DNA from: Pelomyxa schiedti
Lineage: Eukaryota > Protista > Evosea
Length of the DNA stretch: 34,906 nt
Assembly (NCBI GenBank): GCA_020536535.1
Contig: JAHLWZ010000975.1
Location: 1-34,906 of the forward strand
Direction of reading: 5' to 3'
The translations under genes were made by a program, and so were the position numbers. How positions within the stretch are numbered: the first letter of the stretch is position 1; every line of letters starts with the position of its first letter. The notes below the pieces were generated by a model. The model worked only from the letters and a program-made list of their open reading frames with translations, had not been told where the DNA came from and ran no database searches. This document shows positions 1 to 34,906 of the stretch, piece by piece.

Positions 1-272
1 GGCCGAGGACTGTGATGCGCGTGACCACGGACCGGGATGACACCAATCCCTTGTGTTCGTGGCGCGACGCGACGCGGACCGCGGTTGTGGGATGCTGGGA
101 GCCTGCGTTGGGTGGGTCCGGCCGGACCACCCGATGGGTTCCCGGTGAACTCCTCCCATCTTTTTTTGGTTTTTTTTTTTCACTTGTGGGTCCTCATTCG
201 ATTGTTTGTTGGCTATCTCCACAGTGGACCAGATTACCGTAATGCCAACACACCTCCGTCAACAATGGAGCA
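1..272 (+). repeat. Dispersed structured repeat, copy A (left end cut by the window edge)
   Basis: Positions 1-105 are identical to the reverse complement of 32432-32536. Similarity continues through the T-tract to about 182. Positions 15-180 and 238-272 also match 34191-34377. Confidence 0.95.
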
Positions 273-574
273 TTCCCACAGGTGGAGGTGGGTGTAGTTG
301 CTGTTTGATTGACGAGATTGTGATGGCACCGCCATCAAAGAAGTCCAGTTGAAATACCGCCGCCCATACCACGCCGTTGCTTCCCACAATCAAAACACCC
401 CCTACGGGAGCTTTCAGTAGATCATGGTGGCACATCCCTCCCCAAAGTACATTCGGGGAATGTCGTTGCAGAAGAATCACACTTCCGAGTTTACAGGAGA
501 AATACATTGGCACGACGAAAAAACCAAACGCGTTTTTTGGAAACGTAGAAAAACCAACAACAAAACCCCAGGGG

Positions 575-3500
575 ATGTCGACGAGCAGCAGCACCGCGAC
601 GCCCAGCGCGCCAGCGACGCCGGCCAGCACCCGCCGGCGCGATTCGCACTCCCCCAAGCCCTCCATGGACTCCTCGTCGCTCAGGTCCGCGTCGGCGTCC
701 ACCGACCGCGGCGGAGACCTCAAGGACGTGTCGCCGGCGCCCCCGGGCACCCCGGGCGTGCACTCCTCGTCCTCGTCGTACCACACGACGACGTCGTCGT
801 CGTCGCACACGCACCACTCGACGGCGTCGTCGTCCTCGAGGGCGCACGGGCACGGGCACTCGCCCCACCACGCGCACCACTCCTCGGGCGCGGAGAAGGC
901 CGCCGTCCCCGCCACCTCGACCTCGCCGGCCACCACCGACAGCGTCTCCGGCCTCGCCGCGCTGTCGGCCTCGGCCTCGGCGTCGGCGACGGCCGGCGCC
1001 ACGCCGTCCAGGGCGTCGTCCGCATCTTCCGGCGTCGCTGCTGCTTCGGTGCCAGCTAGTACTACTGCATCTACAAGTGTTGTCACCCGAGACCCTACTC
1101 CTGAGCTGGACTCTTCCATTTCGACGGCGGTCTCCACGCCAGTTACCGGCACGGCTCTGGGTAGTTTTTCCGGGCACACGACGGCTTCTTCCGTCTCGGG
1201 GGCACAGTCTCCAGGAGGCAGCAAGGTGGTCCAGCACCGCTTCAACATCACGTTGAACACCGCGTCTCCTCTTAAACCGGCTGCTACTGTGTTTGTGCGA
1301 TGGCGCCGCGGCCTCTCCAAGAACAAAGGTTGCTCAGCGCAGAAAGTTGTGCAGCCAAACGGCGTTGCCGAGTGGAATGAGTCAATTCCTCCTTTCGCCG
1401 TACCACTCACAAAGCTGAAAGAGGGAGGTTATGAGGAAAAGCTGTTGAAGTTCACTCTTTGCCAGGTATGTGGTATTAAACAAGTGCCAACCGAACCTAA
1501 TCGCGTCTTGCAGAAAGGTAAAATTGGTAGTATTGGCAAAGGCACCATTAACCTTTCTGATTATGCGGACCTTGGTGGCCTAACACAGACAAAAGCGGTC
1601 AAAACAGGAAAATCTCTGCTGAATGTAATGGCTCTTTTCACACACGTTTCTTAACATTTCCTTTACAGATAACATTCAACTCCATCAACATGGGATCCAC
1701 TATAATTTGGTATGAATATGCCTTTACCGATATCCGTATGAGATCCTTTTAGTGATGATGATACTGAAGATAGCAGTGATAGTGATGATTCTTCAGATGG
1801 CTTTAGCAGTGATAGCAGTGATTACAAACATAAAAAGCCCAAGGACAAAGAGTATGAGGAAGTTTCTTCCACCTATAACTCAGTTATTCTAGTCACAGTA
1901 CACCTCGCAAGCCCGAACCACCTCTCGCACTTGTGGACAAAGGTTTTTGTACCGACTAGTTTTTTGTTTTTTTTTAACTTCAATACAGATAGAGAAAAAA
2001 TTGTCAAGACTTTAACATCTGAGGTATGCAATCTCACAAAACTACAAAAAAAAAAAAAATTAATAAATACCAGAAAGAGAAACAGATCAAGCCAGGAACA
2101 CAACCTCCAAATTTCCGTGAGGCAGTACTCGAAGAGCTAAAAATCGCATCAGCCAAAGCCGAATTATCATCTTCACTTGAAGATAGAATGGAGAAACTTG
2201 AAACTGAGTTAAAACAAGCAAAGCAACGAGAAATAGAAGCAAATGTGAGAATTGAGTACCTAACAAATGAAGTGCAAAGGTTAGGTGGGAATATTTTCCC
2301 AGAATCAACACCTGAAGGAGAGGCAATGCGCAAAAAAGCTGAGGAAGAAAGGAAGAAAGGAGAAAAGGATCTTAAAAGAGCTCAGGCTGAAGCAAAGCAC
2401 TATAAGAAAAAACTTCACCATGTTCTAGACAAAAGACAAAAAGAAGAAGAAGAGCGCAAGCGTAATGTTGCTCAATTTGAGCAGATGCAGAATAGTGAAC
2501 TTGCTGCAAAGGAGCAAGTAAGAAAACTACAAGAAGAATGCATCAACCTTCGTGGTCCTGGTTCTGGCTCAAAACCTGAAGAGGCTAAGACCCTTGCAGC
2601 GAAATTTGTATGTCCAAAGCACGCCCAAAGGACTTACTCAGCAGTAACATTATCACAGATTGACCTTGAACGCCAACTGCTTGTGGCCAACACACTCCAA
2701 AAAGCCTTTTTCCTTACAGACACTCCTTGCTTTGACCCCTATAACATCCCTCTGCCATGTGTTGCTGCAGTAGATTTAATTCGAAATTCTCACTCTTTCA
2801 CTTCGAAACCTGACGAGTATGCACTCATTTCTTAAAAACATCACCCATTTGGAAAAAAAGATTTCTCTTCCGCTCTCTGTGCACTGCCATAACAGCAACT
2901 GTAAAAGTGTGTCGTTCACTTGTTTATCCCACAAAAATCTCATGTCCCCAAAGTTGTATAGTCAAAATACAACCATGTCCATGTTTTGGTTTGTAAACAC
3001 ATGGCATATTTTGCAAGGGGTCTATCAAAACATGCGTGAAGTGCATTATGTCTTGTATTATCCGCCATTACTACAACGAATTCATTGACTTTTTCAAGCC
3101 CTATTTCAGAATCAGACATGCGGTTTGTTGTAAAGCCTCCTACCGCTGAGTCAAGCAACCCAATTCATGTATTTGTATCTGATCTGAAAACTATCCTTGT
3201 TAATCAATTTTTCTCGATCGTATCTACGGCAACAACGGTATTAAATTTTATATTAATTAATTAATTTTCCCCTTCTTAACACAACGCAGCAATTAGAGCC
3301 CATTATCATTCATGCTCTCCTAGAACAACAGACCGCTGTATTTGATAAATCATCTGCAAGCCAGTTTGTAAGTATAGACAAATACTGGCATTAATTATTT
3401 CCTAGAGGGAAAAAACAAAGCATAGATATTGTCGTCGGTGTTTTGTCTGAGCTTCTCCAGCGTACTCAAGCAGCCAAGCTTCCCGATTCATTATGCCATC

Positions 3501-4055
3501 AGGTGTTCTCCCAAGTTTATTTCTGGATCAATGCTATCGTTTTCAACCATATTTTGACCCACCCGACTACTTGTGAGTGTTGTATCTTCCCTTAGAACAT
3601 ACTACCCCTCATGGCAGGTACCTGCAGCACCGGGTTCCAAATAAGGTTATCACTTTCTGCTCTGGATGACTTCTTAAACCAGCACACAAATACGAGAAAA
3701 GCGAGGTGTCCTTGCCAACAGATTATTCTATTTGCCCCCGTATTCACACTTCTGCAGATCTTTCCTCAATCACACCAAACAAGCTGCCAACCTTATGGTT
3801 ATCGATAAGGCTGTACTTCAGTCCGCGATGGAGTGTTCACTCTTTGGCTCTCTCACTCAAGCACATATTGCCACCATTGTTCTATCTCTTAGACCCGATA
3901 AGTATGTGCAAAATCCTTCTGAAAACTCCTTACCAGCGCATAGAAATTTCCCCGATTCCCCTATGCCAGAGTCCCTTCTCGCCGAAATGCAAAAAGTTGA
4001 CTGTAGCGCACTGCAGCAACTGGACCCCAAGGAATTAAAAATTCCCGAAGCTTAG
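575..4055 (+). CDS. NT-C2 (EEIG1/EHBP1-type) + coiled-coil + Dilute (DIL) domain protein; multi-exon
   Basis: ATG at 575 begins a Ser/Thr/His-rich N-terminus. NT-C2-like segment: HRFNITLNTASPLKPAATVFVRWRRG...LKFTLCQ|KGKIGSIGKGTINLSDYA (intron 1466-1513). A coiled-coil exon lies at about 2070-2820. Dilute-like segment: QVFSQVYFWINAIVFNHILTHP...CSTGFQIRLSLSALDDFL...HTKQAANLMVIDK...LRPDK. Stop TAG at 4053-4055. Domain calls are by motif recognition. Confidence 0.85.
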
Positions 4056-4141
4056 TTCTGTGTTGGCCGTTTTTCTCATTCCTCAGGGAAGGAATCTTTA
4101 ACTTATAAGGAAAAAATTGTTTTTATTATAAAGAGGGTCTA

Positions 4142-7100
4142 TTACATCCAAACAAATGCCAAAACAACAGCCAAAGAAACAACCCAAAGAGCCACAGTCA
4201 TGTGGAGACCCCACAATGACTGTCTTGGTACTGATAATCCCGTTGGGGTCTGGTTGTATCCCAACAGCTCAAATAGATACACTAGAGGCAGAAGCAGTAA
4301 CCTGACACAATACCTAGCCAGTGGGTGATGTGTAAGCCATAGTGCAAATGGTGGTGATGTGGCATAGTAGAGGTCTATGAATTTACGGCCCAGATAGTGG
4401 TTGTGTAGAGTTGTATCCCTGTTTGTTTTGTTTGTTATATGAAAAGACATGATTGATATAATTGAACCTGAAACGGCGAAGTGTGTTGATTCTTGGGTCT
4501 AGGGGTGACCCATAAGCAGCAGTGGCAATGAAGCAACCACCTCTTTTGGCTTTTTTCGCACTACATTTGTAGCTCATAGCCTGGGTGTGAAGAGAAAGTG
4601 ATTCCGGTGAATAATAAGAATCCTGCCCAAAGAGTAAGGAACGGATAGCGTAAGTATGTACTAACCTCAATTGTGGGGTCATATTCATCACAAAAAAGTG
4701 CTGCCCTCCTAAAAAAAAAAAAGGTAAGCAATGGCAGACAACATGGATGCAAGTACTTTGAAATACTCTCTATCTTCGCTGATTGTTCTTGCAGATCATC
4801 CATCACCGAGGAAGACGACGAAGTAGTGGTAGAACATTGTGGTGGAGGTGGAGGTGGAGCTGCTGCTGCAGAGCCAGATGGAGGCGGCGGCGGAGCGGAT
4901 TCAGATGGAGGAGGCATGTGTGAAGGTGTTGGTGTAGGTTGAGCTTGAGGTTTAGGTTGAGGTTGGGATTGAGGTGCAGGTGAAGGCTTGGGTGGAGCGG
5001 GGCTGGCAGCGGCACATGCCGCGGGGACTGGGATTGATCTCGCCATGTCCTTCTTTTGGTTCATGGCGCTTCCTGCTTTTCCTCTGCCTTTGGCATTCGA
5101 TTTCGGTGCTTCCTCACATTTAATGTCGCATTTCATGTCACATTTCATGTCACATTTTGGGGAATAGTCACATTTTTCCTCGCATTTCGATTTTTTCTTG
5201 GCTTTGTATTCGCGTTTAACGTCACACATCCCTGCTTCTTCTTTCATCTTGCTCAACCCTCTTGGAGCACCAGGAGCGCGACGGAACTCCATGTAATCAT
5301 CCTCCTCTTCACATTCTGAGTCAGAGCTGTCACTGGCACTGCCACTGCTGCTGCTACTCGACTTGCGTCTTTGCTTATATTTTTTTTTGCCACCACCCCA
5401 CGAGGAGCTTCTTGTATCAGCAGTTGTAGAGCCGCTGATTTGCCAATCTTTTTCCCATTGAGTGGTATTTTAGAATTCAAGGCCATACGAGGATTAGATG
5501 TGGACACTTTTCTAGATTTTTTGGTTTTTTTCCCTGGAGCCCAGTAATCAAACTCAGTGTGGTGGTAAGCCTTTGGGTACATTTTCCTAAGTCCATAATT
5601 AAAATGTGAATTTCCAGGCCGACCGTAGTACTACATTTCTCACCTGGATGAGACCACACTGACGGTGGTATTATAATGAACCTTCTTTATTTCCTTCCAG
5701 TTTGTGCAAAATGGAATTTCATCCACGCTTTCTGCTTTGTCTAACGTGGCAATAGGAGGTGTGGGTTTCATCTGTACTTCCCTAGTTCATGTTTTAAAAT
5801 AAAAAAAATAGTAATCATAAAAAAGACCTACCCTCTTTTCTCTGCTTCAGTTCTTTCCTGGATGCCATTAGGGTAATGTAGGATGATTCTTTTGGAATAC
5901 CTCAACGGCAATGAAACTTGTCAACGTGGTTGCTAAAGAATACCTCACACCAAGATCTATTATTTCACCTTTGCGCTACTGTGTGGTTACAAAGAGGTAT
6001 TCTGTCTCCCTAATACCTTTTCCCGTGCAAGTTCACTTGAGACATTGTCCTCAGCAAGGCTACTTTCCTCCCAGTCTCTGTGCAGAAAGAATTCTCAGTT
6101 TAATGTAATAATGCTGGAGATAACAGACCGAACAATAGCTCGGGCGCATAGCCTGTGAAGAGTGAGTCCATTTACAGTGTCACCAATGCTTGATGTTACA
6201 GTAGTGAGAAACTGAGCCCCAGTGTCACTTTCTTTGCCTTGGAGAGTAACCTTTGGGAGAAAGAAGTTTGTAATCACCAAATATAGGCGGAGACATACGC
6301 CATGGCAGTCAGCGTTAATAAAAGAATAAACAATGACTCTATCTCCAGAGAAAAGAGACATGACCTTTTGGGGGGCCTGTCTCGCTACAGAAGGAAATAT
6401 GGTAGCAGAAGAGGCACTCCCGCTTCCCCATTTTATTGCTATATCTTTCAAACAAGCTTGCTTACTTCTAGATATTTGACTTTGTACCTATGCAGTTAAA
6501 TTAGCAGAAAACGTTTTTAAGTCCAAGTTTACCTGTCCTCGGAGTGGATTTGATTTCGAAACAAATTCACAGGCACCACCTCCTAAACGGGCAAAGGACA
6601 TGAGGTTGTGTCGGTGTACTTCAGTACCAACACCAAGGGAGAAAACCCGGGTTTTACTGTGGGGATCCTGACAGTGATCAAGAATACTCTACAAAGTATT
6701 TAGCAGATAATTCAAGAGAATGATTACCAACCTTCATCACTTGTAGATCGTTGGCAATATCACCATCAGATATGATGAACAAGTTATAATTTGTTGAGCG
6801 TTGTTGAGCATCATTACTGTCCCGGGTGCACTCAATTTCTAGAAGAACACTTTTTAAAGCGGGCCAGAGCATACTCCCTCCCCAATTCGCTTGTAATTGC
6901 TTCAGGTCATTACTTAAATAAATAGCGTGGGGTGCATTGGTACCATGATATGGTTATGAGCTATGGACTGGGTTTCAGAGGTTTTTACAACGGAGGTGAG
7001 GAAGAGTGCTTCAAATGTGGATCCAAATGTTATTACATTGAATCGAGACATCATTGGTACCCCCCAAACTAGGCCGGTTATTAAGGAAGATGATATGAGA

Positions 7101-10100
7101 AGACACACGTAAGTTGAGGGAGACCTGTTTGCATTCGAGCAGACATGGCCCCATACTAGCAGATTGATCAATAAGTAGTATATCTAAGTTTTGGTTTAGA
7201 AAATATTGAATAAGTTAAAATTTTACACTCGGTATTGGAATCCACAGATTCACTGAGAGTTGGATAGAGCGCAACCATGGCAACATACTCCTCATTGGGA
7301 GGTATTGTGTTGTTGGATTTCGTTGGGGTTAAGGCATCAAGTTGAGGTGCCTTTTCCACCCACATGAATGGTGTGTGGCTATCACACATACGAACAAGGA
7401 GTATGAAGTCACTTGAAGGAGGTTCTGAAGGTATATCAACAAAGGGAATTCAAAGCAAGGAAAAACCATCAATCCAGAACAGTGTAGCTTTTCTTGGGGT
7501 TTGCTTGAATCTTATAGAATGTGTCGGACTCTCAATTTCGTGTATCACATGTGGCATATTGATGGCAATCTCCATTGAAAATGGACCCTGCATTGCGGGA
7601 AGGTGAAAATGCATATGTAAATAAAGCCATATAAACCCGATGCTCTGTCACACTAATGGTGCTTGTATTGTGCTGTGTGATGGGAGCAAGTGCACTGTGT
7701 TTTAACTGTCCGACAAGGTTCACGGGGCAAAGAAACTTCCTAGCCATGGCTTCGATTCCCAGTTCAGTAATGTCTAGTATTTCAATTGAAGGTAAGCGTA
7801 TTCTTAATATGGAGGCTGATACATGAGATCTTAATCACAACTTTCGTGTGTGGGGGGAGATTGCCCACTGAAACTGTGAAAACATTGGATTTGGCCTCAT
7901 CGAGTAGGTAGGCCCCATCGCCTCTCTTGATTGCTTCCTTGTATTCCTTATGAGCTTGTTCTTTCTCCTTTACTACTCCAATGACATGTTTGTCTGGATG
8001 CAGGTGAATGGGAAAGAAAAGTGCTCAATAATGCATACGGTTTATGAACGCCTCAAAGCCCACAACAGCTGATTTTTCGTCTAAAGGAAAAACATATTTT
8101 GCTTCTATTGGCGTTGCACTTGTGTTATGAAATTCTTGGAGGATGACGACTTCACCCACAAGATCTACACACATCAGTTGATTGAAACGCTAAGCATGCA
8201 TACCAATCAGCTTTGCGTGGATGCTAATAGCTTCCAGTGGTATGGGTTGCCCTGTGCTAGATACTAATCCACCTTTTTCTTTGGACTGGCGAACTAGTAA
8301 AATAATGTTTTGAACAAAAAAAAACATACAGCTGGCAATTCCGGCTTTGCTGCAGGGATGTTTGAAGAATCAACAATGACACGTTTTTTTATTCCAGAGA
8401 GTATACTCGAAAGTAAGGTGTTATCCTGCTGTTTTGGGTTCTCTGGCTTAAATCCAGAAATTTCCAGAAGGTACTGCACATGTTGTTGTGCAGTGGTATA
8501 GATCACATATCTTTGAGAATCAGTTTCCATTAGAAGAATAGAACTTGACACACTCATCGTCATCAAACTCGCTTTTTACTCCTGGTATTGCTTTTACACC
8601 GCGACAACTGTTAAAACTAGGAGGAGGCGCTGTCAAGGAGAAATCGTATTTATGTAAGTCCTTCACATTCCCAAGTGCGACCCGCGATAATAACAAGTAT
8701 CTACAGAGTAAAAAGGAAGGAAAGCTATTATGAGGGATGTCCACCAACATATAAGGTACCTGTTCCCATTTTCGTCTCCAGTGGTATATTTCAAGGCTGT
8801 TAGAGGATCATCACTGAAGTAAAGGCCGGCACCAAGGTTCCCCGCATTTGTCCGCTTTACACCAAGTGTTGTGGTAACAGTATGTGGAAGTAGCATTCCT
8901 CGTGAAAGAATTCCCAGCCAATTACCTTATGATATTAAGTTCCCGGCATTACATCTCCTATTTGAGTTAACCTATGGCAGAGCCGTGAAATAGGAGCCTT
9001 TCGTTACCGATGTCTGAATTAAAATTGGACAAGTCCATTTGCCTTGAAACTTTGAATACATTCGAAACACTCAAGTGAGGTGCGTGTTGTGCCACAAGAT
9101 CTAGAACATTTGAATATTCCAGAGTTTCGGATGGGAGAAGCTCAATTGTTGCTCCAAGGGAATAATAACTTGGGAGACAGTAAGGAATGTGTAAAAGGTG
9201 GAATTACAGTACAGCAAATCAACATCTCCAAGGTTGCCTGTTAGGTTGAATGAGCCTTCTCCTATACAGGACACATCCCGCATATCCTGAAGAGTGTCCA
9301 TCCAAGATAGTACCTGCTCGATAGTAGAGATATCCTGCATTGAAAATATCAAACGAAGGAAAATGTTCTATGTGAAAATATCTACATTTTGCATGTTTGA
9401 AGCTGTAGGAACAAAGGAAAAAAATTCAGTTGTAAGTTGATGTGCAACTGTGGGGTCCAGTTCACCATTTTCTATCGCCTTTGTAGAGTTTTAGTAGTCT
9501 TTCTAAAAGGCACAAACCAACCTGCTGAATCTTCCTCAGGACCACGGCAGCTTTTTCTATTTGAGGGGAAGAGAGCTGCTTCAAGGAGATATTCTTAGAG
9601 CAAAGTTGGATTGCTGATTCCTTCCAAAGTCCAATTAAGAGCTTTCTGACAGCAGCAGGCACAATGGAGGCACTTGCTGCATCCAATAAACCATCACGTT
9701 CAAAGTTAACATAACAAACAAATAAACAAACGAGTACCAGTGGTGTTTCCTATGTTGGCAGAAGATAGAAGGACCTTTTGGTATTTATTTTTGGTTGTCT
9801 AGGAATAGTAGTTTAGAAGAAAAGAAGGTGAACTGTACTTTAAGGTACTTTTTCTCTGAAGAGTGAACCGTAAACAGCCACGGCATCAGTCCATGAATGA
9901 ACATACATGTGATAGGGTTTTGAAATGTTTTTATCTAGTTGTTCCATTGTGCCCTTAAGTGTTACGATGCGAAAGAAGCGTGCTTGTCCATCCACTGTGC
10001 AATGTTATCTAAGAATGATGAAAGATGATAACCTCCAATGTGCAGTTCCATTAGCAATAAAGATGACCTCTTAACAAAGAACTTGGAGAGTAAATCTCTT

Positions 10101-10631
10101 CTCACAACAAAGTATGTCTGAGGGAAGTACGGTGCATCAATTGAATTTGCCTCATATTCCTACCAAAAAGGAGAAAGATAATGGTGAGCCTCCAGTTTAC
10201 AAGGAAATAAGATAGAAATATTCTCCGGTCAATATCCAAGCATAACGTCTGCACACCCTCACAACTCTATGTGCCCAAGTCCCAAGGCTAGCATTGCCTT
10301 CGAATTCAGAAATTTGGTGCATGTCATCGCGAATGACGTGGGCAGTGGGGTCCAATGGCACTGACACAGGCGGTGGCCCAACTGGGCCCGGCTCGACCAC
10401 CGGTGGGTCACACACCACGTCCTGCAACTCCGGGGGCGGCGGCAAGTTGGTGTCCCACGCCGCAGCCTCGTTGCACGACAACTTGGCGCGCTGGACCAGG
10501 TGGTCCCTCAGTCCCCCGCCCGGAGGAGCAAGTTGGGGTCGGGGCCTGGGCGGCGGCTTGTTCCACAGGGTCCTGGGCTGAAATCTTTTGACGACCACTA
10601 CCGGCCTGTTGGGCTTCAACCTCGACGGCAT
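4142..10631 (-). CDS. PARP4: PARP4 (vault PARP)-like protein: PARP regulatory + catalytic, VIT, vWA, low-complexity linker, Ras switch-I peptide, CFI-box-CTERM and C-terminal TM; multi-exon
   Basis: Spliced motifs RLLFHGSAIGNWLGILSRGMLLP, GVKRTNAGNLGAGLYFSDDPLTALKY, VALGNVKDLHKYDFSLTAPPPSFNSCRGV and EFDDDE|YVIY parallel the PARP4 catalytic domain. VIT: GGLVSSTGQPIPLEAISIHAKLI...VKEKEQAHKEYKEAIKRGDGAYLLDE...VFTVSVGNLPP. vWA: NLFIISDG and QAPQKVMSLFSGDRVIVYSF. Continuity into the 4142-5700 tail relies on predicted introns and is less certain than the core. Confidence 0.85.
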
Positions 10632-10694
10632 TCTCGGTTTATTTGAATTGTTTTTTGTTTTGCTTTTCGTTTGTTCGGTTGGGTCGGTTTTTAA

Positions 10695-11632
10695 TCAGTT
10701 CAAGCGAATGAGATTTCCGAATTCAGAAGATGTTTGTGGCTGAAGAAGTCCAACGTGTGGCAATGTAGACACATGAAGAAAACATAGAGGACTTGGGTTG
10801 TTCAGGGGAAGACCTACAGTTGTTGTGAATTCGTTTGTTGGTGTTGTTACAGCTAGAACCTTTTTGTAGATAATATCTAGAATATGGGCTACTCCTTGTT
10901 CAAGGAATTGCTGGTTCTGTTTGCCTGGAATGTGTACAAACCCGGCAAGGGGAATCATAATGTTCTGTAGTGTTCCGACTTCTTTAATTAACCACTTAGA
11001 ACGAACAGTCATCCATTATAACAGCAGAAGCTACCTTGAAGCTGCATTTTTCTAGAATGAGCTCTCCACAACGTTGAATACAAAGCCAAGTTACAGAAAT
11101 AAGTTCCTGCATGCCACGACACAGAAGCAGATATTCCCCTATGGCCCAGCTGCTCAGCCAACCAGCTTGACCCGAGTGTGGATTGCAGTGCCAAAGGGCC
11201 CCCATTGACCAGAGCCACTCCATCCCCAGGCCTTGTGATTCCATTAGCGTCAGGCCTTATGTGTTGCAAAACATTAAGTCCAATGCACTCAATGTGGAAC
11301 TCAGTGGCCTCAGGGTCCACACCAAGGTGGATAAATGCAAAGGCTGAGTCACTTACATCGCCGTGTTGGTCCCACAGTGTATTGATACCCATCTGTGCTT
11401 CGGTTGTCCTATTTGTTGCTCTTAGTTGATGTATTGGCAGCCAGAACTCTATCCAAATTTTAAGTGGAGCTCTTTACACAGGAAGAATTTGCGTGATAAT
11501 TCTACATGGGGGCAATAGAGCCAAGGCCTCAGGGCACACAGTTCGATTCTCTATTGCCCTCACTACCATCTCTGAGGGATTGGTTGGGGCCGATATGTAG
11601 GGCCCGTACCCTGTCAACACAACTTTCGGCAT
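10695..11632 (-). CDS. pcp: Pyroglutamyl peptidase I (pyrrolidone-carboxylate peptidase, family C15); multi-exon
   Basis: Starts MPKVVLTGYGPYISAPTNPS. Contains IHLGV, catalytic Glu in FHIECIGLN, catalytic Cys in SWHAGTYFCN and catalytic His in GFVHIP. Confidence 0.92.
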
Positions 11633-11790
11633 CGGCAATTAAACAACTTTTCTAAAGCCAACTCTGCAGCCCGTCGTCCCACAATCCACTCCTCGAGCTC
11701 TCTGCAACCAGAAGTACCCCCTCGTTTTCGTTTTGCTGTTCTAACCATTCCAAGTCACTTTTTCATCAAAGCCAAAAGGTACCAACCTTT

Positions 11791-12712
11791 TCACTCTGTG
11801 AGAAGAGGTAGAACTTGTCTGAGGTCACCTGTAATTGTGTGGCGCGCAGCTGCGGACACGGATTCTGACATCACATTGACGGCGATTGGAAGGCCCACAA
11901 TGCCAAATGCTGCTATGTCATTCGGTCCATCACCAATAAAAGCAACATCCTCCAGGTCAACCCCAAGCCCTTGGGCAATTTCTCGCAGCTTTATTGTTTT
12001 GTCCCATGGTACAATCACCTGAAAATGGGAGATTAGAAATCCGGCAGTGTCATCTTGTGGGAGGGAAAAACCACACTTTGACATCCCCTGTTACTGCACC
12101 ATTTTCACAAACAAGCTCATTGACAGCCACATGCTTTATGCCTAGAATTGAGGCAAAGTGGTTTGCAAGTACATCCAATCCAGCTGAGAGAATAGCTGTG
12201 GCAATTCCATGCCTGTGAAGTGCATCTAATAATTCAACAGCACCAGCAGCAATTTCTGTGGCCCTTGCCTGGAAGTGAAACAGAATTCATGAACGTAAGA
12301 AACACAAAGCAATACCAACCTCTTCAAGCACAACAGAGAGAGGGGTTCCTTTCCACAAAATTGTATCAGCTTTGGCCCTGATGTTAGTCATAAAAGCAAA
12401 ACACCAAATACAAAACTCCACCATTCTTCATATCCTATTTCCCCAGCAAAGAATCTCTCAGCGTTATGAGCAGCCTGTGCCTCGCAGCCTATTAGCAAAG
12501 GGGGGTTTTCCCCGTGTTGGTTTTCCACTAAAAACCGCGAGAGTTGCACGACCTAGCCTGATATGTAACCTCTTCCATATACTATTCCTCTCTGCTGATA
12601 AAGTACCATCCTACTTGCCAAAACAACAGACACTTAGCGGTGCAAAAAGCAACAGCACTGTTCAAACCAGGTCAAAAACCGCCAGTTTTATCTTCCGAGA
12701 TGATGACGACAT
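11791..12712 (-). CDS. HAD-superfamily hydrolase, phosphoserine phosphatase (SerB/PSP)-like; multi-exon
   Basis: Spliced protein MSSSSRKIKLAVFDL|DGTLS gives motif I (DxDxT). It also has ILSAG (motif II), WDKTIKL (motif III Lys) and AFIGDGPNDIAAF (motif IV). The substrate cannot be determined from sequence. Confidence 0.88.
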
Positions 12713-12984
12713 TGGCACCACACACCAACCTCAATACTTAAAGAAACAAAACCAATCACAAGAGCAGAACCCCAACCAACTCTTTTTTTTTTCCATTGTG
12801 GGATTTCGTGGTGGCACCGCAGCTCAAAGCTGGATCAGAATGAGTTGAGGCTGATCCCACTCTCTTTCCTGAAGTGCAAAGATCTGTAACTGCAACTTCT
12901 ATGGGATGTGCCGGTTCCATAATGGTTCGGCGGAAATTTTTTTGGCATTTTCTTCCTTTGGGGCTAAACAAGCTTGTTGACTTC

Positions 12985-15900
12985 ATGGAAGGGTACGACG
13001 ACGTCTTCTTGCTTGAAAAGCACCTTGTCGAGCCTCTGTTGGGTTCCTGCGACGTAGCCGCCGTGTATGGAAAAAATCTTTCTTGTAAACCTCTCTTGTT
13101 GGTTCTTGGCGTCGTTGCTTTACTTTTGTTTCCTTGTGGCTGTTTCGGTTTTTTTTGTTGTTGTTGTTGCTTTGTTGAAAGATCTCGCCAGGCGCACTTA
13201 CGACGGGAATAACCGACCGGTTTTTTACGACGAGTGCATTGCCTCGCTCTTCAGCCCAAAGTCAATAGCGGTTGTTGGTGCTACTGATCGTCCCGGCATT
13301 GGGAGGATTACACTTGCCAATATCAAGGGAGCCGTATGTCACCATTAGTTTCTATATTCATAAAATAAAATAAAATAAAAAGGGTACAAAGGCGGCAGTA
13401 TGGGGTATAAATCCTGGACGTAAAGTGGTTCTGGGACAACCATGTTTCCCTTCTGTCAAAGATTGCCCAAGCGTGCCAGACCTAGTAGTCATAGTTACAC
13501 CTGCTCCTACTGTTCCTGCCATTGTCCAACAGTGTGTTGACATTAGGGTCAAGGTAGTGTTGTTTTTTTTCCGTGGATACTTCCTGTTGACTCGCTTTAG
13601 GCAATTATTGTTATAAGCTCTGGATTCAAAGAAGTTGGGCCAGCAGGAAAGTTGTTGGAAGATCAAATCTCTGCTTCTCTACATTCCACAAGATATACAA
13701 GACTTGTAGGGCCAAACTGCCTCGGAATACACTGCTCTTACACCAATTTGAATACAACATTTGGGTCTTCCGAATGTACCCCTGTATGCCACCGTCCAAA
13801 ACACACACTGGCTTAAAATATTAGGGAAACTGTGCAGTTGCAAGCCAAAGTGGTGCTGTAATTTGTACGATTCTTGATTGGGCACTTCAAAATGGTATCG
13901 GGTTCAGCAGCATGGTCTCTGTTGGATCCATGTTAGATGTTACCTGGTATCTCTTGCTTTATCATTCATTGTGCCTAACTTTTCGAAGGGCTGAACTTTT
14001 GTTGTACTTTGGAAATGACCCAAACACTAAGTTCATTGTAATTTATATGGAATCTATTGGCAATGCAGAAGCTTTCATGGCAGCAGCTCAGCAAGTCACA
14101 CTTCGTAAGCCCGTTATTGTACTGAAAGCTGGACGTACTGATGTAAATTGCACCATATATTGTCTTGTATCTAATTCTTGTTCTTTTAGGAAGCTGCAAA
14201 GGCAGCAATGTCTCATACAGGAACACTAGCCGGATCTGATCATATTCTTGACGTTGCATTCAAGCGTGTTGGTGTGATTCGAGTAGACTCGATTACTGAG
14301 ATTTACTCTGTATGTTTGTATTTCCTCAGCACTGGCACATATCCCAACCAAAACAGAATATTATGATGTTTTCGTTTTCTCCCATTCCCAGAGGGCCCAA
14401 TGTTGCTGTAGTTACTCACGCTGGTGGTCCTGGCGTTATTTCTACTGATACCATTGCACAAGTTACTGGGTGAGTTCCACTAAACAAATATAGTAATACA
14501 CTTCAGTGTGGGGGAAAGCTTGCTACAATTCCAAAATCCGTCATAGATTCGTTGAATCCTCTTCTTCCCAAAAATTGGTCCATGGTACCTGGCAACCTAC
14601 CACCGATACTTCCCATTAACTCCATTTCTAGACAAATCCTCTGGACCTTAGTGGTGGTGCTTCTCCGGAGTGCTATCAGTATGTTCTTGACGCCCTGTCG
14701 CAATTAGAAGATGTCCACAGTGTAATGGCCATAGTTGCTCCTCTTTCAGGAATTTGTCCTGGGACACCAGTAGCTCAATACCTGAAGCAATTCAAAGATA
14801 GATGCCCCGATAAAACGTTAGTAGTGGGAATGCTGGGTGGTGATGAGTTACTATGTGCAAGAAAGGCATTAATCAGAAATCGTAAGATTAAATAGCTTTG
14901 GAAGAAAACTCACTCTATGTAGACATTGCCGCATTTAATGTTACGGACATAACGGCCAGGACTATCACTGCGTAATTGACTCTGATTTTTTCTTACTGAG
15001 AATGACATCTCCTCCTTAGTGCCTGGAATTACCGAAAAACTGTCATGGACTTGCATCAGCCCCCCAAAGCGCTTCCGCGATTACATGATCATTGGAAAGC
15101 GACGTCTACTGTGAACGAACTTTTGTCCACTGTACTACCGCTCTTTCGTGTTCTCTTTTAACAAGAATACGTCTATGTAGGTACAAGCAACAGGCAGAAC
15201 AATTCTTACTGAAGCAGAATCGAAAACCGTGCTAGAGGCGTATGGTATTCCGATTACCAAGACTATTCCCACTCGCTCTGTAGAGGAAGCACTTTCTGCA
15301 GCTAACTCAATCGGGTATCCGGTATGTGATTTCAGTGTTGGAGCAGGAATCTTACACAGATAAAGGTCGTGCTGAAGCTTCTTAGTGAAACAATTACCCA
15401 CAAATCTGATGTTGGTGGTGTTTTGCTCAACATAGACTCGGACGAGGCCGTGCGACTTGGCTTCGAAACAATCAAGGTAAATCAACATCATTTCAATCAC
15501 AAGGAATCAATGGATCCCAGATGAATCTTCAAAAATGTCATCCTGATACGTGGCAAACCCACTTCCTCGGTGTAACAGTCCAACCAATGATAAATGCAAG
15601 CGAATCACTGGAACTTCTCCTTGGAAGTAGGCCTTGTTCTTCTTTATTCAGTTCTAAACATCCACAGGCCATACCGATGCTCAACTAGGACCTGTTGTTG
15701 TTTTTGGTACTGGAGGAAAGTTGGTGGAAGTCTTTAAAGACACTGCAGTTGGGCTTCCACCTCTTGACGCCACATTAGTTGAAATGATGATGAAGCAGGT
15801 TCTTAGTGCAATTAGTGTGGTGTCGGTAGTTAATACAAATAGACGAAAATATTTAAAGCCCTGGGTGGCGTTAGAGGGAGCAAGCCTGTTGACTTGGACA

Positions 15901-16860
15901 AACTCATGGCAATAATTATCTCTTTTGGTGATATGATTTCCAATCATCCCCTTATCAAGGTTTCTCAATCCCTTTGTTTCTTGGCTTAATCTGCTCAGGA
16001 ATGTGACATCAATCCTCTTTTGGCTTCCTCTCAAAGAATAACTGCCGTAGATGGACGTATAGTCTTGTGGCCACAGAGTACATCCATACAATCAATCCCT
16101 AAGGCAACTGCCCTTTCACTTCCTTCATAGCCTCTAACATTTCTGGTTAGGCGGTGATAAAGCCGTATGCTTATGAGTTTGTGCGAGATATTACTATGAC
16201 CAATGGGGCACAAATAACTGTGCGCATGCTAAGGTACTGTACAATGAATTGAGGTTTTAGCCGACTCGTACTTCAAGAGTGGATGACTGTGCTGCATGGC
16301 AAGCATGGGGAAAGTTAGCCACCGAGGACACAGCGTACACATCACTGGCAATGGAATCCACCAAAGCCCAGCGCTTCAATTTTGCTCGCACTACGAGGAT
16401 CCTTTTCTCTTGCATGGATTCCTTTGGCATTGTTGCATTGGATACCCCCGGCCACATTCTGGCTGGTATAAGGTATTTGACCCCGTTCCACGGCTTTTCT
16501 CAGTCACATGAAATAGGATAATCAAATACTCCCATGCACAGTGCGTGTGCAGCCCGGTTTTCAGCATGGAGCAAATAGGCACCGAGCTGTTCAAACACAT
16601 CCTGCAACACACATGCCACGTGGCTTCCCACTATACACGCTGCTCCGAGATATCAGGTTCCTTCCCAACATACACATGAAAACCAAAATCAAAATTCACC
16701 AAACTAACCAACACAAACAGCGGTGGTACCTCTCACAAGGCACAATGCACCATGGGCTCACGGCGCCGCGATGGCCGCAGCCTTTGAGGCCTTTGGGTTC
16801 AAGGCAGACCCGAAATCCACAAGCGAATTGAGAATCCTGCACTTCCCACTTTCGCCCTGA
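12985..16860 (+). CDS. ADP-forming acyl-CoA synthetase alpha-beta fusion with C-terminal GNAT domain (Pat/YfiQ-like architecture); multi-exon, start codon uncertain
   Basis: CoA-binding/alpha part: [75 protein letters not shown]-grasp beta part: [57 protein letters not shown]-like tail: [31 protein letters not shown]...AFEAFGF. Predicted stop TGA at 16858-16860. Confidence 0.9.
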
Positions 16861-16984
16861 AGAAAATCACTTGTTCAAATATTTCCTTTGCAAGGAATGC
16901 CCCGCAGATCTTAGTTCCACACTTTGTTTAGCGAAATAATAAATTAATTTTAATTTCTTAAAAAAAAAACCAAACGAATCTGCG

Positions 16985-19900
16985 ATGCATCAACGAACAG
17001 AAACGCCATCACGCCCCCGTCCGTTATCGGTGAGGCTTTTTTTTGTTGTTTCTCTCTCGTCGCTCTATATTATTCCTACCTGTCATTAGTGTTTCCTTGT
17101 TTTTTGTTTTTTTTTTATCAGCATAATTTTTTTCCCCCCCTATAGGGTGTTATCATTGGTGCTAAGGGAAACCTGCAGCAATGCGTTAATTGTACTACAC
17201 AACCATCAAGCACACCAACATCACCATCTTTGACACCCATTTCCGCGCTGCCTTGTAGCGAATCACCGTTGCTGCCACTGTCACCGTCACCATCACAGTC
17301 ACTGACACAGGAGGATGCTTTTGCTTTTACTTTGGCACCACCACCATCTACACCAGCACCACTCCCACCATCCACACCTCGGATCACGCTATCATCTCTG
17401 CCACCCCTGCCCCCTCTGTCATCACTTTCGCTTCCTTCTGCGCCTCCTCCACCCCCTCCCTCTGTGTCTGCAATGCCACTGTCATCATCATCGCTTTCTT
17501 TGCCGCCACTGCCACTACCACCTTCTCCTTCAACCTCGAAAATGCCAGCATATCCGGCACCTTCTCCTCCCCTGGGAGTTTTGACTGTACCACTAAGCAC
17601 TACTGTGTGTAATTCTACACCACCAACTGGAATGAGCCCAAGTACTCTTCCAAGTGAATCCACTTCCACACCCCGAACTACATCTTCACCAACACTATCC
17701 TCATTTATTCCTGCTGTGCCATATTCGCACACAACTCTTCCACAGGCAAAGCATGTACCTCGGGCAACATCCACTCCTCTGGCACTTTCTTCTCCCCAAG
17801 TCCCAACAGCTGACATAACACCATTCCCCACGGCCATACCCGATGATGCCAAGCAAGTCGAGGTTCTCGTAGTAGGGATTCACGACCTCTGTGCTAAATC
17901 TCTTGCTACTCAATTTGTAGAGAGTATTTATCTCCCAGAAGAGCATGGTATCTAAGGCTCAACACCTTCCTTCTGACCTATTACCGGCAGAATTCACTCC
18001 TGGTTGTAAAATTGTAATGGCTGGCCTGTTTCCTGCAAAAGTTCATGTAACTCACATTTCATGGAACAATGTGGAACCTGGTCTTCTACAACTCGCTCCC
18101 AGTTCCAGTTTAGTGGTCTATGTGCAAAGTAGGACTGATTGTGTGTCATTTGGGCGACTTGAAGAAGCACTCGGGACACTGCATAAGAAATGCAAAGCAC
18201 GCACAGTCATGTGTGTGATTGATTCTAGAAAGGACATCACTGAAGAGTCAGCTCCAAATACAAAACGTTATGTTCGTGGTGCTGAATTTCTCTCTGTGCT
18301 GACAAAACTTGAACACATGGTGTGGATGCTGGGTTGTGCGGATGTTCGTGACACAGGTTCTGTCTGGTTTTTTTTCCAAGAAGTATTGTCAAATTTTCTT
18401 TCCAAGACACCAAGTAAGAAAATGTATGTTTCCATAGAAGAAATATTTTAAATGCAAACCTGAGCAACAGACAACATTGGTCACACTCTCTTCCTGAGCC
18501 ACAGCATTCACTCCCACGTGATCTTATAGAAAAAGTCTGCACAGGTCTCCAGCGAACCAAAACTGGAATACCTTCTTCAGAAGAGGAGATGACTCTGGAC
18601 ACTTTGATACATTCTTTGGTCGAGTTCCCTGGGGTAACTCTCCGCGATTTACTGTGCTTTAGATTAAGTGTGGTCTCTTTTTCCATACCGAAAATCTGAT
18701 CCGTTGCAGAAAAAAAACTTCTGTTTTTGGAAGAAAAGAGTTTTTTTGGTCTAATGTCACATTACCAACAGTTCCAAAACAATTTTGTTGAACAAGTTCA
18801 TCCAACTTACCAACTTCTCTACGAAGACACCCTAAAGCATCTCTCATCTAAAATTGTGGAAAGTATGGACTGTATTTTCTATTTTCTGGTCTCTAACAAA
18901 CAAAAAACACACAAAAAAAGAACCCCTTCGCGATGTGGCACCCAATTCCACTACAGTTTCCCTGGATTTCCTGTTTCTTTCAAAATTTCCGGGTACTTCT
19001 AACTCCCCATCAGTCTTTATTAATCTTGTATAAAAGAGAAACCTCTATCAGGGGTATCTTCCTCACTCACGGCACTCAATTTGTCTCACAACTGTCTTGT
19101 GGAAATTCCTTCTTCAATATCTTTTTTACGCAATCTTCTAAACCTTAACTTGTCCTGTAAGTCTTCCCCCTTAAAAAAAATCTTCTTTTCTTTTTTTTTT
19201 TTTTGTAACAATAGACCAAAACAAGGGAATAACCTCACTTGTCTGCCAGCCTCACTATCATTGCTATTCAACTTGACCACACTCAACGTTGGTTCCAATT
19301 CTTTTCCAGAGTTAATACTTTCCAGATAGAGCACAATCAACTGGCCTCCTTGCCAGAGTCTCTTGGAAATTGCCTGTTAATGGAACTCAGATGTGGATAC
19401 AACAACGTATTTTTATGATATCCTTAGTCGATTTATCTAAATCTCCCCAGCTACAAATGCTACCACTGAGCTTGACGCACCATTTGGCACACAAGCAGTT
19501 GTCATGTGACCCTAATCCCTTCCATGAGCTGCCTCCCTCACGCGATCTCCTACACTACTTACAGCAATGTTCGAAAACTCAGAGTTCTCGTTGGCCCAGA
19601 GTGAAGCTTGTTCTTGTTGGGCCTGTATGTTGTATAGATAACATTATTTGGCTAATCACACCATAAATACAAAGGAAAATGTCGGAAAAACAACTATTGC
19701 CAACCGGTTGCAATCCAAAACACATGATGGGATTTCTACAGGTGATGAGAATTATCGAGGCATGCATAAGTAAACAATCTTTCTAGATGGCATAGATATT
19801 CAGTTCCTGACTATTAAAACGATTGATTTTAGTCTCTGGGGTATTTCTTCTCTCTCCTTCATTACTTTTTGATCCCCAACAAGACTTCGGTGGACAGGTA

Positions 19901-22900
19901 TGCCTTAATGCCAAATTGTTATTATCCTAACACGAAGTTTCTAAAGGCAACTTTCCTGCCAACACATCAGGTAAGGTTTCTGTATGTTGTTGTAAATATG
20001 GCCTTAGTGAATACAGTTTTTCTTGACTGGGCGCGCCTTATACCTTGTTGTATACGATCTGCAAAACCCAAATTTCGCTCGAAATGAATATTGGATCAGG
20101 TGCTTGCATCGTCCACATCTGGATGTGAACTGATCCTCGTAATAGGCAAATTTTGCACACTTCCAGATCTGGGCCAGTCCCACCTGTTATTCTTGTTGGT
20201 ACACGAGCAGATAGACTCGCCTCACTTGAACAAGCTTCTCAGATTAGTGAAGCTGTGACTACACAACTTCGTTGCATATGTAAATCAATGGTAGCCAGTG
20301 TCGTCGTTTCAGGAAAGGATGGAGATCTGTCTCCTCTAGAAGATGCAATTTTGAGAGCAACTTCACAGAAGCAGAGTGTTCTGTGTCCAATGGTTAAGAT
20401 TACACTCAATTTTAAAAAGTGGTTACTTCTGCTAGGTACCCACAGGGTACATTTTATTGGACGAACTTATACAAGAAAAAAAGAAGTCCTTGCCTTATGT
20501 GAACTGGACAGTTTTCAGTCAGTGGGCATCAGAACCTTCAGTTGATCTGGGTTCTGAACACTTAAAAGAGGTAGAACAGTTATTTGTATTTACACTCAGT
20601 AACTCAGGTGACCTCTTTTCTGCATTCAGTCGGGTCCATTGTGCACTACGACTCCAATAGCTCTCAACTTGGAGATTATGTTGTTCTCCAACCTAAGTTT
20701 TTAGCTGGTCATTCCTCTCTATCTTACTTTTTCCTTATATTTATCTTAGATCTGATGTCAACTACAGTCACGTTTAAGACTAATATTGGCAGTGGGTTCT
20801 TGGGCCGGGAGACTCTTACTCAACTTTGGCAGCACTACAACGCAGAAACACACCCGATGCTGATCGAACTGTTATCTTTATTTTTGGTTCTGCTCCCTAT
20901 TTGTATAAACAGAAAAGAGGGCTTTCTAGTCCCTTGGTAAAATATAAGAAGCAATACCAGTATTACTTACTATGCTGCAGTGCTTTACCCGAAAAACCTC
21001 CCCCAGAGGCAGAAACATTTGGAACTGCAACCGAATATCAGACTTATAAAAAATACGGTACTTGGCTTTCACTGGACTGCACAGAAAAAGTAACTTTGTT
21101 AAGACAGGATTTATAGCTTTCCAGGTTTACCTATTGGTCTCTTTGGTAGACTACTAGTACGAATTATGCACCTACCAAACATCACAAATTTCTTATTTTG
21201 GCGGGACAATTTGCAAATTGAAGTTCTTCCTGAGGGTGGTATGTTTCCCTCTCAATTTGATTACCTGAATAACATGAATTAGATGCACGGAAGCAGTTGG
21301 GTTCTGTCGTTTTTGATTCTGCGGCTGGATTAACTCAATTTTTGATTATTTCCGTGAAACTACCACCTCACGCTGTGTGAAGTCACTTCCCTTACCACCT
21401 CCAATCTGATATTTCCATAGAAGCCTTATCTGATGTCCAAGGTTCTTTTATGTGTAGACACTACTATAGAATGCTTTTATAAGTATGGTTTCCGCTTTCT
21501 TTCCTGCTGCTTCCATCCCTTTTTTAGGGGGCTACAAGTTGATTTGCATCAATTTGTTACATGCACACACTGTCCTGAACCATCTGCCAATTCACCTTTA
21601 GCACACCAGTTTCCCCTGGAGGAGGTATTTTCTGCTTTGACTAACAAGACCACTTTGCTATGCCCTGTAAGTCAAATGAGTGTATGTTAGTCTGTGACAT
21701 CCCCTAGGTAGAGAAAATTAATGTCCGTCCTCATTTATTGGCACCAGACTTGATGATTCCAAATTGCAACCAAATCAGTGAACAGGAGATTCAAGACTTA
21801 ATACCGATAGGACAAGGTTTTCCTTTGTAGAATTTTAAATTTGCCAAATCCTAACGTGCAACAGGAGGCTTCGGAAAGATATACAAGGGTTTGTAGCAAA
21901 GTTTGATAATGGATCCACCGACAAATCAATAAGGTATTTGGGATGGCAAAGAGGTTGCAGTTAAGGAAATGCTCGTTGGGTCTGATGAAGAGACTGGTCT
22001 CGAAAAATTCAACGAATTTCAAAGGGAAGTCGAGTTAATGAGGTAATGGAAGAAATGATACTCTCACCTTCTCACTTTTTGTAGCATGTTAAATTCCCCC
22101 TATATTGTCAAGCTCTTTGGGATTTCGTCTCCCAGTACAATAGGAAAAATGCCAATGATGGTCATGGAATTTGTGACAATGGGAGACCTAATGAAAGTTC
22201 TCCAAAAGAAGTCTGTCACTCCAGAAGTTTCAAGTATAAAGCCACGTTTCATATAAGTGGCTCATTTTTTACAGCGTCTATGCCTCTGGGGGATGGCCTG
22301 AATCAGTACCCCGAAGAAGACCCAACATACCTTTTTAAAATGAGGTTTAGTTCCTTTTATTTCCAAATGAGGTGCTTTTTTTTTTTCTAAGCCTAACATA
22401 GTTGGAGACTACGACTTCTTTTGGCTCTGGATATTGCAAAAGGGTTGTCTTACCTTCACTCCTTACATCCTCCTGTTATACACAGGTTGCTTGAGGCTTA
22501 ATTTTGGTACTAATACTCTCTACAGAGATCTTCGTAGCCCTAATATCTTTGTGCGTTATTGTATCTATTAACATCTCACACCAATTGATTTCAGATTAAA
22601 ACATTGGACCCAGAGGCACCAGTTCGAGCCAAAGTGGCTGACTGTAACTCTCACCCAGTCATTCTCCTCACTAATTTCTTCCTTTTTTAACACAGTCGGC
22701 CTCAGCATAACTGCAGCTGGAGGTGTCAAAGGAAACCTGAATACGTGGCAGGTACCTTTTTAGACAAACTGTTCTGATAATGACTAAATGAATAAAAGTG
22801 GTTAGCTCCAGAGGTAATTGATTCTGATACGGAGAAATACGATTGCCAGTCGGATATCTTCAGCCTTGGGGTATTCTACATAACTTGATTTCATTTTTTA

Positions 22901-24578
22901 ATGCCTCTAGATTGTTATCTTTGAAATTTTAACTCGATCCTTCCCCTATGATGGTGCTCATCCTCAATTCCTCCCCCTTACGAACTTTTAACTCCTCCAG
23001 AATATGCCACCCGTGACCTATACACTGTCACCGTTGGTGGAAATAAAGAGTGGCGAATACAAACAGTGAAACAAGCTATTATAACTGACAATCTACGACC
23101 CACCATTCCACCAACTTTAAATTGTCCACGGTGGAATTGCTCATCTTAGAGAGATTTTTTAACACTCCTTAGTCTCTTACGACCATTCGTTGAGAGCTGC
23201 TGGCGAAAGATACCCTCAGAAAGACCAACCGCCTCTCATTCTGTAACTTTTCTGCAAAAAGTCCTTGGAATATCAGAACCTCTCGTGACAGCAACCGCAG
23301 CAGGTGTGGTGCCACCTTTATTTTTGCATCACGTAATTTTTTTTGAAGAACTCCTTCCTCTTCCCTCGGAAATCCCGCTACTTTGGAAGAAAGAACCTAG
23401 TTTTAAAGTAACAGCATCCGTCATGTCTGACCAAGGAGGCACAACTTCCTTTGTGAGTTTGTTCCTTTTTATATTATCTTACGGTAACGGAAACCAGATT
23501 GGTTGCAACGACGGAGCAGTGAGGCAACTTTCCGCTAATGGTGATATCGTCGAGTTGGCTTCTGGTCCAACCAAATATACGAAAATTTACTGCGTTTTGT
23601 GTGTTGGGGCAGAGTTATGGGTTGGAGCCAATGGTGGCAGAATCAGTGTTTATGATGCCCTGGTATTTCATAGCTCCATTGCGTACTTCTTACTTTTCTA
23701 TCTCAGACACTCCAATTTAAAACTGAAATCACTGTTCATGGGGACTCCCATTTCACAACCCATCTAATTGCTATATATGATAATTCAAATCTGACTGCAG
23801 TCTGGTCTGTATCCTCCACGGAAGAAACTGTTGTTAGTGTAAATCCACAAGTGTGGCAACAACCTGTTAAAAATTTTTTTTTCTAATTTTTCTTTCCAGG
23901 AAAAGGAGGTTATGAATAAGGTCTATCTCGGAGAAAAGACACAAATAGGATGCTTATGTCAGCATTCTAACTTTGTCTGGGTTGGCTGCTTTCATAAAAT
24001 TATCATCATGAATTCCAATACTATGCAAACTTATAGAATTCTTACGCGAGGTCAAAATCTTGCAAGTGAAGTTTTTCTTTAATGTGGAAACTAGGCGTGC
24101 CAATACATAAGCATGGATGTGTGATTATCTCTGAAGATACAATATGGTTTGGCACTCACAACAGCATAAGAGTGTATGACGCCAACTTCTTGGTATTACG
24201 CCTCCTCTTTAAATTTCAATTTCCTAAGATATTTTGAAGAATTGCACACAGACCCTTATTGGACATCAAGGAGAGGTTACTTCATTCTGCCGAGCTCTTG
24301 GGTTTTTTAACCCCTTATCCTCCATATCCTTATTCCAACTGCCAATTAGTTACATATGGTCATCTGACAGTGAAGGAGTAATTTTTGCATGGAACTCAAG
24401 ATCATTCACTCCGGCACACAAAATATCTCTTCCGGGAGTATTTATCACTTCACTATTTTCCTTTTCACAGTAAGTGCTCCACAACAATTACACATTTTCA
24501 TCACTGCATTACAGTCTTCTTGTTTATTCCGCCATGTTCCCCACAGGGCAAGTTGGAGCCTATTCCCTTCGTAAGTAG
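16985..24578 (+). CDS. Roco-family protein: Pro/Ser-rich region, degenerate Ras-like domain, LRR, ROC, COR, TKL kinase, WD40-like C-terminus; many exons
   Basis: Exon 1 MHQRTETPSRPRPLS splices in phase 0 to 17146. LRRs: NLSHNCLVEIPSSISFLRNL, GNNLTCLPASLSLLFNLTTLNV. ROC: VKLVLVGP|ENVGKTT, W|DFGGQ, VILVGTRAD. COR: VTSFLHSVGSIVHY, YVVLQPKFL, FPGLPIGLFGRLLVRI. Kinase: IGQ|GGFGKIYK, VAVKEM, FQREV, IHRDLRSPNIF, AD|FGLS, WLAPE, DIFSLG. The C-terminus has beta-propeller-like repeats (LWVGANGGRISVYD, VWVGCF, IWSSDSEGVIFAW). Confidence 0.93.
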
Positions 24579-24970
24579 TTCTCCTTCTCCCTCAATTCGA
24601 CTTCTTACATTTCCCATGATAAAGCCAAATCACCAGCGAAGCCACCATCGACTCCACCACAGCCAATGCGTTGGTCAACGCCCACCAAGACCAAAAAACA
24701 TTAACTCCCCATCACCACAAACCCCTAGTCAGACACATAACAATCTGCAGAGGTTTTTCTTTGTGGAAAAGAAAACCTTTCACTCTATCAAGCCAACTTC
24801 TTCTCTTCTTTTACGCCGAGACACAGCGCAAAATCCATTCAATATGGTTGATCCGATTGCGTGTTGTTAGAATCACCACCCGCACAAAAAATATCCAAAC
24901 ACGTCGGGAAAACTTCCCCTTTTGGTGTTTTTCGCCAAAGCCACGTAATTTCGAAATTCACTTCACTTCA

Positions 24971-26332
24971 ATGTCGACCAACACGACCGTGAGCACGAAT
25001 GCGTTGGGAGTCGAGCACATGAACGTGGTTCAACAAAGGCTGGCGACCACGTCTCCTTGTTCATCAGAAATGTCGTTCACAACCTGCCACGCAAATAGGC
25101 TGCACCGCCCAATCCACATCCTCAATGTGTGTGCTATTTTCGGGGAAAACCGAGTTTGGAGTTGGAGCTTCAGTGTCACTCAGAACCTCACCTTAACACT
25201 GATGTAGATTGGTGCAGTTGTTGTGGCCTTTGTTAGAGTTCTTGGCGACGGGAGATTGCTTGTTTTTGGGGATCCATTTGTTCCGGTTGAAGAGGTGCCT
25301 CTGCATTTTTGGTTACAGCAACAATTTGGCTAATTTCGAATCATTGCAGATAGTATCTGCTCTGGGCTCCAGACTAGCAGGGTTTGAAAGGATAACTGTT
25401 GGCATTGCAAAGCAGCTTGAGGCCTTGGGTTTTCCGCCTAGTCGTGACCGTGACTCTGATGACTACGTGTACCAATGCTCTGACCTTGCTGAGTTGCCAG
25501 GAAATAAGTATAGCAAAAAGAGAGCATGGGCAAGTATACTTTTAATTCCCCCTCATTTTCATTTTTGACAGCAAAATTTATCATAGGTTAAGAAGGCTCT
25601 TGATACATATCGAGGAAGAATTGAAACAGAGGACCTGAGTATCAGTAACATCGCTGGATGCATTGAGTTATTAAACTCCTGGTGTGACAAGAAGAATTGT
25701 GCTACTGGTGATTAGATTACTTTTGAATAAGCCCATTAGTCTAAACATGATTCAGACAGGAGTATGTGTGGCGAATACCACGCAACACTTGACACACTTA
25801 CAAACTGGGAACTATTTGCACCAGCTTTATTTGGAACAGTAATTCGGATAGATGGCAAAGTACAGTTCCAGGTCTCCTCATTGAGTTCTAATGCTGCCCA
25901 GGTTGAGGCTTTTTGTGTTGGGGAACGCCTCAATCCTACAATGGCTATTTGCCATTTTGAAAAAGCAAATGTTGATCTAGTGGTATTAACTCTTCCGCAT
26001 CCATTTTTCTACCACTTCCATGGAATTAATTGCAACAAGGGCATGGCCCAGCTGATCAACAAAATGTTTGCTGATAAACTGAAAAGTATGGGAATCACTT
26101 TCATCAACCGTGAAGAAGACTGTGGCTCTGAGGGCCTCAGACAGGTTTCTGTACCTTACTCTTGTCCTTCATTCTAATGTGGTTTTGTTTTGTGCAGGCA
26201 AAACAGAGCTACCACCCTCACCACATGGTGGAAAAATTCAAAGTGAACATAACACCAGAAACACCTTGTGCCTTCACCTGCCAATCAAAGAAGTGCTTTG
26301 TCACGTCTTCAGAAGACATTGAGGACTTGTAG
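24971..26332 (+). CDS. DUF2156-type protein (MprF C-terminal-like, GNAT-fold tRNA-dependent aminoacyl-transferase family); multi-exon
   Basis: Motifs SEMSFTT, DRDSDDYVYQCSDLAELPGNKYSKKR, GTVIRIDGKV|EAFCVGERLNPTMAICHFEKAN, GMAQLINKMF and FINREEDCGSEGLRQ|AKQSYHP match my recollection of the standalone bacterial DUF2156 family. Confidence 0.85.
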
Positions 26333-26428
26333 ACTCTTCCACTCAAACCATTGTGGTGGGACTGAACAAATTTCCCAATCTAATTTTGCACCAAGATATT
26401 AAGCTGAAAGAACAAGCAGAGCTTTCAA

Positions 26429-26567
26429 CAAGCTCGTTGTCAACAAACAAAGTTGAAGCACAGGAGGGGAGATAGTGGGGAGGAGGGGGAGGGGGAGGGG
26501 GGGGGAGGGAGTACCTCCTCCTTTACCCTCCTCCCCCTCCTCCCCAACCAAGCTCGTTGTCAACAAA
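26429..26567. repeat. 19-bp direct repeat flanking a G-rich/C-rich inverted repeat
   Basis: caagctcgttgtcaacaaa occurs at 26429-26447 and 26549-26567. Between them, ggggaggagggggagg (26477-26492) is the reverse complement of 26530-26545. Confidence 0.9.
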
Positions 26568-26584
26568 AATATTTGTATTGGCAG

Positions 26585-27993
26585 ATGACAACCAAGTTGG
26601 GGCGCGGACGGGGAGGGGGACGCGTTGCACCAGGTCGGCGGGACGGCCCTTCCTTCGAGGTGCCGTACGACGTGTGCGTCGATGCGCCCAGGAATCGAGT
26701 TGTGGTTGTGGACTGGCAGATGAACGCGGTGTGGATACTAAAAGGCCTTCCCGACACCAGCTCCGTGTCGCGGCGCTCCTGGCAGGATTGTGGGACGCGA
26801 CACAAGATGGCTTCCGTGGAGCTGGGCGACGTCGAAGTGCTTCTCGTCGGGGGGAGAGGTAGGCAGGGGCTCGAGGACGGGCCAGCGAAAGCCGCTTCTT
26901 TTAAGTGGCCTATAGCGTTGGTGGTGGCCAATGATGGGACAATTTACGTGACCGAGCAGGGGAATAGCTGCATTAGGAAGGTGTCACTGAATGGTGTGTG
27001 TTACTAGGGAAAAGCTCACTCATGCTGGCGATTTTTCCTCTATTGTGGGGTTATGTAATAATCTTTAGGGGACGTTACTCTTGTGGCTGGAAGGGGAGGA
27101 AACGGATTTTCTGATGGAAGAGGTGCTGAAGCTTATTTCTCTTCGCCATGGGGAATTACTATTGAGCCTGGAAGTGGAGACCTTATTGTGTGTGATGTAG
27201 AAAATCATAGGATCAGAAGAGTTACAACCGATGGTTAGTTACCCTTTGGATTACAGCCTTTTGCAATAACTAGGCTTTTCCTGTACTAATCCAGGTATGG
27301 TCACAACTCTTGCAGGGACGGGTGAGAAAGGGTCAACTGATGGCCCGTGCTTACTGGCCAAATTTTCAGCTCCTCGTGGACTTGTATTTGACTCACATGG
27401 AAACCTCTTTATTACCGATTGTGGCTCTTCCTCCATCCGTAAGATTTCACAAGGTTCGTACCACCCCTAATTCTTGTCCTACAACTAATTGGCAATAAAA
27501 AATAATTACCCTTTCGTTGGTATGATCAATCTATCAAAGGGCAAGTTTCCACTTTACATAGATTCAGCTTTGAAGGAATGGATAACAATATTTTAACTGC
27601 AATCAAACTTACACCTGATGAACGGCAATTTGTTATCTCTGACCCAAGAAACAAGATAATACTATTTTATTGCATTGGTTTTGACTTTGATCTCTCGTCT
27701 CCTTTACTACTAAAATCTTTTCCACAGAAACAGGAGCCTGTGAGCTTGTTAACAACTTGCCCATTCTTCACCCCATGGGCTTTTTTGTGAGTAGGGATGG
27801 CGTCTATCTGGCACAGGGAAAATCAAAAGCCTTGGTTTGCATTAAACTGGGGCTCCCCACTTTCAAGGAACTGAAACCGCTTCTGATTGGGTGGAAAGAC
27901 AACAACAGCCTGCTCAATTGTCTTCCCCTTCCCCTGCTTCAGATGATTATCGAATATGCATGGACATGCTCTCTTCCTGCTCTTAAATTGTAG
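26585..27993 (+). CDS. NHL-repeat (beta-propeller) protein; multi-exon
   Basis: Repeats include GLEDGPAKAASFKWPIALVVANDGTIYVTEQGNSCIRKV, GFSDGRGAEAYFSSPWGITIEPGSGDLIVCDVENHRIRRV and GSTDGPCLLAKFSAPRGLVFDSHGNLFITDCGSSSIRKI. Stop TAG at 27991-27993. Confidence 0.88.
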
Positions 27994-28061
27994 AATTTAG
28001 CAGACAATAACTTGCAACTTCTTGAAAACAACTGAAATGGTTTTTCTTCCCTTTTTTTTCC

Positions 28062-29398
28062 CTAGTACAGTGAGAGGGTGCTCTCTGATGTTGTACCACT
28101 TTTTGGTGCTTCTACCTTGGGTGTTTCCACCTCCTCAGATGGGGTACCTTTTGAAGGCACCGTTGCTGAAGGGGTTGTGGATTCCACTGCAGGCTCTGGG
28201 TCATTGATGTACCTCGGGACAGACTCAACAATCTGTAACAGCACATCATTCGATAAGGATGTGGAAGGAATCTCCATCCACTCATTGCGGGATTCTGTGG
28301 GATTTGCAGGGCATATGGAGAACTGGATGGACATAAGAATTTGGTTAATGATTGTGCTGACGACTAACCATCCATCTCAAATCGGGGCCAATTTCCCCAG
28401 TGTGAGGGTTGCGCCTTGAATACCAGATTACTTGTCCATTGTGAATCAAATCCTTTGGGTCTTTAGACAGATACAACTTGGTGAAATCTCGTTGCATTAT
28501 TTTCTCAATCCTTGATCTGAACACCCACATAACCTAGAGAGGGTTTCTACCTTGTTGTTGTGTACGGCCTTCTTACCTCACCATGGCATACAATCACAAC
28601 TTGTTTGCCAGACAACTCACGCCGGAGTGTATTATAAGTATGGTCAATCCTCTGCAGTACATGTGCAAGAGACTCTCCTGATTGAGGAGACCAGAAGAAA
28701 CTTTGAACAGGATTAATTGTGCAGAGTTATCATCCCCTGTTAAAATTTACCAATCACGCGCTCGCCTCTCCAGTTCTGCGGCGTATTTCGCCCTCTGTTA
28801 CAACCACCACACGAGATTAGTATGATCACAAAGGAAAAACTGGCTTCACCTGTTCCACAATAGACGTATTATCAAGAACGCCCTTATCTCTCTCCCTCAA
28901 TAGAACCTCTGTTCTCCAAACAGCCCCAGGCAGGTCAAGCAATGCAGCAGTCTCCATGGCCCTCGTGTATTCGCTCGTGTAGTATCTATCAAAGTGTGTG
29001 GTGATGTTTTTCTTTATCCAGGCTCCAGCAGCCTGAGCCTCTTGTCTCCCGCGGTCTGTGAGCCTGAGTGACGACGATTATGTTAGTTGACGAACCCAAA
29101 TTACTTCCATAGTGTTAGAGTGGAGATTGTCAATACGAATTCAAAAGCAAGCATAAGGAGCAAGGATAGAATTGAAATAGAAAAGAACTGGAGATGCCGG
29201 GCACCTGTAGAGGCTCGAGTGCTTTGCGGCAAAGCCCTCGACGGCGTAGCCACTGAGATCGCCCTTTTTTGCGCGGCTCTGGGCCTCGTTGCCCTCGGAT
29301 CGGCCGTGCCTCACAAACACCAGATCAATTGGTGGCAACCCGTGGGACACGTGCGGTGCCGTTGGCGGTTCACTGCAAGTTGCTGTTGTCGATGCCAT
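28062..29398 (-). CDS. Histidine phosphatase / phosphoglycerate mutase-like protein; multi-exon
   Basis: Contains DLVFVRHGRSEGN (RHG motif), LYR|LT.., YTSEYTRAMETAALL, LRERDKG, PQSGESLAHVLQRI and VVIVCHGE. Confidence 0.9.
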
Positions 29399-29602
29399 TT
29401 TTCGTCTGTTCTTGTAAATCCCGAATCAAAAACCTGTTCAAGGGGCGTTTCCTGTTTGTTCGAGAATATCACCCTTTTCACCTGCACCTCCGCTGTTCCT
29501 TTCCAACATCCACTGCGTGTTGTGCTCGGAAAATTCTAAACTATTCTACAGTTTCGAGGTCACAATTGCATTGCAATCAATCGAAACACTGACACTGATT
29601 AG

Positions 29603-31710
29603 ATGGCGGCAACCTCTGTTGGCACATACAGGCCGTGCAGTGTCCCAGAGGCCATCGAGGCAATCCGAGACCTCCACGAGAAGCAGCGCACCTACTACCC
29701 CTGGACCCCCAACACGGCCCAGCTGGGCCCCCGCGACCTCCTCCTCATCGGCTCCCGCGCCCTGGCCTACCTCTCCCAGTGGGGCGCCTTCTCCCCCCCC
29801 GCGAGCCCCAGCCCCTTCCGCCCCGTGGACGCCCGCACCGACTGGGACCTCGTGGGCAGCAAGGCCTCGGTGGCGGCGTGGCTGGAGCGCTGCGCGGCCC
29901 GCGTGGACCAGCTGCACATCAGCAAGGGGGCCCCGCGTCTAGTCGACGAGGGCGACTTCGAGGGGGTGCTGCTGGTCTCGTGCAGGCTGGACGGCGTCCA
30001 CGACGTCGAGGTGCTCGTGTGCACGTTGCTGAGGGAGCAATTGGAGTGTGAGGCGGTGCCCACGGGATTTGATTGCTGCTTGCCTGATGTATCTATATGC
30101 ATATTATCTGATATCCTCTCATCTTGTTTTATTGGCTAATACATTTGGTTTCTTTGGTTTGATTTACATTTGGTTTTCGTTTTTGGTTGTTTTATTATGT
30201 ACATTTGGCGGTTTTACACTTGAGTTTCTTCTCCCTTAAACTATTTAAGGTAAAAATGTTAACCCTTTTTAGGGCACCCCATTTTCTGTGGCGAGTTTGT
30301 TGGCCCTCTGTAAGATAAAGCTCAGTCACTTGGTTTACAATGTCAACTGGAAAAAGCACATGCTGCATTTTGAGGCTATTAAACGCCATTTGTCAGACAG
30401 AAGGCTTCTTGATTCATATCTATTTCAAGTGCTTAACGATTATTCCTGGGAATATAATCCACTGTGCCTCGTGAATAAGCTCATATACGGGTATGCACCA
30501 ACGCAGAGACACTGGATGAGCACCAATCAGCTCATCTCCGAATCCGACTTACCTGCCTTAGAGAGCAAACTTTTGGCCTGCCCTCCTGACTCCCAGAACG
30601 GGTCTGAGACAGGAAATGACCTCAAAGTGAGAGATGTAATACGTACTTTATCACAAGGAGCACTGGATCAACAGTCCTTTTTTTCGCTTTCCGGGAATCA
30701 ACAGAAGGCAGTGGCACTCGAGATAGCCAACCAATTTAGTGCAAGATCCAGAGTCTCTTTTGTGGAGGCAGTGAAAGCGGTCTGTACTTCCACCTTCACC
30801 ACCTTCATTCCTTCCATCTGACACCCATAATAGTTATGCACAAACAAGTCGTTTCCTCCCTGGTTCATTGCCACTGTTATTTTTTCTTGTAGTAGATTGG
30901 TTTCTGACGCAATTCTGTTGGCGCCATTGACTGATGAACCAAGACACGTTTTAAAGAGTGTGCCCCTCCCATCACCATCTCCCACGAGGGAAGAAGAACT
31001 GTTGCTTTTCACACAGCTCCCTCTCGAGGTAGCTGCTTTGACATTTACTTTCACTCCACTAAATGCGTATATATTAGACAAACTGGATGATTTTGTCATT
31101 TCTGGGATACAAAGACATACTTGTCTGTAAACAGATCTGCAGGAGATGGAGAGTTCCATTCTGTAACAACGGGACCTGGCATCGCTTGTATACTAACCGC
31201 TGGGAGATTCCGCACTTTCCTTATCAGAACGCAACTGACTGGATGTTCTTATACGGAGTGCGCTGCTCAGTATACGAAATGAACCCGATAGAAGGGGTGT
31301 CTCCCTCCCAGTCCCTAGTGACTCAATGTCGGGAAGCAACACGCAACCTTCGCACTAGCACTGCAAGCAGTATTGCCAAGTTGTGGCATAGCCTCATGGA
31401 ACTTTGTACCCCTGCAGACCAGGTTCTTCCTCAAAGTGAACTGGAAAAGTTTATCCCGGATTGGTTGGTTCTCTCGTTGCAATCTGCAAACGTGTTTGAT
31501 ATTAAAACCGATGGTCACATCGAAGGCCTGCAGTGCAGTATAGCAATGTACGGAACCAAAGGTATTATCGTGCCCCCTTAATGCAACCCTGAATAACCTA
31601 AACTAGAGAATGATAAAACTGTGGAACACACTGAGCTCCTTTTATTCCTCTTGTGCGATAGAAATGGCACATCATACTATGATTTGATTGAGTGGACCCT
31701 TACAGTCACA
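29603..31710 (+). CDS. Fusion of a phage/giant-virus-type nucleotidyltransferase-like domain and an F-box domain; multi-exon, 3' end uncertain (stop at 31581 if intron 31562-31606 is not used)
   Basis: The N-terminal LLIGSRA...TDWDLV...DVEVL fits the Pol-beta-superfamily hG[GS]/DxD/acidic pattern. Exon 2 has KIKLSHLVYNVNWKKH and FVEAVKA|LCTNKSFPPWF. F-box: FTQLPLE|TNWMILSFLGYKDILVCKQICRRWR. Predicted introns are 30089-30272 plus shorter downstream ones. Confidence 0.75.
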
Positions 31711-31817
31711 GTAAGTTCATTTATCTCTTCACCCCCCCCAAAACTCCTGTATCTCATCTCATTTCAAACGACAACACGCGAAAAACCCATCTTGCACACA
31801 CAACTGAAAACCAACAG

Positions 31818-31857
31818 CAAACAACAAACAACAAACAACAAACAAACAAACAAACAA
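31818..31857 (+). repeat. CAAA/CAA simple repeat
   Basis: caaacaacaaacaacaaacaacaaacaaacaaacaaacaa lies upstream of ATG 31918. Confidence 0.85.
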
Positions 31858-31917
31858 GCTAACCAACCACAACACAAGCACCCGGAGACTGGCTCCACGC
31901 TGGCTCAACTGGACAGC

Positions 31918-32355
31918 ATGTCACTGCGCCGGTTCGGCTCCAACAAGGTGTCTGTGTACTCTGACCCTGCGCTGCCCAACCTGCTCACCACCGCGACTTC
32001 GGCGGAGCTCCGGCCGTTCACGAGGCGTGACCACCGGGGATCGAGCAGGGACCTGTTCTGGGGTGTGTTCTCCAGGCTGCCGCAGGGCCTCGTGGTGTCT
32101 GCTGTGATACACATGCTGCCCCGCCCAGAGAGGGACAACTTGGTGGAGTTCCTGCACGCGTCACCTCACACCTGGACTGACGCTTTTGACGACGCGTATG
32201 GTGCACACTGATGTGTTGGTGAATGTGAATCGACTTCAAAAGAAAAAGAGATTGGTTGTGGCTAAAAAACAACAGGAAATTGGAGCAAGATAGAGTGATA
32301 CGGCCGGACAAACAGTACAACATGCGTAGCGCGGTGCAGGGGAAACAACATGGGT
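31918..32355 (+). pseudogene. Short gene of unknown function, probably truncated by repeat copy B
   Basis: GC-rich exon MSLRRFGSNKV...AFDDA. A 47-nt GT-AG intron (32196-32242) joins it in frame to KRDWLWLKNNRKLEQDRVIRPDKQYNMRSAVQGKQHGL, which runs directly into the A-tract of copy B. Unspliced, it would stop at 32211 (97 aa). Confidence 0.45.
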
Positions 32356-32578
32356 TGAAAAAAAAAAAAACCAAAAAAAGATGGGAGGTGTTCACCGGGA
32401 ACCCAGGGTGGTCCGGCCGGACCCACCAACACAGGCTCCCAGCATCCCACAACCGCGGTCCGCGTCGCGTCGCGCCACGAACACAAGGGATTGGTGTCAT
32501 CCCGGTCCGTGGTCACGCGCATCACAGTCCTCGGCCCCAAATCCGCGTCGCGTCTCAATTCTCATTGAGCGCATCACA
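32356..32578 (-). repeat. Dispersed structured repeat, copy B (inverted relative to A and C)
   Basis: The reverse complement of 32356-32536 matches 1-182 with only a few differences. Positions 32537-32578 add an upstream unit repeating the boxes tgtgatgcgc and gacgcgacgcgga. Confidence 0.95.
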
Positions 32579-32707
32579 ATTTCGGGGAAGCAGGATGTCA
32601 GTAAGTCATTCCAGGAATGAACGGTCAGGAGCCTCTTTTTGGTAATGGATCTTTCCATTTAATTGGCGCCCGGTCGGTTTTGTTGGGATGTGCACTCAGT
32701 GCTGTTT

Positions 32708-32986
32708 TCTCCCATTTGGGAAATGCCGCCGGGGAGTGTTTTGGGAGAGTTCCCCGATGGGAGGGTTTGGGAGAATTTTGGGAGTGATTTGGGAGATCTA
32801 CTACCAGGCTCTGTCTGACTCAGCCGTTTGATCGTTCCCGAAATTGTTCTTGATTCTTTTGATAAGAAGTCAGTGCTGAGAAACGGGCAGACTGGGGATT
32901 GATGATCAAAAAGACTGAGGGAATCATTCTCCCCGAATTCTCCCCTCCCCTCCCAAAAACCTCCCATCGGGGAAAATCCCCGATGG
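32708..32986. repeat. Inverted-repeat / tttgggag motif cluster
   Basis: ttccccgatgggagg (32750-32764) is the reverse complement of 32960-32974. There is a perfect 10-bp hairpin ccatcgggga-aaa-tccccgatgg at 32964-32986 and several tttggga motifs at 32714-32795. Confidence 0.8.
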
Positions 32987-34190
32987 TCGGGTTTTTTACA
33001 GCACTGTGTGCACTTCCCTCAACCAACCTGGTATCGCGTGCTCTATTTTTCTGCCGTGAATCTTACTGAGAACGCTAGATCCAACTCACGTTCCCCGATA
33101 TGGTTGTCCATTTCGGGCAGGTCCGATCTATGCCTCTCATCGAATGTACATGGATTTTCTCTCATTTTTTCCCCCCGTTTCGGTCCCGGCACCGGTTATG
33201 GGTTAAAAAAAGAAAGAAAGAAAGAAAAAAACACACAAACGAAAGTATGGGGTTGTGGTGCATGAAGTTATCCATGTCAATTTAGTCACAAATGGAGGAT
33301 GATCATAGAGGGAGGGGTCCTCTGTGCTCCCCTGGAAGCCCTTCACATTGCATTGCATACATGATGAACTGAGCAATATTAATTGCAGGGGGCAAGTTAG
33401 ACCTAGAAGCGAGTTTATGGTGTCTGCTGTGAGATTCCGGTTCTGTACCGCCAAGTTGCAGCAGCATCAATTGTTTCGGCGATGGTTAATTGCTTGCTCC
33501 TATCTGGCCTGAGACGGCTGTCAGTAGGAGGTAGGACGGATTGTTGTTGCTCGGTCGTAATGGCTTGAGGCATGTTAGACTTGGTATTGATTTTTATGTT
33601 GGCTAACCAAGAAGGTTTTGCTGACGACAACTTGTTGATCTTGAACCTACTATCAAGTGTGAGACTTGGTTTACAAATGAAAACCTACTTGGGGTGCACA
33701 GGCTCTGGAACAAAAGCTCACAAAAGTGTGGTCGCGCGTGGTCTCGTCCTGAGTAGTTACATGAACCCTGTGCCCAGTGTGACTCATTCCATTTCCCACT
33801 GAGCTCCATATTTCTTTCGCGTTGCTGGCATCGAATATTCCTCCTGATACTTGATATCTTCTTGATAATAAATCAGATTGCTGTGTCAAAGAATTGAAAT
33901 CTTACCAGCCAGCTGACAATCAGTCTTGTCAAAACGAACATTGGCATAATGTCAATCACCAGCAGAGGACCTAACTGTTGGGTGTCCCCAGATAACTGAA
34001 CCAAGAAGAAGGATCGATAATGCAACACCCAGCACTGGATTTTGCAAGTGAATTGAAACCAGTGTCATTCAACAACCTAGGGCCCTCATTTTTATGCACC
34101 GATGGCGACGACGATGGCGACGCCGACGTTGAGCAAGTTGTAGCAGGAATTAGAGTAGACGTCCCCAGCGGTGGCACTTCAGAAAACGCC

Positions 34191-34377
34191 ATGCACGTGA
34201 CCACGGACCGGATGACACCAATCCCTTGTGTTCGTGGCGCGACGCGACGCGACGCGGACCGCGGTTGTGGGATGCTGGGCGCCCGAGTTGGGTGGGTCCG
34301 GCCGCACCACCCCAATGGGTTCCATCTTTTTTTGGTTTTTTTATTCGTAATGCCAACACACCGTCAACAAGGGAGCA
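34191..34377 (+). repeat. Dispersed structured repeat, copy C (more diverged)
   Basis: Matches copy A from its position 15. It has one extra GACGC unit and a deletion in the last hairpin, then the T-tract and the shared cgtaatgccaacacac...ggagca segment. Confidence 0.93.
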
Positions 34378-34567
34378 CGTAACCTCCAAAAGGAACTGCG
34401 CTGGCCTCCGCACACCACATAAGTCCTTAGTCAAGTCTGAGAGTTTTTGGTCTCAGTCAGTGAAAAACTCCAAAAACATGAAAATCTCTTTGTTTGTCTT
34501 TTGCCCGTTGATGGCACGTTGATTACGGGGAAAGAAAAGGGCCAAAGGTTTTTTTTTCCCCGGAGTT

Positions 34568-34906
34568 ATGGAACATAAAGGTTGATTTGGTGGGGTTAAT
34601 CCTCGTCATCCCAGGCGTCGTCATCGTCCTCGTCGTCACTATCGGCGACGGCTATACGCCTGGCGAGAATTGCAGCAACACTGTTGGTTTGGGTATCCAC
34701 TTTCTTTTCAGGAAGGTTGCGTTCCGTTACGGATTTCAGCTGGATACCTTTACTGTAACAGAGTTAGGAAACGGAAAGACTGAAGGAACGAGGGCTTACG
34801 TGATGGAAGACAAAAGATCAGGAGGGACCGTGCTGCCAGGCGTGGACCTCGCACAAGGGGACCTGTATGCTCCCACTACCTTATTTTCAACTCTTAACCC
34901 CACTTA
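34568..34906 (+). CDS. Partial hypothetical protein running off the right edge
   Basis: A stop-free frame runs from 34512 to the window end (..GVVIVLVVTIGDGYTPGENCSNTVGL..VAFRYGFQLDTFTVTELGNGKTEGTRAYVMEDKRSGG..). ATG 34568 could enter this frame through a short intron. No family was recognised. Confidence 0.35.

Follow-up and report, generated by a model that had tools for sequence, protein, structure and literature searches.

A gene on the minus strand of the window (the whole 34,906-nt stretch of Pelomyxa schiedti DNA analyzed here) encodes a PARP4-like protein whose tail carries the effector loop, or switch I, of a Ras GTPase. This observation, made in a first-pass annotation of the DNA, is confirmed. 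The loop appears to descend from a Ras gene and may act at a membrane as a mimic of the Ras effector surface.

A Ras effector loop in a PARP4-like protein

The structure of the gene (Table 1) is identical to a model deposited in GenBank as "PARP4 [Pelomyxa schiedti]" (KAH3743619.1), in which YDPTIE occupies residues 1519-1524. The first-pass annotation had proposed the 43-nt intron at 4623-4665, which begins with GTTAGTAC and ends with GGGCAG. This intron is spliced out in contigs from all three of the RNA runs, as are those at 4709-4756 and 4419-4467, and comparison with the RNA contigs showed that the DNA contig is unspliced across all of them; the RNA contigs come from three single-cell runs of one sample in one study. 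The 48-nt intron at 4709-4756 and the resulting micro-exon, which is entered in phase 2 and left in phase 0, are additions to the earlier description. In the spliced product IESISK is followed by RAALFCDEYDPTIE and then by DSYYSPESLSL, and computed skipping of the micro-exon shifts the frame to end in ISKILIIHRNHFLFTPRL-stop, with loss of the CFI-box and the transmembrane (TM) helix. The annotation had also assumed a single transcript from 10631 to 4142, which the RNA supports in parts: among the listed contigs none spans the gene from start to stop, but the 691-nt linker exon is one open frame with contig depth in all bins, and the introns upstream of it are spliced in the same runs. This exon encodes a Ser/Lys-rich segment with a KCD repeat, a Pro-rich stretch, and then a helix, ending in MDDLQEQSAKIESIS, that leads into the micro-exon.

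The claimed identity of 12 of 13 residues with Ras residues 28-40 was borne out in the spliced mRNA. The sequence DEYDPTIEDSY is identical to residues 30-40 of H-, K-, and N-Ras (PMC6254334), and F28 provides the twelfth match; the peptide covers Ras Y32, T35, E37, D38, and Y40, with the G2/switch I sequence YDPTIEDSY at residues 1519-1527. Local alignment of the tail with one of the organism's own Ras sequences gave a score of 51, as compared with 21 ± 4 for 2000 shuffles, none of which reached 51, and an unbiased phmmer search of PDB sequences ranked chains of Rap and Ras first (best E 0.02). Alignment beyond Y40 found no further similarity to Ras. As the annotation had maintained, this is not a GTPase domain: a regular-expression search of all 1667 residues, extended to three frames upstream, found no P-loop (GxxxxGK[ST]); DxxG(Q) (G3) and NKxD (G4) had zero matches in KAH3743619.1; and the Pfam Ras model PF00071 matched neither the tail nor the full-length protein with a cut-off as loose as E ≤ 10.

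The protein has a basic, Pro-rich N-terminus and is ordered as PARP, VIT, vWA, a long linker, the Ras loop, CFI-box-CTERM, and a predicted terminal membrane helix. In KAH3743619.1, Pfam recognized the PARP catalytic domain (PF00644, 89 bits, residues 377-547), the VIT domain (PF08487, 119 bits, residues 607-717), and the vWA domain (PF13768, 41 bits, residues 870-1033, with the MIDAS sequence DQSAS), and gave no match to a BRCT domain or to SNARE or Synaptobrevin. The catalytic H-Y-E triad is complete, being formed by H421 (LLFHGS), Y461 (GLYFSD), and E530 (DDDEYVIY). The spliced tail matched positions 1-69 of the CFI-box-CTERM profile NF041770 with 89 bits (E 1.3e-25; cut-off, 40 bits). A hydrophobic 19-mer (residues 1649-1667) closes the protein, with a helix predicted by AF2 at residues 155-177 of the modeled segment; residues 1609-1630 form another hydrophobic stretch. 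In the AF2 model, a helix at 1492-1517 (pLDDT ~90) is followed by the Ras loop as a coil (pLDDT ~50-68), which is predicted to be exposed, and then by a confident CFI-box bundle and the TM helix. Pfam, the triad, hydropathy, and NF041770 uphold the earlier placement of the peptide between an intact PARP and a putative C-terminal membrane anchor.

Table 1. Features of the PARP4-like gene and of its tail with the Ras loop
Feature	Position	Strand	Evidence
Whole gene, ATG to stop; codes for the 1667-aa KAH3743619.1	4142..10631	-	Protein begins MPSRLKPN, as does the ORF at 10631
PARP catalytic, VIT, and vWA exons	6532..9203 (genomic limits approximate)	-	Pfam on exons and protein
691-nt linker exon	4757..5447	-	Open frame and RNA contigs; AF2 helix
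Upstream intron, 48 nt, GT..AG, T12 tract ahead of AG	4709..4756	-	Joint 4707->4756, cut +1, 3 RNA runs
43-nt micro-exon, codes for (K)RAALFCDEYDPTIE, Ras residues ~26-37	4666..4708	-	RNA joints both sides; GT..AG borders; translation; GenBank model
Intron splitting the Ras-like peptide between E37 and D38, 43 nt, GT..AG	4623..4665	-	Joint 4621->4665, cut +1, 3 RNA runs
Exon: DSYY (Ras D38-Y40), 26-residue spacer, CFI-box positions 1-22 (CFIATAAYGSPLDPRINTLRRFR)	4468..4622	-	NCBIfam NF041770, E 6.6e-8
Intron within the CFI-box domain, 49 nt	4419..4467	-	RNA joint; NF041770 halves on both sides
Last exon: CFI-box positions 24-69, amphipathic/hydrophobic stretch, terminal TM helix (residues 1647-1667), stop	4142..4418	-	NF041770, E 2.5e-10; hydropathy; AF2 helices, pLDDT ~90

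Origin of the loop

P. schiedti is an anaerobic amoeba. Its 52-Mb genome holds 56 exact sites of DNA coding for YDPTIE (and none of a reversed control pattern), and the site in the window's gene is the sole one outside a GTPase gene; the remaining 55 lie in GTPase genes, adjoining a P-loop and/or NKxD. Two of the organism's own Ras-family genes (L034 and L055) also have a phase-0 intron between E37 and D38. Because the other 55 sites are in GTPase genes and two of these share the intron, we consider it very probable that the peptide came, as had been proposed, from a real Ras gene.

Intron a of vertebrate RAS genes falls at this same codon junction, E37/D38. It is of phase 0 (PMC9882654), and the likeness of the window's intron to it that the annotation pointed out holds. 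Introns near switch I, however, occupy at least five different positions across the Ras genes of this genome, and for this reason the shared position of the intron is a weaker argument than the annotation had assumed. A chance or convergent likeness, arising without descent from a Ras gene, would be in keeping with the shortness of the match and the silence of the Pfam Ras model, but it would have to account for eleven consecutive identical residues plus F28, for an intron placed where Ras genes have one, for an alignment score that no shuffle equaled, and for the lead of Rap and Ras chains among the PDB matches. Its probability seems to us close to nil, and chance is in practice excluded.

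A DNA search found the 221-nt region only once in the genome, and comparison of the 18-nt core revealed no donor, that is, no Ras paralogue closer than background (14.7 of 18 nt between the core and the paralogues, 14.6 of 18 among the paralogues themselves). With no near-identical DNA in the genome and a core at the paralogue background, the capture does not look recent, an argument that fails if the donor was lost or is missing from the assembly, which is ~82% complete by BUSCO (PMC8887013). We picture exon shuffling as having carried an inner segment of a Ras gene, along with its E37/D38 intron, into the C-terminal region of a tail-anchored PARP4 paralogue. The surviving part would be the effector loop alone (Ras 28-40), divided over the micro-exon and the next exon.

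The slot ahead of the CFI-box in related genes

Two relatives of the gene carry other pieces at the position of the Ras loop, and these are new points. A paralogue on contig C4 (P0003, 1617 aa) has a scaffold that is 52%-55% identical and resembles the window's protein in keeping the CFI-box and the tail anchor and in having a short foreign module immediately before the CFI-box; it differs in that this module is a Synaptobrevin R-SNARE motif (Pfam, 46 bits), so that a heptad SNARE motif precedes the anchor. The second relative, L095, is from an uncultured organism (ENA assembly ERZ21831265). It shares the PARP-VIT-vWA-CFI-box architecture and, immediately ahead of the CFI-box, has a stretch derived from Ras, but the stretch, read from assembly DNA, corresponds to a degenerate Ras ~40-90 (β2-β3 and switch II) without switch I. 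Its switch-II stretch scored 53 against Ras (shuffles, 21 ± 4), all 43 of its 43 PDB matches were Ras, and its switch-II identity is 10 of 19. Because one relative has an R-SNARE and the other a switch-II-like stretch there, the position is, as the sequences read, a module slot of this PARP4-like family, one that has repeatedly taken up pieces of membrane-signaling and trafficking proteins.

The Ras remnant of L095 seems to be in decay, which would fit a relic as well as a functional element. Three of the eight mismatches between L095 and a 98.9% identical allele fall inside the remnant, the allele itself carrying indel errors; the differences from a near-identical contig, L101, are single-base indels typical of assembly error. 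A CFI-box split at the site of intron 4419-4467 is also present in the paralogues C4 and C476 and in L095, and is absent from C193, in which the box is unsplit. A sister relation of the window's gene and L095 was disfavored (p-AU 0.026), and a grouping of the window's gene with another homologue, L098, was not rejected (p-AU 0.07), in a tree that is weakly resolved inside the clade and in which L095 and L098, being stitched from tblastn pieces, may introduce bias. Two further candidates were set aside. An ancestral Qc-SNARE helix common to the window's gene and C193 was not significant in alignment (219 of 2000 shuffles equaled it), the C193 helix having a partial Pfam SNARE match (E 0.038) and no PDB match; a putative decayed switch I in L098 (FEMDPP) was likewise non-significant.

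Searches for an orthologue bearing the motif returned none. The last exon, run by HMMER against 1.84 billion representatives, found CFI-box tails alone, with no Ras-like motif. Searches with the 228-aa tail and the 51-aa exon gave bacterial CFI-box proteins or no match, two back-translated DNA patterns of the motif had 0 matches in JGI metagenome contigs, and a word-index search with P0003 recovered the three paralogues of P. schiedti, one truncated model from Mastigamoeba, and distantly related PARP4s.

Possible roles of the loop and known parallels

We put at about 0.4 the probability that the loop is a working mimic of the Ras effector loop. Real Ras sits at the cytosolic face of the membrane. 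The loop, which would be flexible, acidic, and exposed, follows an α-helix some 30 residues ahead of the CFI-box and TM anchor, and would be held on that same face. We infer that selection has kept it as a short linear motif imitating switch I of Ras or Rap and that it would dock a reader of switch I, be this an effector, a GAP, a GEF, or a Ras-directed enzyme; the docked protein, thereby brought close to vWA and PARP, could then be bound or ADP-ribosylated by them. Such a role would be consistent with the survival of 12 of 13 residues in a capture that does not look recent, beside sequence past Y40 that has no Ras similarity, and with the frameshift and loss of the anchor on skipping of the micro-exon. 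It would also suit the modeled succession of helix, exposed coil, CFI-box bundle, and TM helix, the use of the slot by an R-SNARE in C4 and by switch II in L095, and the presence of the H-Y-E triad and the MIDAS motif. Against it, an exon-wise six-frame search, a method with little power for split genes, detected no RA or RBD domains in the genome, the searches for orthologues recovered none with the motif, and a 13-mer on its own has neither the nucleotide-dependent fold of switch I nor the greater part of strand β2.

The failure to detect partner domains, together with the apparent decay of the L095 remnant, would suit a neutral relic, in which the Ras fragment lies idle in the tail and the micro-exon is retained only to keep the CFI-box anchor in frame. 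The perfect look of the loop would then mean that the capture is fairly young, or that only the invariant signature of Ras can still be recognized; recognition is indeed biased to invariant motifs (PMC9882654). This genome has a great many Ras genes that abound in micro-exons, which would have offered many chances for a fragment to move, the micro-exon is required for the frame, and the second Ras remnant, that of L095, is degenerate (10 of 19 in switch II) and varies between near-identical contigs. Frame maintenance, however, demands length, not sequence. Moreover, the donor is undetectable at the nucleotide level, yet 12 of the 13 loop residues survive beside others unrecognizable as Ras, and uniform neutral decay would not give an intact loop with unrecognizable flanks. 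We rate a relic as nearly as probable as a working mimic. That 43 is not a multiple of three also permits a splice switch, with the Ras content incidental: inclusion of the micro-exon would yield a membrane-anchored protein, and skipping a frameshifted, soluble one that ends 16 codons later, without the CFI-box or the TM helix. We think this unlikely. Each of the three sets of RNA contigs includes the exon, with no skipped form among those listed (contigs drop rare forms), and a switch would leave the preserved sequence unexplained.

The idea that the loop is an integrated decoy, as the first-pass annotation had suggested, we likewise judge improbable. Among the classic targets of bacterial effectors are SNARE motifs and switch I of Ras. 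The enzyme RRSP cleaves Ras between Y32 and D33, inside this exact sequence (PMC6254334), and Pelomyxa lives with intracellular prokaryotes (PMC10579272). On this reading the loop would be bait for Ras-directed bacterial enzymes, whose cleavage or modification of it would free or activate PARP-VIT-vWA, and the SNARE and Ras paralogues would form a panel of baits. Three family members do carry, at a single position, pieces that resemble such targets and differ from one another, and a cut in bait lying between anchor and enzyme would release the enzyme. But many Ras-directed enzymes recognize folded Ras, no signaling or death domain other than PARP is attached, a literature search found no precedent for integrated decoys in amoebae, and the R-SNARE and tail anchor of the C4 paralogue are explained equally well by plain SNARE-type targeting. 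Extended to the family, the idea would make the tail-anchored PARP4-like proteins of Pelomyxa-type amoebae membrane sensors with an exchangeable bait cassette (switch I, switch II, or R-SNARE) before the anchor; each cassette would copy a favorite target of intracellular bacteria, and attack on it would release or switch on PARP-VIT-vWA. To this proposal we give little credence.

A literature search found no report of an endogenous non-GTPase protein with an isolated Ras effector loop, and to our knowledge none is known. If functional, the loop would be a natural Ras-mimicking peptide displayed at a membrane by an ADP-ribosyltransferase, and it could be a handle for finding readers of switch I in an amoeba with over 50 Ras-type genes. 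Together with C4 and L095, the window's gene would illustrate micro-exon shuffling with particular clarity, and it may illustrate molecular bait as well; the sensor family, were it real, would amount to integrated-decoy immunity outside plants, based on ADP-ribosylation. If only a relic, it would still be a well-documented, RNA-supported gene fragment captured along with its intron.

Finally, we compare the protein with known systems. With switch I of H/K/N-Ras and Rap1 the loop shares DEYDPTIEDSY, F28, a phase-0 intron after E37, a preceding helix, and a place near the membrane, but it stands without a G domain, P-loop, switch II, NKxD, or nucleotide, and after Y40, where Ras continues with RKQV, the window's protein reads YSPES inside a 1667-aa enzyme. 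The C-terminal part of animal PARP4 binds the major vault protein. Like this vault PARP (PARP4/VPARP), the P. schiedti protein has PARP regulatory and catalytic domains with H-Y-E, VIT, and vWA in the same order; unlike it, it has no BRCT domain found by Pfam and, in place of the animal C-terminus, a linker, the Ras loop, CFI-box-CTERM, and a tail anchor. The integrated decoys of plant NLRs (such as WRKY in RRS1 and HMA in RGA5) similarly set a piece resembling a host target within a protein that has an output domain, but those are whole folded domains with demonstrated effector binding, whereas here a 13-residue loop in a PARP is known from sequence. A precedent is KRAS4A, which arose by exon capture when a Ras exon was duplicated and inserted into an intron (PMC9882654): it shows that single Ras exons can move, the recipient there being another Ras gene and here an unrelated one.

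A Ras effector loop in a PARP4-like protein

The window contains a many-exon, PARP4-like gene on contig C975, whose protein product (P0072) is already public as a GenBank gene model (see table). As judged by its PARP–VIT–vWA core, the product is a PARP4-type enzyme and not a GTPase, and its PARP domain is apparently active; the H-Y-E triad (H421, Y461, E530) was found, as was a MIDAS motif (DQSAS). The linker contains a Cys/Lys repeat, KCEEKCDYSPKCDMKCDMKCDIKCEE (window 5100-5200, minus strand; residues ~1370-1400), followed by a long Pro-rich stretch; the repeat could be a metal binder or merely a low-complexity sequence.

Features of the C975 gene, its product and two homologues
Feature	Position	Strand	Remarks
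PARP4-like gene, many exons	10631-4142	minus	product KAH3743619.1 (P0072), 1667 aa
PARP_reg	P0072 residues 262-340		Pfam
PARP catalytic domain	P0072 residues 377-547		Pfam
VIT	P0072 residues 607-717		Pfam
vWA	P0072 residues 870-1033		Pfam
Intron upstream of micro-exon	4709-4756	minus	48 nt, GT..AG, RNA joint
Micro-exon	4666-4708	minus	43 nt
Intron downstream of micro-exon	4623-4665	minus	43 nt, GT..AG, RNA joint
Intron splitting C-terminal domain	4419-4467	minus	RNA joint
R-SNARE motif, C4 paralogue	L085 (G000:C4:426996-430142) about 1101-1301; P0003 residues ~1440-1500		before CFI-box and tail anchor
Degenerate Ras beta2-beta3/switch-II stretch, AGREEYSGYRQMYWQRGYG	L095:9826-10134 (ctg80713l)		fused directly onto CFI-box; known from DNA alone

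P. schiedti has 7.4 introns per gene and is represented by single-cell Smart-seq2 libraries (PMC8887013). RNA contigs from three runs of one sample in one study (single-cell libraries labelled "protist metagenome"), compared with the gene over 4100-10099, gave 15 listed GT..AG joints with introns of 41-57 nt. The downstream intron of the table, which the first-pass annotation had proposed, is spliced out in contigs of all three runs, but the sequence just upstream of the micro-exon, which it had taken as coding, is itself an intron removed at RNA joints. The spliced mRNA translates as ...AKIESISK / RAALFCDEYDPTIE / DSYYSPESLSLHTQ..., in agreement with the GenBank model. Because the upstream intron has a length that is a multiple of three and is free of stops, its retention keeps the reading frame, which is probably why it had been read as coding. 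Skipping the micro-exon in silico causes a frameshift to ...ISKILIIHRNHFLFTPRL-stop, with loss of the anchor.

The encoded peptide DEYDPTIEDSY is letter-for-letter residues 30-40 of K/H/N-Ras (PMC6254334), which together with F28 yields the 12 of 13 identities to Ras 28-40 noted originally, and in the gene a phase-0 intron separates the codons of E37 and D38. As had also been claimed, this is not a GTPase domain: GxxxxGK[ST], DxxG and NKxD are absent from all 1667 residues of P0072, and the Pfam Ras model has no match on it. Nor was Ras similarity found in the protein C-terminal of Y40, recognition being limited to invariant Ras signatures; EYDPTIEDSYRK and AGQEEYSAMRDQYM are the two singled out in PMC9882654.

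Origin of the loop

DNA encoding exactly YDPTIE occurs at 56 sites in the 52-Mb genome, as compared to none for a reversed control pattern. All were inspected individually: 55 belong to Ras, Rap or LRR-Ras genes, next to NKxD, to a P-loop (or a motif resembling one) or to both, and the C975 site is the only one without a GTPase around it. Local alignment of the C975 tail to one of the organism's own Ras sequences gave a score of 51 (shuffled, 21 +/- 4), which none of 2000 shuffles equalled, and a blind phmmer search with residues 1495-1560 against all PDB sequences ranked Rap and Ras chains first (best E 0.02).

Switch-I introns vary widely among the Ras-family YDPTIE sites of this genome: the intron lies after Y40 at 15 sites, inside codon 39 at nine, after D38 at six and in R41 at three, and 20 sites have no intron within four codons. 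The proposed correspondence with Ras genes extends to only two of the organism's own, L034 on contig C68 and L055 on contig C613, which have the intron at E37|D38 as in the C975 gene. Both also have tiny switch-I exons (20 nt in L055, encoding xYDPTIE), so that a genomic Ras fragment with such an intron is a plausible donor. From the unique non-GTPase setting, the shuffle test, the PDB ranking and this shared intron position, we put the probability that the loop derives from a real Ras gene, as first suggested, at about 0.9.

We also observed that the LRR-Ras fusion genes L055 (C613), L063 (C795), L070 (C866) and L079 (C1082) have very small switch-I exons and altered P-loops with an extra residue (GGGGVGSKS, GDGGIGAKS, GSGGIGTKS).

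No second copy of the 221-nt region was found in the genome, and its 18-nt core matches Ras paralogues at a mean of 14.7/18 (best 17), no nearer than the paralogues match one another (14.6); the best 33-nt match is 25/33. On these figures no gene can be singled out as donor, so that the capture must be an old one unless the donor has been lost or lies unassembled. The assembly is ~82% complete by BUSCO (PMC8887013).

The CFI-box family

In the C975 gene the last two exons encode the CFI-box-CTERM domain (NF041770) in full, the spliced tail scoring 89 bits against a cut-off of 40. Elsewhere this is a prokaryotic C-terminal module, and the amoebal domain looks to have been acquired from prokaryotes. 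P. schiedti has four CFI-box genes, three of which (C975, C193 and C4) have PARP and VIT upstream; the C4 product, P0003, shares 55% identity with P0072 and 52% with P0073 of C193. The fourth, on C476 (L083, G000:C476:74044-77190), has VIT and no PARP match, and no motif could be recognised in the Ser/Cys/Tyr-rich segment that precedes its CFI-box.

The segment directly before the CFI-box differs among the paralogues. Where C975 has the Ras loop, C4 has a genuine Synaptobrevin R-SNARE motif, which matches positions 3-54 of the PF00957 profile (46 bits, E 3.5e-12) and lacks the synaptobrevin TM; just after it, two alternative introns, one of 42 nt and one longer, are in frame. C193 has a helix with a weak, partial SNARE match (E 0.038) and no match in PDB. 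A similar helix (...EMCCDRLDTNHT...; 10 of 2000 shuffles equal the score) occurs in P0021, a protein with a Pro-rich linker and a eukaryote-style CFI-box tail anchor from a GC-rich metagenome contig (L100, JGI 3300048575, 3520 nt).

Two homologues that share the PARP–VIT–vWA–CFI-box layout and have 42-50% identity with the paralogues of P. schiedti lie on contigs L095 and L098 of ENA metagenome assembly ERZ21831265 (GC 37-40%, introns ~35-41 nt, eukaryotic housekeeping genes). The organisms are distant, since the nucleoporin encoded on L098 shares only ~36% identity with that of P. schiedti. In the L095 homologue, which comes from an uncultured relative, the frame entering the CFI-box (...YRQKSGTFFVGKQLLLVLIAGREEYSGYRQMYWQRGYG...) aligns without gaps to Ras Y40-G77, keeping the Y40-to-A59 spacing, with 10 of 19 switch-II residues identical and a score (53 against 21 +/- 4) equalled by none of 2000 shuffles. 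It has 43 PDB matches with E <= 10, every one of them to N-, K- or H-Ras; the best E is a marginal 0.17, and the alignment extends to about residue 90. Two splice choices are possible, both retaining the switch-II part. In L101, a 98.9% identical contig, differences from L095 fall disproportionately inside the Ras-like stretch, and there are single-base indels resembling assembly errors. No Ras or SNARE similarity was found in L098.

In the family tree, in which metagenome sequences were assembled from tblastn pieces, a clade of five genes is strongly supported (100/99) and the three P. schiedti paralogues group at 81/88; inner resolution is weak, and the AU test speaks against grouping C975 with L095 (p-AU 0.026). 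The data therefore allow either a single ancient capture of Ras ~28-90, parts of which were later lost or replaced, or two separate captures at one spot.

Possible role and comparison with known systems

P0072 ends in a hydrophobic 19-mer with nothing beyond, and so resembles the tail-anchored proteins of eukaryotes, a topology that would place the enzyme on the cytosolic side together with the Ras loop and the CFI-box. AlphaFold2 on residues 1490-1667 (alignment of 16 rows, mean pLDDT 81) gave a helix at 1492-1517 (pLDDT ~90) ending in ...RAALFCD, the Ras loop as coil (about 50-68), and a confident helical CFI-box bundle followed by the terminal TM helix. In this model, then, a helix leads into the loop, which is exposed as a linear motif.

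The spliced mRNA places the effector loop ~30 residues before the CFI-box/membrane-anchor part of a protein with PARP and vWA (MIDAS) domains. We infer that the loop may be kept for imitating switch I and would dock a protein that reads switch I, holding this partner at the membrane beside the PARP and vWA domains. Its 12 of 13 intact residues amid unrecognisable flanks and with no detectable donor, its exposure in the model and the interaction motifs in the same slot of relatives argue for such mimicry, but no orthologue with the motif was found for measuring constraint, a partner was not found (RA and RBD domains went undetected in an exon-wise genome search), and 13 residues by themselves imitate poorly a loop that nucleotide binding orders in Ras. 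Nearly as likely is that the loop is a neutral relic, its micro-exon being kept for the reading frame alone.

Ras and SNAREs are classic targets of bacterial effectors, and so the Ras and SNARE pieces in this family fit the integrated decoy envisaged in the first-pass annotation, in which the loop would be bait. RRSP cuts Y32|D33 within this same Ras sequence (PMC6254334), and a decoy would suit an amoeba full of endosymbionts, as Pelomyxa is (PMC10579272); we consider it unlikely, however. Our literature search returned no paper describing the CFI-box domain, the C975 tail or any non-GTPase protein with a Ras effector loop.

With PARP4 the C975 protein has the PARP–VIT–vWA core in common, whereas it lacks the BRCT and the vault-binding end. 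The place of its loop after a helix in the model resembles that of switch I after helix alpha-1 of Ras. Finally, an alignment (A1) of the tails of P0072, P0073, P0003 and P0021 with bacterial CFI-box proteins revealed that the bacterial proteins continue past the TM helix with basic residues (RRR, KKK), whereas the amoebal ones stop there; thus, the side of the membrane on which the CFI-box lies is probably not the same in amoebae and bacteria but the opposite one.

What the first reader, a model, noticed from the sequence alone, without database searches (positions are those of the whole stretch)
4142..4541. Prokaryote-type CFI-box-CTERM domain plus TM helix ending a eukaryotic vault-PARP homologue
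Seen: KKAKRGGCFIATAAYGSPLDPRINTLRRF R|DTTLHNHYLGRKFIDLYYATSPPFALWLTHHPLARYCVRLLLLPLV, split by a 49-nt intron (4419-4467). It is followed by a hydrophobic C-terminal LHMTVALWVVSLAVVLAFVWM. Established, from memory: the GGCFIATA..LR.FRD..GR.F..YY..SP pattern defines the CFI-box-CTERM domain, known mainly from bacterial, archaeal and phage proteins as a putative C-terminal sorting/anchoring module. The intron argues against contamination. Inference: a horizontally acquired anchor has replaced the MVP-binding C-terminus of PARP4 and tethers the PARP to a membrane.
Basis: partly seen in the sequence, partly recalled or inferred. Interest (0 to 1): 0.75.

Follow-up and report, generated by a model that had tools for sequence, protein, structure and literature searches.

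The report
Bacterial membrane anchor on amoeba PARP4
An anaerobic amoeba (Pelomyxa schiedti) has a spliced, expressed gene for a vault-type ADP-ribosylating enzyme that ends in a membrane-anchor module otherwise found in bacteria; this looks like a bacterial domain captured by a small group of amoebae, and the gene is already in GenBank with its tail undescribed.

Summary
The minus-strand gene (ATG 10631, stop 4142-4144, 32 exons, 1669 aa) matches GenBank 'PARP4 [Pelomyxa schiedti]' (P0083, 1667 aa) except for two residues. It ends in a full-length CFI-box-CTERM domain (NCBIfam NF041770, 84.9 bits against a cut-off of 40, E 2.5e-24). A 49-nt GT..AG intron at 4419-4467 splits the domain, and spliced RNA contigs from three single-cell transcriptomes lack it.

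The last 21-25 residues are the only strongly hydrophobic stretch in the protein, and there is no signal peptide, so it reads as a tail-anchored, cytosol-facing enzyme.

New points:
- In bacteria the module is CFI-box, then a TM helix, then a basic cluster. The TM helix is therefore part of the captured module. The amoebal copies lack the basic cluster.
- All three P. schiedti paralogues carry the tail, as do five more PARP4-like genes from four other datasets. Two of the five share the intron position.
- The slot before the CFI-box varies: an R-SNARE or a Ras-like domain in relatives, and only a Ras switch-I scrap here.

Bacterial origin is well supported. 'Replaced the MVP-binding end' cannot be tested. 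This scan had already found the same tail on another contig of this genome (s1-377881, s1-377930).

The parts
4142..10631 (-). Whole coding region of the PARP4-like gene: 32 exons, 31 GT..AG introns of 38-97 nt, 1669 aa in my model. It corresponds to GenBank protein P0083 (1667 aa, 'PARP4 [Pelomyxa schiedti]').
   Evidence: Model built from RNA joints plus an open-frame and homology search. It is identical to P0083 except for a 2-residue difference near residue 236. P0083 lies on a contig of 34,906 nt, the length of this window.
8459..9602 (-). PARP regulatory (helical) domain and PARP catalytic domain; introns are included in the span.
   Evidence: Pfam PF02877 (residues 262-340) and PF00644 (377-547, E 3.2e-25) on P0083. 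In the alignment to human PARP4, the His of 'fHGS', the Tyr of 'lYFSD' and the Glu of 'ddEyviY' align with identical residues.
7772..8237 (-). VIT domain.
   Evidence: PF08487 at residues 607-717, full length 1-111/111, E 1.5e-34; exon pieces also hit.
6563..7181 (-). VWA domain.
   Evidence: PF13768 at residues 870-1033, E 2.1e-10.
4757..5447 (-). Single 691-nt exon encoding a low-complexity linker: Ser/Lys-rich, short Lys/Cys-rich repeats, and a Pro-rich stretch.
   Evidence: Continuous open frame. RNA contigs cover 4756-5253 and about 5289-5447, with 35 nt unbridged in the listed records.
4666..4708 (-). 43-nt mini-exon encoding a Ras switch-I-like peptide (…YDPTIE, continued by DSY in the next exon). 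It is flanked by introns 4709-4756 (48 nt) and 4623-4665 (43 nt).
   Evidence: RNA joints. Weak PDB hits to Rap/Ras residues 26-42. A relative has a real Ras-family domain in the same slot (P0088, PF00071 E 6.5e-19).
4470..4535 (-). CFI-box-CTERM domain, first part (profile positions 1-22: the CFIATAAYG motif through LRRF).
   Evidence: NF041770; coordinates mapped.
4419..4467 (-). 49-nt spliceosomal intron inside the CFI-box, phase 2, within the Arg codon between FR and D.
   Evidence: GT..AG ends. Skipped in RNA contigs of three runs. Introns of 34 and 35 nt sit at the same position and phase in two related loci, L002 and L005.
4280..4417 (-). CFI-box-CTERM domain, second part (profile positions 24-69), ending in a partly hydrophobic helix (…RLLLLPLV).
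   Evidence: NF041770. AlphaFold2 model: helices at model residues 43-64 and 67-86, with block pLDDT 88-96.
4208..4279 (-). 24-residue spacer between the domain and the terminal helix; residues after the last CFI-box helix are hydrophilic.
   Evidence: Read from the sequence. Lower model confidence, block pLDDT 66-72.
4142..4207 (-). Terminal transmembrane helix (21 residues) that runs to the last residue, followed by the stop codon 4142-4144. No basic cluster follows it.
   Evidence: It is the only strongly hydrophobic window in the protein. Helix at model residues 104-125. Comparison with bacterial tails.

Best explanation
The gene encodes a cytosol-facing, tail-anchored PARP4-type ADP-ribosyltransferase. 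The N-terminal 1200 residues hold the PARP helical and catalytic domains with the H-Y-E residues, then VIT and VWA. They are joined by a roughly 300-residue disordered linker to a C-terminal cassette taken from bacteria: a compact four-helix CFI-box-CTERM domain, a short spacer and one transmembrane helix.

In bacteria this cassette ends secreted surface proteins and is followed by a cytoplasmic basic cluster. In the amoebae the protein has no signal peptide, the helix runs to the very last residue and the basic cluster is absent. The helix would therefore be inserted after translation, as in tail-anchored proteins. That leaves the CFI-box and the enzyme on the cytosolic face of an endomembrane.

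The capture happened once, in an ancestor of P. schiedti and some related amoebae. It was followed by gene duplication, gain of an intron inside the domain, and swapping of the adaptor piece just upstream: an R-SNARE in one paralogue, a Ras-like domain in a relative, and only a switch-I scrap here.

Shown: domain identity, splicing and expression, architecture, distribution, and conservation. Inferred: topology, which membrane, enzymatic activity, a single origin, and the direction of transfer.
For: - Domain: NF041770 at 84.9 bits against a cut-off of 40, full length. It is 49-67% identical to bacterial copies. Of 22 columns that are at least 90% conserved in 149 bacterial copies, 21 are identical in all 7 eukaryote copies compared, although those copies are only 51-77% identical to each other. 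This indicates purifying selection.
- Expression and splicing: 25 RNA joints, 15 of them listed, including the three tail introns. One spliced RNA contig runs from 4126 to 5146-5253.
- Same gene: the frame is open from the VWA region through the linker exon to the stop, and the GenBank model agrees. In relatives, one uninterrupted ORF runs from the VWA region to the tail (L087/P0021), and another from the post-VWA motif to the tail (L001).
- Tail anchor: only residues 1643-1667 pass the hydropathy threshold, and the maximum in the first 70 residues is -0.16.
- Cassette: most bacterial hits have 26-46 residues after the domain, containing a TM helix and then an Arg/Lys cluster, and many start with signal peptides. 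All eight eukaryote tails end in the TM helix with no basic cluster.
Eukaryote-looking hits occur only on PARP4-like genes. The current Mastigamoeba model and the sea-urchin protein lack the domain or were not hit.
- Single origin: six of seven copies fall in one clade with support 82/85, and an AU test does not reject monophyly (p 0.43). The intron position is shared in three loci.
- Fold: AlphaFold2 mean pLDDT 84.8, five helices.
Against: - No experiment shows membrane insertion, topology or activity.
- The listed RNA contigs leave 35 nt (5254-5288) unbridged, so one transcript from the PARP domain to the tail is inferred, not seen.
- All RNA comes from one study.
- The last CFI-box helix is partly hydrophobic. 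In paralogue P0003 it passes the threshold (1558-1577), so a helical hairpin or an in-plane helix is possible instead of a simple tail anchor.
- The domain tree has 69 columns and is poorly resolved. Two unnamed, probably bacterial sequences (P0061, P0014) sit inside the eukaryote cluster and P0005 sits just outside it.
- The function of the CFI-box is unknown even in bacteria. No paper in the library uses the name, and no solved fold resembles it (best Z 4.2).
Confidence: 0.6

Rival explanations
1. Hairpin or monotopic anchor. The hydrophobic last helix of the CFI-box and the terminal helix dip into the membrane together, as in lipid-droplet or ER hairpin proteins. Both ends would then stay cytosolic and the CFI-box would itself be a membrane-embedded unit.
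For: The last domain helix (…RLLLLPLVYLFELL) is long and partly hydrophobic, and in paralogue P0003 it passes the hydropathy threshold. Bacterial copies often have two consecutive hydrophobic stretches. PDB rows at Z about 4 include membrane-protein helices, though these are not significant.
Against: In this protein the segment does not reach the threshold. It contains a conserved Arg and Pro and is modelled with high confidence as part of the helical domain. The 24-residue hydrophilic spacer is longer than a typical hairpin turn.
Confidence: 0.2
2. The tail is a relic or a separately used unit. The CFI-box exons belong to a transcript that starts within or after the low-complexity exon, giving a small CFI-box plus TM protein, and the full-length fusion is an annotation artefact.
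For: The listed RNA contigs do not bridge 5254-5288. An in-frame Met lies shortly before the domain. A prokaryote-style gene call gives a 155-aa ORF for the tail in L001.
Against: The spliced RNA contig with the tail extends about 500 nt into the linker exon (to 5253 in run X1), far upstream of that Met. The frame stays open across the gap. In L001 the same frame upstream encodes the PARP4-type post-VWA motif, interrupted by a single stop. In L087 one uninterrupted ORF joins VWA to the tail. Eight independent copies keep the same order.
Confidence: 0.07
3. The CFI-box is an old eukaryotic or shared domain inherited vertically, or it passed from amoebae to bacteria, rather than being a bacterial acquisition.
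For: The tree is unrooted and unresolved. Eukaryote proteomes could not be searched exhaustively with the profile. The family is present in amoebae with very different genomes: GC 37-60%, intron-rich and intron-poor.
Against: There are hundreds of prokaryote species across Chloroflexota, Thermodesulfobacteriota, Nitrospirota, Pseudomonadota, Bdellovibrionota, Myxococcota and others, against one protein family in one amoebal group. The eukaryote copies cluster together (1 of 500 label shuffles as clustered). The sea-urchin relative was not hit by the tail-restricted search, and human PARP4 does not match the C-terminal region.
Confidence: 0.08

Closest known systems
Bacterial CFI-box-CTERM domain proteins (NCBIfam NF041770)
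   Same: The full 69-residue domain is present and 49-67% identical. 21 of 22 highly conserved positions are kept. It sits at the C-terminus and is followed by a spacer and one TM helix.
   Different: The host is a eukaryote and the domain carries a spliceosomal intron. The passenger is a cytosolic enzyme without a signal peptide, where bacteria have a secreted surface protein. No basic cluster follows the TM helix, and the spacer is longer. The implied topology is inverted.
Human PARP4 (vault PARP)
   Same: Same order of PARP helical, PARP catalytic, VIT and VWA domains. It is the best solved-structure match (E 1.2e-46), and the H, Y and E catalytic positions align identically.
   Different: No BRCT domain was detected. 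No detectable MINT (MVP-interaction) domain, which is residues 1562-1724 in human (PMC12280208), but the sea-urchin control shows this test is uninformative. The protein ends in a membrane anchor.
PARP16/ARTD15, the tail-anchored ER ADP-ribosyltransferase of animals
   Same: A PARP-family catalytic domain faces the cytosol and is held on an endomembrane by a single C-terminal TM helix (PMC3372510 describes PARP16 as such). This is the closest functional analogue.
   Different: It belongs to an unrelated PARP subfamily, is a small protein, has no VIT or VWA domain, and its anchor is an ordinary TM helix rather than a bacterial domain cassette.
Paralogue KAH3768093.1 (P0003) of P. schiedti, found earlier by this scan (s1-377881)
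   Same: Colinear PARP4-like body (55% identity over 79% of its length) with a CFI-box and a terminal TM helix.
   Different: P0003 has a Synaptobrevin/R-SNARE motif (PF00957, E 3.1e-11) before the CFI-box. The window's protein has no detectable SNARE motif and carries a Ras switch-I-like mini-exon there instead.

Membership tests
CFI-box-CTERM domain (NF041770) | HMM score at or above the curated cut-off (40 bits) with full-length coverage | tested here: met
   84.9 bits, E 2.5e-24, profile 1-69/69 on P0083. The two exon pieces score 31.3 and 40.0 bits and abut at profile position 23.
CFI-box-CTERM domain (NF041770) | Signature residues: CFIATAA.G, L..FRD..L, G, YY..SP..A, L.P | tested here: met
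   21 of 22 columns that are at least 90% conserved in bacteria are identical in all 7 eukaryote copies; see also alignment A1.
CFI-box-CTERM domain (NF041770) | C-terminal position followed by a TM helix | tested here: met
   45 residues follow the domain and end in a 21-25-residue hydrophobic helix. Most bacterial hits have 26-46 residues with a TM helix.
CFI-box-CTERM domain (NF041770) | Basic cluster after the TM helix and a signal peptide on the passenger (the layout seen in the bacterial hits here) | tested here: not met
   The protein ends with the helix, with no Arg or Lys after it, and the N-terminus is hydrophilic. The same holds for the other seven eukaryote copies.
PARP4 (vault PARP) family | PARP helical and catalytic domains followed by VIT and VWA | tested here: met
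   PF02877, PF00644, PF08487/PF13757 and PF13768 occur in that order. The best PDB match is human PARP4.
PARP4 (vault PARP) family | N-terminal BRCT domain | tested here: not met
   No BRCT hit on P0083 at E up to 0.001. A more distant relative, P0086, does carry PF00533.
PARP4 (vault PARP) family | C-terminal MINT domain that docks on MVP repeats 3-5 (PMC12280208) | tested here: inconclusive
   Residues 1190-1667 give no match to the solved full-length human PARP4 chain, but the C-terminus of sea-urchin PARP4-like gives none either.
Tail-anchored membrane proteins | A single TM helix at the extreme C-terminus, no signal peptide and no other TM segment | tested here: met
   Hydropathy scan of the whole protein.
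Tail-anchored membrane proteins | Post-translational insertion with the N-terminus in the cytosol | not testable with these tools
   Needs localisation and protease-protection experiments.
R-SNARE (Synaptobrevin, PF00957) | SNARE heptad motif before the anchor | tested here: not met
   No Pfam hit on P0083. BLASTP against the SNARE regions of P0003 and P0084 aligns only the start of the CFI-box.

The most novel reading that the evidence does not exclude
The CFI-box plus TM cassette is a self-sufficient, portable membrane module. It works without any bacterial sorting enzyme and in the opposite orientation to its bacterial use. Archamoebae have built on it a family of endomembrane-tethered PARP4 enzymes whose interchangeable upstream pieces (R-SNARE, Ras-like domain) address them to particular vesicle or vacuole membranes. 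In Pelomyxa these could be the membranes around its prokaryotic symbionts or membrane-attached vault-like particles.
Probability: 0.15. Interest if true: 0.8.

Novelty: new variant of a known kind. Interest (0 to 1): 0.55.

Why it matters
Transfers of whole genes from bacteria to protists are common. Capture of a bacterial C-terminal anchoring domain, which then gained an intron and was fused to a typically eukaryotic enzyme, is much rarer. It also offers a natural experiment on what the uncharacterised CFI-box does: the domain stays under strong constraint in a cell that presumably lacks any bacterial partner enzyme and on the opposite side of the membrane. That argues for an intrinsic role such as membrane association or self-assembly, not a mere cleavage signal.

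The gene also adds a second, independent route to a membrane-tethered PARP, alongside animal PARP16. Together with the SNARE- and Ras-bearing relatives, it suggests ADP-ribosylation linked to membrane traffic in anaerobic amoebae.

Tried and rejected
- Pfam has no model for the tail; the only hit was a chance-level CECR6/TMEM121 match.
- A remnant SNARE motif that I thought I saw by eye just before the Ras-like mini-exon is not supported by Pfam or BLASTP.
- A second CFI-box in the window: a weak tblastn hit at 24704-24883 is noise.
- The endosymbiont 'Ca. Syntrophus pelomyxae' (PMC10579272) as donor: Syntrophales do carry the domain, but the two Syntrophales copies included in the reduced tree are not near the amoebal cluster. 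I could not search the symbiont genome itself.
- Fold searches gave nothing: Foldseek against PDB found no match, VIA-align wide reached a best Z of 4.2, below noise for helical models, and the ESM Atlas search by features stayed under 0.9. The Atlas search by shape found one bacterial surface-protein cluster (TM-score 0.63 by the query), probably another CFI-box tail.
- The full 156-row tree was too unresolved and its AU test did not finish, so I used a 58-row subset.
- Word-based searches did not return the window's own protein when restricted to the tail of P0003. It appeared only in the whole-protein search.
- The two P. schiedti papers do not mention PARP or vault, and no paper in the library contains 'CFI-box'.
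Full report
**What is there**

The finding lies on the minus strand. Two open pieces, window:4470-4691:- and window:4145-4417:-, match the NCBIfam CFI-box-CTERM model NF041770 at profile positions 1-22 (31.3 bits) and 24-69 of 69 (40.0 bits). The missing position 23 is an Arg codon split AG|G by a 49-nt GT..AG intron at 4419-4467.

**Gene model and identity**

RNA contigs from three single-cell transcriptome runs of one study were laid on 4100-10000. They show 25 spliced joints, 15 of them listed, all CT..AC on the plus strand. These include the three tail introns: 4419-4467, 4623-4665 and 4709-4756.

I filled the remaining introns by requiring open frames and maximal similarity to a paralogue. 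The model has its ATG at 10631, its stop at 4142-4144, 32 exons, 31 introns of 38-97 nt, and 1669 aa.

A whole-protein search then returned P0083, 'protein mono-ADP-ribosyltransferase PARP4 [Pelomyxa schiedti]'. It is 1667 aa and lies on a contig of 34,906 nt, the length of this window. It equals my model except for two residues near position 236. So the organism is the anaerobic amoeba P. schiedti, and the gene with its tail is already in GenBank. Short, dense GT-AG introns fit the genome paper (7.4 introns per gene; PMC8887013).

**Domains**

- On P0083 the CFI-box scores 84.9 bits against a cut-off of 40 (E 2.5e-24), at residues 1554-1622, full length.
- Pfam gives PARP_reg 262-340, PARP 377-547, VIT 607-717 and VWA_3 870-1033.
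- The catalytic region matches solved human PARP4 far better than PARP1 (E 1.2e-46 against 5e-17). The His, Tyr and Glu of the catalytic triad align with identical residues.
- No BRCT domain is detected.
- Residues 1190-1667 have no Pfam hit and no match to the solved full-length human PARP4 chain.
- The same test on the C-terminus of a sea-urchin PARP4-like protein is also blank. Absence of the human MINT domain (residues 1562-1724, PMC12280208) therefore says nothing about 'replacement'.

**One gene or two**

One spliced RNA contig runs from 4126 to 5146-5253, depending on the run. That is about 500 nt into the 691-nt linker exon. Another runs from about 5289 up through the VWA exons. The 35 nt between them are not bridged in the listed records, but the frame is open throughout.

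In relatives the same order is found on uninterrupted ORFs. L087 runs from VWA to the tail in one ORF of more than 2 kb. L001 runs from the post-VWA motif to the tail within 953 nt. I rate separate transcription as unlikely.

**The anchor**

A hydropathy scan of all 1667 residues finds a single window above threshold, 1643-1667, at the very end. The N-terminus is hydrophilic. That is the definition of a tail-anchored protein.

The bacterial hits show the TM helix is not an extra. Most have 26-46 residues after the CFI-box that contain a TM helix followed by an Arg/Lys cluster, and many start with signal peptides. The bacterial module is therefore domain, spacer, TM helix and basic tail at the end of a secreted protein.

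All eight eukaryote copies keep the domain, spacer and TM helix. In all of them the TM helix runs to the last residues, and none has a basic cluster. I read this as remodelling for the opposite orientation, with the N-terminus in the cytosol. This step is inference.

**Structure**

An AlphaFold2 model of the last 126 residues, built with a 50-row alignment, has mean pLDDT 84.8. It has five helices: four form the CFI-box and the fifth is the TM helix. No solved structure resembles it: Foldseek found none, and VIA-align wide reached a best Z of 4.2. The best Atlas shape match is a bacterial surface-protein cluster.

**Distribution and origin**

Of those rows, 594 were confirmed relatives from many phyla, 45-59% identical to the amoebal domain among the best 80 kept.

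An exhaustive HMMER search of 1.84 billion representatives with the second exon gave 71 hits at E up to 0.001, the best at 2.5e-10. The hits that also align through the spacer and terminal helix at more than 40% identity (P0002-P0004) are eukaryote-like; a group of bacterial hits aligns over the same span at about 35% identity.

Eukaryote copies found, eight in all from five data sources:

| Copy | Source | Notes |
|---|---|---|
| P0083 | P. schiedti, this window | Ras switch-I-like mini-exon before the CFI-box |
| P0003 (KAH3768093.1) | P. schiedti | Synaptobrevin motif before the CFI-box |
| P0084 | P. schiedti | third paralogue |
| L002 | ENA assembly ERZ21831265, GC 37-39% | 34-nt intron at the same position and phase |
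| L005 | same assembly | 35-nt intron at the same position and phase |
| L001 / P0005 | run SRR23919873 | 953-nt contig, no intron in the domain |
| L087 / P0021 | JGI 3300048575, GC 60% | intron-free; its PARP4-like part is 50% identical to the Mastigamoeba homologue |
| L088 / P0088 | ENA ERZ15610578 | a PARP/VIT/VWA ORF followed 77 nt later by an ORF with a real Ras-family domain, a Pro-rich linker, the CFI-box and a TM helix |

The current Mastigamoeba balamuthi model P0085 (1073 aa) has no CFI-box. It ends at the last residue that aligns with the L087 ORF, which itself runs on about 370 residues further to the tail, so the model may be truncated.

Of 22 columns that are at least 90% conserved in bacteria, 21 are identical in all seven eukaryote copies compared, while those copies are only 51-77% identical to each other.

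On a 58-row tree, six of the seven eukaryote copies fall in one clade (support 82/85) together with two unnamed sequences. The seventh sits in the adjoining polytomy. The nearest named prokaryote is a Pseudobdellovibrionaceae genome. An AU test does not reject monophyly of all seven (p 0.43). With only 69 columns, the donor cannot be named.

P. schiedti harbours a Syntrophus endosymbiont (PMC10579272), and Syntrophales carry the domain. The two Syntrophales copies in the reduced tree are not close to the amoebal cluster.

**Mechanism proposed**

The protein is a cytosolic PARP4-type enzyme held on an endomembrane by a captured bacterial anchor cassette. The CFI-box is kept for an intrinsic, still unknown membrane-proximal role. 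The adjacent SNARE or Ras pieces in relatives hint at vesicle-traffic membranes. The closest functional analogue is animal PARP16, a tail-anchored ER ADP-ribosyltransferase (PMC3372510).

**Novelty**

The gene is public and annotated simply as PARP4. No paper in the library mentions 'CFI-box', and the two P. schiedti papers do not mention PARP or vaults. This scan had already reported the same tail on a paralogue (s1-377881, s1-377930). I confirmed that report here.

- a further P. schiedti paralogue with the tail, on this window;
- the point that the TM helix belongs to the bacterial cassette and that the amoebal copies lack its basic cluster;
- the wider occurrence in other amoebal genomes;
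- the shared intron position;
- the variable adaptor slot before the CFI-box.

Noticed in passing
window 4666-4708 (-); L088:6001-7752: The 43-nt mini-exon encodes a Ras switch-I-like peptide (…YDPTIE|DSY). In a related uncultured eukaryote, the same slot between the PARP4-like body and the CFI-box holds a real Ras-family domain (PF00071, E 6.5e-19, two stretches: the C-terminal half first, then the G1 motif plus switch I). The window's scrap may be a relic of such a domain. This bears on the separate finding s1-411108.
   Followed up: partly
L087:1-3520 (JGI 3300048575): GC-rich (60%), intron-free eukaryote contig. One ORF runs from the VWA domain through a coiled-coil/SNARE-like stretch (read by eye) to the CFI-box and a TM helix ending in CCC. 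An RPC5-like gene starts 67 nt downstream. Its PARP4-like part is 50% identical to Mastigamoeba P0085, whose model ends at the last aligned residue and so may be truncated.
   Followed up: partly
window 4757-5447 (-): The linker exon is strikingly low in complexity: a Ser run, acidic patches, short Lys/Cys-rich repeats (KCDMKCDMKCDIKCEE type) and a long Pro/Ala/Ser/Gln stretch. The break between RNA contigs (5254-5288) lies in this exon.
   Followed up: no
P0083 residues 614-1202 (window about 5900-8220, -): The VIT-VWA body also matches NCBIfam TIGR03788 'marine proteobacterial sortase target protein' at 193 bits, far below its cut-off of 551. Bacterial VIT-VWA surface proteins with C-terminal sorting signals thus share the same core architecture.
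   Followed up: no
window 9419-9812: None of the three RNA runs has contig coverage here, over the exons for the region just before the PARP helical domain, although both flanks are covered in at least one run. My model and GenBank's differ by two residues in this area (an alternative acceptor near 9677-9731).
   Followed up: no
P0084 residues about 1290-1340 (paralogue on another contig): By eye, the third paralogue has a Q-SNARE-like heptad stretch (…IIRQQDECLDRIETNI…) before its CFI-box. Pfam gave no SNARE hit for it at E up to 0.001.
   Followed up: no
same genome, other contigs (earlier notes s1-386733, s1-377877): Earlier notes of this scan report a truncated major-vault-protein paralogue with a tail anchor and a PARP4-Ran-like fusion in the same genome. 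If these are real, vault-related proteins in Pelomyxa are repeatedly membrane-tethered or re-tailed.
   Followed up: no

Follow-up and report, generated by a model that had tools for sequence, protein, structure and literature searches.

Does the amoeba Pelomyxa schiedti encode, in one gene, a virus-type nucleotidyltransferase (NTase) domain and an F-box, and what might such a protein do? The question is raised by a 34,906-nucleotide stretch of DNA (the window; contig JAHLWZ010000975.1, positions 1 to 34,906 of the forward strand), in which the plus-strand gene Pelo_14984 spans 29603-32211 in six exons. Their spliced translation is exactly P0001, a P. schiedti protein of 702 aa that was the sole protein returned with exon 2 as the query. 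The earlier note on this DNA, made from the letters alone, had drawn two splices, and both coincide with GT-AG introns (30780-30833, 54 nt, and 31029-31077, 49 nt) and yield exons that translate to P0001. The gene end that it placed at 31240 had to be moved: three further exon segments follow, adding ~260 residues and running to a stop at 32211.

Every motif that the note had quoted is present, in the order given. Exon 1 (29603..30088, aa 1-162) encodes the NTase lobe and carries GSRA from residue 50 (29750-29761), D80-W-D82 (29840-29848) and, in the DVEV motif from residue 134, the third-acid strand D134-V-E136 (30002-30010). Intron 1 (30089..30272, 184 nt, GC 0.29) leads to exon 2 (30273..30779, aa 163-331), which encodes a decayed helical lobe with K178-L-S-H (30318-30329), W188-K-K-H (30348-30359), His194 and QSFF from residue 296; HDxxH, expected near 30507-30527, and EE-x6-ER, expected near 30714-30728, are both missing. 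Read unspliced into intron 2, the frame hits a stop at 30821. Exon 3 (30834..31028, aa 332-396) encodes the last helix of the viral domain (LCT..WF, residues 332-342), a Pro-rich linker and the opening residues of the F-box, with LPLE from residue 393, and is the physical fusion junction. Because a single open frame in this exon spans both the last viral-type helix and the start of the F-box, the junction needs no splicing. The viral-type domain and the F-box are thus part of a single protein, and the proposal of a single-gene fusion with a spliced, host-like structure holds. The F-box (31011..31194, aa 391-435) is interrupted by intron 3; exon 4 (31078..31561) supplies its remainder, a helical extension and the start of the C-terminal domain, which continues in exon 5 (31607..31710), and exon 6 (31879..32211) includes the stop codon.

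All five introns are GT-AG (184, 54, 49, 45 and 168 nt), and the lengths of introns 2 and 3 are in line with those of nearby RNA-supported introns, which are mostly 40-55 nt. RNA contigs cover exons 5 and 6. The exon 4-5 joint, with 24 letters on its short side, is spliced in one RNA contig (intron 4, 31562-31606), and two contigs bridge 31710 to 31879 across intron 5 (31711-31878); both joints were seen in one sample, and DNA runs contain the unspliced form at each. Introns 1-3 are supported by the annotated model and by collinearity with P0003, a second fusion protein described below, which extends across the intron 1 joint. We note that 29322-31513 is without RNA contigs, which says nothing either way because RNA cover is patchy over the whole window (15 and 14 of 30 bins). 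On the minus strand at 27961-29425, a transcribed, spliced histidine-phosphatase gene (His_Phos_1, E 7e-10) lies head-to-head with the fusion gene, ~200 nt away, and bounds its 5′ end.

The F-box, which the note had called clear, passes two curated cut-offs, with 34.9 bits against 24.3 for PF12937 (E 1.3e-8) and 23 bits against 20.5 for PF00646 (E 7e-5). Its top sequence match in the PDB is the F-box of FBXW7 (PDB 5ibk, E 0.0067). The C-terminal domain of ~260 aa that follows it in P0001 gave no match in Pfam or NCBIfam.

Upstream of the F-box, residues ~45-345 of P0001 are divergently related to an uncharacterised family, DUF7277+DUF7275, which occurs in large phages and giant viruses. Weak Pfam matches occur in family order on exons 1 and 2: DUF7277 (PF23942) scores 15.2-17.8 bits on exon 1 (E 0.0057), under the gathering cut-off of 27, and DUF7275 (PF23940) scores 17.8 bits on exon 2 over profile positions 2-34 of 188 (E 0.0033), also under a cut-off of 27. 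Viral DUF7275/DUF7277 clusters ranked first for P0001 in the ESM Atlas (0.96), where one cluster set was labelled bacterial. No viral relatives came up when P0001 or its exon 2 served directly as the query. The match of P0001 to a first phage profile turned out to be circular, falling to -0.5 bits once the motif used for selection was masked, so we used instead a profile of 11 named phage proteins that were not selected by the P0001 motif, some of them reached via hits to P0003. Against this second profile P0001 scores 18.2 bits (best of 1000 shuffles, 2.2) and P0003 scores 49.9 bits; at the level of sequence, the match of P0001 to the viral family is beyond chance.

The note had described this family as one of large phages and giant viruses, and its distribution agrees. 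A single phage member matches 736 of 50,697 phage records, including those of RB69, KVP40 and Streptomyces phages, and the giant-virus members include proteins from Sylvanvirus (508 aa) and Satyrvirus (571 aa), with A0A3G5AJ90 and A0A3G5AE53 among them. From 114 loci obtained by a motif scan of viral contigs, 23 full-length ORFs were taken and aligned; DUF7275 is passed by all nine viral ORFs tested, and phrog_6944 and phrog_2141 are matched by all five tested. Eight of the viral loci (L003, L040, L132, L149, L150, L155, L159 and L166) encode DUF7275 members of 335-424 aa, and phrog_13591 is matched by the additional C-terminal segment of two of them, L003 and L040. Judging from such reading frames, the viral DUF7275 family also makes fusions or read-throughs.

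A single-sequence model of P0001 was too poor to use (pLDDT 35), and we therefore infer its NTase fold by homology from a phage member, whose structure model has a pLDDT of 88. When the phage model was compared with 48,161 chains by VIA-align, the top match was MenT1 (PDB 8an4; Z 9.2, rmsd 2.8, 115 aligned), followed by MenT4 (Z 8.3), AbiEi (7.9), TglT/MenT3 (7.3) and ANT(2'') (6.8), with Z at 4.3 by rank 11; eight of the ten top chains are titled or published as nucleotidyl- or adenylyltransferases. Another search gave a similar result. This ranking identifies the family as Pol-beta-like NTases closest to the DUF1814/MenT group, as the note had supposed for the fold. Used alone on the phage model, Foldseek found no match in the PDB at E≤0.001. 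The Sylvanvirus and Satyrvirus proteins belong to a set of 11 viral fold hits that were significant. By way of its phage homologue's model, the P0001 domain would have the NTase fold, and P0001 carries the hG[GS], DxD and third carboxylate of Pol-beta-like NTases. Pfam AbiEii gave no match in P0001 at E≤1 and weak matches in two of nine phage members. By these measures, P0001 falls short of full membership of either the DUF7275 or the MenT family.

Conserved residues give a closer view of what has been kept. Among 64 non-redundant viral sequences (drawn from 68, each at least 225 aa), GSxA followed by DxD occurs in 59, Kx[SA]H in all 64, HDx[ILFV]H in 60 and EE-x6-ER in all 64; at 24 additional viral loci, EE-x6-ER is found in every one and HDxxH in 22. 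P0001 and P0003 both keep GSxA, DxD and KxSH, and both are missing HDxxH and EE-x6-ER. In P0001, G50-S-R-A and D80-W-D82 stand in family order and the KxSH...WxKH helix pair is present (K178-H191), a motif by which the viral set was partly picked. Twelve N-lobe columns reach at least 80% conservation among 65 viral rows, and P0001 keeps 11 of them and P0003 10; of 20 downstream columns, where the alignment is less sure, the two keep 5 and 4. Retention in the KxSH and KH columns is in part circular, since it was by this motif that the majority of the viral rows had been selected. The third catalytic strand bears an acid in both proteins, in P0001 either D134 or E136 by a profile alignment of uncertain register. 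The sole N-lobe loss common to P0001 and P0003 is the Asp that lies 16 residues past the Lys, after WxKH: it is Asp in 56 of the 65 viral rows, His194 in P0001 and Lys in P0003. The other nine viral rows are also without it and have all other motifs intact.

The survival of GS, DxD, the third acid and the K/H residues in two proteins that are only 21% identical suggests that selection has acted on a putative Mg-NTP site in both fusions. The viral helical lobe contains, in addition, the near-invariant H143-D144-x-x-H147 and E187-E188-x6-E195-R196 (alignment A1, L005 numbering), a His/Asp/Glu cluster that has no good fold match (Z≤4.3) and is a candidate second, metal-binding site. Should HDxxH and EE-x6-ER share the NTase active site, P0001 may have no activity left. 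With one conserved viral site retained and the second gone, the fusions amount to a natural dissection of a common and unstudied family, and this predicts two separable functions, testable in a coliphage protein.

Among 1.84 billion cluster representatives searched, three proteins matched: P0001 itself, P0002 and P0003 (E 9e-4 for P0003). One of them is another F-box fusion, of the kind that the note had suggested looking for: P0003, a protein of 650 aa encoded on a single 2,940-nt ENA contig, has DUF7277 over its cut-off (34.4 bits) and an F-box, in the same domain order as P0001, and in a plain search its residues 29-308 match a phage member at E 1e-4. The two fusions align collinearly over 471 columns (E 1e-11, 21% identity). 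Against 300 shuffles, the N-domain reaches Z 18.3 and the F-box Z 7.9, whereas no relatedness of the C-terminal domains is detectable (Z 0.1). The shared unit is therefore the viral domain plus the F-box; the tails, by this comparison, either differ or have diverged past detection. Composition (FYMINK 0.32 versus 0.19) suggests that P0003 comes from an AT-richer genome. P0002 is 63% identical to P0001, of which it is likely a paralog, and its recorded form is without the catalytic motifs. Searches for further fusions found none; in four of them, the family members among the hits were 1 of 9, 2 of 87, 1 of 35 and 24 of 24 loci, the last set holding none longer than 364 aa. The fusion architecture, which occurs in two distant proteins, is undescribed; we found no account of the family or the fusion in the literature covered, outside which most subscription journals lie. 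To the note's reading must be added the ~260-aa C-terminal domain, P0003 and the loss of HDxxH, EE-x6-ER and the Asp after WxKH, none of which it contained.

In trees from which giant-virus sequences were absent, P0001 and P0003 sit on long branches with no stable sister, so no donor can be named. The other relatives found are viral or viral-looking, save the one Atlas set labelled bacterial, which makes a viral source of the P0001 N-domain likely. We also considered whether an AT-rich viral subgroup is giant-viral and dropped the idea: VLTF3 was present in none of five records (four from the subgroup), and one member had a ClpP neighbour. Among phage gene neighbours, 102 of 222 were scanned and none recurs; they include two RNA ligases, a poly(A)/CCA polymerase head, two tRNA-synthetase cores and a PP-loop protein, and tRNAs occur at 6 of 56 phage loci. 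Capture of the entire gene, ready-made, would follow if P0003 or the long Sylvanvirus and Satyrvirus proteins turned out to be F-box fusions of viral origin.

What, then, might P0001 do? Our leading reading, in which we place roughly even confidence, is that it is an SCF-docked, probably still active predicted nucleotide 'writer'. The virus-related, predicted NTase domain, with its putative Mg-NTP site kept, would likely add a nucleotide to some RNA end or protein, the F-box would dock P0001 on an SCF ubiquitin ligase through Skp1, and the C-terminal domain would bind the substrate. Through the SCF link, the NMP-tagged target could be exposed to ubiquitination, or else self-ubiquitination could hold the enzyme at a low level. 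In the simplest working model, P0001 would be 'writer-only', descended from a viral enzyme with two sites of which the second has been dropped. Counting against an active writer are the Asp missing after WxKH, the loss of HDxxH and EE-x6-ER, the scores of P0001 under the cut-offs of both DUFs, the lack of a PDB match by Foldseek alone, the C-terminal domains with no detectable relatedness and the motif-less record of P0002. The main rival, a serious one that we nonetheless hold to be unlikely, makes P0001 a pseudoenzyme, which would bind Mg-NTP, a nucleotide signal or an RNA end without transfer and would serve as a ligand-gated SCF substrate-recognition or sensor module. In both fusions the second site is wholly gone and so, judged by spacing, is the motif-IV-like Asp, with the binding residues kept, as they might be in such a module, but both DxD aspartates and the third acid survive at 21% identity, and these are the residues that pseudo-NTases usually lose. 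Comparison with the MenT toxins bears on the same point. MenT1 binds Mg through D41xD43 and the triphosphate through K137, and its D152A variant retains NTP binding and loses tRNA modification (PMC11375011); the toxicity of MenT3 is abolished by D80A, K189A and D211A (PMC7450476). MenT1 D152 would correspond, by spacing alone, to the viral Asp after WxKH and to His194 of P0001. If this equivalence is valid, binding is favoured over transfer, but the nine viral rows with all other motifs intact are without that Asp too.

Two further readings keep the fusion and change its meaning. P0001 could be a virus-derived, MenT/AbiEii-like toxin that its own F-box keeps degraded, such that diversion of SCF by a giant virus or an intracellular bacterium would free it for tRNA or protein NMPylation and stop the cell; this eukaryotic toxin-antitoxin logic within one polypeptide strikes us as improbable. 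F-box proteins do undergo self-turnover, viruses do hijack SCF, and some phage members have RNA-repair or tRNA genes in their vicinity. In fold, the closest matches are toxins that modify tRNA (PMC7450476). Yet the fold similarity to MenT is modest and shared by antibiotic adenylyltransferases (Z 6-7), no phage neighbour recurs, and RNA-repair and tRNA genes are common in large phages. We give little credence to a neutral by-product, in which Pelomyxa-type amoebae put F-boxes on many domains and the viral piece is a decaying passenger: the decayed C-lobe and the motif-less P0002 are what it would lead one to expect, and the selective retention of the N-lobe (11 and 10 of 12 columns, against 5 and 4 of 20 downstream) at 21% identity is not. 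It would surprise us greatly if the gene model were wrong and the viral-like and F-box exons belonged to separate transcripts. Introns 1-3 are known from the annotated model and homology only, but the two parts share one frame in exon 3, the 54- and 49-nt introns match the nearby RNA-supported ones of 40-55 nt, and P0003 carries the same fusion in one continuous protein record.

Other features of the window are recorded here for completeness. Directly downstream of the fusion gene, a segment of ~1.9 kb (32426-34291) is bounded by inverted-repeat arms (32426-32502 and 34210-34291, 91-100% complementary), holds a spliced minus-strand RNA contig (33301-34387) and is likely a non-autonomous DNA transposon; a similar repeat sequence seems to open the window at 25-297. 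On the plus strand, an NHL-repeat gene (26408-27993) has a terminal 'LLNCLPLPLLQMIIEYAW' tail, which we take to resemble an F-box- or SOCS-box-type adaptor motif; the tail piece gave no Pfam match. A large spliced plus-strand gene at ~17100-24600 with LRR and, by eye, Roc/COR, kinase and beta-propeller exons encodes a probable Roco protein. Minus-strand exons at ~6000-9750 resemble, by eye, the PARP catalytic, VIT and vWA parts of a PARP4-like protein, and two scanned pieces of this region gave no Pfam match.

With the DUF7277+DUF7275 viral proteins (RB69ORF134c, Bacillus phage G gp205, and those of Sylvanvirus and Satyrvirus), P0001 shares GSxA, DxD, the acidic strand, KxSH, WxxH and the closing K.CT..WF helix, in order. 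It differs from them (240-424 aa in the members examined) by lacking the HDxxH and EE-x6-ER that are nearly invariant there, and by having insertions and five introns as well as an F-box and one more domain. The bifunctional writer/eraser NTases GlnD and RelA/SpoT offer a parallel to the viral proteins, in which an NTase site is likewise accompanied by a second cluster, of His, Asp and Glu, that could bind metal and is lost in amoebal P0001; the analogy is a lead only, because the listed fold hits held no HD-domain structure. Among solved structures, MenT1, MenT3 (TglT) and MenT4 come nearest in fold to the model of the phage homologue (Z 7-9), and a metal-binding DxD and a Lys motif stand at similar spacing in P0001, which differs from these toxins in having no sequence-level match, no antitoxin and, judged by spacing, no motif-IV-like Asp, and in its eukaryotic F-box context. 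Like the F-box substrate receptors of SCF, P0001 has an F-box over curated cut-offs, a helical extension and a C-terminal domain. Unlike them, it has no WD40, LRR or other named domain at its C-terminus, and its F-box is central, with a predicted enzyme domain N-terminal to it; to our knowledge, an enzyme domain of their own is rare among F-box proteins. Should P0001 prove active, a virus-type gene would have given rise to an SCF receptor able to write a nucleotide mark.
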